Source: Paecilomyces variotii (taxonomy: Eukaryota). Taken from it: a DNA stretch of 64,000 bases. Positions 1 through 64,000 of this stretch are shown here, piece after piece. A model generated the notes under the pieces. The model did not search any database. It was given only the letters and a program-made list of their open reading frames with translations, and had not been told where the DNA came from. The stretch lies in assembly GCA_004022145.1 (NCBI GenBank), contig RCNU01000008.1; one strand, written 5' to 3'. Position 1 is the first letter of the stretch. Each line of letters begins with the position of its first letter. Made by a program: the position numbers and the translations under genes.

Positions 1-1648
1 GCTGTACCTCGAATTCTGTCTCCACCATTCAGCTGCTACTACATTATTGAACTGGATAGTATTATGGCGCAATGAATAATGGCAATTCGTAACAGATGCG
101 AACGACGATGGATACTCGATTCATCTTTGAGTGGCGGGACCCGACAGGAGGATGCGTTTATGCGAACTGCGTAACGCCCCTGCTGCCAGGAACGAGTCAG
201 CAACTGACAGTCCGTGACTCCGTGTATTATTGATATTACGCTTGCATACGGGGACCACTTGGGACTATCCGCCATGTGGTCGACGAAGGCGGGGCCATGA
301 AAGGCCAGTATTACTTGAAACAGTTTAACAGTCCTACTCTCTACAGCATAGGATGTGAATTGAGCGTTGAGGATGCAACGCCTTATTGGGAAGCATGATA
401 TCAACTACGACATTGTCAGTCTAGTTGTCTGTCCGTAAGTGCACATTCGATGGGACGCATCCGGCTTCTGTATCAGAATGTCTAACAAGTACACAGCAGG
501 TGAGAAATGAGTCCTGGACACCACGGTCGAGGAGGAGGGGGTTGCACGCGCGGTCAGAGTCATAGCTGCTGGTTAATCTAATGAACCGGCGGATCTTTTT
601 TCTCTGAGAGGAGTCAGTCCGCCTCTTCCCGTGTGGATGTCAACGTTTCCTGCGCTAAAGCACCACTCTGAACCTGGCGGGTTCCAACCGTAGCGAAGAT
701 GATTATCATCACCCAACACCAGCTTGATACGCCCTTAGCAGAAAGCGGAGCAGATCTGGGCTGCGACATCGGATCGGAAATCGACAAGAGCACGAGCCAA
801 CTTGGTCTCCCATCAAACGGCACGGCTAGTTAGTCAACTCAGACGGCTTCAAAGTTTGAGGCTGATGCGCGTGCCATGGCACTCCATTTCTCGTCCGATA
901 GGCGCATATTGGTTGAATAGGCGAGTCCGGGATAGGGCGGTGGATGGCACCTTGACCAGTCAATAATATTTTCTACTGCCGATGTGGAAGACTCACCAAA
1001 GGACGGAGAGGAATGGCTAGAACGATCTGTCCGGAGCTGTTTACAGTTTCTCTGACCCCCACTTTGAGTGAGATGAGAAATTGGGGCTTCGTTTCTGGGG
1101 CTTCATAGACATAGAGTGACATACCCTAGTAGCGTGGACCGCCGTTGGGCTATCACGTATTATTCTTCAGCAACTTAGCCAGTTGCTCGGGACTAAGCCA
1201 ATTGCGCAGACCTATGAGAAGCTCAGATGACACCGTTTGCTGAGAAAACGCCAAACCGTCACAACAGATGGAAACCCGATCTATTTTTTGTCGGGGCTGT
1301 GCAGTAATAATATGCAGTCTTGTATCGAGAAAGTACAAAGTCCAGGGCGATCAGTAGTGATATTGATTCTGAATAAGAGAGAATCACTAGTTATATCTTC
1401 GTCAGCTGTGTACTCTGGTTACGTATATTTATTGTAGAGTGATCGTGTAATAATATAGTAGTCGTGCACGGGCGCAGTTTCAGCGAGACGTCAGCTCCCA
1501 ATACCGCCGCGATCGTCCTCCACCCATGTACAGTACCTCATCGACGTAACCCAAGACCCGCTGTCTACATCTTGTCGATAATAATACTTTCCAGGTCATG
1601 AGGGCTCGAATCCTAGCAGAAATTTGAACGTCAGGATCGGAGGAAACC

Positions 1649-2680
1649 ATGGAGAAGTCTTCTGCTCCGCTTGAGCGGTCTCAGGATGACTTGCTTCGCA
1701 CAGCCGCCCTTTCAACGTCAGCCGGCTTCAGAACGCGACGCGATCGTACTATCTCCCGGATATTCCGTCGCGTCCTAACTGCCGTATGCTTCGGCTTGGT
1801 GATCTACATCTTTCTGAGTCGCTTCAGCACCAGCCGTACTCATACACACGCATCTTCCCACAACGAGGAACTTCAAGCGGTCAGCGGAAAGCGTCCAAAT
1901 GGGGACCACGACACTGAAGAGGCGTTTCCGCTCTCGTCGGCCTCGTCGAAACGAGTGCCGTTGGAGGCTCACATCATGAGCAAATGTCCAGATGCCCAGG
2001 ACTGTCTGCAGCAATTGGTTGTTCCTGCAATGGAACGGATCAATGACAAGGTCGACTTCATTCTATCATTCATTGCAAGGTAAGCATCTGCCTACAATAT
2101 TCATTTTCTTGGCATTTGTTTTGAAGTGCCTCGCAGGATAACTAACTGAGAGTCTCGCAGTGTCTCCGAGAAGACTTCGGAAGTTGACTGCAAACATGGA
2201 CCCGCAGAATGCATTGGTAATATGCTCATGCTCTGTGCCGCCAATCTTCCCTTCCCTCCCAAGGACAACGCCGAATCGTCACTTACTCTAGGACGCACGC
2301 CTACAATCCGCTGGCTTGGGTTTTCGAACTGTCTTATCAACTCGTATGAAGAGATTCCTGACCGTAATCTTGTCGAGGATTGCGCTCTCGAGCATGGAAT
2401 CGATTTCGATGCTCTCAACCATTGTGCAAGCCAGCAGGACGATGAAGATCCCAGTGACGAATTCGGTGATGCCCCCCTTAGCGGAATCGCACTGCTGCGG
2501 GAAAGCGCGCAGAGAAGTGCGAAACTGGGAGTGACAACGAGCTGCACGGTACGCGTAGACAACTCAGTATGGTGTATACGAGATGGCGGAGTATGGAAGG
2601 ACTGCGTGAAGGATGGCAAAGCCAGAAATGTCTCCGTACTGGTTGATGAGGTGGAGAGACTCTACAAGGAAAGAAATTAA
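1649..2680 (+). CDS. GILT-like (gamma-interferon-inducible lysosomal thiol reductase family) protein with N-terminal TM anchor; 2 exons
   Basis: Intron 2080-2160 (GTAAGC...CTAAC...CAG) joins ORFs 1649 and 2222 in frame. Motifs MSKCPDAQDC and CKHGPAECIGN match the GILT signature. Hydrophobic segment VLTAVCFGLVIYIFL. Confidence 0.85.
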
Positions 2681-3676
2681 GCCGTCGTGAGAGGAAGGTC
2701 TCTTCCGCATGACGGATGGACCCGTTCGCTAGTTATGGCCCAAAGTAGTCGTCTTTGACAACATGTGTACTATCGGGGGATCCTGCACGTTATCGTTCTT
2801 TTTGGTCTATTATTCCAACGAACAAAATGCCCAATCCGTCGAGCAGACGGATATAACCTTGATATTACCTACTCGTTCGATACCCCCGTTATTCAGAATA
2901 ATACCATGCTCAAGTATTCATAGCAGAAAATGCAGTACATTAATCTTCATATAGTGAACCAAATATACATTCATCACATGGAATGACCAGAACCTTTTAA
3001 AGGTCCAAGGTAGCATGAACCAGGCTACTACCTTCATACTAGTACTGTTACTTCGCTCCATGGGCTATGAAACCTTGTAACTATATGTAAGGTTCAGACC
3101 GCCCTGCTTCTAACCGATCCTAGATCTTTGGAGCCGATATCAGTAGTAGTTTAGCATGGAAATCTGTGGGCCTGTTGCCTTGCATGTTGATCTTCTAGCA
3201 CCAGTAAATGTCCGGAGCCGAGCACAGCCCATGGCACCTCTTAAAATGAGAAAATCCTTACCTCTATAAATGAGACAATATGGCCTATAAAGTCGACTTA
3301 CTTCTGGTACGACCACAAAAGTTTGTACTTCTCAAAGCTGGATTTCTCCTGACCTTGCTTATAGAGCCATTGGTCCATAACCCATTTTCATACCACGGGG
3401 GCCTTGCGTTTTGCACTAGGAGTTACGAAGAACGAGAACGTGGAATATAAAAGGAATATGTCATTGACAGAGGGATTACGGGCAGGGAATGGTTTATAGT
3501 AACATCTGAGGTCGGTCCAGACTTGGGTGCTTGACTTTGCATACGGCATAGATCAGCCAGCCGTCTGACATATTCTACTCTTCTAACCACTGAGATAATA
3601 CTCCATCGACTTATCATTACACTATCAAATCCCACATCTAAAGAATATACACATATACACGAAAAGAGACACCGCG

Positions 3677-4526
3677 ATGACTACCGCAAACTCCAGAGAC
3701 GCTGTTGTAGAGATCCACGAACTCGCAAACAGTCCGTCCTGCAATGGCGCAAACGACCGTCCTCCTAGCTATTCTTCTCATGCTTCCCCTTTCCAGCCAT
3801 GGTACAAGGCTCCCAAGAGAGTGATAACGTGCAGCTTTACGAGCTGTGCGGTTGTTACGATTGCTGTGTGTCTGCTCGCGATTTCTTTCAATATGCTGCT
3901 TTTTGCGGGACATGCTATCCACGCAGTTCGAAATTCCCCTCAAGGATCAGACGTTGGCGATGACCCGGAGTGGCCAAAAAAGATCGACCGCAGCTTCCAC
4001 GTCTGGATCATCTGCATGGCAAGCATCACTTTCGTCCAGGCAGCCCTCACTCTCTTCACTACACCACTGTCCGCCACGGTAGAAATCACGGGACGAGTGG
4101 TGTTTCATATGATATGCTATATCGTTCTCCATTTTGTTTATTATGGTATGTTTCACTTTGACGACGTCAATGGACATAACCGAATCACCAACCCAAATGG
4201 AATACCGAGGAAAATACTAGTTATTCCCGGATGGATAATAAGCGCTGGAAGGAAGTATCCGACTATCATATCTTGGACCTGCATGAAAAAGGATAACCAA
4301 GGCGACAGCTCCGTTGATTATGACTCGATCTGTCATACTGCAGTAAGTACCATTTATTCTATTCTATACCTTCCCTTTTTTCGATATGGTATCTCTCTTG
4401 GAGACCAGCTTACTGACATTTTTCTTTTAGCTCACTGCAAAATATCTCGCAATAGCAATGACCGTCTTCTATATAGCAGCTTGCATTACCCTTATATTTT
4501 GTCTATGTGCCAGAATTTCACGTTAG
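3677..4526 (+). CDS. Hypothetical multi-pass membrane protein (~253 aa, about 4 TM, MARVEL-like layout); 2 exons
   Basis: Intron 4343-4430 (GTAAGT...ACTGAC...TAG, phase 0) adds a final hydrophobic exon LTAKYLAIAMTVFYIAACITLIFCLCARISR*. SWTC...C loop precedes the last TM. Confidence 0.6.
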
Positions 4527-5300
4527 CTCAACTGATTCCCTAGCAAGGAAATGCCAGGATAGTTATCATAAGCCTCGTGGTCTCGCAGCTCTTCGTGGAG
4601 GATGGGATAACCTTTCAATGGATCGAATCTATTGGTAAGTATAGCAAGGTTCGTAACCTTGGGTAACTTCGGCGGATCCTTTTCATATAGCTCCCTATCG
4701 TCTGGAGCAAACTTGATGTTAGTGTCTGATTGTTCAAGAGGATATTTCACGGCGTCACATCTCTCGGCTTTTCTGGATCTTTGAGACGTCGAGTATTGTT
4801 ATTCTAGCTCTTCCACTGTTCTTGAGGCACAGAACGGATATTTTGCTTTTGATATAGATCTACAAAACACACTTTGTTTAGTGGGAACATATGCAACCAT
4901 TCTCGCACTGCAGACAAGATACACCGCCTAGCATATGCCTTTGTATGTCGCTCCCAGTACATGTTATTTCTTTTCAGCTTCGCGGAGCCCGCCGTGGTCT
5001 TATGGTCTTTGTTTGGGGGAACTGCCAACCATCCATTTCTGGACTGTTTGGTTCTAGATAGAAACACATTGGCTTCTTAGCGTTGTTTTCACTTCATCTT
5101 CACTAATTTCCCCTCACAACGCGTACTCCTTGCATTTGTCCTGTCCGATCTCCTAGTAAAATACATTATTACACCTCTTCTAGGAGATTTTGCTGGCATC
5201 TTGAACATAACTCTCCAGTTAGTACCAAAGACATGCTATAGTACCCCGCAAGAGGACTGACACTCATCGCGACAGAAGCAAGACTGGCGTCACTGACAAG

Positions 5301-6240
5301 ATGCCTTCCCACCCACTCAAAAGCGGTGGTCACTACAAGCAGAGTCATATTGAAGACGAGGTCGACGATATTGTTCATGATTATGGGCGTATCAGCAAAC
5401 CACATCCTCTTCTCAAAGAGGCACTTGAAAAGCCAGACAGCTATGCTCTTCTCTGGGAGGTGATCGAAACCCAGGTCTCTCTCATAAAGTCCCGCTCACA
5501 GGCATTTGAGGATGGCCATATCACCATCTATGACAAGGCTCTTCTGATCCTCACCAAGAATGGAAAAGAGATCATGGACATGGGAGCTTTGGAACTCTTC
5601 CTCGATGAATACGTTGGTATCCCTGCCAATGGAACCGTCGTCAAACAGCAGCATGTCTTAGACAAGCATGTCGCTCTCAAGAGCCTCTTGAAAAAGAGTA
5701 GGTCATATTGTCATGAACATATATCAACCTCTTCGATTGACATTTCGAATAGTCGCCCATTTTGACAAGAGCACGGATGAAAAGACGGGCACCGACGCAC
5801 CGGTCGGTGACTCTTCCTCCCCTCATCCTGAGAGTCAATGCTATGAAAGGGAGACGAAGTCTCATTCCAGCGATGACCCTGTCGACCCAAAGGTGGACGA
5901 GAGTATCGAGCGTATGCTGAACATCTACTTCAAAGCGAAGGAAGACTATCATGCAACCAGTGGCGCTAGCCGTTCTGAGAAGCTTGAGGCTGTCAAATTT
6001 CTTCGGGACACAGCTGAGAATACGCTCAATTACCTTCAAGCGCATCGCATAGCTGACAATACGATTGTGCCCGAGCTGCAGCGCTCCTTTGAGATGGCCA
6101 AGGAGGTGGCTACCTCCCTCTCCGGTGGCAGGAAGAGAAGATTCGAGATTCATGAGGGCCGTGGGGGATTCCACGGGGGCCGTTCTCGCTATGGATATAA
6201 ACATCCAAAGTTCCGTGCAGGTGACTTCTATCGTCCATAG
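5301..6240 (+). CDS. Hypothetical protein with RG-rich C-terminus; 2 exons
   Basis: Intron 5698-5752 (GTAGGT...TTGAC...TAG) joins ORFs 5301 and 5713 in frame. Protein-like composition; C-terminal GGRKRRF and GRGGFHGGR. Confidence 0.7.
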
Positions 6241-6642
6241 AGCTCAAGATCATCGGCTTGTTTAGACCCTGACTATCAAATGAGTGGGTTCTGTGGCCTT
6301 GGCACCTGTATCTAACTGTACTTGATTGAACGGCCGGGAGAATAGTGGCGCGCTCGTCTATGGAGGGACGCAGTCTAATACCCCGGAATTTAATTCTAAA
6401 ATCAACAGATCTTGTTAGCTTAATGAGTTGTTTGCCGTCGTAGATAATCTGTCCCGAGAAACGTCGATCTATCCAATTAGGGGCGTATGGAACCACACGT
6501 GATTGCGCCGGAGCGGAGCGAGACGCCTGACGGAGGTCTCAGATCATTTTATCAATCTTCCCCTGATGGCGGGAATCTGTACCTCTTAGATGTTGGAGGA
6601 TTCCAGAAAGGGATCTCCGGGGTCAGTTGCAGGTAAACCAGA

Positions 6643-8636
6643 ATGGTCCAAAAGGCCTCCGTGATACATCGCAGAGGGTTTCTGCCCCCTTTATCTCCGC
6701 TGTTCAGAGTCCCGTCCCGCCCCACCCTCTCAGCATCAGAAGATACACCGTCGAGCAGCTCTCCTGGGGCCTCAAATGCCCAGCTGACACCCAATTCCGA
6801 TGGTCCTGGCGATGAGAGTTTCCTCTTGCCTCAGCCACCACGTGGAGTGGAACTACATAAGTTGCAGACAGATTTCAATCATGCCGAGGCACAGAGGAGC
6901 TCGTACGACCAACGCCAGGACGATTCAATTGACTACGCCCAAAGTTTTGACTCTCGAGAGGGGTTCAAAGAGTTCCGTGGTCAGACAGGGTTCCTTGCAA
7001 ATTATTCAGCGGCGGAGGAACGCGAGGTCGTGAGAAAGTTTGATAGACATTTGGTATCTTTCTTGGCTTTACTTTATTTACTTTCCTTTTTGGATCGCTC
7101 AAGTAAGTGCTGCACATCCTAGTTGTCAGAGGTGGACACCATCCATGTTGTTTCTTTGTGTGCTAACTGATACTGCAGATATTGGTAACGCAAAGATCGC
7201 TGGTCTCGCCGACGATCTTGATCTGTCATCCTCGCAATATGAATGGCTACTTACAGCTTTCTATATTACCTATATCCTCTTCGAATGGATGACTTTGATG
7301 TATCGCATTGTTCCCCCGCATGTATACATTTCGCTGTGTGTTCTTTCATGGGGGTTGATTGCATCTTTTCAATCTTTGGTTACTTCCTTTGGGTCATTGG
7401 TCGTGCTGCGTGCTTTACTTGGGATATCCGAGGCTGCATTTGGTCCCGGCGTTCCATTTTACCTTTCATTATTTTACAAGCGCGAGGAACAGGCATTCCG
7501 GACTGGCCTCTTCATTTCTGCTGCTCCTCTTGCGACTACTTTTGCTAGCAGCTTGGCCTGGTTGATTGTCAAGCTTAGCGATAACGGTCTTATCGCACCT
7601 TGGCGCACGCTCTTCTTGGTGGAGGGATTCCCAAGCGTAGTTGTTGCCGTCATAGCATGGAAAGTTATCCCGGATAGCCCTGGGACAGCTCTCTTTCTCA
7701 CTCGTCGGGAGAGAAAGGTTGCAAAGTTGCGGCTTCAGCTGCCTCAAGCTGAACCCCATCAATCTCAAAGCGGCAAGTTCGATTGGCGCCAGGTCGGAAA
7801 TGTACTCGCAGATCCAAAATCCTATCTCATGGCTGTAAGGAATTCCGGATTTTCCCAGTCGTCCAGAAGTTTGGCTGACCGCTGAATCCAGCTTATGTTT
7901 TTGAGTTGCAACGTGGCATTCAGCTCAATGCCGGTTTTCTTACCGACCATTATCAAAGAGTATATCTCCCCGTACTATTCGCGCTCTCTGTAACCAAGCT
8001 AATGCCTCTAACAGTATGGGGTTCTCTCGCTCAGCTTCCCAGGCTCTTTCAGCGCCTCCGTACATAATCGCCTTCTTTGTTGTCCTGGTGACGGCATATT
8101 TCTCTGATCGCGACCGTGCTCGAAGTCCCTATCTCATCGTCCATGCTCTTCTTTCATCTCTTTCTTACCTTATTATAGCGGCCACTGGATACTTCCACTC
8201 TCATCTTGCACCCGAGGTACATACTGCCATTCGCTATTTCTGTATTTACCCGGCGACCTTTGGTTTCTTCTCCTCCATAACTATTATCATCACATGGTCT
8301 ATGGATAACCGTGTCGCCAAAGAAGGGAAGGGTGCTGGGGTTGCCATTCTCAACATCATTGGACAATGCGGGCCACTCATTGGAACAAGGCTCTATCCCG
8401 AGAGTGATGGGCCGTGGTACGTGCCTGGTATGGTAGCGTGCTCGCTCTTTATGGCTTCTGTGGTCATCATGGCGCTTGTATTGAGGTTGCTCTTGCAGAG
8501 GGATAACAGGAAGATGGCCGAGAAAGCGGACAGTATGGAGATGGGATCGCAGAGAGAGGAAAGAGAAGGTCTGATGGGCTCTGTGGCGGAAGCAGGACTC
8601 CCAGCCACGGACACGAAGTTCACATACATCATTTAG
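6643..8636 (+). CDS. MFS transporter, anion:cation symporter (allantoate permease/Dal5-Tna1-like) family; 4 exons
   Basis: Introns 7103-7178, 7835-7891 and 7960-8014 restore LSFLDRSNIGNAKIAGL, WRTLFLVEGFP and multiple TM helices. Confidence 0.9.
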
Positions 8637-9509
8637 GCTATGTTCTCAAACATCCAAGTTTGTTTACTCCTCTCAATTGCATTCCTGCACTGTTAGAGCC
8701 TCCTAGAATCCGCTATTATTGAACGTGCAGTTATAGATGCAACTGTTGGAGACAGGAAGTGCTTATATAAGCCCAGTATCTGCTTGTTCATTGGCGGAGA
8801 GGAGACCCGAAAGCGGTGGTCACGCATAACCTTCTTCGGACAACAACAAAGCTCTGTTCTCTCTTTACTTATTCTCACGAATTGACTCAAAATGAATCGC
8901 GGTGTCGGTTCGGGATCGACTGCTCTGAAAATCACTCTCACGGCTACCCGTCCATCGGCCCGATTCAGAGCATTCGGCCCAGCTCCGTCTTTAACTAGTA
9001 AGCTTCTCGGGCGGTTTCACCAGGTCCAAAGTTCTTCGCTCAGAATGACGCCGTTGACACAATGTCTGGGCTCTCGCTAGTGGCATACTCTGTCAGTGCA
9101 ACTCTGTCAGTGCATCTCCAGCATCGGATTCCAGACTTGGAAGTTCCTATTTCTCACACTGGAACAGCCAATCGCAGAGAAGGCCTGCCTATCATAGAAT
9201 CCCAAGGAAGACGGAGAGACGATGTCATCTCGTACCGAGATATCGTAGCAATTTCTACTATGGCTGACGGTAGTTCGGTGGTACAGCTCTCTTGGCGCTG
9301 GATCACCAAGGAAGTGGCCTGGTCTTTCTTTTGCCATGACGATAGTCATCTGCTCTCCTGCGTAAAAAGACTGGTCGCTAGGCTGTCGCCAACTCTTCTC
9401 TAGTTGTATGTTCGGGTAGTAATTGAATCGTTTTTCTCAGCTTTCATATTCAGAGAGCGCCTTGTTTATCCCAGCTTTACCCTCGTATCTACACATACGG
9501 GCTTCAGTC

Positions 9510-10523
9510 ATGTTCTTTTTTATCTCGCGCATACCATGCGCGCCTCGAGCGCTATCCAGGAGAACTATTCGGCAGGCCCTACCCCTGCGAGCTGGATACG
9601 CGACGACCACGAATATCCAAACGAAGCTACCTGGAGGGAAGGAGGCGAAGAATCCACAGCGGTTCAGAGAATTCAATCTGGAGAACCGCACTTTTACTGT
9701 AACTGGGGGTGCCAGAGGGCTTGGTCTATGTATGGCGGAAGCATTGATGGAAGCTGGCGCAAAAGGTATTTCCCTGCATATTGTCTCTCAGGAGCAGGTT
9801 ACTTGTGTATCCACGAAGGCTAATAGGCCCTTCCGATCAGTATACTGTCTGGACAGGTTGGAGAAGCCAGATCCCGAATTCCAGAAAGCGCAGGAACGCG
9901 CGGTCAAGTCAGAATATGGAGGGGCCATGGAATATCGACGAATCGACGTCCGTGACCATGTCAACGTGAATAATGTCATGGCCGAAATCGCAGCGGAGTC
10001 ACAACGACTAGACGGCATGATTGCCGCGGCCGGAATCAACCACTTGCAGAGCGCGCTTGATCATTCCCAAGAAGCTCTAGAGGAGGTCATGCAGATCAAC
10101 TACAACGGAGTCTTCAACTCTGCTACCGCAGCAGCACGACAGATGTTTCACTACAAGTGCAACGGGTCCATTCTGCTCGTCGCCAGTATGAGCGGAGTTA
10201 TCGCAAACAAGGGAATGAGCTCTCCCGTCTATAACTCCTCCAAAGCCGCCGTCATCCAGCTAGGACGGTGTCTCGCTATGGAATGGGGCCGTCATGGCAT
10301 CCGCGTCAACAGCCTGTGTCCGGGACACATCGTCACTCCAATGGTTGATATGGTCTTCAAGAAGACCCCTGAGGTCCGCACAATGTGGGAGGCGGAGAAC
10401 ATGCTGGGCAGACTTGCAAAACCAGAGGAGTTCCGTGGCGCTGCGCTCTTCGCGCTTAGTGATGCCAGCAGCTTCATGACCGGAAGCACCATGCTCATTG
10501 ACGGTGGTCACACCGCTTGGTAA
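9510..10523 (+). CDS. Short-chain dehydrogenase/reductase (polyol dehydrogenase-like) with probable mitochondrial presequence; 2 exons
   Basis: TGGARGLG Rossmann motif, AAAGI, ASMSG, catalytic YNSSK, IRVNSLCPG, MTGS..IDGG. Intron 9766-9840. Arg-rich, acid-free N-terminus. Confidence 0.9.
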   Translation: MFFFISRIPCAPRALSRRTIRQALPLRAGYATTTNIQTKLPGGKEAKNPQRFREFNLENRTFTVTGGARGLGLCMAEALMEAGAKGISLHIVSQEQVTCVSTKANRPFRSVYCLDRLEKPDPEFQKAQERAVKSEYGGAMEYRRIDVRDHVNVNNVMAEIAAESQRLDGMIAAAGINHLQSALDHSQEALEEVMQINYNGVFNSATAAARQMFHYKCNGSILLVASMSGVIANKGMSSPVYNSSKAAVIQLGRCLAMEWGRHGIRVNSLCPGHIVTPMVDMVFKKTPEVRTMWEAENMLGRLAKPEEFRGAALFALSDASSFMTGSTMLIDGGHTAW

Positions 10524-11023
10524 ATGGCTTTTACGCTCTATTTCTTATCTTCAGCCTTGTAGAGCTATTTCATCATGACTGGGAGGCTGTTACTTGAATT
10601 GCGTTTTGTTCCAAGTCTACTGAGGAAAAAAGCGTTCTGAGCGGAAACCAAGTTTTATCCTGAGCGTCCTTTTTCTGCAATACCTGGTTTGTTTTTCGAA
10701 TGTAACATGGATTGTGTTTCGTTTTTCCTTGCTAGTGAAGTAGCTACTTGGGAGTTTTTTTGTTTGATTATTATAGTTATAGAGTTTCCTTTCTAGTCTC
10801 GTGTCTTGCAGCTTATATATACGGTGTTTCCCATGTTCACAGCAGCCCATAATATACGAGAGACGGCTATGGAGAGAAAAAAGTTGTCTTTGTGACCTAC
10901 TCAGATCTGAAGCGAGGAACAATATATGAGTTCAGTTCCAGTTTCATTATTTTATAATATCTCATGAATCAATTAAGGCGTATCTCCTAGCAAGGGTACT
11001 ATCTTGCGTTTCTTCTCATTACA

Positions 11024-13435
11024 TTACTGCTGAGCTCCTTCCGTTCCGGGAAGCGGATAATAATATCCTTGATCCAGGGAACTATTCAGGCTCCCGAAAT
11101 CGAGCTTCATAAGCAACCGATCCACGCCGGCTGCTTTACGCGGGACGTAGTCATACATATCCATGGGCTGCGTGGGAGCAGGAGCGGCGACGGGTACGGC
11201 CGCGGTTCGATTGGGGTTGCCCAGATCGAATAATCGACGGCCCTCGCCAGAACGACTATCGTCGATGTCTCGTAATCGTGCAATGACGTCTTTGATACCA
11301 GTCTCGATTTCGTTGCAGGTCTCGCGTAACTCGTGTCGGATGGAAGTCTCTTCTCGCGCGTAGTCTGCTAGGGCGTCGACGACGCCTTCGTCCGTTTCGA
11401 GGTCCAGATTTCGCTGGACAGCCTCGAGACGGCTGACGAGGGCAATGAGATGGTCGATATTGGTGAGAAGAGAGCGGAGTGCGCTGGTGAAGGGGACGTC
11501 GGTCAGGAAGAGAGACTGCACGAGGGAGGCGATGTAACGACGATGTGCGACAGTGAGCGCTTCTGGGTCATGAGGCTGATGGTGGAGTTGAGCTGATTGA
11601 TTGAATGGATTGTCCGTGGCTGTCGTTTCACCAGATGCGGTGCGGTGGATTTGTTTCATTGAATGCCCCGTTCCAGGCCGAGAGCTTGCTTTGGAGGATG
11701 TTCCTGGCCGGGATGCTGGTCGTGATAATGGACTGGATGAAGTGCCTTCGATGGATTCTCGAAGGTGCTGCCACGAACCGTTGATTACCTCGCCCTGGAA
11801 ATAGCTTCCTATCTCTGATAAGACAAAAAGAGAAGCGCTGCTTGTGGCCCAGATACGTCTCATTTGTACTGTTCGTGCGTTCTCCCGCTGTCTGCGTATC
11901 CGAAGCTGGTATTCTCCGCCTCTCTTATTGCTTCGAGGAGGACCCCATGGAGAAGGATAACTCCGCCGAAGAGAGGTATGCTTCCAGAGGTCGCCTAGTC
12001 GGATTTGTGCTCGGCGGATACCAAGGAGATACGAGTGTATCCTAGAGTAGATAGCTATGTCCGATGCGGCAAGAAACAAATCAAGAGGAGGGCGGACTTG
12101 GAGTGAGAGAGAGGTCGGGGTTGGGAAGAGAAGGTCGTCGAAAGAGACACTGGAGATCTCAGCAATCAAGCTAGGACCAGAACCATCTTGAGGCGTCGCT
12201 GCACGGCTGCTTTTCTTGCTGCTGACGGATAAACGAAGCAAGTCCCGCGCGAGTTCCAACTCGTCGTCAACGGGATCTTCTTCGTTCTGAAGAGAGGCCA
12301 GTTCTGCCCATGTCTGAGTAAGAACTGCCATCGCTTCTCCCTCCTTGATGGCGAGGCCATCTAGGCTGCCAGCTGTCCTGGATCGGTGTCGTCCATAAAT
12401 ACGCTTATCAGCTTGTGACACCAGCGCCATTGCAAATTCGCCGCGACCCAAAAGAAGGAAGTCATGGAGCAGAGACAGAACCTCAAGAATCTTGGGTAAC
12501 GGAAGAAGCTTGGAGAGAGCCGTTTGCGACAGCGATAATCGAATAGCAGTTATGGCGTTTGAGAAATTTGTCCGTGATATAGGCGATGCCAGAGAAGAAA
12601 GGTGCCCAATATGATCTCCCTGCAGGGTCACCTGCGACAGAGAACTCTGTGAAGCATCTGCTGTGGACGTTTTCCGCTTGGCTCTGATGTGGTTCAGAGA
12701 TTTCCCTATGAACAGGATCGACGACGCTGTAGTAGACGAGACGAACTTTGGAAGCAAGTCTGCATGCATGACGAAATCCAGCCCATCTCCCTCGTTGCTC
12801 GTATCTTCCTGGATAAAGAAGTCCTCCTTCCCGAAAGTAGGCAAATTTCCGTACAGTAGCCACATCGATAGTTGTCTCATCCATGCTGTCTCCGCCGCTT
12901 TTACCAGCTGTACTGCCATCTCCTCCAGGTCGATATAACCAGTCTGCGACTCCTTCCGCAGGTAATCAATGACGGCCGCGCCGCTGCAATTACCCGGTCC
13001 TCTATCCTGCGTCGAATCTGGTTTCATGAACCGAGCCACCTCCCACAACCATTCCATCCTCCGTGTCCAGGGAGCGAATTCCCCGACAAGGGTCGACAGA
13101 GGAACTATCCCGTATCCTCCCACATAGCTGCTATCGTTGAGGAGAATGCTCTTTTCCACCTCCACGATCTTCTTCTGGAATCGCCCTAGGTGCTCCGTTG
13201 CAATTGCCGTGGAGACTGCCCGACATATAGTTGAAGGATGCGCAGCAGAAATCTTGGAGGTATGAGCGCGGAGAAGAGCATGGAGACGACTCAGCCGCGC
13301 AAGGGAATCGAGGAGGGCCTTTTCTGGCGGTGACAGCAGTGGAAAAGATGACCGAGTAGGGTCTCCCTTCTCCGTCTGGGTGTCGAGGAGCGGAGACGGT
13401 TGGCCGGAGAGGGAGAGCAGGATCTCATGGAGCAT
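11024..13435 (-). CDS. GCP4: Gamma-tubulin complex component GCP4 (Spc97/Spc98 family)
   Basis: 803-aa single ORF. N-terminal MLHEILLSLSG, ILFIGKS, FLLLGRGEFA and PLDLFL motifs are typical of GCP4. Confidence 0.88.
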   Translation of the reverse strand: MLHEILLSLSGQPSPLLDTQTEKGDPTRSSFPLLSPPEKALLDSLARLSRLHALLRAHTSKISAAHPSTICRAVSTAIATEHLGRFQKKIVEVEKSILLNDSSYVGGYGIVPLSTLVGEFAPWTRRMEWLWEVARFMKPDSTQDRGPGNCSGAAVIDYLRKESQTGYIDLEEMAVQLVKAAETAWMRQLSMWLLYGNLPTFGKEDFFIQEDTSNEGDGLDFVMHADLLPKFVSSTTASSILFIGKSLNHIRAKRKTSTADASQSSLSQVTLQGDHIGHLSSLASPISRTNFSNAITAIRLSLSQTALSKLLPLPKILEVLSLLHDFLLLGRGEFAMALVSQADKRIYGRHRSRTAGSLDGLAIKEGEAMAVLTQTWAELASLQNEEDPVDDELELARDLLRLSVSSKKSSRAATPQDGSGPSLIAEISSVSFDDLLFPTPTSLSLQVRPPLDLFLAASDIAIYSRIHSYLLGIRRAQIRLGDLWKHTSLRRSYPSPWGPPRSNKRGGEYQLRIRRQRENARTVQMRRIWATSSASLFVLSEIGSYFQGEVINGSWQHLRESIEGTSSSPLSRPASRPGTSSKASSRPGTGHSMKQIHRTASGETTATDNPFNQSAQLHHQPHDPEALTVAHRRYIASLVQSLFLTDVPFTSALRSLLTNIDHLIALVSRLEAVQRNLDLETDEGVVDALADYAREETSIRHELRETCNEIETGIKDVIARLRDIDDSRSGEGRRLFDLGNPNRTAAVPVAAPAPTQPMDMYDYVPRKAAGVDRLLMKLDFGSLNSSLDQGYYYPLPGTEGAQQ

Positions 13436-14242
13436 TCTGTTTGCAAAGGTCTATGGACACGCCGCAAAGCGGCAGGTTAATTAGTTAAAGCTGCGGTCTG
13501 GAGTCTCCGCGATGCGCTCAACGCTCAGCCCACCTGGATGGGAGGTCTCTCGTAGCCTCTGCCCGTCGACGCTGCCAGTACAAGATGCCACACCCGAGAA
13601 GCTCAAATCGGCACATCCAGAGATAGCGGTATGATCATCACTGGCTCTCGTCAATCTCTGATGGTCGTCGTGGTTGGCCCGCTACAGTGTACACGCATCA
13701 GAGACGCGGAGCGCGAAGTTGGCGGAACAGCGGCGGAGCTCTTTTGAGGCGTGCTACGTAGTTAAGGGCTACCGTCCAATGCCAAAAGACAAAAAAAAAG
13801 CCTATTTTCTTTGTTGTTGGCAGTGTACACGCTGGAATTCCCATAAGATCCCTCTAACTGCGCCCGCTGCTCAATTACTCGTACATCGCACGTTATGTTT
13901 GCCCATCCTTCCATCATGCTCGATGATTGTTGTCTCTCTGCCGCCCGTCACCGCCCTCTGCAGCCTTTGTTTTCAGGCATCCGCGGGGCTGTCTGCGCTG
14001 GAGCTGCTCTGGACCAATGAGAGGCCTCACATCCGTTAGTCATCTACCTTGTTACGTCGAGCACCGAAAGAGCCACCGCGAGCTGTTTCTCTCGCAACTC
14101 CTTCGTTTCTTACGCTCTCCATCGCTTTCTCTCCTGCTCTGCGTGTTGTTCCTGTTTCATCCTCCCTTATCAGAGTCGCCCTACTTCGTCAGGTGTAACC
14201 AGGAAGCGGTCGTTGGGTCAAGCAGACGGCTAGCGTCGCCGC

Positions 14243-14249
14243 TATATAA
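14243..14249 (+). promoter_or_regulatory. Putative TATA box of UBA1
   Basis: TATATAA about 220 nt upstream of the UBA1 ATG, following a pyrimidine-rich tract. Confidence 0.4.
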
Positions 14250-14463
14250 GCCAGTATTACAATAGCAGTCCCGCCTGTCTTTGAGCTCGACGCGATAAAG
14301 CGGTAGCCCATCTCCTGACTCTTTGTTGGAAAGTCTTGCTCGAAGCAAGGCTTTCATCTGTTAGGTCTTCACAATTCCCGCCACTACAGAGATCCGTGAA
14401 ACTTCCAAGCTGGGAAAGCGGAAAGCATCCAGTGAACAACCAGCTCGTCCCGAGAAGAAGATC

Positions 14464-17400
14464 ATGACGGTGAGTCACGCGAGCAGCAGCACTCCGGAGG
14501 CGCATAAATTGCTGTGAGAGTATCAGTACTGACAAGCATCAGGACGGCAAAATGCAGGTCGACAACCCCCAGGAGGCGGTCGAGGCTGCCAAGCAGCCGG
14601 ACATTGATGAGTCGTTGTACAGCCGGCAACTGTAGGTGTCGACTCTCTATACCTAGGTCGCAGGAGCGTCTCGAGACTAATTTGTTCTAGGTACGTCCTT
14701 GGTCATGAGGCAATGAAGCGTATGGGTTCATCGAATGTCCTGGTTGTGGGTTTGAAGGGCTTGGGTGTCGAGATTGGTAAGTAATGTAACATAGAGCTTC
14801 GAAAGGTCCCGCGGCGATCTCTAACAGCTCACCTTACAGCGAAGAATATCGCTCTCGCCGGTGTTAAGTCGCTTACACTTTATGACCCCGCTCCCGTCGC
14901 CATCTCCGACCTCTCCTCCCAGTTCTTCCTGCATCCAGACGACGTGGGCAAGCGCCGCGATGAAGTAACCGCTCCACGTGTGGCAGAGCTCAACTCCTAC
15001 GTCCCAACAACAGTCTTCGAAGGAAAGAATCTGGTCGATGACCTCTCGCAACTCAAGCGCTTCCAAGTAGTCGTTTTGACCATCACGCCGCTGAAAGAGC
15101 AGCTTGCCATTGCTGAATACTGTCACAACAATGGCATCTATATCACCATCACGGATACCTTTGGTCTTTTTGGTTACGTCTTTAACGATTTTGGAAAGAA
15201 TTTCACGGTGGGAGACGCAAATGGAGAGAATCCTGTCAGCGGAATTGTTGCGGATATTGATGACGACGGTCTTGTCTCTGCGTTGGACGAGACCAGACAC
15301 GGTTTGGAGGATGGTGACTACGTGACTTTCACGGAGATCAAGGGCATGGAAGGACTTAACAACTCTGCCCCTCGAAAGGTCACCGTCAAGGGACCTTACA
15401 CTTTCTCCATTGGAGATGTCTCTGGTCTCGGGAAGTACCAGGGCGGTGGTCTCTTTACCCAGGTGAAGATGCCTAAGTTCATCGATTTCCAGCCTCTGTC
15501 CGAGCAGATTAAGAAGCCGGAGCTCCTGATCTCTGATTTCGCCAAGTTTGATCGCCCGCAGCAACTGCACGTGGGTATTCAGGCTCTGCACAAGTTTGCG
15601 GAGGCTCACGACGGCCAACTCCCTCGTCCTCACGGTGAAAGTGATGCAGAGGAGGTGTGGAAGATTGCTCAGGGTCTGGCTGGTGAAGGCGAAGAGAAGG
15701 TTGAGCTGGACGAGAAGCTGATTAAGGAGCTCAGCTACCAGGCTCGGGGAGACCTCAACCCGATGGCTGCGTTCTTCGGAGGTCTCGCCGCCCAGGAAGT
15801 TCTCAAGGCTGTCTCCGGCAAATTTAATCCCGTTGTCCAATGGATGTACGTTGACTCGCTCGAGTCTCTGCCCGAGTCGGTCACTCGCTCGGAGGAGACC
15901 TGTAAGCCTCTGGGTACCCGCTATGACGGGCAGATCGCGGTATTCGGCAAGGAATTCCAAGAGAAGATTTCGAATGTCCGTCAGTTCCTCGTTGGCGCAG
16001 GTGCCATCGGATGTGAGATGCTGAAGAACTGGGCTATGATCGGCTTGGGTACCGGTCCCAAGGGTAAGATCAGTGTCACAGATATGGATCAGATTGAGAG
16101 GAGCAACCTGAACCGACAGTTTCTATTCCGATCGAAGGATGTCGGAAAGCTGAAGAGTGAATGCGCCTCCGCTGCGGTGCAGGCCATGAACCCCGAATTG
16201 CAAGGAAAGATCGTGACACTGCGAGACCGTGTCGGGCCCGACACGGAGCACGTCTTCAACGAAGAGTTCTGGGAGGACCTCGACGTGGTAACGAATGCTC
16301 TTGACAACGTTGATGCGAGAACCTACGTTGACCGCCGGTGTGTTTTCTTCCGCAAGCCCTTGTTGGAGAGTGGAACTCTTGGGACCAAGGGTAATACGCA
16401 GGTGATCCTGCCGGGCTTGACCGAGTCGTACTCGAGCTCTCAGGACCCGCCAGAGCAGTCTTTCCCCATGTGTACCTTGAAGAGTTTCCCCAACCGTATT
16501 GAACATACCATTGCGTGGGCACGGGATCTCTTCCAGACTTACTTCGTCGGACCTCCCGAGGCTGTGAACATGTACCTCTCTCAACCCAACTACATTGAAC
16601 AAACCTTGAAACAGGCTGGCAATGAGAAGCAGACGCTGGAACACCTGAACAGCTTCCTGGTTACCGACAAGCCACTGAGCTTCGACGACTGCATTGTATG
16701 GGCTCGCCAACAGTTTGAGGCCCAGTACAACAATGCCATCCAGCAACTACTGTACAATTTCCCTAAGGATTCCAAGACCTCGACTGGTCAGCCTTTCTGG
16801 TCTGGCCCCAAGCGTGCACCGACACCGCTGAAGTTTGATCCCACGAACCCCACACACATTGGTTTCATCATCGCTGCTGCCAATCTGCATGCGTTCAACT
16901 ACGGCATTAAGAGCCCGCCCGTGGATAAGGAACACTACCGAAAGGTGGTTGAGAACATGATTATCCCTGAATTCACGCCCAGTTCCAGTGTGAAGATCCA
17001 GGCGAATGAGAACGACCCCGATCCCAATGCTCAACCTTCTGGATCTTCCTTCGATGACAACGAGGAGATCAAGCGCCTCGTCGAGTCTCTTCCATCACCG
17101 AAGTCCCTCGCTGGATTCCGTCTTCACCCTGTGGAGTTCGAGAAGGATGATGACACGAACCATCACATTGACTTCATCACGGCGGCCAGCAATCTCCGTG
17201 CTGAGAACTACGACATCCCGCAGGCTGATCGTCACAAGACGAAGTTCATCGCCGGCAAGATCATCCCTGCCATCGCGACCACCACGGCCCTGGTCACCGG
17301 TCTGGTTATCCTCGAGCTGTACAAGATCATCGATGGCAAGCAGGATATCGAAAAGTACAAGAATGGCTTCGTCAACCTGGCGCTTCCATTCTTTGGCTTC

Positions 17401-17819
17401 AGTGAGCCGATTGCCAGCCCCAAGGGCAAGTACCAGGGCAAGAACGGCGAAGTCACCATCGACAAGCTCTGGGACCGTTTTGAGGTCGATGATATTCCCC
17501 TGCAGGACTTCCTCAAGCACTTCGAGGATCTTGGACTGGAGATCAGCATGGTCAGCTCCGGAGTCAGCTTGCTCTATGCCAGCTTCTATGGCGGAAGCAA
17601 GGTCAAGGACCGTCTTCCCATGCCGTATGTACCCCTTTTGTTCAATGATGTGTGTGCGAATGCTAACTTTGGCCTTACAGGATGAGCAAGCTTCTTGAGC
17701 ACATCAGCAAGAAACCGATTCCCGAGCACCAGAAGAACGTCATCTTCGAGGTTACCGCTGACGACCAGAGCGGAGAAGACGTGGAGATTCCTTATGTGAT
17801 GGTCAAGCTGCGGAAGTAG
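14464..17819 (+). CDS. UBA1: Ubiquitin-activating enzyme E1; 5 exons, the first coding only ATG ACG
   Basis: Introns 14470-14542, 14632-14690, 14777-14839 and 17625-17680. Motifs [33 protein letters not shown], catalytic [29 protein letters not shown]. Confidence 0.97.
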
Positions 17820-18221
17820 TCCAATGTGGTCGGGTTTCTCCGGGGAGCTAGTTTACGCGAGAATGATTCATGTTGATACCGTGGAATAGAATCAATCCTA
17901 TGTAGTTTCTGTTTCTATTTTGCGTAAATCCGTGGCTTAGTTAGCCACATACATGCTGAATAATGAGTACGAACAGGCGACGGGCTCAGTTAGTAACAAT
18001 TGCTCAGCTCTAGATCTGCTTTGTTATCGCTTTGTCATCCCGCATGTCCGGTTAGGGAGTTAACTAACGTCAACTAAATACTTAGCGAATCTTCAGTCAG
18101 CCAGAAGGCGCCGAGTGACTGCTCCACAGCGTCATCGCATCGAGCTCTGTAGAAGCTGACAAAAACCACGACTGCGCCAGCTTGCTACAACTGATCTTTT
18201 GCTGAGTCTCAGACAGATTTC

Positions 18222-19809
18222 ATGCATCGTTCACTGCTGCGATCTACTCAGCTGCTCTACCATCTTCAATCGCCAAAGCGCCCCAGCTTTGCCACTTTTT
18301 CCGTCTCCGCACGCATCTCCGCATTCAACCCCGGCGCAAGAACTATGTCGGTACGTGCACCCCCTCCATTGCCTGTTTCCTTTGCTCCCTCTCATCCTGT
18401 TTCTTTCCATTGCTCTCCCACAATTATCGATTCTAATCTTCTCCATTCAGACGGGAAAGATCACCGATTGGGTTGATCCCAAAGACAAGTCCGGCGAGTT
18501 CAAGCGCGGAGCGTCCGTTTTCCGTAACTGGATCTCGCGAGAGCCCGGCGCAACATTCCCGCCTGAGAAGGATCGATACCATCTCTACGTCTCACATGCC
18601 TGTCCTTGGGGTATGTTTTATTGTTTTTCTGATTCAATTTTGATTGCGTTCCCATGACCCTTATCCTGGCCAAGTGACCCCAGAATTGCTGGGGAGGAAG
18701 AGAAAAGGATAGGATGTGATGAGTTTGGGTTGTGTTGTCTGTCTATGCTTATCAGAAAAAGACTGACAACGAGTCAAAAAAAAAAAACTATAGCGCATAG
18801 AACATTGATTGTCCGCAAACTCAAGGGTCTTGAGGATATCATCCCGTATACAGCCGTGCACTGGCATATGGGAGAGAAAGGTTCGTGGCATTTTCCCCTC
18901 GACTGATTATCTTATCTTTTTTTTTTTTTTTTTTTGCTCTTCTTAATAAGGAAAACTGTTCCCGTGTTGACTTTTTGGAAAGGATGGCGGTTTGCGACGC
19001 CCGATGAGAATGTCCCCGGTGACAATGTCACCCCTGACCCTATTCACCCGGAGTTTACTCATCTTCGGGATATCTATTTCTCGGTAGATCCCGAGTATAA
19101 GGGAAGATTCACCGTTCCTACTTTGTACGATAAGAAGACGAAGCGTATCGTGAGCAACGAGGTATGTATTGTTTTTCCAGCATCTATTTGAAAGACTCCA
19201 GTCAGTCCTGCAAATCTAACAATCAGATAGAGCTCCGAGATCATCCGCATGTTCTACTACGAATTCGATGACCTCCTTCCCGAAAAGTACAAGAAAGTCG
19301 ATCTCTTCCCTCCATCTCTTCGCTCCGAGATCGAAGCGACTAACGACTGGACCTACAACGACGTCAACAACGGCGTGTACAAGTCCGGCTTCGCTACCAC
19401 ACAAGAAGCCTACGAGAAGGCCGTCAAGACGCTCTTCTCATCCCTTGATCGGATTGAAGCTCATCTGGCAGAGCGTCAAGCCAAGTCTTCCTCGCCCTTC
19501 TACTTCGGCGACTCTGTCACTGAGGCTGATGTTCGTCTCTACACGACTGTTATCCGCTTTGATCCCGTGTACGTCCAGCATTTCAAGTGCAATATTCGCG
19601 ATATCAGATCCGGATACCCGGCTATTCATCGTTGGTTGAGAGCGCTGTATTGGGATATTCCGGCTTTCAAGGAGACGACCCAGTTTGAGCACATCAAGAA
19701 GCATTATACGAAGAGTCATGCACAGATTAACCAGTTTGCGATCACCCCCGTGGGACCTGTGCCGGATATTCTGCCGAAGGATCAAGAGGTCGCGGCAGTG
19801 AGGAAGTAA
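18222..19809 (+). CDS. ECM4: Omega-like glutathione transferase / glutathionyl-hydroquinone reductase (ECM4 family); 5 exons; alternative start at 18345
   Basis: Introns 18351-18450, 18611-18793, 18881-18982 and 19162-19230. Motifs RYHLYVSHACPWAHR, FTVPTLYD, IVSNESSEIIRM, NNGVYKSGFA, RFDPVYVQHFKCN. Confidence 0.92.
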
Positions 19810-20591
19810 AGGGTTCCATTGAATGTTACGACCAGCTCGAGCCATCTGATGTATAAGATATCATGAGAATAATGAATGGAATGGAATGATCAGATACAAG
19901 CAAGTATGCGCGAAGCTGGAAAAAACGAAAATAAAGAATAACGTAAATTAAGTGCACTGTATCCTCCAATATGGCGACGTGCGTTCTATCTAGGCGCCAT
20001 AAATGTCAAGGTGACCAAGCATGACGTAGGTTAAGTCGTTAAAATACAAAACGTTCATCTTTCGAAAACGGAGTATAGACCTCCTGTATATATGAAAGAT
20101 TGTGTTCCACGTAAATCAAAAATCCTCCTATATTTGAGGACACCGAGCCAAGTCACGCCATGCTATGCTGTCTATGTGCAGTTGGTGTCAAAAGATGAAA
20201 ACAAGTTTTATACATACATTTGCCTCGGCAGATGGAAGTCGTCTGATCAGATGACTCGGATATGCACGCCGCTGGATCGGAGAAAAGATGACAGAATGCC
20301 AAAAATGGACCGTGTGCAAGACCGGACAAAAAGCGAACAAGTAGACTTCTAGACAAAGTGACGCTGTCAGATGCGGTATCATCTGTAGCAAAACAGAAAA
20401 AAAATTTGCGGCGGCATAATCAGTTGCGCCTTCACCACCCCGAGGATGGTCCTGTGGGTATCTAAAGGTTTCAAAAGAAAGAAGGATAGGGCCGCTCAGA
20501 GATGAAACCGATTACATCTGAACGGACCCCTAAGCATCTAACCCGTCTGACATCCGAGACGAGCAGTGAATGAGCTCTTAAGGACAAGCCA

Positions 20592-22741
20592 TCACCTCAG
20601 ACCCAGTAATCTTTTCGCGTTTTCGTAGACGACATAGCTGATAGAGACCGCCGGAGCAACTTTCAGCAGGTTAGGTGTAATACCTCTGTAGAGACCGGGA
20701 ACTCCTTCAGCTTGGAGAGTTTTTCGTGCAACATCGAGGATGCCGTCGTAGGTTCGGGGATGAAGGACCGTTCCTTGTGCCTGTAACCGGGTTCTCAGAA
20801 CATTCAACGGGTAGACGATGGAAGCGCTCAGGGCACCACTGAAGGCACCAATAGCACCAGTGGTGAAATTGTTGAGAGGGACATCATCTTCATGGCAGCC
20901 ATGGATACGAGCCTTGCGCGCGAGGAGGCCTCTCTTCAGATATTCAAACGTGGTGAGGTCGATAGCCGCGTAGGGGAACATGCCAATAAGGCCCAGCGGC
21001 AAACCGCGAAAGAAGCCATACACGCCATACTGCTGTATGACTTTCCTGGCCGTGGCAACGATGAGTTTGTTCCCTTTCAAACCACCCTCAACCGTTTCAC
21101 ACTGCATGCGACTGGAAACAATAAGCATCTCATTCATAGAACATCGGGGTGAACCTAGATAACTTACAACTTAAGGGTGTCGATCGGGTAAGCGAAACAC
21201 CTCGTGAACGTCAGCACCAGTACCAGTTAGATTCAGGAACATAGCAACATACTGAGCGACCATTCCACCAAGGCCACCTGATAGAAACTGTGACGTTGGA
21301 AGCAGTTTCTTTGTGTCGTTATGGCCTTCTAGTCGAGCGAACGCTCGTTTTGATGCCTTTATGGTCAACAACAGGGCCAATAGACATCGAATCGATTTAC
21401 TTACCTCATAAGCACCAAACTTAATAGCAGATTCTGGCATAACCTTCACGACATTCAAGCCATTTCCTGCGTCCGTTAGTTGGTCCACTCTGAATGTCTC
21501 GGGCCTTTCTGTGGGGAAACGAACCTGCAAACAGACTCCTGATGCCACCTGCTCTCCAAAGATCTTGGATGGCAACGAGAAGTGTCCTTGAAGCCTTTCC
21601 CGCCGCTTGAAGCGGTGCCCCTTTCTTCGCCGCATGGACAGCCTCCTGCCTGACGCCGGTCTGAGCGATGAGGTAAACTTTAAGACGATCGAGAGGGGCT
21701 GTCGCTGTCCGTGAGACGACGCCAGCAATTCCGCCAGCAATGAAGTAACCTAATTGAGGCGTGTTCTCCGTCAACTTCTGTTCATAATATCGGAATGACA
21801 TCCACATGGCTACAGTCCGGGGCAAGGGCAACCATTCCAATTCGAAGTCGCCATCCAGAGATACCAGATCAGGGTTGGACTTGGATTCCAATGTGTATCG
21901 CTCGCCAAGATCCGTAGGTCGAGTGGTGCAGAATTGTGAGATCGGGGCTTGGAATACGTAGTACAGGAATTTCCTGATGGCTAGGAGGAAACGTTTAAGA
22001 AACGAGAGGTCTATACCTAAACCCTGCAGATCATTGATGTGGACGTCGCCCTCCGGGTTTAGATTTCCAATGGCCGAATAGTATGAGAGGACTGCGCGCA
22101 AGTCGGACGACGGTTTGACGGGCAAGAAGAGGAGGAAGTCCCTGGGTGTGATCAGTCGGATGATTCACTAATTGCACTTGACCAGTATGCGCATACCTCC
22201 ACTCCTCATATGTGATAACGCCATCCCTGTTGGTATCCACCTCTTGAAAAAATTCGTCGAACTTTGCGCTCGAGACGGTGACTCCAGCCTTGGAGAAGGC
22301 GGTCCTTAGTTCATCCTTGTCGATCTCACCGTTATGGTTTCTATCGATGCTCTCGAACAACCTCCATAGTTCTTTCTCAGCAAAGTCGACAAACACGCGG
22401 AATTCTGACGATGGTTAGTTGGCACGAGCAAAATCGGCATGCGGCCAGAAGGCTAAAGCGCCGATGATCGTACCAGAATATTGGATATGTCCATCGCCGC
22501 TGGTATCTACCGTCTGCAGCACACTGCGGAGCATATCATCTGCATTTTTAAGAGCTTCATCCCAGTCAGCCGACGGCAGGAGCACGTGCAGGGGTCACAG
22601 ATGGTCCTCACGGTGATCGATTTTCTTCAATCCCTTCTTGAGACCCTTGAAATCGATCTGACCTTCCCGGCGAGTGTCTAACGTCTCCCAGAGTTTGTTG
22701 ATCCTCTGATCGCGCTCGTGTTGGGACTCGCCGGGCGGCAT
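20592..22741 (-). CDS. SAL1: Calcium-binding mitochondrial ATP-Mg/Pi carrier (Sal1/SCaMC family); multi-exon
   Basis: EF-hands (DTSGDGHIQY, DRNHNGEID, DTNRDGVIT) followed by three carrier repeats (APLDRLKV, YPIDTLKF, YPLNVLRTRLQ). Introns read at 22611-22555, 22473-22405, 22196-22142, 21524-21467, 21404-21357, 21252-21201 and 21167-21112, plus an optional one at 22016-21750. Confidence 0.93.
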
Positions 22742-23374
22742 GATGAAGGCGCAGTGAAATTAATCTCAGGCGTCTTTCATTATCTTTTGGAACGGAGGCT
22801 CGATCTGTCGTAAGGAGGTATCCTGAGATCACGGGGAAGCAAGGATAGCGATAACGCGCTGCGCATCAGAACAAGCAGGTGGACACGCGGGGTAACAGTA
22901 TGCAAGACATGCAAGATGCTGCGATAATGGTGATGATGGATTGGAAGTTCCCAGAGTCTTGGTCTGGTCTTGGTCCTTACGCCATAGCCGGCCAGCCGGG
23001 CGAAAGCCGGCTAAGGTTAACTGGAAGGGCTCCAGCCCTACTATTCCTCTTTGGGCCTGACTGACTCTTTTGGCTTCATCAACCACCGGCATAGTAGTTA
23101 TATCGTTCATTTCAGCCTTTATCACCCCGTCAAGAGCAAGATGCTATGATGCAGTGGTGATGATCCCATGGTGTGTCTTGTCGAGGCTGCTCCTGGTCCT
23201 GTCGTGGCCGTTTGATGACAGACTGTCCCCTCCGTTATTCCGCATTTACATTCATCCATAACTATCAGCTTGTACGTCAGACTGGCTTTTCTCGAGTTGA
23301 TTGATTAATAGTTCCTTGATAAACTGTGTTTTGATCTTTCTAGTCCATTCATCTACTTAAGTGTCTCCTACATC

Positions 23375-24400
23375 ATGGCTGCGAATTACTGGGCATCTAC
23401 ACAGCGTCGGCATTGGCTCTTCTCGAGGGAGCGATTATCCGAGATCAGAGAGAACCTGAAAGAGAAGGATAAATTAGCACATCAGCAGTTCCCGTTGCCA
23501 GATTTGAGGCTCCTTAGCATCTACTTTAACCAACGTAAGGCCGCTATACTCACTGTACCGGTTGACCGATCCTCTCTGCTGACCCACATCTACAGAACTG
23601 ACCAAGTTGGGCAAGAGAATGACAACGAGACAGCAGGCGCTGGCGACTGCCCAAGTTTATATTAAGAGATTCTATACCAAAGTCGAGATTCGACAGACCA
23701 ACCCCTACTTGGTGCTTACGACGGCCTTCTATCTCGCCTGCAAGATGGAAGAGTGTCCTCAACACATCCGCTTCGTCGTCGGGGAGGCGCGAGGTCTCTG
23801 GCCAGGTATGCGTATTTGCTTTCCTCGTCTCTTTTCCGCGTCCACAGCTAATGCCCTACAGACTTCATCTCGTCGGACGTAGCCAAGCTGGGAGAGTGCG
23901 AGTTCTCCTTGATATCAGAAATGAGCTCACAGCTGATTGTCCACCATCCATATCGGACACTGACAGAGCTTCAGCCCGAGCTGGCGCTTACATCAGATGA
24001 GGTCGCCCTCGCTTGGTCCGTCATTAATGATCACTATCTCACAGACCTGCCGCTTCTGTATCCGCCGCACGTCATTGCTGTGATGGCGATTATCGTCGCC
24101 GTCGTCTTCAAACCAAGTCAGACCAGCTTCCACGGCACAGGACCGCCCTCGCTAGCCAGCGCCATTCGAGAAGGGGGTGCCGGTGTACTGGCAGCCTTGG
24201 GTGACAAGAACGCGCCCGGACCGCCAGCGCGAATTCAGAAAATCATCACCTTCCTTGCAGAAAGTGAAGTCGACATCAAGGCTGTCATCGAATGTACACA
24301 GGAGCTGGTCTCTCTATACGAGGTGTGGGAGCAGTACAGTGAGAAACACTGCAGAGAACTTATTGGGCGGATGGTCAAGAGCAAGAATCTGGATAAATGA
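23375..24400 (+). CDS. SSN8: Cyclin C (Mediator CDK8 module); 3 exons
   Basis: [15 protein letters not shown]-terminus, cyclin box [16 protein letters not shown]...[22 protein letters not shown]. Introns 23535-23595 and 23806-23861. Confidence 0.95.
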
Positions 24401-24900
24401 GACACGCGTCTTATCCATTCAGGAAGGTTGTTCATCGCTTGCCGGAGCCTGCATTTGCGTTCAATTCAGTTTCCTATGACGGTTGATATAGTTTTGGCGT
24501 GTCTATTTCATCTCACATCGCATAGCGTACTCTTTATCGGCGTCCTGGGATTACAGGGATTTGTCTTCATCAATCGCCATATACTCAATATTCATCCAGA
24601 TTCAACTCCTCATCTATCATTCCATAGCACATCTCAGACACACATTGGATTAATTACATTACATAGTTGTTCCCTGTGAACGTTATCAATACCAATTAAG
24701 GCGTAGAACCTTTGAAAGGCTGTCCAATACTTATATGGCTCACCGCCTTGCCGTGTCACTTGTCGAGCTCTAGCTCAGGGGTGGACATGGACATCCTTCG
24801 ATCGGTACAAAGCAATCTCGAGCTCTTAAATCTTGTAGACCATTCAACATTGTGACAGGACCAGAATACAGAAGTCCCTTCAAATATCTTTTCCAGTGTC

Positions 24901-26357
24901 ATGTCCCCTTCAGCTGTTGACGCCGTCCATATCGACAAGTGTATGAACTATGACGATGTTGCATGGGAAAGAAGCGACAATGTGTTTGAAACTTGGAGAG
25001 TTACGCTTTACCAAGAAAACGTACTTCGAGAAATCGGCCGTTTGATAGACCAGTGGAGAGGTGGCCTTCCCGAAGAATTGTTTGCTCCAAAACGTGGAGC
25101 GTTCAATGCTTGGCTCCGGATGAAGTTCAAAGATGGAGGTTCCGCCATTATTCGATTCCCTTGTCCGGGTGCTTCGATGTTCCCTGAAGAAAAGGTCAGG
25201 CGTGAAGTCTCCGTGATGCGTTTCCTGGAACGTCATACCAGTATTCCTGTACCGCACGTTCTTCATTACGGTATGACCGAAGAGAGCCCAGGAGGATTTT
25301 AGGCCCTTTCATTATCATGGAATACATCGACAACGCGGTTAACCTCATCGACGTCCTCGAAAAACCAGGACTATCGCCTGACGACCGAGCGGTTTTGGAC
25401 CCGAATATCTCCAAAGAAACACTCGAGTGGACATATAGCCAGATGGCCGATATAATGCTTCAGCTATCTAAACACTCGTTTGCACAGATTGGTTGTATTG
25501 CCAAGGCCAAGGAAGATGATGACTTTGATGATCAGTGGATTGTAAAGCATCGCCCGTTGACCTTCAATATGAACGAACTTGTTCAATTGGGGAACTTCCC
25601 TCCACATCTCCTTCCCCAGCATGCGTTCCAAACTTCTTCCTCTTATTATCAGGCGCTTGCGGAGATGCATATGAATCACCTCTCTACCCAACGCAACGAT
25701 GCAATCGAGTCGGCCGGGGATTGCCGGCGAAAGTATATTGCACGATGTTTATTCCGCAAGCTTGCACGCGAGCATCGATTGTGCCGCCAGGATTCTGGCT
25801 CTTTTAGACTTTTTTGCGACGATTTCCGCCCAGGGAATGTTCTTGCAAATGCTGAACTTCACGTGGTCGGGGCGGTCGACTGGGAGTTCTCGTACGCAGC
25901 ACCGGTTGGGTTTGCGTACAGCCCACCATTCTGGCTGCTACTGGAGCTCCCGGAGTTTTGGCCGGAAGGTCTCCAGGACTGGGCCCAACACTATGAAAAA
26001 CGCTTGGAAACGTTTCTCGGTGTCTTGAAACAACGAGAGGATGTGGCAATCAATCGAGGAATTCTGACCGAGGAACACCGACTTTCGAACCACATGAGGG
26101 AAAGCTGGGAGAGTGGGGATTTTTGGGTCAATTACGCAGCTCGAAAAAGCTGGGCGTTTGACATGGTATACTGGGCGAAAATTGATAAGAGATTCTTTGG
26201 CGATGGAGATCTTGAAGATCGTCTGCAGCTCTTAACTGAAGAGGAAAGAGATCACATGGATGGATTTATATGGAGGAAGCTTGCCGAGAAAAAAGAGCGT
26301 ACGTTGACGGATTGGTCAGATATAGAAGCTACACGCATCGCAACGGGACGAACATAG
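24901..26357 (+). pseudogene. Aminoglycoside-phosphotransferase-like (APH/kinase-like) gene interrupted by a frameshift near 25297-25302
   Basis: ORF1 has GAFN, IIRFP and EEKVRREV...IPVPHV. ORF2, in a different frame, has GPFIIMEY, DDFRPGNVL and VDWEFSY. The two halves abut at GGA TTT TAG GC CCT. Likely true start is 24943. Confidence 0.75.
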
Positions 26358-29300
26358 GACATCTATTAGTTACATGGCGCATGCAATAGGAATCGCTTGC
26401 AGTGCGGTAACACTTTTGCGGTATCTCCAGATTTGGTAGGAATAACTGGCTGTGAACATCCTGCAAGCACATTTATTGAGGGCATCGCGTGCAGCTCGTA
26501 CAGATGGATACCTTGCAGAGAAGAAGTCGGATAGAAAGGTTCGCGCGCTCATCAAAGTCCAAGCGGTTCTTTCTTATTTATTTATTCTGATTTCTCGGTC
26601 AGATCTTGAACTTCTCAGTCGGCCTCTTCAAGTGCCGTCACAATCTCCATTGATGAATTTCATCTTCCTGAAACATAACCCTTTCTCGTTTCAGGTTTAC
26701 TGCTTCGTATTTTCTCATCAAATTTCGTCCAGACATCTCCGGATCCTGTAACATCCCAAGATTGCAGATCAATCATTCTCGCTAATATACGTAACTACTA
26801 GTAGAGATATCAAATCCTGAAGACGAATCTTCTTCGACGTGTAGCCTACAGGGATGGGATGGGATCCGATCTCCTCCGATCAGAAGCTGATGTTATACAT
26901 TTTTTTTCTTCTGCTACAATCCTCTACATCCTTAATCCTATTAAATCTTACTATCAACCGGAACCTTAAGCATGGATTGATTAATGACCATATATATATC
27001 CTGTAAGCGGACATCTCCCGGAAGACTACGAACTAATAGGTATCCAGTGGAATTTACCAAATATCGTCTACGATGATAGAGGTAGCAGTTCTCGAAACCG
27101 AAAGGCTAATGATTACTTACTCTATCTATAAGGTGGGCCTATATTGCCGATATTATGGCTCGAAGCGAGAAATGGCATCATGCATCAGGAACATGTACTG
27201 TACATATGCACACACATAATTGATACATGCAGTCAAATACTAGGTCAGAAAAAAAAAAAACGTTCCTACATCTACATATTGTATGGTATTCTCTGTTTCA
27301 GACACACGAGTACCATACTCCATGCAGAGAGAGAACAGGACACGTTCTGTCGCACGTGGATGAAGCTTTATTTATCTAGAGCACATGCCAAATTGCGCGG
27401 TATTTATTTACTAGAGAATATACGTCATTGTGTCTCTCTTTTTTCTTTGTTATCATAACTAAGCACATACATAGTAGAAAGAATCCAATCTAATCCAATC
27501 CAACCCTAGGAAGGGTGTCGAGGATTCCAAGAATGTGAGGGTAATGTGTTTGAAATGTGCAAAGTCCTGTTGTGCCTTGGGACCTTGATACAACGTCTAC
27601 AGCATTACTTACCCTACCCTAGGCGATGTCCTTGTAAGCGTTGTGTTTTTGTAACTCGATACGTACTCGAGTATGGGGATCTGAAGGGATTCGACCAGGT
27701 ATGTGTCTAGAACGACGCGGAAGACATGGTTCGTGCGCAGGTACAGTACATACGATGGAAGGGGATGGGTATGCGAGGTAGGGGAGGGTGTCTTAGGCAC
27801 TACATACATAGATAGTTAGATGAGAGTGACTAGATTTGAGTACGTATGCAGAAGGACTGGCTGGACTAGGTACTTAGGTGGCTTCAGAAAGTGCCTGCGT
27901 CTCTGTGGGCGGGTTGATATCCATGTTGGAACCGATACATAACTTAGTCCTCTCCAGAAATCAGATGGAAGATCTGAATGAACACAGACAACCTTGGATG
28001 GAACGACCCAAGAAACGAGGACAAGGCTGGCCCGAAGCACGAAGCCGTTTGCGGAGAAAGCGTGTCAGGGACCTCGATCAGGACGCTATTACTGTATTAG
28101 TATTATTATTATTGGACACAGGGACCAGCGATGGACTGAGCGCCCGAATGAATTTCTAAATGCAGATAGATAGAATCGGTAGCAAACCGAGCGGAATGTC
28201 CGTGCTGCCGATCTCGCATCCAACGAGTAACTTAGCATTCTCGATCGATAATCGTGTTATCGGCACCCATTTCCCTCCAGTCCCAAGTCTGAGAACAGAA
28301 AAGCAAAAAGAACACTTGGATAGTATCCAAGACAAATATTCTCCGTACGATGAGGGAAACTTTGTTGTGAGCATGTCAGAGACAATGCCTTTGTTATTGG
28401 CAGAGCAGCAAAGGGGCGGTGTACGAAGCGGCACAGGGTTGCAGAGAGACTTTGATATCCAGGGACCAGCGAAGACATGCTGCTGGTCCATAGCTGCCAT
28501 ACCATATAGTTATACTCCAGAGGACACGAGTCCAGCTAGCTTCGGGAGGTTCGGCTCCCCTCGTGAGTCGTGAGAGTCCTATCTGGGATCTGGGAGTGCT
28601 CTACTCCGTACTACTAGTAGAATAGCGTCTGTCCTTGTCCTTTCCTGCCACCTGGTAACTAGTGGGCTTTCCGGGGGCAGCGTTGTGAGAAGAATCACGG
28701 GGGCTAGGGGAACAACAGACACCTGATGGATCTCCCCTCGCCTAGAACGGACAAGGCTTCATTGTAGAGTGGATAGATTATTGAGTATGGTACTCGTTCT
28801 CTAAGCTCCGGGAACAGCGTGAAACTGTTCGAGCGCCTCTGTTGTTGTTGTTGCTTCCTTGCAGCGCCATTCCAGTGGATGAGCGTCAGCCACGGCGCTT
28901 GTGTTTGGTACAGTCTGGATGCTCCGTCGCTTGACGGGTTTCAGGAAAGATCTCCGCCCCCAGGCAGAAGAAGAAACATTACGGAAAAGCAATGCGGACG
29001 CTGGACGATGACTTGAGTAACCCAACCGGCCAGGAGAAGTCAGTCGGGCGGAAAAAAGCACCGGAGTGGATCGATCTGCCGCCGGGCTATCCAAGAACAG
29101 CAATTTTCGAGATCACCTGAGGCTGTGTGCAGGAGGATGGTGACCGCTGTTTCGCTGGGGAGGAAGGCGATCGTACTCATATGAGTATGGTAACAATTAT
29201 AGTTATTTTATTATTATGATTATTAGTTATCATCCCTAATGCATCCGACAGCATAACTAGTAGTGGGGAGCAGCGAGATGAGGGAGATGGAGAAAGCGAA

Positions 29301-30567
29301 GCGCATCGAATACTCGATGATCCAGCCTCGATAGCGCTGATTGGCCCAGCCGAGTGCCAGGTGGCTAGGTCGATGATCCCCGTATTATTATTATTATTGT
29401 ATGTATGGTACTATTATTATTACCACTCCAATAATACCGTTGTTACCGCACGCAGGAGGACCTTCACAGTCCGACGTCAAACATTCCACTCCGCCTTCTG
29501 GGGCTGATGGTGACGATGGCAGGAACGTGTCAGGATCACAGCGACAACAACAGGAGACGAGACTCAACGAAACCCACCCACGTAGATAGAGAGACCACGA
29601 CGAGATAGTTAGCTGCTGTGTGAGAATGCTGTTCCATCCGTCAGACTCGATAACTACACAGTAGACTATCTATCTAGAGTAGATCCTACTGTAAGAGTCC
29701 CCTGCAAGTCTGCCCGTCATCGCGTTGGTTGTTCCCCCGTGGCCGTCCGTGCCGGGGGCAAACGCTGCGCAGGGCTTGGCTTGGCTTTGGCTGCAGTGGA
29801 AAGTTGAGAGTTGAAAGCGTGCTGCCATCGACGTCACGCTCTGCGTTGAGCGTCAACGACCACCGTTGGGCCCCACTGGCTGCTGTTGGATTGGATGGGA
29901 GCTGCATGGTCCAGCTCTGGCCGGCGGTATTGGGCCCACTAAAGCTGTGGAAGGCGGATATCATTGGCTCTCGGTGGCCAGACGGTGTCTCGGTATCGCC
30001 ACTAGGGCTGCCGCTAGCGCGCAGCCGTCTGCCGATCGCTGGTTGGTCCGTGGTATTACCGATACGCGCTGTTACCGAGTATCGCCCCGTGCAGCCAGCG
30101 CTGGGGAGGGCTTTCGGGCAGGTCGATCTCGAATCGGCGTAATGACGGTAATTACGGCCCTTGCGCTTCCCCACTGGTCGCTCGCACTGAGCAAGCCCCC
30201 CTCTCGCTTTTCGCCTTCGGTCTCACACTCTGCCACTCTCTTTCCCTCTTTCCTGCGACCTCTTCCTGTCTTCCCTTCTTCATCCCGCCATCGAATTTCA
30301 TCCCACACAACCAACCCACTTCCGCATCTTCTCACTCTTGTACAATTCTACAACCCATCTTCTTGCCCCCAATTCTCTCCTTCGTCTCAACTCTCTTCTT
30401 TTTCTTCTTGCCATTGTCGACTGTCCGCTCTTCGTGACCAGTCGTCTCCTTTTCATCCGATATTCTCGCGGACTGCAATCGTGCTTGCACTGGCCGTCCG
30501 TCGCAGCTTCAGCCTTATTCCGGTGTAACTCCGACCACAGAGCTCTTCACCGATATATACCTTCATA

Positions 30568-31270
30568 ATGTCGACATTTTTCTACGCACACCAGCAACAG
30601 CAGCACCACCAGCAGCAGCACCACCACGCCGCTGCTTCGCACATGGTGTCCAACACGAACAACCATGGCGGCCGCTCCCGGAGGGGCCCGCGCATGGGTT
30701 CGCAGAACACGCAGCGCCAGTTCAGGGGTGTCAAGAGCATGCGAGAGTTGGCTGAGGCTCCCACTATCACCGCTTTCCGTGCCCGTTTCGAGGCTGGACG
30801 TTCGTTCGACTTGGACGACGACCTCGAATTCTGCCCCGGTCTGCTGACGGAGGACGATGTACGTTGTTTCCCTTCCCGTGTCAGGCCGTGATCCGATGTT
30901 TGCCTGAACGGAACAACTATTTTTCAAGGCAACGGTTTGACTGACACTCCATCTCCAGCTGCACTCCATCCACTCGTCTGGCTCCGATCGATCGTCACTG
31001 TCGAGCGGATCTCCTGATTCGTCCCCACTGCAGCATCAGATCCAGCCCGCCCAACAAGTCACCCCATCCATCTCTCTGTCTCCCGCTTCGACCAACGCCT
31101 ATGTGCCGTCGGCGATGAACGGTAATCTTAATCAGATGGGTTTCCAGCAGCCGGCTGCAGTGCGCGCAAGGAAAGTCATTCCGATCGTCAACCCCCACAC
31201 CGGTGTGACCCTCTCGAGCCCACCAACCTCGATCTCGCCCGGCGCGATGCAGAACCAGCGCCGATGGTGA
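30568..31270 (+). CDS. Conserved fungal low-complexity protein (DUF4452-like from memory) with poly-Q/H N-terminus; 2 exons
   Basis: Intron 30859-30958 (GTACGT...CTGAC...CAG, phase 0). Motif FRARFEAGRSFDLDDDLEFCP. Exon 2 is Ser/Pro/Gln-rich and ends RKVIPIVNP...QRRW*. Strong codon bias and good ATG context. Confidence 0.8.
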
Positions 31271-31922
31271 GGATGCCGCATGCCTAGTGCAGCGCAGCTG
31301 CCAAATGGCCTCCGTCCCTGGCATGTCTAATGACCCTTCGTCCGTGATTTCTGCGTCGTCGCTTTTTTTTTCCCCCACTGGGCCGCGAGTCTTGATGATT
31401 GGTACCTTCGCGACGCAACCAGCGCATCTGTTACGATAAACCCCAAATTTTTCGTCCATTGACACGGCAAAAAATAACTTCCTGTGTATAAATGCTTTCG
31501 ATTACGACCTCCGCCTTCTTAGAATCCTTCGTGATGCTTCAATTTTGCAGAGCGACATACGATTTCTGTTGCGAGCGACGGCGCCTGCGATTCGACTGTT
31601 TTGCATCCTTTTTTCTTTTCATCTTCACAAGACGATACCTGGTTTCATCTTTCGGATAGGGAAAAAAAGCCCTGACCCCTCGGGTCTGACCGCGATGATG
31701 ACGTATAGAAAACGCGGCGACTTGCTTCAAACGCATGCCTTGGTTACGGAGTTCTCCCTTGGTTGCTTTCTGCTGTGCTGGTTGCGGACGTCCTCTTTGC
31801 GATGTCCTTTACTGCCATATATTCTTGAATCATTGAGTTGTGTCCGGGGCGGAATGACTTTTTGATTTTCTGAGGTTTAGACGGCGGAAACGATATATGT
31901 TTTGCATCGGTTGGATTCGTCC

Positions 31923-31949
31923 TTTTTTTTTTTTTTTTTTTTTTTTTTT
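31923..31949 (+). repeat. Poly-T tract (27 nt)
   Basis: Direct reading; lies downstream of the 30568 gene. Confidence 0.95.
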
Positions 31950-33183
31950 GATCATCGGGCCGCAACCCCTGGGCCCTTGTTGCACTGATATTTTCATTCT
32001 TGTGTCTTTTTTAGGTGAAATAGGATGGGGAGGGCTATGATACTCATTTACTTACCACAGGTTCAAATGGCTGGTTGGTTGGGTCGGTTGTGAGAAAATC
32101 TATGGACTGGGTGTGGAGTTATTCGCCTTTTGTTTTGGGGTCTCTTGCTAATCGCAAGCCATATACCGAATATACTAAAATCTTCTGTTCAGCTTGGTTT
32201 CTTAATTGGTCCATATACCTTGTTTATCTTCATATCTGTGCAATTGTCGAACATTTGCTTTTCCTTCTTTTCGGTTGTCCTTGGAGAGTCCCTGGGGGTA
32301 CTCCCAGGGAGCTTTTGATTTTGAACCTATAAAGTTGCCTTTCATTCGCATCAACTCTCCTTTGTCGTGTACAGGTTTTACGATTCCACGCCCACTTCTT
32401 AGCATCTATCTCTAGTTAGTAACTGAGAGATGTCTTTTTCGCTCTTCCAAAAGCCCCTCTATTACAGTAGTGCAGACTTGGCTGTAGCGGTCTGTAACAG
32501 TGAAATGGGATGTCACTTGATGAGGCTAGTATGTATGCATGCAGTATGATTCACAGTTTGAGCTGGGCTCAGAAGGGCCATTTGATATAACTAGAATAGA
32601 GAGTACTTTTGGAATTTCGGTTTGTTGTTGTTGGTTGTGATGGTATATATGTTTATATATATAGATATAGACGTATGCTGTTGGATAGGTATGCATCGCT
32701 GTATTTATATTTACCACATCGCAAACACACCACACTACGGAGTATTTAGGGGTTGAACTTTCAATCATATCGCAAGGAAAATATCATTCTTGGGTTCCCA
32801 TCTTTCGAAAAAAGAGGATCCCAGCCGTATATCTGTATGTACAATACATACACACAGCAACTAGATATCTTATCTCATAGCAAATGAAATGAGGAAAAAA
32901 CGCCCAAAGAAAAAGTGGATACTGGTACACAAACTCCGGATATCCCTCACTTGAGTCAATGAAGAGAGAGAAAAGTCACTTTGAATTTTCTCTTTTCAAG
33001 TCTTGTTGTTAAGGTAGAGCCAGAATCAAGGAGGAAGAAACAGTCTGATGATGGGTTGGAGATAGTATGACGGACGGAGGAGCTTGTTGAAGCGCGATAT
33101 AAGTGGAGAGATGGGGTCTGGGGTTTGGTGGAGTTTCCGTCTAGTAAGGTTGGTTTCCGTCAGAGCGATGTCTCATCTCTGTT

Positions 33184-33726
33184 TCAATGCGCCTTGTTGA
33201 CGGGTCCTTCTCGGTTAGGTAGATTCTTCGTGCCCTCCTGCAACTTGTCGATGGTTTCCTGATTCGAGTCGATTTCACCGCGGTCGGCCTTGACCTGTTT
33301 TTAAGATGATGTGGTTAGTTTTGAAAAATAAAAAGAGTCTGCTGAGAGTTGTATTGTTCTTTTGCGATGAACATACCGAAGCCTCAGAGTTGCTTGCAAG
33401 TTCCTGCTTCCACTTGGCCTTGCCCTCCTTGGTGCTTCTTAGCTGCTCCTGCTTCTGGGCCTCGTATTCCTTGTCCAGTTCATCGCGGTCTGTATGGAAG
33501 AGGTGCGGTTAGCTTCCTATTTCCTAATTGCAAGCTTTTCTGACTAGGAAGGAATGGTTGGTTCGTGAACGGGAAATATTCGATCACACTTACTCTGGTC
33601 ACTCTCTTTCAGGGCTGATCGGGCGGCGGAGCTGTGGAAAGGCGATGCAGCGGCGTAAGCTGGTCGGAGGGCGACCAGACGGGAGCCAAGAGTGGCGCGG
33701 GTGGTGGTGGTGGTGAGGAAAGACAT
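33184..33726 (-). CDS. Small putative mitochondrial protein; 3 exons
   Basis: Introns 33593-33490 and 33376-33295 (GTAAGT/GTATGT, CTAAC, CAG). Presequence-like start (..RPAYAAASPFHSSAAR) followed by charged helical KEGKAKWKQELASNSEASVKADR. Confidence 0.8.
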
Positions 33727-35603
33727 GGTGGAATAAGTAGGTGGTCGAGATAGGAGGTGTTGGTTGTAAGTATAGATCCCAATGCTTTTCTTTGCGGTTC
33801 AGAGAGGGAGCTGGTGGGAAAAGCAGAATGTTAGCTGAAGGCTCAATTGGTTGTGCTAAGAACAGCACAATGGTATATGAATCGTCTTCCTCGAAGCTTT
33901 CTAGCTAGCCTGTCGAACAATATCCACGGCGATAATGATGATAACCGCCAGGGTGATGATAGGCCGTCTAGGTCCCGAAGCTCAATTGGAAGGAAACCAG
34001 CACAAGTTGATAGTCGAAGCATACAGTAGTAGAATAATCTTACTTACCAAGTGGTAATGGGTTCAAGGTAGGGCAATGATGGTGGTTGGGTAGGTAGGTA
34101 TTGGATGGAGTGATAGGTGTAGTTCTTCTGCGAAGAGAAAAAAGAGAGAAAAAGAGGACAAGGGAGCTACTTTAAGAAGGCCAGAACACCGAGGATTGCC
34201 CAAGACGGAGAGCCACTTTTTCCAAGCTGGTGCTCCATGAATTGTATTCGAATTTCCTCCTGCTTTGAAGTTGCTTGGTGGAGCGGTGGTCAGTGACGTC
34301 AGGGATACGGCAGTTTCTTGTGATGCTCTCTCGCTCTCGCTCTCGGCAATTCTTGTCCCAGTTCACTGTGTATTTTTATACTTATTTGAATTACTCTAGA
34401 GGAGAGGAGAAAAGAAAAAAAAAAAAGAATAGATTAAGCAACTGGATTAGAGTAGAATGGGCTCAGACAAGATGGAGATTCAAGTGTTTTCAAATCCTCG
34501 AAGAAACTGCGGTTCTCTCTCCCTGACAAGAACTCCTACCAGTACTCTAGAATACCTTAGCTACCTACCTAACTGTTCCGAGTCTCCCTTTCGACCGGAT
34601 TGGAGCTGTTGTTGCATTATTATTTACTAGTTACTGCCATGACTGTTCGCGCACGTTGAGTGGATGATGTCATGGTGGGATACCATAGGACAAGAAGACC
34701 TGCTTGTTCTCTCGATCGATTGAACCTAGGATAATGATGACCACAATCGCCGTTGGTCCGTGAAGGAATTAATAAGGCCATGAGGTGATTTGCTAAACTA
34801 GCTAACTAGCTAGCTATTTTTGTGTGAACGTGAACCTTCCTTCGGGAGTCTGCCATGGCTGGCTTCACATGAGACAATGGTGATGCTGATCGCCGGGATC
34901 AATAAGAATAAGTATGAACTGGACTTTTCTGCAGGGAGATGGACTACAGTAGACTACTCCTAGTATCGACTGAGTCACCTGATCGTCCGGGTGCACCCGA
35001 GATGTCGGCCATCTCGAATTACCTGACTACGTAGTACTCTACAGCATCACAAATGCTGTGTCCACTATGACAACATGAATCTTAGTTCGAGAGTATCTTT
35101 CGGATAGGATCAGGTCTTATCGACAGTTTATGCGACGAATCTAGGGACACAGTGGTGCTCAAGGAGGGCGAATATGAGACGCTTCTGGCTAACTGCCAAC
35201 GTCGACACAGGGCTACTGGAGAAAAAAACATACTAGAATATCGGGTTGGTCTTTGTCAACCAAAGGGTTAACTAACCCATCGACTGACTATCCTGTGATT
35301 GAAACGCGTTATTATCTCTGTCCGCTCGCGTATATAGCATCAACTCGAGCATTACAGATCAGTTGGATCTAGATGACACTGGTAAAGACAGTACATTGGG
35401 CATGGCCAACAGCAGATGTATCGTGCGGTATACAAACAGAGTCCCAGACCTCATCCTCATAACGCCAGGGCACAAGCTCAAGGGGTAGGTGTGCATCATT
35501 GACCAAGACAAGAAAAATAGCAGAAGCGCCATATAAAACCCACAAAAGTCATATCTGGCGGGAAAAGAAAGCCCCTCAACAAGTCGAGCGAACCCACACC
35601 AGT

Positions 35604-36419
35604 TTATTTCAAGATCACAATCAGGATAACAAGCACAATAATCAGTCCAACAATCGTCATCATACTCCAGTTGTCGCTGGCGTTCTTCCGGATCTTGTTT
35701 AATCGCCGTTTGGCATTATTTAGCCGGCTCTGATGCCGGTCAACTGCTCCGTCCACATCATCCAGAAGGGCGACATGGCCCTCCAGTTCATCGCCGATCT
35801 GGATGCTCAGCTGATGCTGCCGTCCGATAGACTCTCCCAATCGGTCCAACTGTTCATCTTGCTCTCGTATGATCTGAGAGTGGTGCTCATGGATCTGTTG
35901 GTTGCTTAGATTGGTCGCGTCAAACGCCGGCGGTGATGGAGAATCGCGATACGGTTGCAGAAGCGCTGCACGATTCGGATCCTCATCGTCGTTCATGCCT
36001 GGAGCTGCATCTGTAAACCGGACGGACTTGGACTGCGGATGCTGCGGTACGGGGTGTTTCAAGGTTGAAGAGGCCCGACTCGCGTTGGCGAAATCTGGAG
36101 CCAGGGAGGGATCGTTCGGCGCTTTGGTGGTGTCGTTAGAGGCCTGATGGCCGTAGAATTGGGACGCGAGATCGTCGAACTGAGAGCGTAGATGTCCGAT
36201 CTGGTCCTTCAACTCTGCCGACCCGCTGTCGTTTGAGGCTTCCAGGGATGCTTGCTCAGATTCCACCCTCTCGATTCCCTCGCGTAAGGACTCCAGAGAC
36301 CGCGAAATTTCACCATCTTGAGAGTTAGGTTCCAGGTTCAGTGAGATAGCCCGTTGCCGTTCCAACAAGGACAGCTTGATGTGATCTGCGAGCAGGAAAA
36401 GCTGAGACGGATTCGCCAT
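35604..36419 (-). CDS. SYN8: Qc-SNARE, syntaxin-8 like
   Basis: MANPSQLFLLADHIKLSLLERQRA N-terminus, SNARE motif EQDEQLDRLGESIGRQHQLSIQIGDEL and a C-terminal TM anchor. Confidence 0.9.
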   Translation of the reverse strand: MANPSQLFLLADHIKLSLLERQRAISLNLEPNSQDGEISRSLESLREGIERVESEQASLEASNDSGSAELKDQIGHLRSQFDDLASQFYGHQASNDTTKAPNDPSLAPDFANASRASSTLKHPVPQHPQSKSVRFTDAAPGMNDDEDPNRAALLQPYRDSPSPPAFDATNLSNQQIHEHHSQIIREQDEQLDRLGESIGRQHQLSIQIGDELEGHVALLDDVDGAVDRHQSRLNNAKRRLNKIRKNASDNWSMMTIVGLIIVLVILIVILK

Positions 36420-36773
36420 CTTGGAATTGTCGGATGGCACGATCTCTTTTGTTCAGTATGCGACGGATGTAACTCCGTGTGCTGCAGTGGAGATCGGATC
36501 TCGAACGGCGGGCTGAGGAATGTGGTGAGCGAGTCAATCGAGGCGCAAAGTACCGGGGAGAGAGGCCAGCTGATCTCTCCGGGAGGACGGTGGCTGAAAG
36601 GACTAGACAGTTCGATAACAAGGACAAACAGGAAGCACGGGCGCAAAGACGAATCACTGCGACATGACGGATGGAGTCTGCTGTGGCTGGTGAAGAGGAT
36701 GAAAGACGAGCGATGGAAGTTGGATGCGACGACGTCCAGCTTCCGGGGCTGCCTGAGACGGCCGCGATATGAT

Positions 36774-36820
<47 letters not shown>
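36774..36820 (+). repeat. (TAC)n microsatellite, about 15-16 units
   Basis: Perfect trinucleotide run in the divergent SYN8 / RING-TRAF promoter. Confidence 0.97.
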
Positions 36821-37191
36821 GATCGCCCGATCTGCCCGTCCCGCCGCCCGCTCGTTCTTCCCCCCCACACTTCATCAGCCTCAATCCGATTCCATCCCTC
36901 TCTTCTTTCATAGCCACATCCCTGGCGTCGACAGTCGCAACGAAATAGGGGAATGCACATCCAGATGGATAAAACCATCAAGCCACTGTTTCAGCCTTAG
37001 ACTCAAGCACCAAACAAACAGCGATCCTTTGCCTGAACCAGCTAGATACCGTCCAGAACTTCGGGTACCTGCTTGCGAGGCTTGCCCGATATCGACTTGA
37101 CGGACTTGGCGGATCTTCTGCTGGGTGGTCTGACGGATGGAATACTACTTATACCCCTGAGCGCTTGCTATTCCTCTGCCCTCTCGACATC

Positions 37192-38605
37192 ATGACCACG
37201 AGTCTGTTGGATTTACTGGCCAAAATGGGGTCGGATAGGAGTATGGATGAACTGGTGGACCTTCGTGCGTTGGAGTACGTCTCCAGCTACGATGCACATC
37301 TAATGTGCCCGATTTGCCATTGTCCCTTCATCCGTCCGGTCCGTCTACAGTGCGACCATGTGTTCTGCCAGACCTGTTTGAATTCAGCAATGAATGCTAT
37401 CGACGTCAGCCCGGAGGACTTCACATGCCCGACTTGCCGTGCTCCGACGAAGGATATCTTCATGAATGTGCCTCGTCTCCTGATCAACATGTGCGACGAT
37501 ATACTAGTGAAGTGCCCCTATTCGGATGGAGGGTGCAAGGAAACTATACCGCGGGGTCACGTTCAGTCTCATGTCGACAAATACTGCGAGTATAAACTTA
37601 TGCCATGCCCAAGCTTGACGTGTGACAAGAAGACGAGGAAAAAGAATATGAGCCCTGACCACCGATGTATGCATACTATTCATCGATGCGATCAGTGTGA
37701 GGAGGCGGTAATGGAACAGGATCTGGAGGTATGCTGATCTCCTTTGCCCATCTATTCAGACTAGGCTGCTAACCTCCCACAAGGAACATGTCAATGAACT
37801 ATGCCCGAGTCTGAGAACAAACTGCCCAGATTGCCATGCATCTATTTTCCGAAATGCCTTGAAGGAGCATATTGATTCTTGTCCGGAAGCTATTCATCCT
37901 TGTCCAGCAGCGAAATACGGGTGCCCGGTGAAACTCAAAAGGGCTGAGCTTGGTATCCACGAGCAGAGTTGTCCGCTCATCACAATGGGACCTTACTTCG
38001 AAGCGCAGAACTCACGGATGGACTCAATGGAAGTGACCATCAAACATCTCAAACAGAGGAACGAGATCCTGGAGGATGGCATCGCCAACATCCAATCGAC
38101 ATTGATGGAGTCAACACGTGCTCCCCCAGAGTCGCGTACCAGATCATCAGGAAGAACGAGAAGTGATTCACCCTCTTCTCCGCAGGAGACATCATCAAAC
38201 AGCACCGTCGATCGATCGTCGAATCTCTCTTCTTCGACGGCAACAACATATCTTCTATCTTTGCATGAATCTCTGCGCGATGAAGTCGCGCAGCTATCTC
38301 ACGCCATTACAGACCTGGACGCTCGTGCGAGCATGGCCATTATGAATGAGAGCCTTCGGATCATGGAGGACATGGCCCACACCAATGCTGCGCTCAACAG
38401 TGTTCGCATGCAAGTTCATTGGTTGATGAATCCTCGTCTACACCAAGGACAAAGGTCCTCTAGCGTGTCCCCTGGAACTAGCAGTCAGGCAAGAGCTGTT
38501 GGATTAGGTTCATCGAGCTCTGGCTCAAGCAGTGCTGCTGGACCCTCCCCCTCTTCGAGGTCGCGGCGATTGAGCGATGGAGGAAGGGAAGGCACAAAAT
38601 TGTAG
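37192..38605 (+). CDS. RING finger plus TRAF-type zinc finger protein with coiled coil (putative E3 ligase); 2 exons
   Basis: C3HC4 RING CPIC...CDHVFCQTC...CPTCR and repeated TRAF zinc fingers (CPY...GC...H..KYC; HIDSCPE; CPAAKYGC). Intron 37729-37783. Confidence 0.88.
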
Positions 38606-39545
38606 CCCTTTCTGTACCAACCGCAAGACGGGTCATTTCCACGCATGAAAATGCGGCCCCATATTACGATAGAATGGTGACGGCGTTTCGGGGACTGGTC
38701 TATTTTGGGTGGCAGCCTTGGTGGAGTGATATTACAGGCGTTCATTGCAACATGATATCCCTATAGTTGTTTTTGGTCCCCTCCATCTTGTTTGGACGAG
38801 GAACTTGGACCAAGATAATACAGTCTTTTCCTAATAATACATACCTGCATCTACTTTTGGTCCTCTGAGTTCAGCTGTTGAAAACTAGACACTGCCGCTC
38901 GAATATACCGAGAACATAAACATAGATGTGTGCAAACCTGAGAGGACTCGTCTCCTGCATCCAAAAAATAATGAACAAGACATTCCTACCGTCTGGATGC
39001 CAATATTACACGCACGGTACGGTCACATCTTACTTTCCGCTGTCTACAGCATAAACAGCCCGACCGCGAGCATGTAATCCAGGGACTTTAACCATCCCGG
39101 TATGTTGTAGCCATCTATCCCTTTCTGCCAGAGGAGGTTTTGTACGGGATGTTTAAGCTTGTCTCGTCTTGGCTCTTATCTGGGATATTCTATCAGCCGG
39201 GCGTATATACACCCACCTCTGACTGGCCTTGGTTCTGTTGTTGCTTATCTCGAATTTCCATGTAGTCAGTTATGATGTTGAAATGATTCTCCAGCAGGTG
39301 TTGGACTACAGTCTGCTTCTACGAACAGAGATAATACTACGTATTGTACGCACTTTATCAAAGCTTTGTTGAAAGTGGTGTCAATAATGCTTACGCATTC
39401 TATTTTGAGTGCTGGCATCGAATGGGAGAGATAATGAGAGAAAAAGGAATAGTAGATACACGAAGGTTTTTAATGGGTAATAAATACAGATAATTGAGTT
39501 ATTTGGACATTGACATAAAGTCGTGAGTCGTATCAATGATACCAA

Positions 39546-42212
39546 TCAGTATCCATAGCCGCCTTGGCCACCAGCATGTCCGTAGTCTGGACCTTGGTGG
39601 CCGTAGCCTTGATTATGGCCATGATGACTATGAGGGTGATGACCGTGACTGTGGCTGGGGTTGTGTTCATAGCCAGATCTTTGATGGTAGCCGTATTGTT
39701 GCGGGTTGTGCTCTGGTGGAGGATAAGGCCCGGGAGCATAAGGACCTGGACTGTGGTGGTAGGACTCATATCCGCCTTGAGGAGGATAGCTTGGCCCTGG
39801 ACCGGCTCCGTATTGCTGAGGGGGAGGGGGTTGTTGGTAACCTCCATACTGACCACCCGGCGGCGGAGCTGGTTGATGTTCACCTGGGTAAGGTCTCGAT
39901 TCGGCCTCGCGGCTGGAGCCACCGCCGAGGAAGCTTGAAAGTTTGCCCTCTATCTTGCTCAACTCAGACAGACCTGGAATAGGCAGTTTGTTAAGCTTCT
40001 CCCAGGGCAGGGAGGATCCGCCGGATGATTGAGCTTGAGGATAGCTGCCGTGGCTATAGCCAGCTCCAGCTCCTCCAAGAGCGGGAAAGCTGCTGCCACC
40101 ATGAGAATGACCGGCTCCATGACTGTGGCCATGGCCATGGGCATCACCACCCGTCTGATTCTTTCCCGCTCTGACGCCCTCTGCACTGAGGATGTCGTTA
40201 AAGCTGGCTCCGCGGTCGGGTCGAGAATGAACCCAGTTCTGAACTGCCTCAAACATGTTCCGGTGCACCTCGTTGTTCATGTCTCTTAGAGCTGGATGAT
40301 GAAAGATATGCATAATGTCGTCCATTACCTTTTCCACAGGGATATCGATGTGCTGCCAGGCATACAGAACCCGGGAAGCGGCATATTTGAGGATCTCAGC
40401 GGCAACATTGCCAGCAGGCTCATTAAGGATATTGGAAAAGTGGTCCTTAGACAGCAGCGAGTGTGTAGGGTCGGTGCAATGAGGGTCAGTCCAAGGTTCA
40501 TATTGGTGCTGTCCCGATGCATCAATGACACCAGCGGATCCGGTCTGCAGAGACTTAGATGCTGCGTTGATGATAGGGCGGATAAAGGGCGCCAGGAGAG
40601 ACATAACGAAGACCGTCACGGTCTCGCTGATCTTTTCGACTAAGGCCTCCAGACCTGGGATCTTCTCGATTATCGATGAAACAGTCCGAACAACCTTGTC
40701 CCTAAACTGCAGGATAGGATATATCTGCTTAATGGTCTTCTGCGGATCGAAATCTGGTAATCCTGGCAAACCCGAGGGAGGCTTGCCTCCCGTCTGGGAT
40801 GGGACTCCTCCTGGCCCTGGAGCACGGCTCTGGCTGTAGGGATCGTCCACTGCCCAGCCGCTTCCTTGATCATAGCCATGACCCTGAGCTTCAAAGCCCC
40901 GCGAACTTCCGGTATCAGGGTAGCCCATGTGGATACCACGACTGCTGTTGGCATGCTCCTGGGCATCTGATACTTGCTTAAGGTGTTGTGCTTCCGTAAC
41001 TAGGTCCTTTGTACCAGGAATCTTTCCTAGAAGCCCCGTCAAATTGTTCAGTGGACCTGAAGAAGCATTCGCCTCGGCATTTCCAAGAGCAATGTCCATT
41101 TCATTAACCTCTGATTGAGTGAAGTGATCCGTAGCCTCTCCGAGCACGGAGTGGAAGAAATCGACCATACCGAAAGTACCCGTCACCAATGGGAATACAT
41201 GGTGTCCATGGAGGTTTATCTGCGTTGCTGTACCCGTGTGGGGGAATACGTTGTGGAATCCCATTTCTCGCAGGGCCAGCTCGCAGTAGTTTGTGTGAGC
41301 CCCGAAGTCTTCTAACGTGTGAAGACCCTGGCCTAGGCATCTCAAGGCCTCACAGAGATCCTCTTCCTTGCCCTTGTGGTGGCCTCCGTTGGTATACATT
41401 CTTCCATAGTGGATACTACGGCTCATGCTGTACTTGACGTAGGCAGAGCTTGTAGCCCAGTCTCCATGCTCATTGGCAATATAGTTCTTCATTCCGGTCT
41501 GCGGATCGATATCGAGCTCAACCTGGCGGACTGGAGGACGAAGGCGAGAGTCATATTGACGGGCATCTATGTTGTCTGCGTAGTCTTTCGGGTTGCTGTA
41601 ATTCCAAAGCATGTAAGCAATATGCCTAACTGGTGGTCTGCCTAGGGAGTTTAGACATACTCAATATGCTCCTCCGGACGATATACCCCCAACCTTTCCG
41701 ATGTGACTTCAAACTCCTCCGTAGCATAGCCAAAGCTGAGGAAAGCGAGGATCCAGACGAGAATGCGAATCGTATCCGCAGGGAGATTCTTAAGAGTTCC
41801 AACGTCCATTGCTTGGGAGCTACACAGATATTAGAGGTCAGTATAATAGACTCTGTTTCCCGTACATATTCCCAGCAGGGAAAGGATATAATACTGACTA
41901 GTCTCTTAGCCAGTTTCCAAAGTATACCCGCTTGACCATCATCGAAGTCCACTTGTGGCCTTTGATGAAGGCGATTGTTTTGAGCATATCCTCGATATCG
42001 CCATGGCGCCAGTTTTTTCCTTCAACAGCAGAAATAGATGCGATATCTATAGAGCATCAGCACTTCCATTCCGTATGGTGAACATGGCCTGATGAGGCAC
42101 GATAATACATACTGCCGGCACCGAAGGCATGGACCTGTGAGGGGAGCAAAACAAGCAGGACTACTAGGATAAGCAACATAGGCTTGACGCCGTAACCCGT
42201 TCCCAGAGCCAT
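39546..42212 (-). CDS. het-c: HET-C family protein with signal peptide and Gly/His/Tyr-rich C-terminal tail; 4 exons
   Basis: Spliced N-terminus LILVVLLVLLPSQVHAFGAGNIASISAVEGKNWRHGDIED, RVYFGNWLRDYSQAMDVG, LGVYRPEEHIDNPKDYADN, LHTLEDFGAHTNY, DPTHSLLSKDHFSNILNEPAG. Confidence 0.93.
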
Positions 42213-43883
42213 TTCAGCTGATTTCTGACGAATTCCTGTCCTCAGCTATCTGACGTGCAAAATATTAACTGAGATCGTGACGCCAAGTCGCTCAAGGACA
42301 GCTATGTCCTGATACCGGGAACCGACCCCACCTGATCGCGCCAAGATCTTCGGTAGGCACGCTAGAATGGGCGGCGACGCTGGGAGGGGATTTCACTGAT
42401 GCAAAGGAAAGAAGTGAATGTGATATGAGTGTCTGGTTCCAACGGAAAAGACGACGAGATGGATATTTTGTCGCGTGAGCCGGAATTGCCATATGAAAGA
42501 AATAGCAAATGACTACTGAACTCTTCAGCTGAGCGCAGAACAAAGAGCAGGCTGACGGCCAACACCATTGCGAAATTCGCCCCCATGGATTCTGTATCTC
42601 GCCGAGAGTAAGGATGTGTGGCGCTACATATTAGCACTGCTGAATATCGGCCTTTTAGGTACACACCTTTCACGGAGCAAAACCCTGTAGCTTGTGGCTG
42701 TGCCATGTTCTACTGTGCATTCTGCTAGATTAGCATTTGCGAGAAGCGGATAGCCACGAAAAGTTTGTCAGGCAGTTACTCCCTAGATATCTGTAGTATA
42801 TACAGCCTTGAAGACATGAGACCAGACATCTTGGGCTGAATCTTGAAACAGAACCTTGGAAATGCAACTAACAAAGTCCGGCTCGACCTCTGACAATTAA
42901 CATAGCTTCTGCAGTCCCTTCTCTGGAACAGTATAGCCATGGGATTACCCAACGTTTGAAATGTAATCAATATCTCATATGGGAAGCTCACTCTATAAAG
43001 GGGATATACGTGCTCTTACTCATTTTTTTATGTGATAACAAACATAGTACTGTACCATTGCTGTATTAACTATGCAGGTGCCTTTCAGATACTGTTCAAC
43101 CAAGTACGTTCAGACACGACTCAATGTACATACCACCATGAGAGCAAGATTTATCCATATCAAACGAGATAAGCCTCATTTCTAGATCGATTTCAAGAAA
43201 GAGACCACCCCTCATATATCTCTCAGATCATCCAGGATAAGATTAAAGCCATGGCATTACGGCCCCTTACTGCTAGCTTGGCTATCTGTACGATTCTGTG
43301 GATATCTTTTCCCGCAGAACCGGCCCGATACCACGAAAGCATGTAACCATAAATACTGTACAACATAGTAACGCTACCTGAGTTCTCAGTGACCAATATA
43401 TTTAGAACTCGTATCATTTAATGATAATTACCTGCCATGAAAAGGTTAGCGGGAAGTGGAGCTTCATATACTTAATCAGAAAGAAACCCCGCTTTAAGTA
43501 CAGATACCTAAGTACAGTACCTAGGTAACTAAATCGAGCTGGCGGGGTATCCCGATAACGAAAAACCAACAACTCGATCGTGGATTGTCAATTAGGAGAT
43601 CTCTATCCGCAGATTACTGGTAACTTGTAGGTTTCCGACAGTACAGTCTGATGGTCTATTGGACAGTTTCTTGGCCGATTTCCACCGTATACTTAGATAC
43701 GTCAAGAGCGTCAGGGCGATCGGGGCCTCTTTCAAGCTTACATCCAGCCGGAACTACTGGCTCGACGAAACTCTGCTCAATTTAGATACTACTATTATTC
43801 CATCGACTCCTGCAGTTTATCTGCACTAGGAGCATACTTCCTCTCGTTATCAAACTGCAGAACTTCAGGCTAGTCTTGGAAAA

Positions 43884-44861
43884 ATGACGACAACAACCAT
43901 GACCGCAAGTACCTCTACCCAACCAACTCCATACCTCGACGCTCTACAACGCGACGGATTCGTCGTCGTTCGATCTCTACTCTCCCCATCGGAAATATCA
44001 TCCCTCAAAGAAGCCGCCACAACAGCCACGACATTAACACGTTCAGGTGGCTGGCCCCATTTCCGCACTGTCCCCAAACAGTTTCCCCCATGGCCCAAGA
44101 CGCCGCCTCCAGCTTCCGAGGGCGGTATCTGGGGTGTGCAGCATCTGCTACACCCCGATATGCCGGGGCGAGAGGAATTTGCGAAATTCTATTTTTCAGA
44201 TAAAGTGCTGCGGGTGGTTGGGGAATTGGTGGGCGTATCAACGACAACCGCAGAGGATAACCCAGAAGAGCCTCTTGTCATGGAACTATTCAACCTGCTC
44301 GTGGCTCCCGAGACGAAGGACTTTGAACTTCGTTGGCACCGTGACGATATTTCTGCGGAAGTCACCCCAGAAGAGGAGCTGGAGCAACTCCACGCTAAGA
44401 GTCCTCATGGCAAGCAGTCGCACGCGCAGTATAACCTCGCTTTATGTCCGGATACATCTCTCATTGTGATCCCGGGGTCTCATCGTCGTGCTCGTACTGA
44501 GATCGAGCGTAATGCTGCGCCTTATGAACCGAGCTTGCCGGACCAGCTGGTCGTGGAATTGCAGCCGGGTGATGCGGCTTTCTATGATAGCAATATCCTC
44601 CACCGTGGAGTGTATAAGGCTAAACCTGAAGGTGGAGAGGAGACGAGGTTGACGTTGCACGGCAGTGTCGGGCTGAGGGGTACTGATGAGGATGGAGGCA
44701 CGAAGAAAGTCAGGGCGACAGCAGTCCTGCAACATGGAGTGGGCGCCTGGGTGGATAGAGATGATGCTGGGTTCGGGCTGGGGAAGAGAGCTGAAGACAT
44801 GAGGAAGAACCTTATGGCGATGGGCAAGGGTGATGATGTTGGGTATTCTCTGCAAGGTTGA
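43884..44861 (+). CDS. Phytanoyl-CoA dioxygenase (PhyH) family Fe(II)/2-oxoglutarate dioxygenase
   Basis: RDGFVVV, WHRD (HxD), LIVIPGSHRR, L.PGDAAFYDSNILHRG and distal R.TLHGS. Confidence 0.88.
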   Translation: MTTTTMTASTSTQPTPYLDALQRDGFVVVRSLLSPSEISSLKEAATTATTLTRSGGWPHFRTVPKQFPPWPKTPPPASEGGIWGVQHLLHPDMPGREEFAKFYFSDKVLRVVGELVGVSTTTAEDNPEEPLVMELFNLLVAPETKDFELRWHRDDISAEVTPEEELEQLHAKSPHGKQSHAQYNLALCPDTSLIVIPGSHRRARTEIERNAAPYEPSLPDQLVVELQPGDAAFYDSNILHRGVYKAKPEGGEETRLTLHGSVGLRGTDEDGGTKKVRATAVLQHGVGAWVDRDDAGFGLGKRAEDMRKNLMAMGKGDDVGYSLQG

Positions 44862-47800
44862 GAATAGTGTCTATGTCTATGCATAGACACAGTCTCTCAA
44901 TATACCATTGTATGCTATCACACCAGATATATGTACAACTCTAAGGAAAGGATGAATGCAGAACTCATCTCAGTTCTTGGTTATATCTACTTCTTAACTA
45001 CAGCTCCACTGGCCTGCCATCCTTGTGAATTATGCCCGTCGCAAGCCTCGAAAAAACTTGATTGTATTGTCACTTGTAGCAGTCAAACAATTCTTCGACG
45101 CTGTGTTGAAAGCATACCAGTCGGAAGAACGAATGAAAACCTCCACAGTAAGGAGACCCTATAGATGGTCGTTGCCTGCGATGGCATACTAGTAATCATT
45201 ATCTCGATGGGCGAACGATTTTCATTCGCCAAACTCGTCGTCGACATCAAACGTCGCATCTCTACTCAGCGTCGCTTGCTGCACCGCAGTATCCTGACCA
45301 CTCTTCATCCACCCCCATTCGTCAAGAAAGCAATATCCCTATCCTCCAAACCAGGTATATAAGCACTAATAATCAACGTCGCCGAGAAGGACGCACAGAG
45401 AGCAAAACGCGACCGTTTTCCATCCATAGTGAGATCCGGATGGTCTGTAAATCGAGAAATCGGGATCATTGAAGTACCCAGGCCGCTCATATCTGGCCAG
45501 TAAGGCATTATACTCGTGATTTCTATCTATGTTGTAGTTGCTATCGTTAGTCGTCAGTATACGACCAGTCCATACCCCTCACGAACCCGTGATAAGTCCA
45601 AATCAGGCAGGTAGTTTGTATGTGTAACTTGGCAGTTCTTGAAGACCGTTGATGAATCGAGCCTTACGCTCAGGCCTCGTGGTAGTTGGCATCTCGATCT
45701 AACTAATAATTCCAATCATTTCGCTTTCGATCTAGCTCTTTCGGATCGACACGTCGTACAGAACAGCGCTCTCACCAGTTATAAGCTGGAGGCGTGAAGC
45801 GAGGGGTCTTGTTGTAGGGCGAGAACACTGTGTGGGCATCATTGGCAGTCGTAGTTGCAGTCATTGATTTCCGTTAGATTTCAATACTGATTGATCGGCA
45901 GCCCAGATAGAAGTATGCCTGAAAGTCGGACAGTTGTGACTGGCTGCGAAGGCATCTTTTTCCAGCCACTTGGCGATGGTTGGCCTTGAGAGGTGCAGCT
46001 GATGCTTAGGTGGATTCTGACGGACTCGCCAGTCTATGTGTAAGATCTGTGACGACAGAGAGTGATCATGCTAAGCAGCATCCAGTTCTGAACATCGCGT
46101 GCTTGCCACCACCTATGATATCTCCGCGGGGCGTGATTGTAGAGCAGAATAAGATCTCCCGGTCTTAGCCTCATTCTTGGGAGACTTCCTATTGGAGCCT
46201 TCTGGTCCATTCCAGGGAGAGCCTCGCCTGTTATTTGTCGAATAGTAGTATAGCGGCAGAAACCTAGGAGGAAATTAGAATGCTTTGGTCAGATCTCGAT
46301 GTAATTACTTGTCAGGTGTCAGGTACTGTAAGCTGCAGTGTTGGCCGCATGTCAGTAAGACAGCGACAATATCTAGAATGAAAATATCTACACCGGTTAA
46401 TAAGTAAATAATGACCCGCATGGTGGCTGAATTGTGCCGTAGAGACTCAGAGTAGTAACTAGCGTTTCCATACTGATGCTTTTGTACTTAAACTGGCTAT
46501 TATTCCAATACGCGTCATCTCAGTGGCCAGTCTATAGTGTGTAGACCCTGAGCTAAAAACGTACCCTTAATTATCCGACTGGCTTAGTCCAGTGACTCCA
46601 GTCTCTGGTTGGAGTATGACTATGTACTGTATCATTCCATACAGGAAACCGATCAACAGATAGTTGAGCCGCAGAAGATAGTGGAGGCTCATATGTAGCC
46701 AGTCCTCGTAGGAGTGTAAGTGCCACTGGCGATATGAGTAATTACTCCGTGGATATGGCTTTGACTGGTCAGAATCCGAAGATAAGGCCTTCGAGATCAA
46801 TTGCCCCCTAGGGAAACCGTGCGGAAAATAAACGGTTCCTGGAGCCTTTGTCGTCATTATTTACGGTAGTGACACTTGGTGTATTTAAGTTAACTGGTTA
46901 GAAATGATGACTATAGTAATTGGTCAATCTCTCACCGCTACGTGGATCAACATAAGTTATTATTGGAATCAATATTAAATAACGGTTCGCAGATCTATAG
47001 CTGGAGAAGGAGCGATGCGCGTAGGTTACCCCTGAGAATCAATGCAGAGACTTAGTTAAGCTATCGAGCCCTTTCTGAAATTTGTAAGCGGGATGTGTTT
47101 CGCATGTCGCGCTTATACTTACTACTTAGTTACGGAAGAATAAAATTGCCCTTCCTCAGTTTGGATGTTGCCAACCACCTGGGCAGATAATTAACTAGTA
47201 CCTACTCCGTAGATAACTCTAGTAAGTAGCGGACTCACTCCATTGAGTCCGTTCCAAGGAACGGGTCTGACTTTAAGCTTTGTCACCTCTAGTGGTGCAG
47301 ATCAATGCACCCATAACTAACTATCCCGAACATTGGGCTACAACTTTACTCCGTACACACAATAAGGATCGAGAACAGACATGACGACGAGATTGCAAGC
47401 GGTTAATTAAACATATGGGACGACAGGTTTAGGTGACACGCCGCTAGCATGGCTCAAGCCCTCCTGAGGAGACTGGGATCATCCACCATATCTATTATTT
47501 CTCCTCATTGCGGAGGGCGGCCCAACGGTCCGTCCGCACGGGAACGAACCCGTTATGCATCTATATGGGTAGTAGATTCAACTATCTACAGATTCTACAC
47601 CGTATTCGCAGCTAAGTTCTAACATATGGTAGTCTAGTGGTAACTAGGTCCTGCTATTTGCCCTTATTCGACCCGGGTGCTAGATCCGGGTCGAAAAAAA
47701 AACCTGCAAATCCGATCGACTTTTGTGATGCATCATCAGCAACTATGGACGCTAATCGTTTCAACGGTCCATCCACGCGACGCCCCTGCAGGATAGTGGT

Positions 47801-48222
47801 GGCTTGTTGATTGCCGGCCGCCCACGGAACATTTCGTATGGATTCCTCGTGGTGGTCTTGGAGAGCCAATGGGCTTTTATTGGACGGTCCATACAAATGC
47901 TGCCAATGGTCTAGAGTTAACGGCCGTAGCCTTTCTGGGGAAAAGATAATGATACTGTAATTGTGTGTTCTTGTCTCGTCGATTGTTGCCCTCTTTTTTC
48001 GTATCGCCAAAGTAGCATGTGGCAATGAGTCCGGACTAGGTATGAGGAGGATTGGCGCTCTATATATGCAGCTGGGGGGGCACAACCCCAAGCAAGAGGA
48101 GGGAAAGACTAAAAAGGTGTTGAAGTCTATCGATTATTCGCCTTCATTCAGACATAGTTAACTAGCCACTGTGTTGAGCTGCCAAATACCTTAATTCTAA
48201 ACTAGTCACCAACCCGTGGGAT

Positions 48223-49050
48223 ATGGACCAGCGAAAGACCCCAAGACCCGGCAACTCGGAATCAGGCAAAGCCAAATATCGCCCTCAGCAATCCTGTCTT
48301 AGATGTAGGGAAAGAAAAGTTAAAGTGAGTGTGCCATTGTGAACATGGAGAGTACAATACAAATCGCCCAGGCCAGGGCCCACTGACCTCCCCTCTTCTC
48401 TTTCCAGTGTGACCGAGCAAAGCCGTGCGGTGCATGCTGCGCCCGCGGCTTGGAATCTGAATGCCAATATACCACGAACAGTGAGGAGCGTTTCCAGATA
48501 GGCCAGGCGGAAACGATCGAAAATCTCCGGAGACAGGTCAGAGAACTGAGAAAGCTTCTGAGGGAGACGCAGCCACCTGGAGAGTCGGGCAGTAGCGGAG
48601 ATCTCCAAGTGGAAGTTTATAGACCGTTTGGAGCATCCGAAGTTCAAGCCTCACATGCGGCAGCGGCTTCTGACTCTCCGGGACTTGTCCCTCAGTCGAG
48701 AGCAGAATCTGCAGATACTTTCCAGAATCCAGGCAGCACTGGAAATGTCCCGATTGGATTCGCGTATGGTTGGTTTCCCCTCCGCATTCAAAAGCACTCA
48801 TATAATGCAAGATCATGAGCATTGACTGATTACCATCTCTTGAATAGACCAACCCATTGCACCTGCTAATAGCACTGCTGGCATCCTCTCAGACCCAGAA
48901 CGCTGGAAAGGAAAGACGGTAATACTACAAGAGATTCTGGATACGATCAGCGCCTGCGACGACAGTCGAATCTCGCCGTTGATCCATATTATTCGAACAA
49001 GTCCTACGCCAGAAGATGCCTTTATGTCGATATACCAGAGCATCCAATAG
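48223..49050 (+). CDS. Small Zn(II)2Cys6 transcription factor (~221 aa); 3 exons
   Basis: Intron 48325-48407 splits the cluster CLRCRERKVK|CDRAKPCGACCARGLESEC, which is followed by the coiled coil IENLRRQVRELRKLL. Second intron 48769-48847; stop at 49050. Confidence 0.85.
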
Positions 49051-49585
49051 ATGCATACGTACATACATATATAGCACGTTTCGATTTCTTTGCCCGTTCA
49101 GACTTTGCCTGCTTCAAGAGCCAATCTGTCAATACCCTTAGCTGCGTTTGATACCATCTTGCCATCTATCTTGTTGCACAGTCTTGGTGGACAGAGACCT
49201 GTGCGTAGATAGCCGTGGCCGCGTGTTATGATGATTTGACGTTCGTTCTGCGGGCAATGATGGTTACACTATATCTTTTGGTACCGGATACTATCTAGTG
49301 AGTCTTGACTACATTTGCAAAGGATAATTTGGATCATATTCTTCAATTGTTTTCAAACCCTGCGATGCTATTCTGCACGCTAGGGCCAATACATCTCATG
49401 GCTGTAGGTGTATCTGCATCTGTATCATTCCATCGTAATCAATAAAGTGTTGGATATCATGAGTCTTCTTCCTTTTTCAGTTTTTTCATTTTTCATTTTT
49501 TCCCTCTTTTAGTTTGAGACATGGGATCATCGCAAAGACGACCCCTTGTGTGTGGATAAGGGTTTGCCAATGGGAGACTGCGCCA

Positions 49586-52500
49586 TTAACCCAAGCTTCC
49601 GAGCTTCTGCTGCTCGTTGGGGGTCAAGGCAGCATACAGTTCCTGGAATCCAGGCTTGGTTGACGCTTCACGGAAGAACTCCAATAGGAATGCCTGCGTC
49701 TCGTCGTCGCGCTTCCGAACTCCAAAGACACCTTCCATGCCTCCTTCGCCAAATGCCATCAACTCCTGCTTCGTGACGCCCAGACCAAGATCCAAAACAT
49801 TACCGGGGACGTCTTCCCAGTCATCACCATCATCGCTTCCCTCTTCCTCCAAAGTCGCTGCGGTGGCTGCGTCGAGCTCGCGGTTTCCAGAGGCAGAGAC
49901 AAGCTCCTCCACGAGGACCTTAATGATCTTCAGTGGTGCAGGGACGGTGGTGTAGTGGTCTGGGTTGGCGCGGGCCTGCGAGCGGGTCTTGATACGGCCA
50001 GTGTCCTGGATGATCAGGTCACCTTTGACTTGCACCTGAGCCAAACGAGGGTCTTGCAGGTTGTAGAGTTTGGAAAGGGCAAAAATGTTCTGCTTGATCT
50101 CGTCGTATCCCGCAAAGTTCACCGAGTTTTCCAGCCACTTGCTAATAACGATTGCCAAGCCGTTCTGGCCGTTGAGGTCGAGCTGAGCGAGGAAATCAAC
50201 TACCTCGCGCGGGCTTATCAGGGTCAGACGAGCGAAAACAAGAATCAAACTCTGAATGAATTGAGCCTGCTCTGCGGTAGCCAAGCGCTGGGCAACGGCA
50301 CGAAGAAGCTGCGGGAGGAAAGGTCCCAGCTTCTCCGAACCAGCGCGCTCGACGAGCTCTGCCGCAAGCTGACCAACTTCTGTGGCAGCGTTATCATCGA
50401 CAGCCGGTCCGAGCAGGCGATCAATGATCACAAGGACGACCTCGAGTGCCCCCTTGCCGGTCAATGGGTCCCTCCAGGCGATGAATTGGTCGAAATCATG
50501 GGCAAGGATGTGTCTGACGGTAAGCGTAGCAGGCCGGATGAGTTCACCGTCTGTCGACTCAAGGAGCAGCCTGGTCAACTTGGGCATGATGCTAGCCACC
50601 AGGCCAGCAGGAAGGGGAGACAAGCCATTCTCCGTCAAGGCGCGCAGGAGGTCCACCGCCAGGTTGGTCAGGGCGTTCTCTTGCGTCAAACTCCCGACAT
50701 CGATCGCTCCTGTCATGGATGGAAGGACCTTCTCACAGAGGCGGATGTATGATTCGGTGCCCTGTTCGGCGATCCTCTCAACAATATCCTCAAAGGCCTC
50801 GGTAACAATCATCACCAGATGGAAGTTGCTTGCGCCATTGCTGGCAACGTTGAAGAGCACATCGAGAGCCGTCGAATTGATCACCACGCTGGGATCGACC
50901 ATGATGGTATCGCGTAACGTTTCAGCCAAAGTGACCTTGAGGTCATCGTTATCGGTTGACTCTCGAAGATCGTGCTGAGAGATAAACTGAGAGATGGCCG
51001 TAATGACGGGCACCTGCAGGGCCTGGGTGGTCGCGGGAGGAAGAGAAGTCAGGAGATCCTGGAGAACACGAATGCAAGAGACCTGGACGACCTCAGAGGG
51101 GTCTTCTGTGATGGCCTTCAGGGAGGCCTCAAGATAAGAAGCCGCCGCCTGCTGCTGGAACCCGTCAGGCGCAGTCTTGGAGAGAATTCCTGCCACCAGG
51201 TATCCCCGAGCGCGCAGAAGCTCCTGCTCCTGCTGAATAGCGAAGTTGATGAAATCCGTGAATCTATTAGCCAACTCCAGTGGAATCTGCTGGTCCACCT
51301 CGCTAAAGTCACGCAGCAATTGATTGACAATAAACAGCGCGGCCTCACGAGCCTTCCATCTGCAACACAGTCAGTATTCTGTCATTTGCGGAACAGGCGA
51401 GGGGAAGTGCATACGTAGAAGATGCATCCGCGAACAGCGCGCTGGTGTAGGCAAGAAGACCCTCCACGGTCATCGTCTTTAACCATTCACCCAGCTTGAT
51501 CACTAGATCACCGCCGCACGTGCGAGGGGTGATATTAGCCGTAACGGAGGTCTCCTCGGACAGAAACAGGTTGACGTCGATGTCCCATAAGCCTTCCTCC
51601 TCCGTGGTGATCTGAGCATAAGCCACAACCAACTTCATCACTTCAGGGAGCCAGCTCGAAGTCGTGGCCGCCTGTCCAGCATTCTGTAGCTGCGTCTGCA
51701 GCTCCGCCTTGACTGGAGGAGCCTTCAATAACGCCTGCATCAGATCCAGCTCTTCTATAACGAGGAAGTCCAGTGTGTAGGGGAGGGCATCTGTATCCTC
51801 CAGACGACCCTGTCGCTCATCCGTGATGTAGAAGTCATGGTAGGGGCCCTGAATGTTGGAGAGCTCGGTCCAGATCGTCGAGAAGTAGGCGGGAGTTTGA
51901 GGAGCTAGGAGGCCGGGAAAGATCATGCGGATCTTCATGAGAGTCTATAATAATAGATATCCCGGTCAGTCGGAACCGTGAGCACAGATCACAGGCAGAT
52001 CTACTATACCTTCACCACCTGCAGTTTCAGGGCAATCGATCCTCTCCACTGAGATGCGATCTCCGTCTCCTTCGACTCCTCGTCTTCCGACGGTGGCTGC
52101 GGCAGCGGGGCCTTCATGACGGTCAGGAAGAAGGGCGACCATCCTCCCAACGCTTCGTCCATGAACTGTTTGACCACTGTCTTGTGCTGCTCCAGCACCA
52201 TCTCCAACGTATCGAAGCACGAGCGGAACACGGACACGGCCAGTGCCCGCAAGATGGGCTTTCTGGACTCATTGGTCGCGACGGCAAACAACGATGACAC
52301 CAAGTCGCGGGCCACGTTGAAGAACTGCTCCTCGCTGAATCCAGTATCCACCAGGTCGAGCAAGACCTTCAGCGCACCGTGCAGCGCGCCATCCGTGCTG
52401 CTGGGATTATTGATAATGTGCAGCACCGTGGGTAGCAGCTCGGGCCACTGTTCAGGGAAATCGGCACTGGCGACCTTACTGACAGCATAACTGGCAGCGG

Positions 52501-52828
52501 ATTTGACCCTGCGCTCCGGTACATCCGCCGTAGTGGCCAGCTCCAGGAGGACCTGTCGAATGTGCACCTTGTTGGCATCGCTGACCAGCACCTGGCCCTT
52601 GAATTCGTCGAGATGCGGCGACCAAGCGGCCTGGATGAAGGTGCGCAACACGGACAGGGCAGACTGTCGCAGGTTGGCCGGAACGGAATTGTGCGAGGCG
52701 ATGGCCGCGAGAGACAGAGGAAAGGTTTCGTTCGTGTAGAGACGCAGCAGTCGCAGCTCCGCGGCCTTTCTGGCGTCCGCAGCGGGGGACTGGGTGTCCG
52801 CGAGCAGCGGGAGGAGCTCTTGCTCCAT
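49586..52828 (-). CDS. KAP114: Importin-9 / karyopherin Kap114 (importin-beta family); 3 exons
   Basis: IBN_N-like start (RKAAELRL, RQSALSVLR, ADFPEQWPELLP), HEAT repeats and C-terminal GDLI...GRIKTRS...PLKIIKVL plus an acidic loop. Introns 52009-51945 and 51414-51360. Confidence 0.9.
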
Positions 52829-53648
52829 GACGAGAGGGTCAATATCGGAGGTGGAGAGAGAAAGAGATTCAGATCAACAACGACGACGCTACCCAACAAT
52901 TATTGGATGACGTCTCCCTCGTCTTGAAAAGAGAAACGGGGGGGGGAGATGTGATCAGGGATGATGGACACCCGTTGGAGGGGGGGGGAAAGAAACGCGT
53001 TATCGGCGCGTGTTTATCCTCGGAGAGTAATAATATAATATTTTTAGGCAGATGGCGTCGGGAGATTCCCAGATGGGGAAGTTCACTTTTTTTAGGAAGT
53101 GGAGGGAGTGGAGGTCACAGGGGGGAATTATTGAATTTCTTTGTGACGGGGGCCATACAAGCCAAGACGGGCCTTTTTTTTCAGAGTCAGATAGTTAGTT
53201 CATTTGACTCGGGCGAGAAATAAGTTACCGTCAAAAGAAAAGAAAAAAAGAGAGAATAAGTAAAAGTCGAGCAAAAGAAAACAAATGATTGTTTTGTCGG
53301 TTGTTGTCAGTTACTTGGTTAGTTAGGGGAAACTGGAAGGGAGAGCCCGTGGGATGGGATAGATATAATACAATGTGATACAATATGGTATGAGATGCTT
53401 AATATATACGTATGGTATTCTCCATCTGATAGCTATTATTATTGACTACTACCACCAGCGGGAGGGAGTCTATATAACCGTTATTGGTTGTATGTAATGA
53501 TTTGTACGGGTTAAACCAACCAAAACAGCACCAAAACACAGAGCAATAACTAATAAATAAATGAATGGTTACAGCAGCAATCCAGAGGGGGGAAGCGGGG
53601 GGAATAATGATACTCAGACAGAACATAATATAAAATACAATAATACCA

Positions 53649-53693
53649 AACACAACAATACAACAATACAACACAACACAACACAACACAACA
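53649..53693 (+). repeat. (ACAAC/ACAAT)n degenerate pentanucleotide repeat
   Basis: Direct reading; lies in the AT-rich divergent KAP114/REV7 intergenic region, which also has ATCA runs and A19 at 53864-53882. Confidence 0.85.
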
Positions 53694-54454
53694 GAATATA
53701 AAAGCAATCCGGACAGCCTCCTGTCCCAGCCGGCCTACTCTACGTGTCAGTCCGCAAACGCCCGGTGGAGCAGCTGCTCTGTTGTTTTTTTTTGAAGCAG
53801 TTCCTCACTAATCAATCAATCAATAAGCAAGAATTATTATTATTATCATTATCATCAATAAATAAAAAAAAAAAAAAAAAAACAATCCATAATCAATCAA
53901 CCATCAATCAAATCCATCCTTCCAGGATTCCTGCAGCGCAATCCAACCCATGACGCAGGCACGTGACTGCTCTCTCTACGCGACTTCACCTTTTACTACT
54001 TGCTCTGCTCGACTGGATAACTTTCCCCTCCAAGGCCGTTGCTCTGCTCCGATCCCCACGTTCCCCCTCCCCCTCCAAATTTATCCCCCAAGGCCTTTCA
54101 TCGACCTGTCGGCCCTGGCTTTGCTATCTTCTCGCCGTCTCTCTCGCTGTTGAGAGTCTCTGGCTCCCCCCGTTTTGCTCCTCCACCGTCCATCTTTCCC
54201 CCCCCCGGTCGTGGTCGATCCACGCACGAATCCCGCCCGCATTCCAAACCCGCACCATCCCAAACTACAACCCCCCCGGTCTCGAGATCTTCAATCTACA
54301 CCCCCAAAGTCCCCTGCTTGGCGAACCTCCAGCGTCGTCGAGAAGAGGCAGAGAGCGATGATTAGCTTCAGGGTGGAACAGCAGGCAGATTCTCGAAGAC
54401 TCCTTGACGACCGTCACGACTGTGAGAACGGCGACCCCAGGATCTTTCACCGCA

Positions 54455-55321
54455 ATGGCAATGGCGAGTGAGAGCACCACTGTCGACACCACCGCCAGCA
54501 CCATGACGACGTCTTCCACGCCCGTCACGGTTCCCAAGTCTCTGCCCAGCAATCAGGCAGCCCTGGCCGCCTCCTTCACCAACTTCCTGAGCGTCTCGAT
54601 CCATCAGATCCTGTTCCTACGTTCAGTCTATCCCCGAGCCACCTTCCTACCTGTGCGAGCCTACAATTATCCTGTCCGCCAGTCCCGTCATCCCAAGGTC
54701 TGTGACTATATCAACGATGCCGCTATTGCAGTCGATACCGAGATTCTGAAAGGCACCATCACCGCCGTCACCGTCATCATCTCGTCCCTGCGCACAAATC
54801 AACCCCTGGAACGATACGCCTTCGATCTCTCGGGCTTTCCCCGAGTACCGTCCGGAGAGACCAACACCTCCTTCGAAGAGAGGAAAGAGGATGCAGCCAA
54901 GGCCGCCGCGAGGCCTCCCTCGCAGTCGGTGGACCTAGAAGCTCAATTCCGCGCCTGTCTGGCTCGACTCGCGTCTGCGTGTGCGCGATTAACTCCCCTG
55001 CCGCGGGACGACGAGTTCACGTTTACTGTTTGTATTGAAGTACGAGAGGATGCGTTGCCGCCGGCGGGTACCACCAAGGAAGAGCAGACATGGGTCGTCG
55101 CGGAACCGGGGAAGATTCATCTACGATCCTGTACTGCCCCGTACTCGGTCTCCAAGCTGGGGAATAACGAACCGCAGCAACCAGCGCCCAAGATTTCGAA
55201 TGGGAGGGCCAAAACTGTGCCTGTGAGACGGATCGAGGCCGGAGAACTCCGTCTGGAGCTGTGGGTGGAAGAAGCACGGCAGAAATTCGAAGAGCCCGTG
55301 GATTCCGAACACCCGCCATGA
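54455..55321 (+). CDS. REV7: HORMA-domain protein Rev7/Mad2L2 (DNA polymerase zeta accessory subunit)
   Basis: FLSVSIHQILFLRSVYPRATF...YNYPVRQSRHPKVCDYI, PLERYAFD, LEAQFRA and LELWVEE are Rev7-type HORMA motifs. Confidence 0.88.
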   Translation: MAMASESTTVDTTASTMTTSSTPVTVPKSLPSNQAALAASFTNFLSVSIHQILFLRSVYPRATFLPVRAYNYPVRQSRHPKVCDYINDAAIAVDTEILKGTITAVTVIISSLRTNQPLERYAFDLSGFPRVPSGETNTSFEERKEDAAKAAARPPSQSVDLEAQFRACLARLASACARLTPLPRDDEFTFTVCIEVREDALPPAGTTKEEQTWVVAEPGKIHLRSCTAPYSVSKLGNNEPQQPAPKISNGRAKTVPVRRIEAGELRLELWVEEARQKFEEPVDSEHPP

Positions 55322-57796
55322 TTGTTTTGCCTTTCTTTCTTAACTTCCATATTCACACATGAGCAAATCTTTCTCGACAGTATATGACAAATGAGGCAGG
55401 AGGGGTTCTCTCGTCTGAGTGGCGCGGGATAAAGTGGAAACGGACGATCTGGGAAACAAACGGGATCATATAGACCGGAAGGAAGTTTTTATCTATTCTC
55501 TATTCTTCATTTTTTCCTTCCCTGTTGCTTTTGCCTTTCACATCATTATCTTTTCCCCATCTTTTTCTTTCTCATACCATTCTCGTCAACTCTCTAGTCT
55601 TCTTCTTTTCTTTTTCTTAAACACTCTTCTACGTTTCTTTTGATCTCTCATCACCTACATGATTCCAAGCCATCAAGTTGTCAACTACCAAGACTGTTCG
55701 CATCACCGTCGGTATTAACAATTCGTGCATCATCATACATATCGTCGTGTCATCGCCAAATCATCATCGTTGAAACGTTGAGGCCCAGCAATAAATATTC
55801 ATTTTCTTTTCCGTTTTGATCAAATGTGATATGCTTGTGTTTATTGTTTTCTTCCCTTGCTTTCATTGCAAATATCCAATTCTCGGAAAATTCAAGCCGG
55901 AACCGAAAAAAAAGCTACGCGGTACTTTTGGTTCAGAAGTCTGTTGAATCCAACGATCAAGCGATTCTCTCGACCCCCATGTTTCGACCCCTCCCTCGCC
56001 AAAACGTTTTCCCTAACCTCCGTCAAAACGAATAGCGAACACGTGAGGGGTGCGCATCTGAAAAGGCGACTGTGGTCGACAACAGTACTCCTGCTGTCCT
56101 TATTTTATTTTTTCGATCTCTCCTATCACGGGCCTCATTTCCTTTCTTTTTTCGATTCAGCCTTCGTCTGCTCCGATCTCTCCTTAACTCTCCTTCGCTT
56201 CTCCTCCTTCCTCGAAATGATTCCCCGCTCTCCAGTCAGGCTTATGAAAACGCGAAGAAAATCAAAGAAAAAAAAAAGTTCTATCAGTGATATCCGTCGC
56301 TCGTCTTCTTTTTTTTCCTGCCGCTCTTAACGAACATCTTGCCTTCCTGCCGGGTCACATGGTTCCTCATCATCTTTGCTTTTTTGCTCATGTCTTGTGT
56401 CCTTGTTATTTTGCGCCCCCCACTTGCATAATTCCCGGAGCCCCGGGAAGAACGGAATCAAATGGAATGACGTGAGATGTTTCAGAATAAGAATGAGATA
56501 AAGTTTTTATTATCTCGATTACTTCCTTTTGGCTTCGCTCTGATTTGGTTTATTTTCACTCTTCTTCTTTATCTTGAGCCCGTGTATCGTAGAGATGGGG
56601 AGTTGTATGTACCTACAAGTAGGTGGTTAATAGTTATTTGTTCTCGTCTATATTTTGCGTTCCTACTGTTTCATATTCCCGTTCCTTGGTTCAGGGGAAT
56701 TGAGAGGAATGCCTCAGCGAAACGGCTCAGTGTGGAAGAAGAAGCAGTCGACTCTTGTCCTTTTGGGCGTCTTCCAGCCTTTTCGCCTACGGAGAAAGAG
56801 AGGGAATATAGGAAGTGGGTGGGGGCATGGACAGGGGAAATATCTACTGCGGCATTCTCTTCTCTCAATTGTCATCATCCCCCATGCGTTGCATGACATC
56901 AGTGTGGATTGAAGATGACGACGAAACATGAGCAATGACTAACGGTAAGTGAAGATACCGGAACATAAGATCGAGTCTGGATCCTAAGCTTCGTTACGAG
57001 GAGGCAGAAATGGAGTGCAGACACCAGCAGACGCCACATATCTAACGACGCACGATATTAGAACGAGAGAGAAAAACGAACCTTCTCTATTTAAGGTACG
57101 TCCATTCGTGCGTTTCCCAGGTACGATGAAGAAGGTGAGTGGGTGTTATCAAGTAAACAATAAACGTAAGACACAGACGGGGCCCAGGAGGGGAGAAACG
57201 AAGTCCTTTTCAAAAGTAGAACGTAAGTGGCTGCGTAATCTTCGAGCAAGATATTCGAGTAGAATGTAAGGCAGACTGGCTTATAAAAGGTAGAATGCTT
57301 TTGGTAAAATCCGCCCTTGCCAGCAGTTCTTTCCTTTTATGTAGCGGAAGTCAAAAAAGACATTGCCTACCCGCCCAGCAGGTAACAAGAGAACTAATCT
57401 GTAATCATTATGATAGACGTTCTCATTATTATAACGTCTTTTGGGGGTATTCGTATTTGCATACATAGATAGATAGCTATGTGTCTAATACAATCTTCTG
57501 AGCTAGGCCAAAGATCAATTCTCATCTATGAGACGGATGGAGGAAGCAAGTCTACCAACCGTTCTGATTTTCCTTTTTAAAAAAAGAGAGAGAGTGAGAG
57601 AGAAAGAGAGAAGGTTCCTCCGTTGAATGCAAGTGTACTTTCCATTGTTATTATTATTACTATCAAAGTTCATTCTGGATAATAGACAGTAGTAGAAGGA
57701 AACAGAAGCTGTATCAGCCTGGTATCGATTGGGTAGAGCACATAAAATCAACTTAAGTCAAATGTTCCCAAAAGACGCTTGTACAATCACCACTCA

Positions 57797-60239
57797 TCAA
57801 CGACCACGACGCCATCCTGCGCGATTCGGGGCAAAGATATCATCGCGGTCATCGAATTCAGGGAGGCGAGGAGTATCGGGTCTCGCTTCTCGAGCCAGAC
57901 GCCCTCCCAATGGTTCAATGTTCAGATTTCGTCGAACGGGCGGCGGCCCATAAAATCCAGGTCCATAGAACCCCTGGGCTTGAAGATGAGCATCGAGCTC
58001 CATTTGCAGTGCTGCTGCTTCTTCCGCTGCTGCTGGAGGCATTGGTGGGATGATGGGCTGCATGGGTCCGAAAAAGGGTCTTTGGGCCATTTGTGGTGCT
58101 GGTCCTGGTCCTAGTCCGGGTCCTACAGGCATACCACCGTAAGGGTTCCAATGAAATCCGATTGGGAAGGGGGCGGCTTGAGGAAGAGGGCCGACGTTCA
58201 TAGGCATCATCGGCTGTGGACGCGGTCCCGGCCAAGGCATCATCCTGGGAGCTCCTACTGGTCTCATGTTGTTGTTGGGGACTGTCGCGCGTCTGGTTCT
58301 AGCATTTGTCTTATCTTTGTCCTTATCAACCCGCAGGTCTTCCTCTTTCAGGTGAGGATTCTCTGCACGAATCTTGGAAATGGCTGCTCTTTCAGCACGT
58401 GCAACTTCTTCTTTATCACGTTCTGCTGGAGTCTCGTCGTTCATGGTACAGCCACGGGGCCTGACTCTAGCATTGGGCATGAATACGCCGTTGGGCATCA
58501 CATCGACAAAGTGGTTGTACTTCTCAGTGGTGATATCCTTTTTGCAAAGATAGCACATAATCCTTCCGCATGGGCAGGTCATCTTGTTGCAGCCAAATTC
58601 CTTGATGAGTTTGACTCCGCAGGAAGAGCAGGTCCGAATCAGGGCGTCGCTCATGGCTTCCTCCACGAAATGGCGTCCTTCTAGCCCCTTTTCTTTCTTG
58701 GCCTCTTCGCAGCTCTTCGGAACATGAGATTCGGATTTGCAGAGGCGGCAGCTCACTTTCTTGCAGTCTGGGTTTTGGCAACGGAACTCGCGGTCCTCCT
58801 TAATGGGCGGTAGTATTGCTTTGAAGTTGCAAAAGGGACATTCTTCAAGTCCTTCGATGTTTGCCTTTGCGATCTCAGCTTGTTGTTCGAGCGCTTCCAG
58901 CTTGGCTATGATTGCCGGTCCAACAGCCTCGCTGAGCCCAGAGCGAGAAAACCCGGCTTTGCAACCGCTCATATCGAAACATTTTATCTCGTACTTCATC
59001 TGGCCGATCTGTGTTTCTGCTCCGCTCTTAACGCAGCCATAGCAGAAAAAGTGAACTGCTTCTCCTTCGCAGGGGATCGCTCGGTTGGATGGCACATCTG
59101 AGAAGCAGCACTGGCACTCTATAAGAGATCCTGCCTTTCTGTGCTCTTCTTCGTTGAGCTTTTCGGCACGCTCGGCTGCTCTTTTACGCTGGAGCTCGTC
59201 TTCAACGTGCATGAGTTATTAGTTTATGTATCAAAACCGACGAGAGATACAAAACATACCATTTTCTTTGATGAGTCTGCTTTTTGCGGAGTTCACTTGG
59301 CTTTTAAAGCCCCATTTTGGCTTTTTTGCGTGGATTTCCATAAGTACCTCCTCTCTTGAGGGTCCTCTCGGCGCTGGGAGACGCTTGTACGGGGGATTTT
59401 TCTTCTGGTCGTCGTAGTTCTCAGACGCGTACAGAGATAGGTATGCAGAGTACAGACTTTTCTTCTGGCAAACCAAGAGGTCGATGTAGCTTAGAGGGAC
59501 CCACGGAAATGCCTCGAGGAGGACGTGCACACTATGAGTCTTTTTAGCAGGGACGAAAATCAAGTGAAGAAAGCCACGAAGACAGAGAAAAAGAAAAGGG
59601 GGTCACTGACATTGAGTTAAAGTACATCTTGTCACCTTCGTGAGTCAAGAATTCCTCCTTCCATATAGTCTCTGCATTATCTGCAGAGTCTCCCGTTTTG
59701 CTCTTGTGTTTAGGATAGGAACGACAAGAGAGCACATCTTCTGTGATCCTCTGAGCTATGACCCGGGGGTCTATCTCAGTGGCTTTTCTTTTCCCCTTGG
59801 AACCAGTAGTAGGACCATCAGCATAGCCATACTCCTTATACTTCCTGTAAAGTTCTCTGATATAGGTGCGACTAATATCAGGGAACAACTCCAGGACAAG
59901 CTTCAGACACGCAGTCTCCTTGTCAGCTTCCAAGGCAGATTCATCTCGACTGAAGGGCCATAAGGATGTTCCAGACGAAACTGACGGTTTCTGACGCGTT
60001 GAAGATGATTTTGAGGTAGTGAAGAGCATATCTGCAGTCTGGCGGTGATTGTTAGTGCGAATCACTCTCTTCTTGTGGGCGGGTCCGCGACTGTCCGGAT
60101 CTACGATCTGCGTGAAGGAGGATCCACGCGTGTTGTTTTTTGCACCAGTTGTGGTGGCGGTGTTATTGCAGAGAAGACCAGCGGTCTCCAAGGGTCCGGA
60201 CTCCCCATCACTAAAAATCTCAACCACTTCATGCATCAT
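57797..60239 (-). CDS. RBR (RING-IBR-RING) E3 ubiquitin ligase, RNF216/TRIAD3-like; 3 exons (start could be 60302)
   Basis: ECQCCF...HFFCYGC RING1, CPFC...CQNPDC..SCRLC...H IBR, VEEAMS.ALIR, GCNKMTCPCG..CYLC RING2. Introns near 59610-59533 and 59259-59201. Confidence 0.87.
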
Positions 60240-61679
60240 TTTAAATAGATATGCTAGGTCGCTGCAATAGTAGACTGGATCTTCAGTCAGAATAGTCAGC
60301 ATCTAGATCACAGAAAGGCCTAATGATATGATATAAAAGCTCAAAATAGAGATAATGAAGAATGAAATCCTACTGATGCAGTAGCTCCTATCCATTGGAG
60401 ATCCACCAACCTGTACATCTATTCGTGTTTATGTAGGGGGAAACGCAGAGTACAAAAGGCAATACGATAAGAAATATAGGATATTGATATCGAATCCTCA
60501 TATACGCTTGAGAGGCAACAGGAGACTTATAATATCCTGAAATGAAATAGGAAAATGAGGGATCAAATGAAGAAACCTCAATTCCACAATCTCGTCCTGG
60601 AAGTAGAGAAGCATAGAACTAAGGAAAAGGTTTCTCAGATCTATCCAGTCGACTTGTCCAGGAAATTCACATTTATATAAACTTTTAAGAGATGGCACAC
60701 GAGACCCTAACGTACCTAGATGAGGCTGAATAGCTTCAGTTGCTCTCTTATCTTGTTTTGCTCAGCCTTGCGATAGGTACTTTGTATAAGGCTGGGTGTT
60801 TTTTTATTTCATCCAACATTCCCAGGAGCCTCGTGGGCGCCCAGCCTGCTAGGGGCCTGGTATCCAAAATAAATATGCCCTTTCTGTCAAGTTCAGCTTA
60901 GATGATGGCGGTTTGTTGATTGATGCCTGGGGGGCGGCCTACTACTGTAGAAATGCAAGTGAAGCCATACGAAATCAATGAGACAACCAAAACTGCATCG
61001 TCTAGTGGTTCTAGATCAAGAAAGAAACTGAAATGAATTATTGAGGCAACAGCACAGCTGCTCCATCAGTTGAGATTCGTCATTATCGCATCTTGTTGCA
61101 TACCGTTGACGTTGAAGTAAAGACGCTGGTTGAGGCTCAGGGGCTAGAATCACGTGAGTGTATCAGCGGAGATACGATAAGTACTCCGTACTACATACTC
61201 CGTAGATAGAAGAGGTTTGGCCCGATTCACATGACGGCAGACGGCCCTGCCCCAAGCCCTAAGTCAGCAACCCCGCCTGACGGTCACGAGGCATCATCGA
61301 CAGGGGGAGCCGGAGTCCGCTGCCAATCCGGGCTGGGGATGTTCCTGCGGTGAGTGAGGGGGGCATGTGCGTTCGAAAGTATACGGCTCCTTCCCGCGCT
61401 TGTCGTCGCTTGGCCTCGGACCTTTGACAAAGAGAAACATAGATATGGTAAATGTGTATCGACGGCAAGAGGCGTCATACCGCCAAGTCATCTGGGATAC
61501 ATCTGTCCTTCTGTCCTTAAGAAGAGTTATTAAACCCATTCATGCTCAGTTTCGTTGCTAAACTACTACCCTTGAGACAGCAGAATTGACCACATTATCA
61601 TTACATCTCACTGAAAACGGCACTTTTCAGCTTCAATTATCGTCTATTTCTTCAATTAGATCATCCTGCCGTAGCCGCT

Positions 61680-62849
61680 ATGAGTTCCGTTGATGCTCTG
61701 CCACCAGCTGATTCTCCGGATCTCGTTCTCGTGCCTGCAACGCCGGAAGAACGCATCGAGGCTATACGGTTAAACAGTACTGCCTGGAAAGGACCTCTAG
61801 ACCTGCAGAAGTACATCGAACGCGAGAACCATTTGATGAGTCAAAAGCTCACCAGAGAGGGCGCACTAACCTGCTGGGTGTTGGTCGACAGCAGGCAGCC
61901 AGAGGGACAGAGGACGATCCTCAGCTCTTGTGAAACGTTCAAAAAGAAGGCACTGCTTGCATACGATGGGAAGGTTGAGGACATTCTGACGCACGGAATT
62001 GGTAGCGTCTACTGTCGTCCGGAATTCAGAGGAAAGGGGTACGCAAGTAGGATGATTCAGGAGTTGGGTAAGAGGCTTGAAACCTGGCAACTAGAAAACG
62101 AGACCAGAAAGAAGAGCGTTTTCTCTGTCTTGTTCTCGGACATCGGCAAAAGCTTCTATGCTCAGTATGGCTGGAAGCCTTTCCAATCCTCGCATATCTC
62201 TCTTGCGCCGATAACGAAGGATCAATATAACCAAGGAGTCCCAGGTACTAGCCTGCCTCCAGTCCGAGACCTCGTGTCTGAAGATATCAATCGCTGCATG
62301 TGTAGCGACGAGGTCATGCGGAAGGAACGCGAGCACCTGCGCAGAGCCTCAGAAAAGTCGCCAGGCGCAAAGGTGGCAATAACCCCAGATTACGATCATC
62401 TCGTCTGGCACTGGGCTCGTGAGGAGTTCTATGTGGAACAATTGTATAAGAAGGATCCACCCACAGTGAAAGGCACAGGTGTGGATGACCGAGGCGTATA
62501 CTGCGCCTGGACAAGGAATTTTGGGGACACGCCTGCTGAGAATGTTCTCTACATATTGCGATGGACGTATGACGAACCAGCCACTGCAGAAGCAGAGCAG
62601 GCAACCGCGGAAGCTATGGCTGCAGTTATGCGCCGGGCCCAGCTCGAAGCCAGCGAATGGAACATGGCTCGAGTGGACTTCTGGAATCCAACACCTCTGA
62701 TGCAGAAAGCAGCTACTATATTGGACCCTAGTGCTGAAGTCGTGCACCGAGAGAAGAGCAGCATTGCCAGTCTGAAGTGGAACGGTGCCGAACAGGGGCT
62801 GGGTGACCAGGTAGAGTGGTTTTGGAATGAGAAGTACAGCTGGTGCTAG
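61680..62849 (+). CDS. GNAT-family acetyltransferase, Lyc1-like (lysine N6-acetyltransferase family)
   Basis: ILSSCET, GIGSVYCRPEFRGKGYASRM (acetyl-CoA motif A), SVLFSDIGKSFYAQYGW and C-terminal NEKYSWC. Confidence 0.85.
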   Translation: MSSVDALPPADSPDLVLVPATPEERIEAIRLNSTAWKGPLDLQKYIERENHLMSQKLTREGALTCWVLVDSRQPEGQRTILSSCETFKKKALLAYDGKVEDILTHGIGSVYCRPEFRGKGYASRMIQELGKRLETWQLENETRKKSVFSVLFSDIGKSFYAQYGWKPFQSSHISLAPITKDQYNQGVPGTSLPPVRDLVSEDINRCMCSDEVMRKEREHLRRASEKSPGAKVAITPDYDHLVWHWAREEFYVEQLYKKDPPTVKGTGVDDRGVYCAWTRNFGDTPAENVLYILRWTYDEPATAEAEQATAEAMAAVMRRAQLEASEWNMARVDFWNPTPLMQKAATILDPSAEVVHREKSSIASLKWNGAEQGLGDQVEWFWNEKYSWC

Positions 62850-63023
62850 AGCCCTAGATCTTTATAGAATCCCGTTAGTTCAGTCTTCTGGATTCATCTC
62901 TTCAGACCGTACCCTATCAACAGGGGTCGTGGAGGTTGTTCCTACTTTACTTGATTCCATGCCAGTAACCAACAAATGCATCATTAGAAAACTCAACAAT
63001 TGAGTGTCCACATGAATTGAACA

Positions 63024-64000
63024 TCATTGCCGTCTTTGGCTTCGGAACCTTTCATGCCAGTTTCTTGAGTTTTTGGCCGTTGCAGCCCCAGCACCATTTA
63101 GTGCATTGCTCTTCATCTTTACCCGCTCAGCATAACTGACAAAGTATATCGTTGTAGGGTCAGTAGTTTTGTAAGAACCATCCTATAATATCTATTAGCA
63201 ATGTCATACGTAGCGGAAGAAGTGGAAGGAGACTTACTGTCAATGCTGACAGAGAGGCTTCGGACCTCCAAGACTCCGGTAAATGATCTTTCCAGGCATT
63301 CAAGAAGTCCGTTCGCACAGCAGCTGCACTTGCTGTTGGTGCCAACGCTTCCAGGTATGTTTCTCCCACCCACCGTGTGCAGACATCCTTGTCAAAATTT
63401 GCCCCTAGTATAGCAGAAAACACAGCATCAGCAAGCACGGCCCCTCTTAGATGTATGCGGGTAGAAAATTACTCACATTTCACTTCTGAACCGTCAGCTC
63501 CTGGCGACTCCAGCAGCCTTCTAAGAACAGCATCAAAAAGCGCACGAGGAAATGGCTCCTCATCACCCTCATCAAGGACTGCCTTCCAAAGATCCGCAGC
63601 TAGGAACTGCTTTTCCATGTCGATCCCCTGAAGCACAGAACCCTCGAGCATCCTCTTCCACACCGCCATCTTGACCCTCGCAGACGGCCGCCAGCACACG
63701 GCCTGATCATTTCCGGTATCGTCTCCATGCACGAATGCACATAACTCATCCCATCCACTTTGGCACTGAGCAGTAGAAACAGGTATATCGGCGAACAACT
63801 TCTCCTTCAACCTCCTCCTCTCTGCAGGCGTCATCTCTGTCCCGGCACTTCTCATTGAAACATCCCCATCCCAATTCAATCGATCATATAATCTCAGAGC
63901 CTTTTCTAGAAACGGTACTGCTGAAAATCCTCCTGGCGGCACGTGCAATTCCAATGTCGATCCACATTTCGCAACCGTCGTTACCGTCTCACTAAGATCC
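63024..64000 (-). CDS. DCC1: Sister chromatid cohesion protein Dcc1 (Ctf18-RFC subunit), 3' part; continues beyond the window
   Basis: ETVTTVAKCGSTLEL, IPVSTAQC..GW.ELCAF, FLNAWKDHLPESWR and terminal NWHERFRSQRRQ* at 63024; introns interrupt the two ORF pieces. Confidence 0.85.

Follow-up and report, generated by a model that had tools for sequence, protein, structure and literature searches.

A conserved AUG-less coding stretch upstream of the UBA1 start codon in Paecilomyces variotii and other filamentous fungi, probably translated from a CUG or AUU

The ubiquitin cascade begins with UBA1, an essential enzyme whose partition between nucleus and cytoplasm is, to our knowledge, understood in mammals alone, where it is achieved via two AUGs. 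The UBA1 locus of Paecilomyces variotii raises the question whether a fungus could reach a second, longer N-terminus from a leader without any AUG. According to excerpts of PMC4596250, the long form of human UBA1 carries an NLS and the serines needed for phosphorylation within its first 11 residues (four serines); the start of the short form lies 40 residues further on. The fungal gene lies in the window, i.e., the 64,000-nt stretch of contig RCNU01000008.1 that was analyzed. It is identified as the UBA1 orthologue by five E1 Pfam domains (UBA_E1_SCCH, ThiF, E1_4HB, E1_FCCH and E1_UFD), and its product of 1034 aa is 100% identical to P. variotii models.

An earlier note, made from the letters of the window, had described the UBA1 frame as open upstream of the ATG at 14464, back to a TAG at 14362. 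Translation of 14365-14469 bears this out: the frame 14365-14463 is stop-free, in frame with the ATG, and carries the peptide stretch GKRKASSEQPARPEK, in which KRK occupies 14416-14424 and a serine codon lies at 14428. Compared with the AUG form, the coding sequence would be longer by 30 codons with initiation at ATT 14374 and by 18 with initiation at CTG 14410. In a single sequence, such an open frame is unremarkable (33 open codons in frame 0, 59 in another frame), and 14 of the 22 sequences compared below have 28 or more open codons in frame -2, so that openness alone is not distinctive. The signal above chance comes from the comparison between species and not from the sequence of the window alone.

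The extension is part of the UBA1 transcript. The evidence consists of assembled RNA contigs from four runs of four studies (X5, X8, X10 and X12), which show presence, not absence, and are uninformative on transcript starts or isoform levels. Their 5' ends lie at 14097 (X8), 14112 (X10, X12) and 14117 (X5), which places the TATA-like box at 14243 inside the transcribed leader. The contigs of X5 (from 14117) and X12 (from 14112) reach 14468 and join the downstream exons; those of X8 and X10 cover the extension from 14334 and are likewise joined to these exons. The extension frame is thus present on mature UBA1 mRNA, and both near-cognate codons proposed as starts, CTG and ATT, are on transcribed RNA. 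The leader intron is retained in X5, X12 and other contigs of X8 and X10, so both forms exist. The ATG ACG at the end of the frame is followed by GTGAGT. A 12-letter loose end of the X8 contig at 14097 was considered as an upstream exon and rejected, as 33 of 100 shuffles match equally well; its nearest match is on the minus strand within UBA1 (14711-14722, one mismatch), and no AG precedes 14097.

The leader measures ~350-370 nt. The absence of ATG, proposed for 14243 to 14464, extends further upstream, with none over 14097-14463 (367 nt). Dinucleotide shuffles predict 2.42 ATGs, with P(0) = 0.068, so this depletion is not significant on its own.

Table 1. Features of the UBA1 leader and 5' coding region in the window.
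Feature	Position	Strand	Evidence or remark
UBA1 leader, first part	14097..14253	+	RNA contigs; no ATG; contains TATA-like TATATAA 14243
Alternative leader intron, 80 nt, GT..AG	14254..14333	+	joint 14253/14334 in X8, X10
Conserved leader hairpin, 12-bp stem (core CUUGC/GCAAG), loop CGA	14329..14355	+	folding, alignment
In-frame stop TAG, 5' bound of extension frame	14362..14364	+	sequence
ATT, upstream candidate near-cognate start (ACA ATT C; -3 A)	14374..14376	+	ATT column in 14/22 sequences, always -3 A
CTG, main candidate near-cognate start (AAG CTG G; -3 A, +4 G)	14410..14412	+	CTG in 15/23 sequences
K-R-K-A-S, basic cluster and serine, fits R-[RK]-x-S	14416..14430	+	K, R, S invariant
K-K, second basic cluster, 10 residues past KRK	14455..14460	+	sequence, alignment
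Annotated start ATG and ACG (Met-Thr)	14464..14469	+	Met invariant; -3 = A
First coding intron, 73 nt	14470..14542	+	spliced in 4/4 RNA runs
Coding exon	14543..14631	+	RNA contig joints
Introns downstream of coding exon 14543-14631	14632-14690; 14777-14839	+	RNA contig joints

Conservation of the extension was assessed in 32 loci fetched from relatives, 22 of which were unique and assessable (some counts were made over 23 sequences). By nearest named protein, BLAST to named proteins being used to approximate the taxa, they include Penicillium (99%), Lecanoromycetes (84-94%) and Dothideomycetes (84-87%); L006-8, L015, L023-25, L028 and L030 are at 74-79% to the closest named protein. The same stop-free peptide is found immediately 5' of an invariant ATG in 22 of 22 assessable loci, although the sequences are related and these counts are therefore not independent events. 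Three extension residues, K18, R19 and S22, are invariant (22/22), and the basic residues singled out by the earlier note are conserved as KRK...K(K/R). The annotated Met is also invariant (22/22), with A at its -3 position in 18 sequences, G in three and C in one. Only one of 23 sequences (L028) has an in-frame upstream ATG.

The synonymous-site bias expected of a translated stretch is present. Codon alignments were guided by the peptide and controlled by shifted frames, by the region upstream of the ATT and by a frame-blind alignment of 13 sequences. From the CTG to the ATG, mean pairwise differences at the three codon positions are 0.415, 0.400 and 0.644, compared to 0.68, 0.70 and 0.69 upstream of the ATT column, and the NG86 dN/dS is 0.20 in frame versus 4.31 and 0.93 in the shifted frames. 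Between ATT and CTG, the ratio is 0.62 in frame versus 1.56 and 1.28 shifted, and the 12 codons before the CTG show no coding signal in four distant pairs (pN/pS 0.80 versus 1.01 and 0.77). This substitution pattern indicates that the extension is under protein-level purifying selection in the frame of the main ORF.

Searched against longer proteins, a profile of the extension gave 12 matches, mostly exon-1 ORFs. Among 1.84 billion representatives, it gave 33 matches, 32 of them exon-1 ORFs that contain the motif, and reached no full-length animal or yeast E1. The remaining match, the repeat protein P0247, is unrelated.

The 5' edge of conservation points to the candidate start codons. Of 23 sequences, 15 have AAG-CTG-G or ACG-CTG-G at this edge, so that -3 is A and +4 is G in every one of them; the same column holds TTG in one further sequence and ACG in another. 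Where this column encodes Leu, the codon is CTG (14 sequences) or TTG (one) and never another Leu codon; AAG is the only codon used for the Lys before it (14/14), whereas adjacent invariant residues use four to five codons each. L021 supplies one more AAG CTG G beyond these 14. The six sequences without CTG, TTG or ACG all retain A-N-N-ATT 12-13 codons upstream, and their peptide conservation reaches this ATT, which is invariant in the frame-blind alignment. Both codons that had been proposed as near-cognate starts in good context thus occupy conserved positions, and each check of the sequence that the earlier note had suggested turned out in favor of its reading. In nine gene models of other fungi, the first M is found at the CTG column or at most six residues upstream of it, as in Cladosporium fusiforme (P0165, MTKR...) and Lecanosticta acicola (P0142, MKRR...), and the M of five MTKR... 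models aligns with the column itself; for some models (lgn, jgi, ena), the first M does not necessarily correspond to an ATG. RNA structure 3' of the CUG found no support as an initiation aid (z -1.6; 16 of 200 shuffles equally good).

As an AUG-less coding stretch is conserved in many filamentous fungi, a longer, possibly nuclear UBA1 is probably made from the CUG or the AUU. The reading that we favor, at somewhat better than even confidence, is that a long E1 is produced from the CUG, and probably also from the AUU, beside the AUG form, most likely for nuclear import. On the AUG-less leader, some scanning ribosomes would start at CUG 14410 in its optimal A(-3)/G(+4) context and some probably at AUU 14374, and the remainder would reach the invariant AUG 14464 by leaky scanning. 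The product would be a minor long E1, with 18 (CUG) or 30 (AUU) additional residues, beside the form of 1034 residues, and K-R-K-A-S ... K-K would be present in the long form alone. The most likely task of the extension would be the nuclear import, possibly phospho-regulated, of a part of the E1 pool. Start use at CUG or AUU in P. variotii, the isoform ratio and nuclear targeting are all predictions from sequence.

The nature of the motif is where this proposal meets its strongest rival. A classical bipartite NLS consists of [KR][KR], a spacer of 10-12 residues and then at least three basic residues in five; this was taken as the strict rule, and two of five as the relaxed one. The consensus of basophilic kinases is R-[RK]-x-S, with Arg at -3, Arg or Lys at -2 and Ser at 0. 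The resemblance to a bipartite NLS put forward in the earlier note holds in part: by the relaxed rule, all 22 sequences have a pair of basic clusters at a distance of 10-12 residues, but only seven of them fit the strict rule. The window does not fit it, its second cluster having two basic residues of five. A monopartite K[KR]x[KR] is seen in a single one of the 22. The kinase consensus, in comparison, is found in 21 of the 22 and is matched by the window, and its Ser is invariant. It is therefore conceivable, if rather unlikely, that translation of the extension does start at the near-cognate codons but that the invariant K-R-x-x-S is a kinase phosphosite or another short linear motif, which would regulate the long E1 without a role in nuclear import. 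The universal pair of basic clusters argues against this alternative, as does the human long form, UBA1a, in which NLS and phospho-serines share one short N-terminal segment (excerpts of PMC4596250). Given this co-location, the two roles need not exclude each other.

The same human protein is the reason for which nuclear import is considered the most likely task, since the position of the fungal segment matches that of the UBA1a NLS and phospho-serines. The fungal KRK is located ~38-42 residues before IDE(S/G)LYSRQ, the start of the adenylation domain, and in the human chain 9mc4_A this motif starts near residue 49, so that the two positions agree; this match between the N-termini is by position only, as the PDB alignment begins at IDE(S/G)LYSRQ. 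In the human pair of nuclear UBA1a and cytoplasmic UBA1b, which come from two in-frame starts, as in the predicted fungal one, a segment with a basic cluster and serines is restricted to the N-terminus of the long form. The two systems differ in that both human starts are AUG and the fungal upstream start is not; with no AUG there, it must be CUG or AUU.

It is very improbable that the stretch is untranslated, with an incidental open frame, and owes its conservation to a regulatory role of the leader RNA or DNA. A clearly non-coding, conserved hairpin nearby in the same leader (14329-14355) would be in keeping with such a role. It folds with -16.4 kcal/mol (z -5.35; none of 200 shuffles equals it), is found in 13 of 22 sequences and has a consensus stem of 6 bp, whose outer pair occurs as four pair types and is never broken. 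It lies 12-25 nt upstream of the AUU, and the acceptor of the leader intron (14333) falls within its 5' arm. The extension, however, behaves differently. Its third-position bias and low dN/dS are confined to the frame of the main ORF, and its residues are maintained through four to five synonymous codons. The distance from ATT to ATG (28-31 codons) changes by whole codons in every case, unlike the spacing from hairpin to ATT, which occurs in all three phases. ATG-started versions in other lineages likewise argue for translation.

The other route named in the earlier note, splicing from an upstream AUG exon (ATG 14017, donor 14035, acceptor 14364), is hardly credible other than as a rare form: such an exon would be in frame and the TAG G at 14364/14365 resembles an acceptor, but the contigs of the four runs continue unbroken over 14364/14365 and contain no 14035/14365 joint (13824-14096 being uncovered in all four), the sole leader junction, 14253/14334, gives a spliced form in which the TAG at 14362 is still encountered, no ATG lies in the covered part of the leader, and the stop-bounded upstream frame also lacks one in 21 of 22 other loci.

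The preferred reading, near-cognate initiation of a long E1, has precedents of several kinds. In Neurospora crassa cpc-1, a Pezizomycotina-wide AUG-less in-frame extension has been shown experimentally; it was recognized by its open frame, a main-ORF dN/dS of 0.285 and conserved near-cognates in an A(-3)/G(+4) context (excerpts of PMC5487733). UBA1 shares the open frame, the purifying selection and the conserved near-cognates, its own case being known from sequence and RNA contigs. The cpc-1 extension belongs to another gene, is much longer (~180 residues) and is interwoven with uORFs. In Cryptococcus, ArgRS and LeuRS isoforms arise from one mRNA by leaky scanning, with AUU or ACG starts in strong context upstream of the AUG (PMC7049704, in the part used here). 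The context of the Cryptococcus AUU, ...caccAUU, resembles the TTCAC(A/C)ATT of UBA1, but these are basidiomycetes and the added peptide is a mitochondrial targeting signal. The N-terminal extension of FGF2 carries a nuclear signal. CUG starts 5' of the FGF2 AUG produce longer isoforms with a location unlike that of the AUG form, according to excerpts of the review PMC5666671, which cites Bugler et al. 1991 for cytoplasmic or nuclear localization by alternative initiation. FGF2 thus resembles the proposed UBA1 in having a CUG upstream of the AUG; unlike it, FGF2 has several CUGs and is a growth factor of mammals.

The fungal UBA1 case is apparently unreported. A search of full-text literature, with subscription journals outside its scope, found no description of an AUG-less UBA1 extension, and UBA1 has zero occurrences in PMC5487733, PMC6582344 and PMC7049704.

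A broader view, which we regard as speculative and unlikely, would make the basic, serine-bearing UBA1 N-terminus an ancient opisthokont module, whose start in Pezizomycotina has repeatedly been exchanged among AUG, CUG, UUG, ACG and AUU. Start-codon stringency (eIF1/eIF5 levels, stress), and not transcription or splicing, would in that case decide how much E1 is sent to the nucleus, and the hairpin, partly removed by the leader intron, would act as a second dial on the choice of start.

The extension is missing from 8 of 8 models of P. variotii and P. lecythidis and from 111 of the 120 models listed. If the proposal is true, ~18-30 conserved residues are absent from annotated UBA1 N-termini. 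With one short extension, two candidate codons and an invariant Ser, the case is experimentally clean, and the AUG-started versions of Cladosporium and Lecanosticta could serve as natural controls. Nuclear ubiquitin activation in these fungi would, if a long E1 is indeed made in this way, become sensitive to the fidelity of translation start.

The extension of UBA1 (14365-14463) occupies a frame that is open upstream of ATG 14464 as far as a TAG at 14362, as an earlier note had described, and both near-cognate codons to which that note drew attention were placed correctly (ATT 14374, in ACA ATT C; CTG 14410, in AAG CTG G). A GTGAGT donor stands immediately 3' of ATG ACG. The five E1 Pfam domains that identify the gene are all present in the large exon, and it matches 1034-residue Paecilomyces variotii models that begin at ATG 14464 with 100% identity. 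Taken by itself, the window does not exceed chance: the extension frame has 33 open codons and a different frame has 59, and the leader contains no ATG versus 2.42 expected (P(0)=0.068).

Related loci (n=32) were retrieved from metagenome contigs as the DNA surrounding UBA1 relatives. Repeats of other loci (L002, L012, L014, L022, L026, L029; n=6) and loci ending before the region (L017, L018) were left out, and the motif is absent from the distant L031 (39% identity) and L032 (31% identity). L021, with its extension 1.1 kb upstream beyond a long intron, was identified later and stands outside the statistics. The conservation on which the earlier note had made its proposal depend is found in 22/22 remaining unique loci: a stop-free peptide with the pattern (A)K-L-G-K-R-K-x-S, 8-12 residues, K-(K/R)-x, immediately followed by Met, in which K, R, S and M are invariant. 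An in-frame ATG occurs within the stop-bounded upstream frame in a single sequence of 23 (L028). Nearest named proteins place among the loci three Penicillium species (99% identity), a Rasamsonia-like fungus (87.5%), Lecanoromycetes (84-94%) and Dothideomycetes (84-87%); for several lineages the nearest named protein is just 74-79% identical. The intron after Met-Thr is present in 17/22 loci and absent from L006-L009 and L015, where extension, ATG and entire E1 form a single open frame of 871-1101 codons. Among the 120 proteins listed, nine over-extended Aspergillus and Penicillium models (P0012, P0014, P0018, P0023, P0026, P0055, P0056, P0075, P0109) coincidentally take in this upstream frame (FTIPSEIPVRDAAKLGKRRAS...RPEKKIMTD).

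The extension has the signature of coding sequence. The codon alignment was peptide-guided, a bias toward coding signal controlled by shifted frames and the upstream region; it gives dN/dS of 0.20 in the main-ORF frame versus 4.31 and 0.93 in one- and two-base shifts (Nei-Gojobori, six close pairs), the synonymous-site bias that had been anticipated. For four distant pairs, with synonymous sites saturated, pN/pS is 0.54 versus 1.03 and 1.09. Sequence pairs differ on average by 0.415, 0.400 and 0.644 at first, second and third codon positions from the CTG column (the alignment position of CTG 14410) to the ATG, and by 0.68, 0.70 and 0.69 upstream of the ATT column (that of ATT 14374). Invariant residues are written with varied codons (Arg five, Ser four, Gly four), and a frame-blind nucleotide alignment of 13 sequences recovered the same columns.

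At the CTG column a candidate near-cognate start is conserved, with CTG in 15/23 sequences (L021 included), each with -3 A and +4 G. The 15 Leu codons of this column comprise 14 CTG and one TTG, with none of the remaining four; the preceding Lys is AAG in 14/14, and AAA is used in 1/4 to 1/2 of sequences at other Lys columns. Other near-cognates are found in L016 (AAG TTG G) and L009 (ACA ACG G). In distant lineages the coding signal is absent from the 12 codons 5' of CTG (pN/pS 0.80 versus 1.01 and 0.77); conservation there begins at CTG. In nine gene models of other fungi the first M falls at this position, although for models without a species name it is uncertain that M means ATG: five start MTKR..., their M aligning with Leu (including Cladosporium fusiforme P0165), three MKR(R/K)... 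(including Lecanosticta acicola P0142) and one MDLPARLGKRK. In fungal cpc-1, according to PMC5487733, the start position is constant and the codon varies among AUG and near-cognates; the UBA1 extension resembles it in keeping a candidate start position with a changing codon.

The second candidate, ATT, is also conserved (14/22 sequences, -3 = A in every case) and is invariant in the frame-blind alignment. The CTG column lacks a near-cognate in six sequences, namely those of three Penicillium (TCG or CCG) and L006-8 (GCT). In each of the six, A-N-N-ATT is retained 12-13 codons upstream, with peptide conservation extending to it. From ATT to CTG, dN/dS is 0.62 versus 1.56 and 1.28 in shifted frames, a signal weaker than that from CTG to ATG and in the same direction. 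P. variotii has both codons, and CUG is ranked first, for its context and wider conservation, and AUU second.

The leader contains a hairpin (table below) whose core CUUGC/GCAAG occurs in 13/22 sequences, which are 13 of the 14 with conserved ATT, L030 being the exception. Its 3' end lies 12-25 nt upstream of ATT in all three phases, and ATT lies a whole number of codons (28-31) from the ATG. RNA structure is favoured over a DNA palindrome, because the outer consensus pair occurs as four pair types, none broken, and two G-U wobbles maintain pairing in L005.

Leader structure and introns of UBA1 in the window
Feature	Position	Details	RNA runs
Leader hairpin	14329-14355	12 bp, -16.4 kcal/mol, z -5.35	
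Alternative leader intron	14254-14333	80 nt, GT..AG	spliced in X8, X10; retained in 4/4
Coding intron	14470-14542		spliced out in 4/4
Coding intron	14632-14690		spliced out in 4/4
Coding intron	14777-14839		spliced out in 4/4

Assembled RNA contigs from four runs of four studies (X5, X8, X10, X12) were compared with 13500-15100. In every run the ATG-bearing exon extends upstream uninterrupted, to 14117 in X5 and 14112 in X12 (single contigs also bearing coding exons) and, via overlapping contigs, to 14097 in X8 and 14112 in X10, such ends being a weak hint of transcript start. Mature mRNA thus carries the extension together with both candidate codons. The RNA-covered leader (14097-14463, 367 nt) has no ATG, in line with the absence noted from 14243 onwards, and the TATA-like box at 14243 is itself exonic, 10 nt 5' of the leader intron donor. 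Splicing of that intron yields no ATG and leaves the in-frame TAG 14362 downstream; its acceptor falls within the hairpin's 5' arm and strips off the outer five pairs. The alternative upstream exon, joined from 14035 to 14364, is not among the listed joints, and contigs pass 14364/14365 intact, though a rare form may escape them. In the DNA of most related loci, AG dinucleotides lie just 5' of the hairpin. X12, a metatranscriptome, has G for A at 14388, within the extension, a synonymous change (Thr, ACA to ACG) that adds another in-frame near-cognate codon.

On the minus strand, a neighbouring transcript occupies 13421-13820: an X8 contig spans 13534-13820, with a loose end that corresponds to 13421-13450, implying an 83-nt GT..AG intron (13451-13533). 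The gap of about 276 bp to the UBA1 contig ends (14097-14117) looks like a shared divergent promoter; ATG 14017 of the alternative exon falls inside it. Many Aspergillus and Penicillium models of 1380-1470 residues (e.g., P0012-P0017, P0020-P0022) combine UBA1 and a glutathione S-transferase (PF13409, PF13410) in a single protein. These fusions are probably annotation read-through, since a separate open frame resembling this neighbour lies 3' of UBA1 at 18160-18657.

The K-R-K-A-S and K-K of the extension lie ~38 residues ahead of IDESLYSRQ, a motif type that begins near residue 49 in human UBA1. The human long form carries an NLS and phosphorylation-required serines in its first 11 residues, with the short form beginning 40 residues further on (PMC4596250); the fungal extension would be a close parallel to this N-terminus in position and composition. 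The bipartite NLS proposed in the window does not fit the classical rule, which holds in only 7/22 sequences, and a monopartite pattern occurs in 1/22. R-[RK]-x-S, near-general at 21/22, makes a phospho-regulated motif with a role other than nuclear import a serious rival. Given the human parallel, nuclear import is the leading, unproven reading.

The observation of the earlier note is confirmed. Translation of the extension appears highly probable, and translation together with nuclear targeting is slightly favoured. Openly available full-text literature, including work on fungal non-AUG starts, yielded no reference to a UBA1 extension in fungi; the mechanism is of a known kind, apparently without an earlier description for UBA1. 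In the favoured explanation, near-cognate initiation with leaky scanning would produce an N-terminally extended UBA1. The extension is part of a feature that is conserved widely among filamentous ascomycetes.

Follow-up and report, generated by a model that had tools for sequence, protein, structure and literature searches.

A conserved segment in the linker of a Paecilomyces variotii mitochondrial carrier gene is both spliced out and retained, and is probably an old exitron

Public models of the Ca2+-regulated mitochondrial ATP-Mg/Pi carrier gene (Sal1/SCaMC type) disagree on the length of the protein, which is given as about 585 aa or as 495 aa. In the window analyzed here, a stretch of 64,000 nucleotides from contig RCNU01000008.1 of Paecilomyces variotii, these two lengths correspond to the presence or absence of one 267-nt segment inside a coding exon. 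The question is whether this segment is an intron, a part of the protein, or both. The evidence presented below favors the last possibility, namely that it is a genuine and evolutionarily old exitron (an alternatively spliced, translatable intron inside a coding exon), a reading to which we assign a probability of about 85%. The existence of two isoforms explains the disagreement among the public models.

The coding region lies on the minus strand at 20592..22741, with the ATG at 22741 and the stop at 20592, and the best match of its product in a protein search was from P. variotii. The N-terminal domain belongs to EF-hand Pfam families and matched the structure-database sequences 4n5x (E 6e-19) and 4zcu (E 8e-19), while its predicted structure compared in Foldseek with 4n5x, 4zcu and 4zcv gave TM 0.78-0.81 and rmsd 2.4-2.8. 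As judged from these matches, a calmodulin-like domain with four EF-hands is present, and it is predicted to bind Ca2+. The C-terminal domain contains three Mito_carr repeats (PF00153 in three stretches, E 5e-68) and resembles ADP/ATP carrier and UCP1 structures (TM 0.61-0.75). Identity as an ATP-Mg/Pi exchanger is assigned by family, and Ca2+-dependent exchange is predicted.

RNA joints define seven constitutive introns on the minus strand: intron 1 (57 nt, 22555..22611), for which the joint was found in runs X3, X4 and X10 and no retaining contig was found, intron 2 (69 nt, 22405..22473), intron 3 (55 nt, 22142..22196), intron 4 (58 nt, 21467..21524), intron 5 (48 nt, 21357..21404), intron 6 (52 nt, 21201..21252) and intron 7 (56 nt, 21112..21167). 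The joints 22196..22142 and 21524..21467 are the borders of the 617-nt coding exon (21525..22141, minus strand) that contains the segment. The gene encodes 584 aa with the segment retained and 495 aa when it is spliced. The retained form, in a model built from the RNA joints, is identical to annotated protein P0002 at 581/584 positions. The spliced form is identical at 495/495 positions to public protein P0094, and its full-length support is this protein, a prediction made from a public assembly contig of 2294 nt.

The segment itself spans 21750..22016 on the minus strand in phase 1. The exon ends in ..GGT TTA G and is followed by the 5' splice site GTATAG (22011..22016, first intron base 22016), in which GT provides bases 2-3 of a Gly codon. 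A branch-like TTGAC (21770..21774) starts at -25 relative to the end of the intron. At the acceptor the sequence reads ..CAATTAG followed by GTTAC, and the AG (21750..21751, final intron base 21750) places its A at the end of a Leu codon and its G at the opening of a Gly codon. Retention adds 89 codons (IDLSF...TPQLG) with no stop in the gene frame, and splicing gives ..DLQGLG-YFIAGG... This stop-free GT..AG segment with its TTGAC, its coordinates and its two products had been proposed in a sequence-only reading, together with a direct repeat of 6 nt (TTAGGT) common to both junctions and a length several times that of the other introns. The sequence agrees on each point, the segment being 4-5 times as long as the seven other introns (48-69 nt).

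Its splice sites appear weak, as judged from motifs and spacing. The donor GTATAG has no G at +5 and compares with GTGAGG, GTACGA, GTATGC, GTTCGT, GTAAGT, GTATGT and GTAAGT in the other introns. The branch motif starts at -25, whereas a YTRAY starts at -12 to -15 in six of the seven other introns (with a second one at -30 in intron 6); none was found in intron 7. GC content is 0.483 in the segment versus 0.561 in the remainder of the exon. The hexamer GTATAG is also seen at 52009 on the minus strand, in KAP114, with a plausible candidate intron (CTGAC, TATAG).

Sequence alone does not raise the segment over chance level: GT..AG pairs that are in frame and 45-400 nt long number 124 in this 617-nt exon, and only three of them have YTRAY 10-42 nt before the AG. 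We consider the segment real because of RNA contigs and because its signals are conserved across species.

Detection of both the spliced and the retained form was the test set beforehand, and both were found in RNA-derived contigs from three studies. A joint skipping exactly 21750-22016 (CT..AC on the plus strand) was present in X3, X4 and X10 in unitigs with depths of 369, 13.6 and 66.7, respectively. A contig of 321 nt that retains the segment (21724-22044) had depths of 389, 9.9 and 19.7 in the same runs. Two mRNA forms exist. The skipping joint represents 50-77% of local depth and the retained form about 23-51%, these being rough values from runs that consist of assembled contigs, from which rare forms are dropped. 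All seven short introns were joined and fully removed in these runs. Depth bins over them contain the exon share only (in X3, bin 21148-21228 has a depth of 414, which is 31/81 of 1081.8), and therefore contaminating DNA does not explain retention. Run X1, with a single unspliced 4609-nt contig carrying 9 differences, was uninformative. In a second lineage, the segment is missing from the homologous site of protein P0197, which has 495 aa, comes from an assembly contig of 2083 nt and is identical at 75/75 positions to the downstream flank of locus L019.

It had also been proposed that orthologues be checked for length in multiples of three, stops and splice signals. Orthologous DNA was taken from metagenome contigs, using the best 80 of 211 matches, a sample in which lineages without the segment would be under-represented. 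Loci were mapped by alignment, and proteins were classified by a second anchor after classification by regular expression had missed many sequences. From 79 alignable loci, 56 non-redundant lineages (<=95% aa identity) were drawn. The segment length is a multiple of three in 79/79 loci, and a single frame runs through each. Among these best 80 of 211 matches, GGT is the codon used for the donor Gly in 56/56 lineages, whereas nine other conserved Gly columns have T at the third position in 5-23 of 53-56 sequences. The following codon starts with A in all 56 lineages, across 7 different residues. Just ahead of the acceptor, the third codon base is A, again in 56/56, with a residue that varies (L, P, V, T, I), compared with a mean third-position A of 0.21 over all columns. 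YTRAY starts at exactly -25 in 53/56 lineages, where it is encoded as L-T or L-I. This comparison of sequences shows that very distantly related filamentous ascomycetes keep donor, branch and acceptor alike, at positions that are synonymous or that restrict the residue.

The alternative that survives best, in our view an unlikely one, is that we are dealing with an ordinary intron of low splicing efficiency, that only the short protein is functional, and that the open frame of 3n length merely lets unspliced mRNA give a harmless protein instead of a truncated one, the long protein being tolerated but playing no part itself. It would fit the observation that splice signals were never lost in 56 lineages, while 4/56 acquired stops inside the segment and kept the signals intact; these lineages, at least, can therefore do without the long form. 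It is harder to reconcile with the 52/56 lineages (74/79 alignable loci from the best 80 of 211 matches) that are stop-free over 66-111 codons. In addition, dN/dS in the segment is 0.16-0.74 (15 computable of 17 pairs, all below 1 and most 0.2-0.5), versus 0.02-0.29 in the flanks, which by sequence comparison shows the retained frame to be under purifying selection.

The start of the insert can be read in both ways. It encodes a conserved hydrophobic helix (residues 186-202 of the long isoform, 21955..22005, minus strand) with the motif F-L-x3-4-[LF]-F-G-x-I..[IL][AV]..P-P, in which column conservation is 91% for F, 79% for L and 77% for G. The Phe-Leu codons TTTCTT, located 15-20 nt into the exitron (21997..22002, minus strand), are strongly biased (TTT 42 versus TTC 9, and CTT for Leu in 40 of 44 cases); for Phe133 in the flank the preference is the opposite, TTC over TTT (41 versus 14). 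Because of this bias, what looks like conservation of the peptide may in part be conservation at the RNA level, and TTTCTT may be a U-rich element downstream of a weak donor besides being part of a conserved peptide. Synonymous divergence in the segment, which is often below that of the flanks, likewise points to constraint on RNA, as an ordinary intron would predict. The F-G core of the helix argues against this explanation, as its Gly54 uses all four codons and synonymous choice is thus free. Conservation is poor in the middle of the insert, where disorder is predicted, which would suit a non-functional peptide, as would the co-linearity of the spliced isoform with budding-yeast Sal1; the C-terminal part of the insert is conserved. 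An ordinary intron would not be expected to remain in so large a share of transcripts when the seven others are fully removed, nor to be coding as a whole in 97/110 and 94/101 classified annotated proteins from two homologue sets (exactly this segment is removed in 5/110 and 6/101). Signal conservation, the stop-free frame and dN/dS of 0.16-0.74, taken together, therefore argue for selection on both splicing and coding capacity.

Far less probable is that the segment is plain coding exon and the junction a result of reverse-transcriptase template switching or mis-assembly at the TTAGGT repeat. The presence of this repeat at both junctions and the many in-frame GT..AG pairs in the exon are compatible with such an artefact, as are the short junction unitigs, which have 24 unambiguous letters (plus 6 shared) on the shorter side, below the 31 asked for a bridging record. 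However, a repeat of 6 nt is unable to join 31-mer unitigs, and the same joint recurs in three studies at 50-77% of local depth, which far exceeds what is expected of template switching. At L019 the junction repeat is only AG then G (3 nt), and yet the spliced product P0197 exists. Nor would an artefact be expected to leave GT, the branch motif and AG conserved at synonymous positions throughout 56 lineages. It is hardly credible that only the long protein is functional and that the segment is lost through noisy use of cryptic splice sites: most gene models do keep the segment and the retained form is a major one in pure-culture-like runs, but noise would not have preserved GGT-A, YTRAY at -25 and A-G in 53-56/56 lineages, four lineages keep the signals after loss of the frame, and in its architecture the spliced product matches yeast Sal1 and most other representatives of the family in eukaryotes.

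The exitron reading, in turn, agrees well with exitrons described in Arabidopsis and human (Marquez et al., 2015, PMC4484396). Coding-exon location, both transcripts, weak canonical sites and exon-like features, among them mostly synonymous change, by which exitrons are recognized in that study, were all found here. As in those plants and humans, the segment lies inside an annotated coding exon, has canonical GT..AG ends, a length of 3n and no stop, has sites weaker than those of neighboring introns and GC below that of the rest of the exon, and it combines a long host exon, a major retained isoform and a peptide largely predicted to be disordered. Unlike the exitrons of that account, the segment in filamentous fungi is held across whole classes, with donor, branch and acceptor in conserved codons. 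No exitron study in fungi was found in a literature search judged by listings and abstracts. To our knowledge, fungal alternative splicing giving two conserved in-frame isoforms has seldom been documented. Retained introns in fungi are usually viewed as noise or as leading to decay of the mRNA, and ordinary retention usually brings a stop or a frameshift. The present segment resembles such cases in that a fraction of transcripts keeps an intron with weak signals, but it differs from them in its open frame of 3n length under purifying selection in 52/56 lineages. It combines direct RNA support, selection on both splice signals and retained frame, and a defined site in a mechanistically understood protein.

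That site is located between the helix matching the human "locking pin" and transmembrane helix 1, which it directly precedes. It was suggested from the sequence that the isoforms differ in the linker between Ca2+ sensor and carrier, and this was correct as to position. In human APC1/SCaMC-1 (SLC25A24), a locking-pin mechanism is described in which pin-helix residues I159, I162, I163, F165 and W166 come directly after EF-hand 4, and pin helix and linker loop together form a compact stretch, residues 155-191 (PMC5369052, PMC6283063). The fungal protein is like human APC1 in its three-part build, with four EF-hands, then a predicted amphipathic helix immediately following EF-hand 4 and a linker loop, and finally three carrier repeats; it is unlike it in that the loop is alternatively spliced, such splicing not being reported in the available portions of PMC5369052 and PMC6283063. 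The amphipathic helix (residues 154-163, DLRAVLSYY; 22072..22101, minus strand) is present in both isoforms and is the putative counterpart of the human pin by position and pattern. AF2 predicted this helix with pLDDT of about 57-64, at the place of the human helix; in this carrier family such a helix docks in the pocket of EF-hands 3/4. The insert was also suggested to begin with an amphipathic/hydrophobic helix, of which the conserved hydrophobic helix stands; the amphipathic regulatory helix of the family is the one upstream. A regulatory amphipathic helix inside the segment was rejected, as human residue numbers place it upstream. In the AF2 model of the long isoform, helix 186-202 has pLDDT of about 40 and the entire insert is low (27-50). 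A sequence search of the exon against solved structures matched the carrier part alone, and a full-length search aligned human SCaMC-1 up to residue about 158, which leaves the insert with no solved relative. The linker loop is either some 10 residues shorter than the human loop or 89 residues longer.

The weak donor of the segment, a branch-like motif unusually far (25 nt) from the AG and the 4-5-fold length are probably why it is removed from part of the transcripts only. Spliced mRNA encodes the 495-aa carrier with a short linker between EF-hands and TM1. Unspliced mRNA encodes the 584-aa carrier with 89 extra linker residues: the hydrophobic helix, a variable middle that is probably disordered, and a C-terminal part that is conserved and in which the codons double as branch point, pyrimidine stretch and acceptor. 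Both proteins are probably produced. The linker loop is the tether between the Ca2+-controlled locking-pin helix and the carrier domain, and for this reason Ca2+ gating, stability or placement at the membrane may differ between the isoforms; the splicing ratio may be regulated. A more ambitious proposal, to which we give somewhat less than an even chance, is that the dual-coding exitron predates the divergence of the ascomycete classes seen, and that regulated splicing switches between linker forms and so tunes mitochondrial adenine-nucleotide loading. Donor, branch point, acceptor and a possible U-rich enhancer would then all be written in the codons of the insert. The short form would be yeast/animal-like and the long form, so far, one of filamentous ascomycetes only, with a hydrophobic helix that would change locking-pin gating of transport or the membrane site of the sensor. 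The segment offers a handle on how linker length relates to Ca2+ gating, and on bases that are shared by codons and splice signals.

Exitrons of a tested subset originated from coding exons according to Marquez et al. (2015, PMC4484396). Here, origin from an intron is possible because outgroups have the spliced-type architecture. Most eukaryote-wide representatives have a short linker, a qualitative statement with 72/152 unclassified and some anchors on earlier EF-hands. Budding-yeast Sal1, the name given by the sources of several matches, is of the same family; unlike the gene studied here, yeast has the short form hard-wired, with no insert and no alternative form. A short linker was found in 84/86 classified budding-yeast Sal1-type proteins, and the spacing from EF-hand 4 to the carrier in those 84 is 45-48 residues versus 44-45 in the spliced isoform.

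The carrier gene lies on the minus strand, and its product carries EF-hand motifs followed by mitochondrial carrier repeats, as judged from the window sequence and a domain search. Among the best 120 relatives of the queried exon, the nearest public entry is P0002, a hypothetical protein of 584 aa from Paecilomyces variotii with 99% identity over that exon. A sequence-only reading had proposed a stop-free, in-frame retainable intron between the EF-hand and carrier domains, and its donor, TTGAC motif, acceptor, 267-nt length, phase 1 and absence of an in-frame stop all proved exact. The segment (22016..21750, minus strand) sits within a 617-nt coding exon (22141..21525, minus strand). Its donor is TTAG/GTATAG, with 22016 as first intron base, its branch-like TTGAC lies at 21774..21770, and its acceptor is AATTAG/GTTAC, with 21750 as last intron base. 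Judged on sequence alone the segment is unremarkable: the same exon holds 124 in-frame GT..AG pairs of 45-400 nt, three of them with a branch-like motif in range. Its GC content is 0.483 vs 0.561 in the rest of the exon, and its 267 nt compare with 48-69 nt for the seven other introns of the gene (57, 69, 55, 58, 48, 52 and 56 nt). In an importin-like neighbour gene, the same unusual GTATAG donor begins a plausible short intron (51945-52011, minus strand), in line with the sequence-only reading; its branch motif is CTGAC and its acceptor TATAG.

Four public sequencing runs, all of them assembled contigs rather than reads, were aligned to window positions 20500-22900. The seven short introns are joined in contigs of X3, X4 and X10, which come from three different studies, and these assemblies are thus RNA-derived; the fourth run, X1, is uninformative, its single contig (4609 nt, 9 differences) being unspliced. 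Spliced and retained forms are both present in X3, X4 and X10, as the sequence-only reading had anticipated. A joint skipping exactly 267 nt occurs in each (unitig depth 369.2, 13.6 and 66.7, respectively), and its CT..AC ends on the plus strand equal GT..AG at 22016/21750 on the gene strand. A 321-nt contig (21724-22044) keeps the segment (depth 389.2, 9.93 and 19.7). The long flanking contigs stop at 21753 and 22015, as a two-path bubble predicts; the shorter side of the junction unitigs comprises 24 unambiguous letters plus 6 shared ones, under the 31-letter rule for bridging. Depth is zero over the other introns (the X3 bin 21148-21228, at 414, is exactly 31/81 of the exon depth of 1081.8), so genomic DNA contamination does not explain the segment-keeping contig. 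Contig depths, which do not give true levels, put the retained share at roughly 51% in X3, 42% in X4 and 23% in X10.

Conservation was assessed by a metagenome-contig scan with exon alignment, using 80 loci (the best 80 of 211 confirmed hits) with 40-80% identity to the window exon. Because ranking used a segment-containing query, segment-free lineages would be under-represented among them. In 78 loci a single-frame tblastn match covered the query up to residue 205, beginning at residue 1, 2 or 3; the match in L042 ends at residue 181, and L055 is cut off by its contig end. In aligned translations of these best 80 of 211, all 79 alignable loci have G/GTA at the donor position and AG/G at the acceptor position, and their segments measure 198-342 nt, always a multiple of three. 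In-frame stops occur in L026, L033, L042, L054 and L061, which leaves 74/79 loci stop-free. The predicted conservation of length, open frame and splice signals was therefore largely borne out.

Collapsing the loci at ≤95% amino-acid identity gave 56 lineages, window included. The donor glycine codon is GGT in 56/56, vs a third-position T in 5-23 of 53-56 sequences at nine other conserved Gly columns. The following codon begins with A in all 56 and encodes 7 different residues, and the codon preceding the acceptor (L, P, V, T or I) ends in A in all 56, the all-column mean for third-position A being 0.21. The codon preceding the donor ends in A in 75% of lineages. A YTRAY branch-type motif, encoding Leu-Thr or Leu-Ile, starts exactly at -25 from the intron end in 53/56; it is found at -20 in L061 and at -22 in L076, and there is none in L077. 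Donors are weak throughout (for example GTACGA, GTACTN and GTATAG). Among these best 80 of 211 hits the signal is lost in 0/56 lineages and the open frame in 4/56. Since the signals are never lost, even with a decayed frame, the alignments clearly point to selection maintaining the ability to splice. The stop-bearing lineages (L026/L033, L042, L054, L061) carry 1-3 in-frame stops, yet GT, AG and the branch-like motif are intact in them, and their segment may by now be an obligatory intron.

The frame contains no stop over 66-111 codons in 52/56 lineages. In 17 close pairs (Nei-Gojobori, dS computable in 15), segment dN/dS was 0.16-0.74, mostly 0.2-0.5, and flank dN/dS 0.02-0.29. The flanks often exceeded the segment in synonymous divergence, which an added constraint from RNA signals would predict. 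The insert starts with a motif of F (91%), L (79%), then [LF]-F-G (G 77%), I, a hydrophobic pair and prolines. The F-L pair near the exitron start (21997-22002, minus strand) shows codon bias in the window and L001-L080, with TTT 42 vs TTC 9 and CTT in 40/44 Leu codons, compared with flank Phe133, which prefers TTC (41 vs 14). This hints at a U-rich RNA splicing element that lies 15-20 nt beyond the weak donor. The main rival explanation, in which the long protein is tolerated but has no use of its own, we regard as improbable; the motif Gly is encoded by all four codons, an argument for peptide-level selection. Selection also preserves the retained frame and a peptide motif in most lineages, and the most economical reading of these sequences is that both proteins are in use.

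The segment fits the definition and typical features of exitrons described by Marquez et al. (PMC4484396): it lies inside a coding exon, has canonical weak sites, is 3n in length, stop-free and lower in GC than the rest of the exon, and its unspliced form is coding and a major isoform whose extra peptide is largely disordered. Partial splicing plausibly follows from the 267-nt length, a weak donor and a branch point far from the acceptor, a link that we infer. Such events are already known in plants and animals; a literature search on exitrons in fungi and on Sal1/ATP-Mg alternative splicing, at the level of abstracts and selected passages, turned up no account of an exitron in a fungus or of this particular event. 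What is new here is a deeply conserved exitron in fungi.

Public protein models contain both forms. P0094 is a 495-aa prediction from a public run assembly, where its contig measures 2294 nt. It agrees at 495/495 positions with the window CDS carrying all eight joints, which independently supports the spliced form; with the segment kept, the window CDS is 581/584 identical to P0002. Among the best 120 relatives of the exon, 110 were classified: 97 hold the whole segment, 8 lack part of it and 5 lack it exactly, namely P0094 and models from Thermoascus thermophilus, Aspergillus brasiliensis, A. glaucus and Penicillium brasilianum (495-496 aa). For a distant locus whose best named matches are Plenodomus/Pleosporales, 101 of 120 relatives were classified, with the segment whole in 94, exactly removed in 6 and partly in 1; two of these six short forms (P0171, P0197) derive from run assemblies, as do the long forms P0122 and P0135. 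The exitron accounts for the conflict between 585-aa and 495-aa public gene models. P0197 lacks the segment at the homologous site and agrees at 75/75 positions with the downstream flank of L019, a locus with 44% identity to the window exon, which places a spliced product in a second, distant lineage. The junction repeat in L019 is merely AG/G, so the 6-nt repeat TTAGGT at the window's two junctions is unnecessary for a spliced product. Against this cross-species evidence, an artefact of template switching at TTAGGT, or of assembly error, is very unlikely.

Partial removal was seen in P0069, P0075, P0089, P0098, P0100, P0101, P0103-P0105, P0112 and P0119, from organisms such as Aspergillus niger, A. 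tanneri, Coccidioides, Paracoccidioides, Blastomyces and Trichophyton. Several use the same donor (LQGL/), and they may reflect alternative acceptors or gene-model errors; none of their joints was seen in the window's RNA contigs (X1, X3, X4, X10).

An AlphaFold2 model of the long form (109 aligned sequences, mean pLDDT 69.6) has an N-terminal domain matching the human SCaMC-1 regulatory domain (4n5x, 4zcu, 4zcv; TM 0.78-0.81) and a C-terminal domain matching ADP/ATP carriers and UCP1 structures. It predicts a helix at 154-163, directly after EF-hand 4, and an insert (residues 183-271) made of helix 186-202 (pLDDT ~40), an unstructured stretch (~27) and helix 248-266 (~50), which continues into transmembrane helix 1. 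Human APC1, according to two papers, has after EF-hand 4 an amphipathic "locking pin" helix (I159, I162, I163, F165, W166) that binds the EF-hand 3/4 pocket with Ca2+ and the carrier without it; residues 155-191 comprise the pin helix and a compact linker loop that stabilises the carrier (PMC6283063, PMC5369052). Judged by its position and pattern, helix 154-163 of the fungal protein would be the locking-pin counterpart, present in both isoforms, and in the model the exitron would alter solely the tether between pin and helix 1. As the loop tethers the pin to the carrier, it is a natural hypothesis that the isoforms differ in Ca2+ gating, stability or membrane placement.

For outgroups, a library clustered at 50% identity supplied its best 150 representatives (80 classified, 72 unclassified, with imperfect anchors). 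Most often, EF-hand 4 and the first carrier signature are 60-79 residues apart (51/80 classified), a spacing shared by the spliced form (62). A named search from one representative led to budding yeasts (Debaryomyces, Scheffersomyces, Candida, Ogataea, Komagataella and others), several source-named Sal1; 84/86 classified budding-yeast proteins have a short spacing of 45-48, that of the spliced isoform being 44-45. The layout of the spliced product is therefore the one general to the family, and the insert, as far as seen here, is a filamentous-ascomycete feature. Named matches in the two relative sets include Eurotiales, Onygenales, many Dothideomycetes, lichen-forming Lecanoromycetes and some Leotiomycetes. 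Some more distant relatives (P0255, P0258, P0263) carry long low-complexity inserts at the corresponding point of the linker, their EF-hand 4 and first carrier signature being 126-259 residues apart; fungi of other groups may likewise be prone to insertion or intron retention at this point.

Downstream of the carrier gene, a plus-strand open frame (19231-19809) matches a glutathione S-transferase C-terminal domain (GST_C_2, E 1.4e-19). Upstream, plus-strand open frames at 23312-24400 look cyclin-like by eye, and a Pfam scan of one piece of them gave no match. The source of P0237, a carrier orthologue of the distant-locus set, calls it an RNA polymerase II cyclin-like subunit, a name perhaps transferred in error from a gene next to it.
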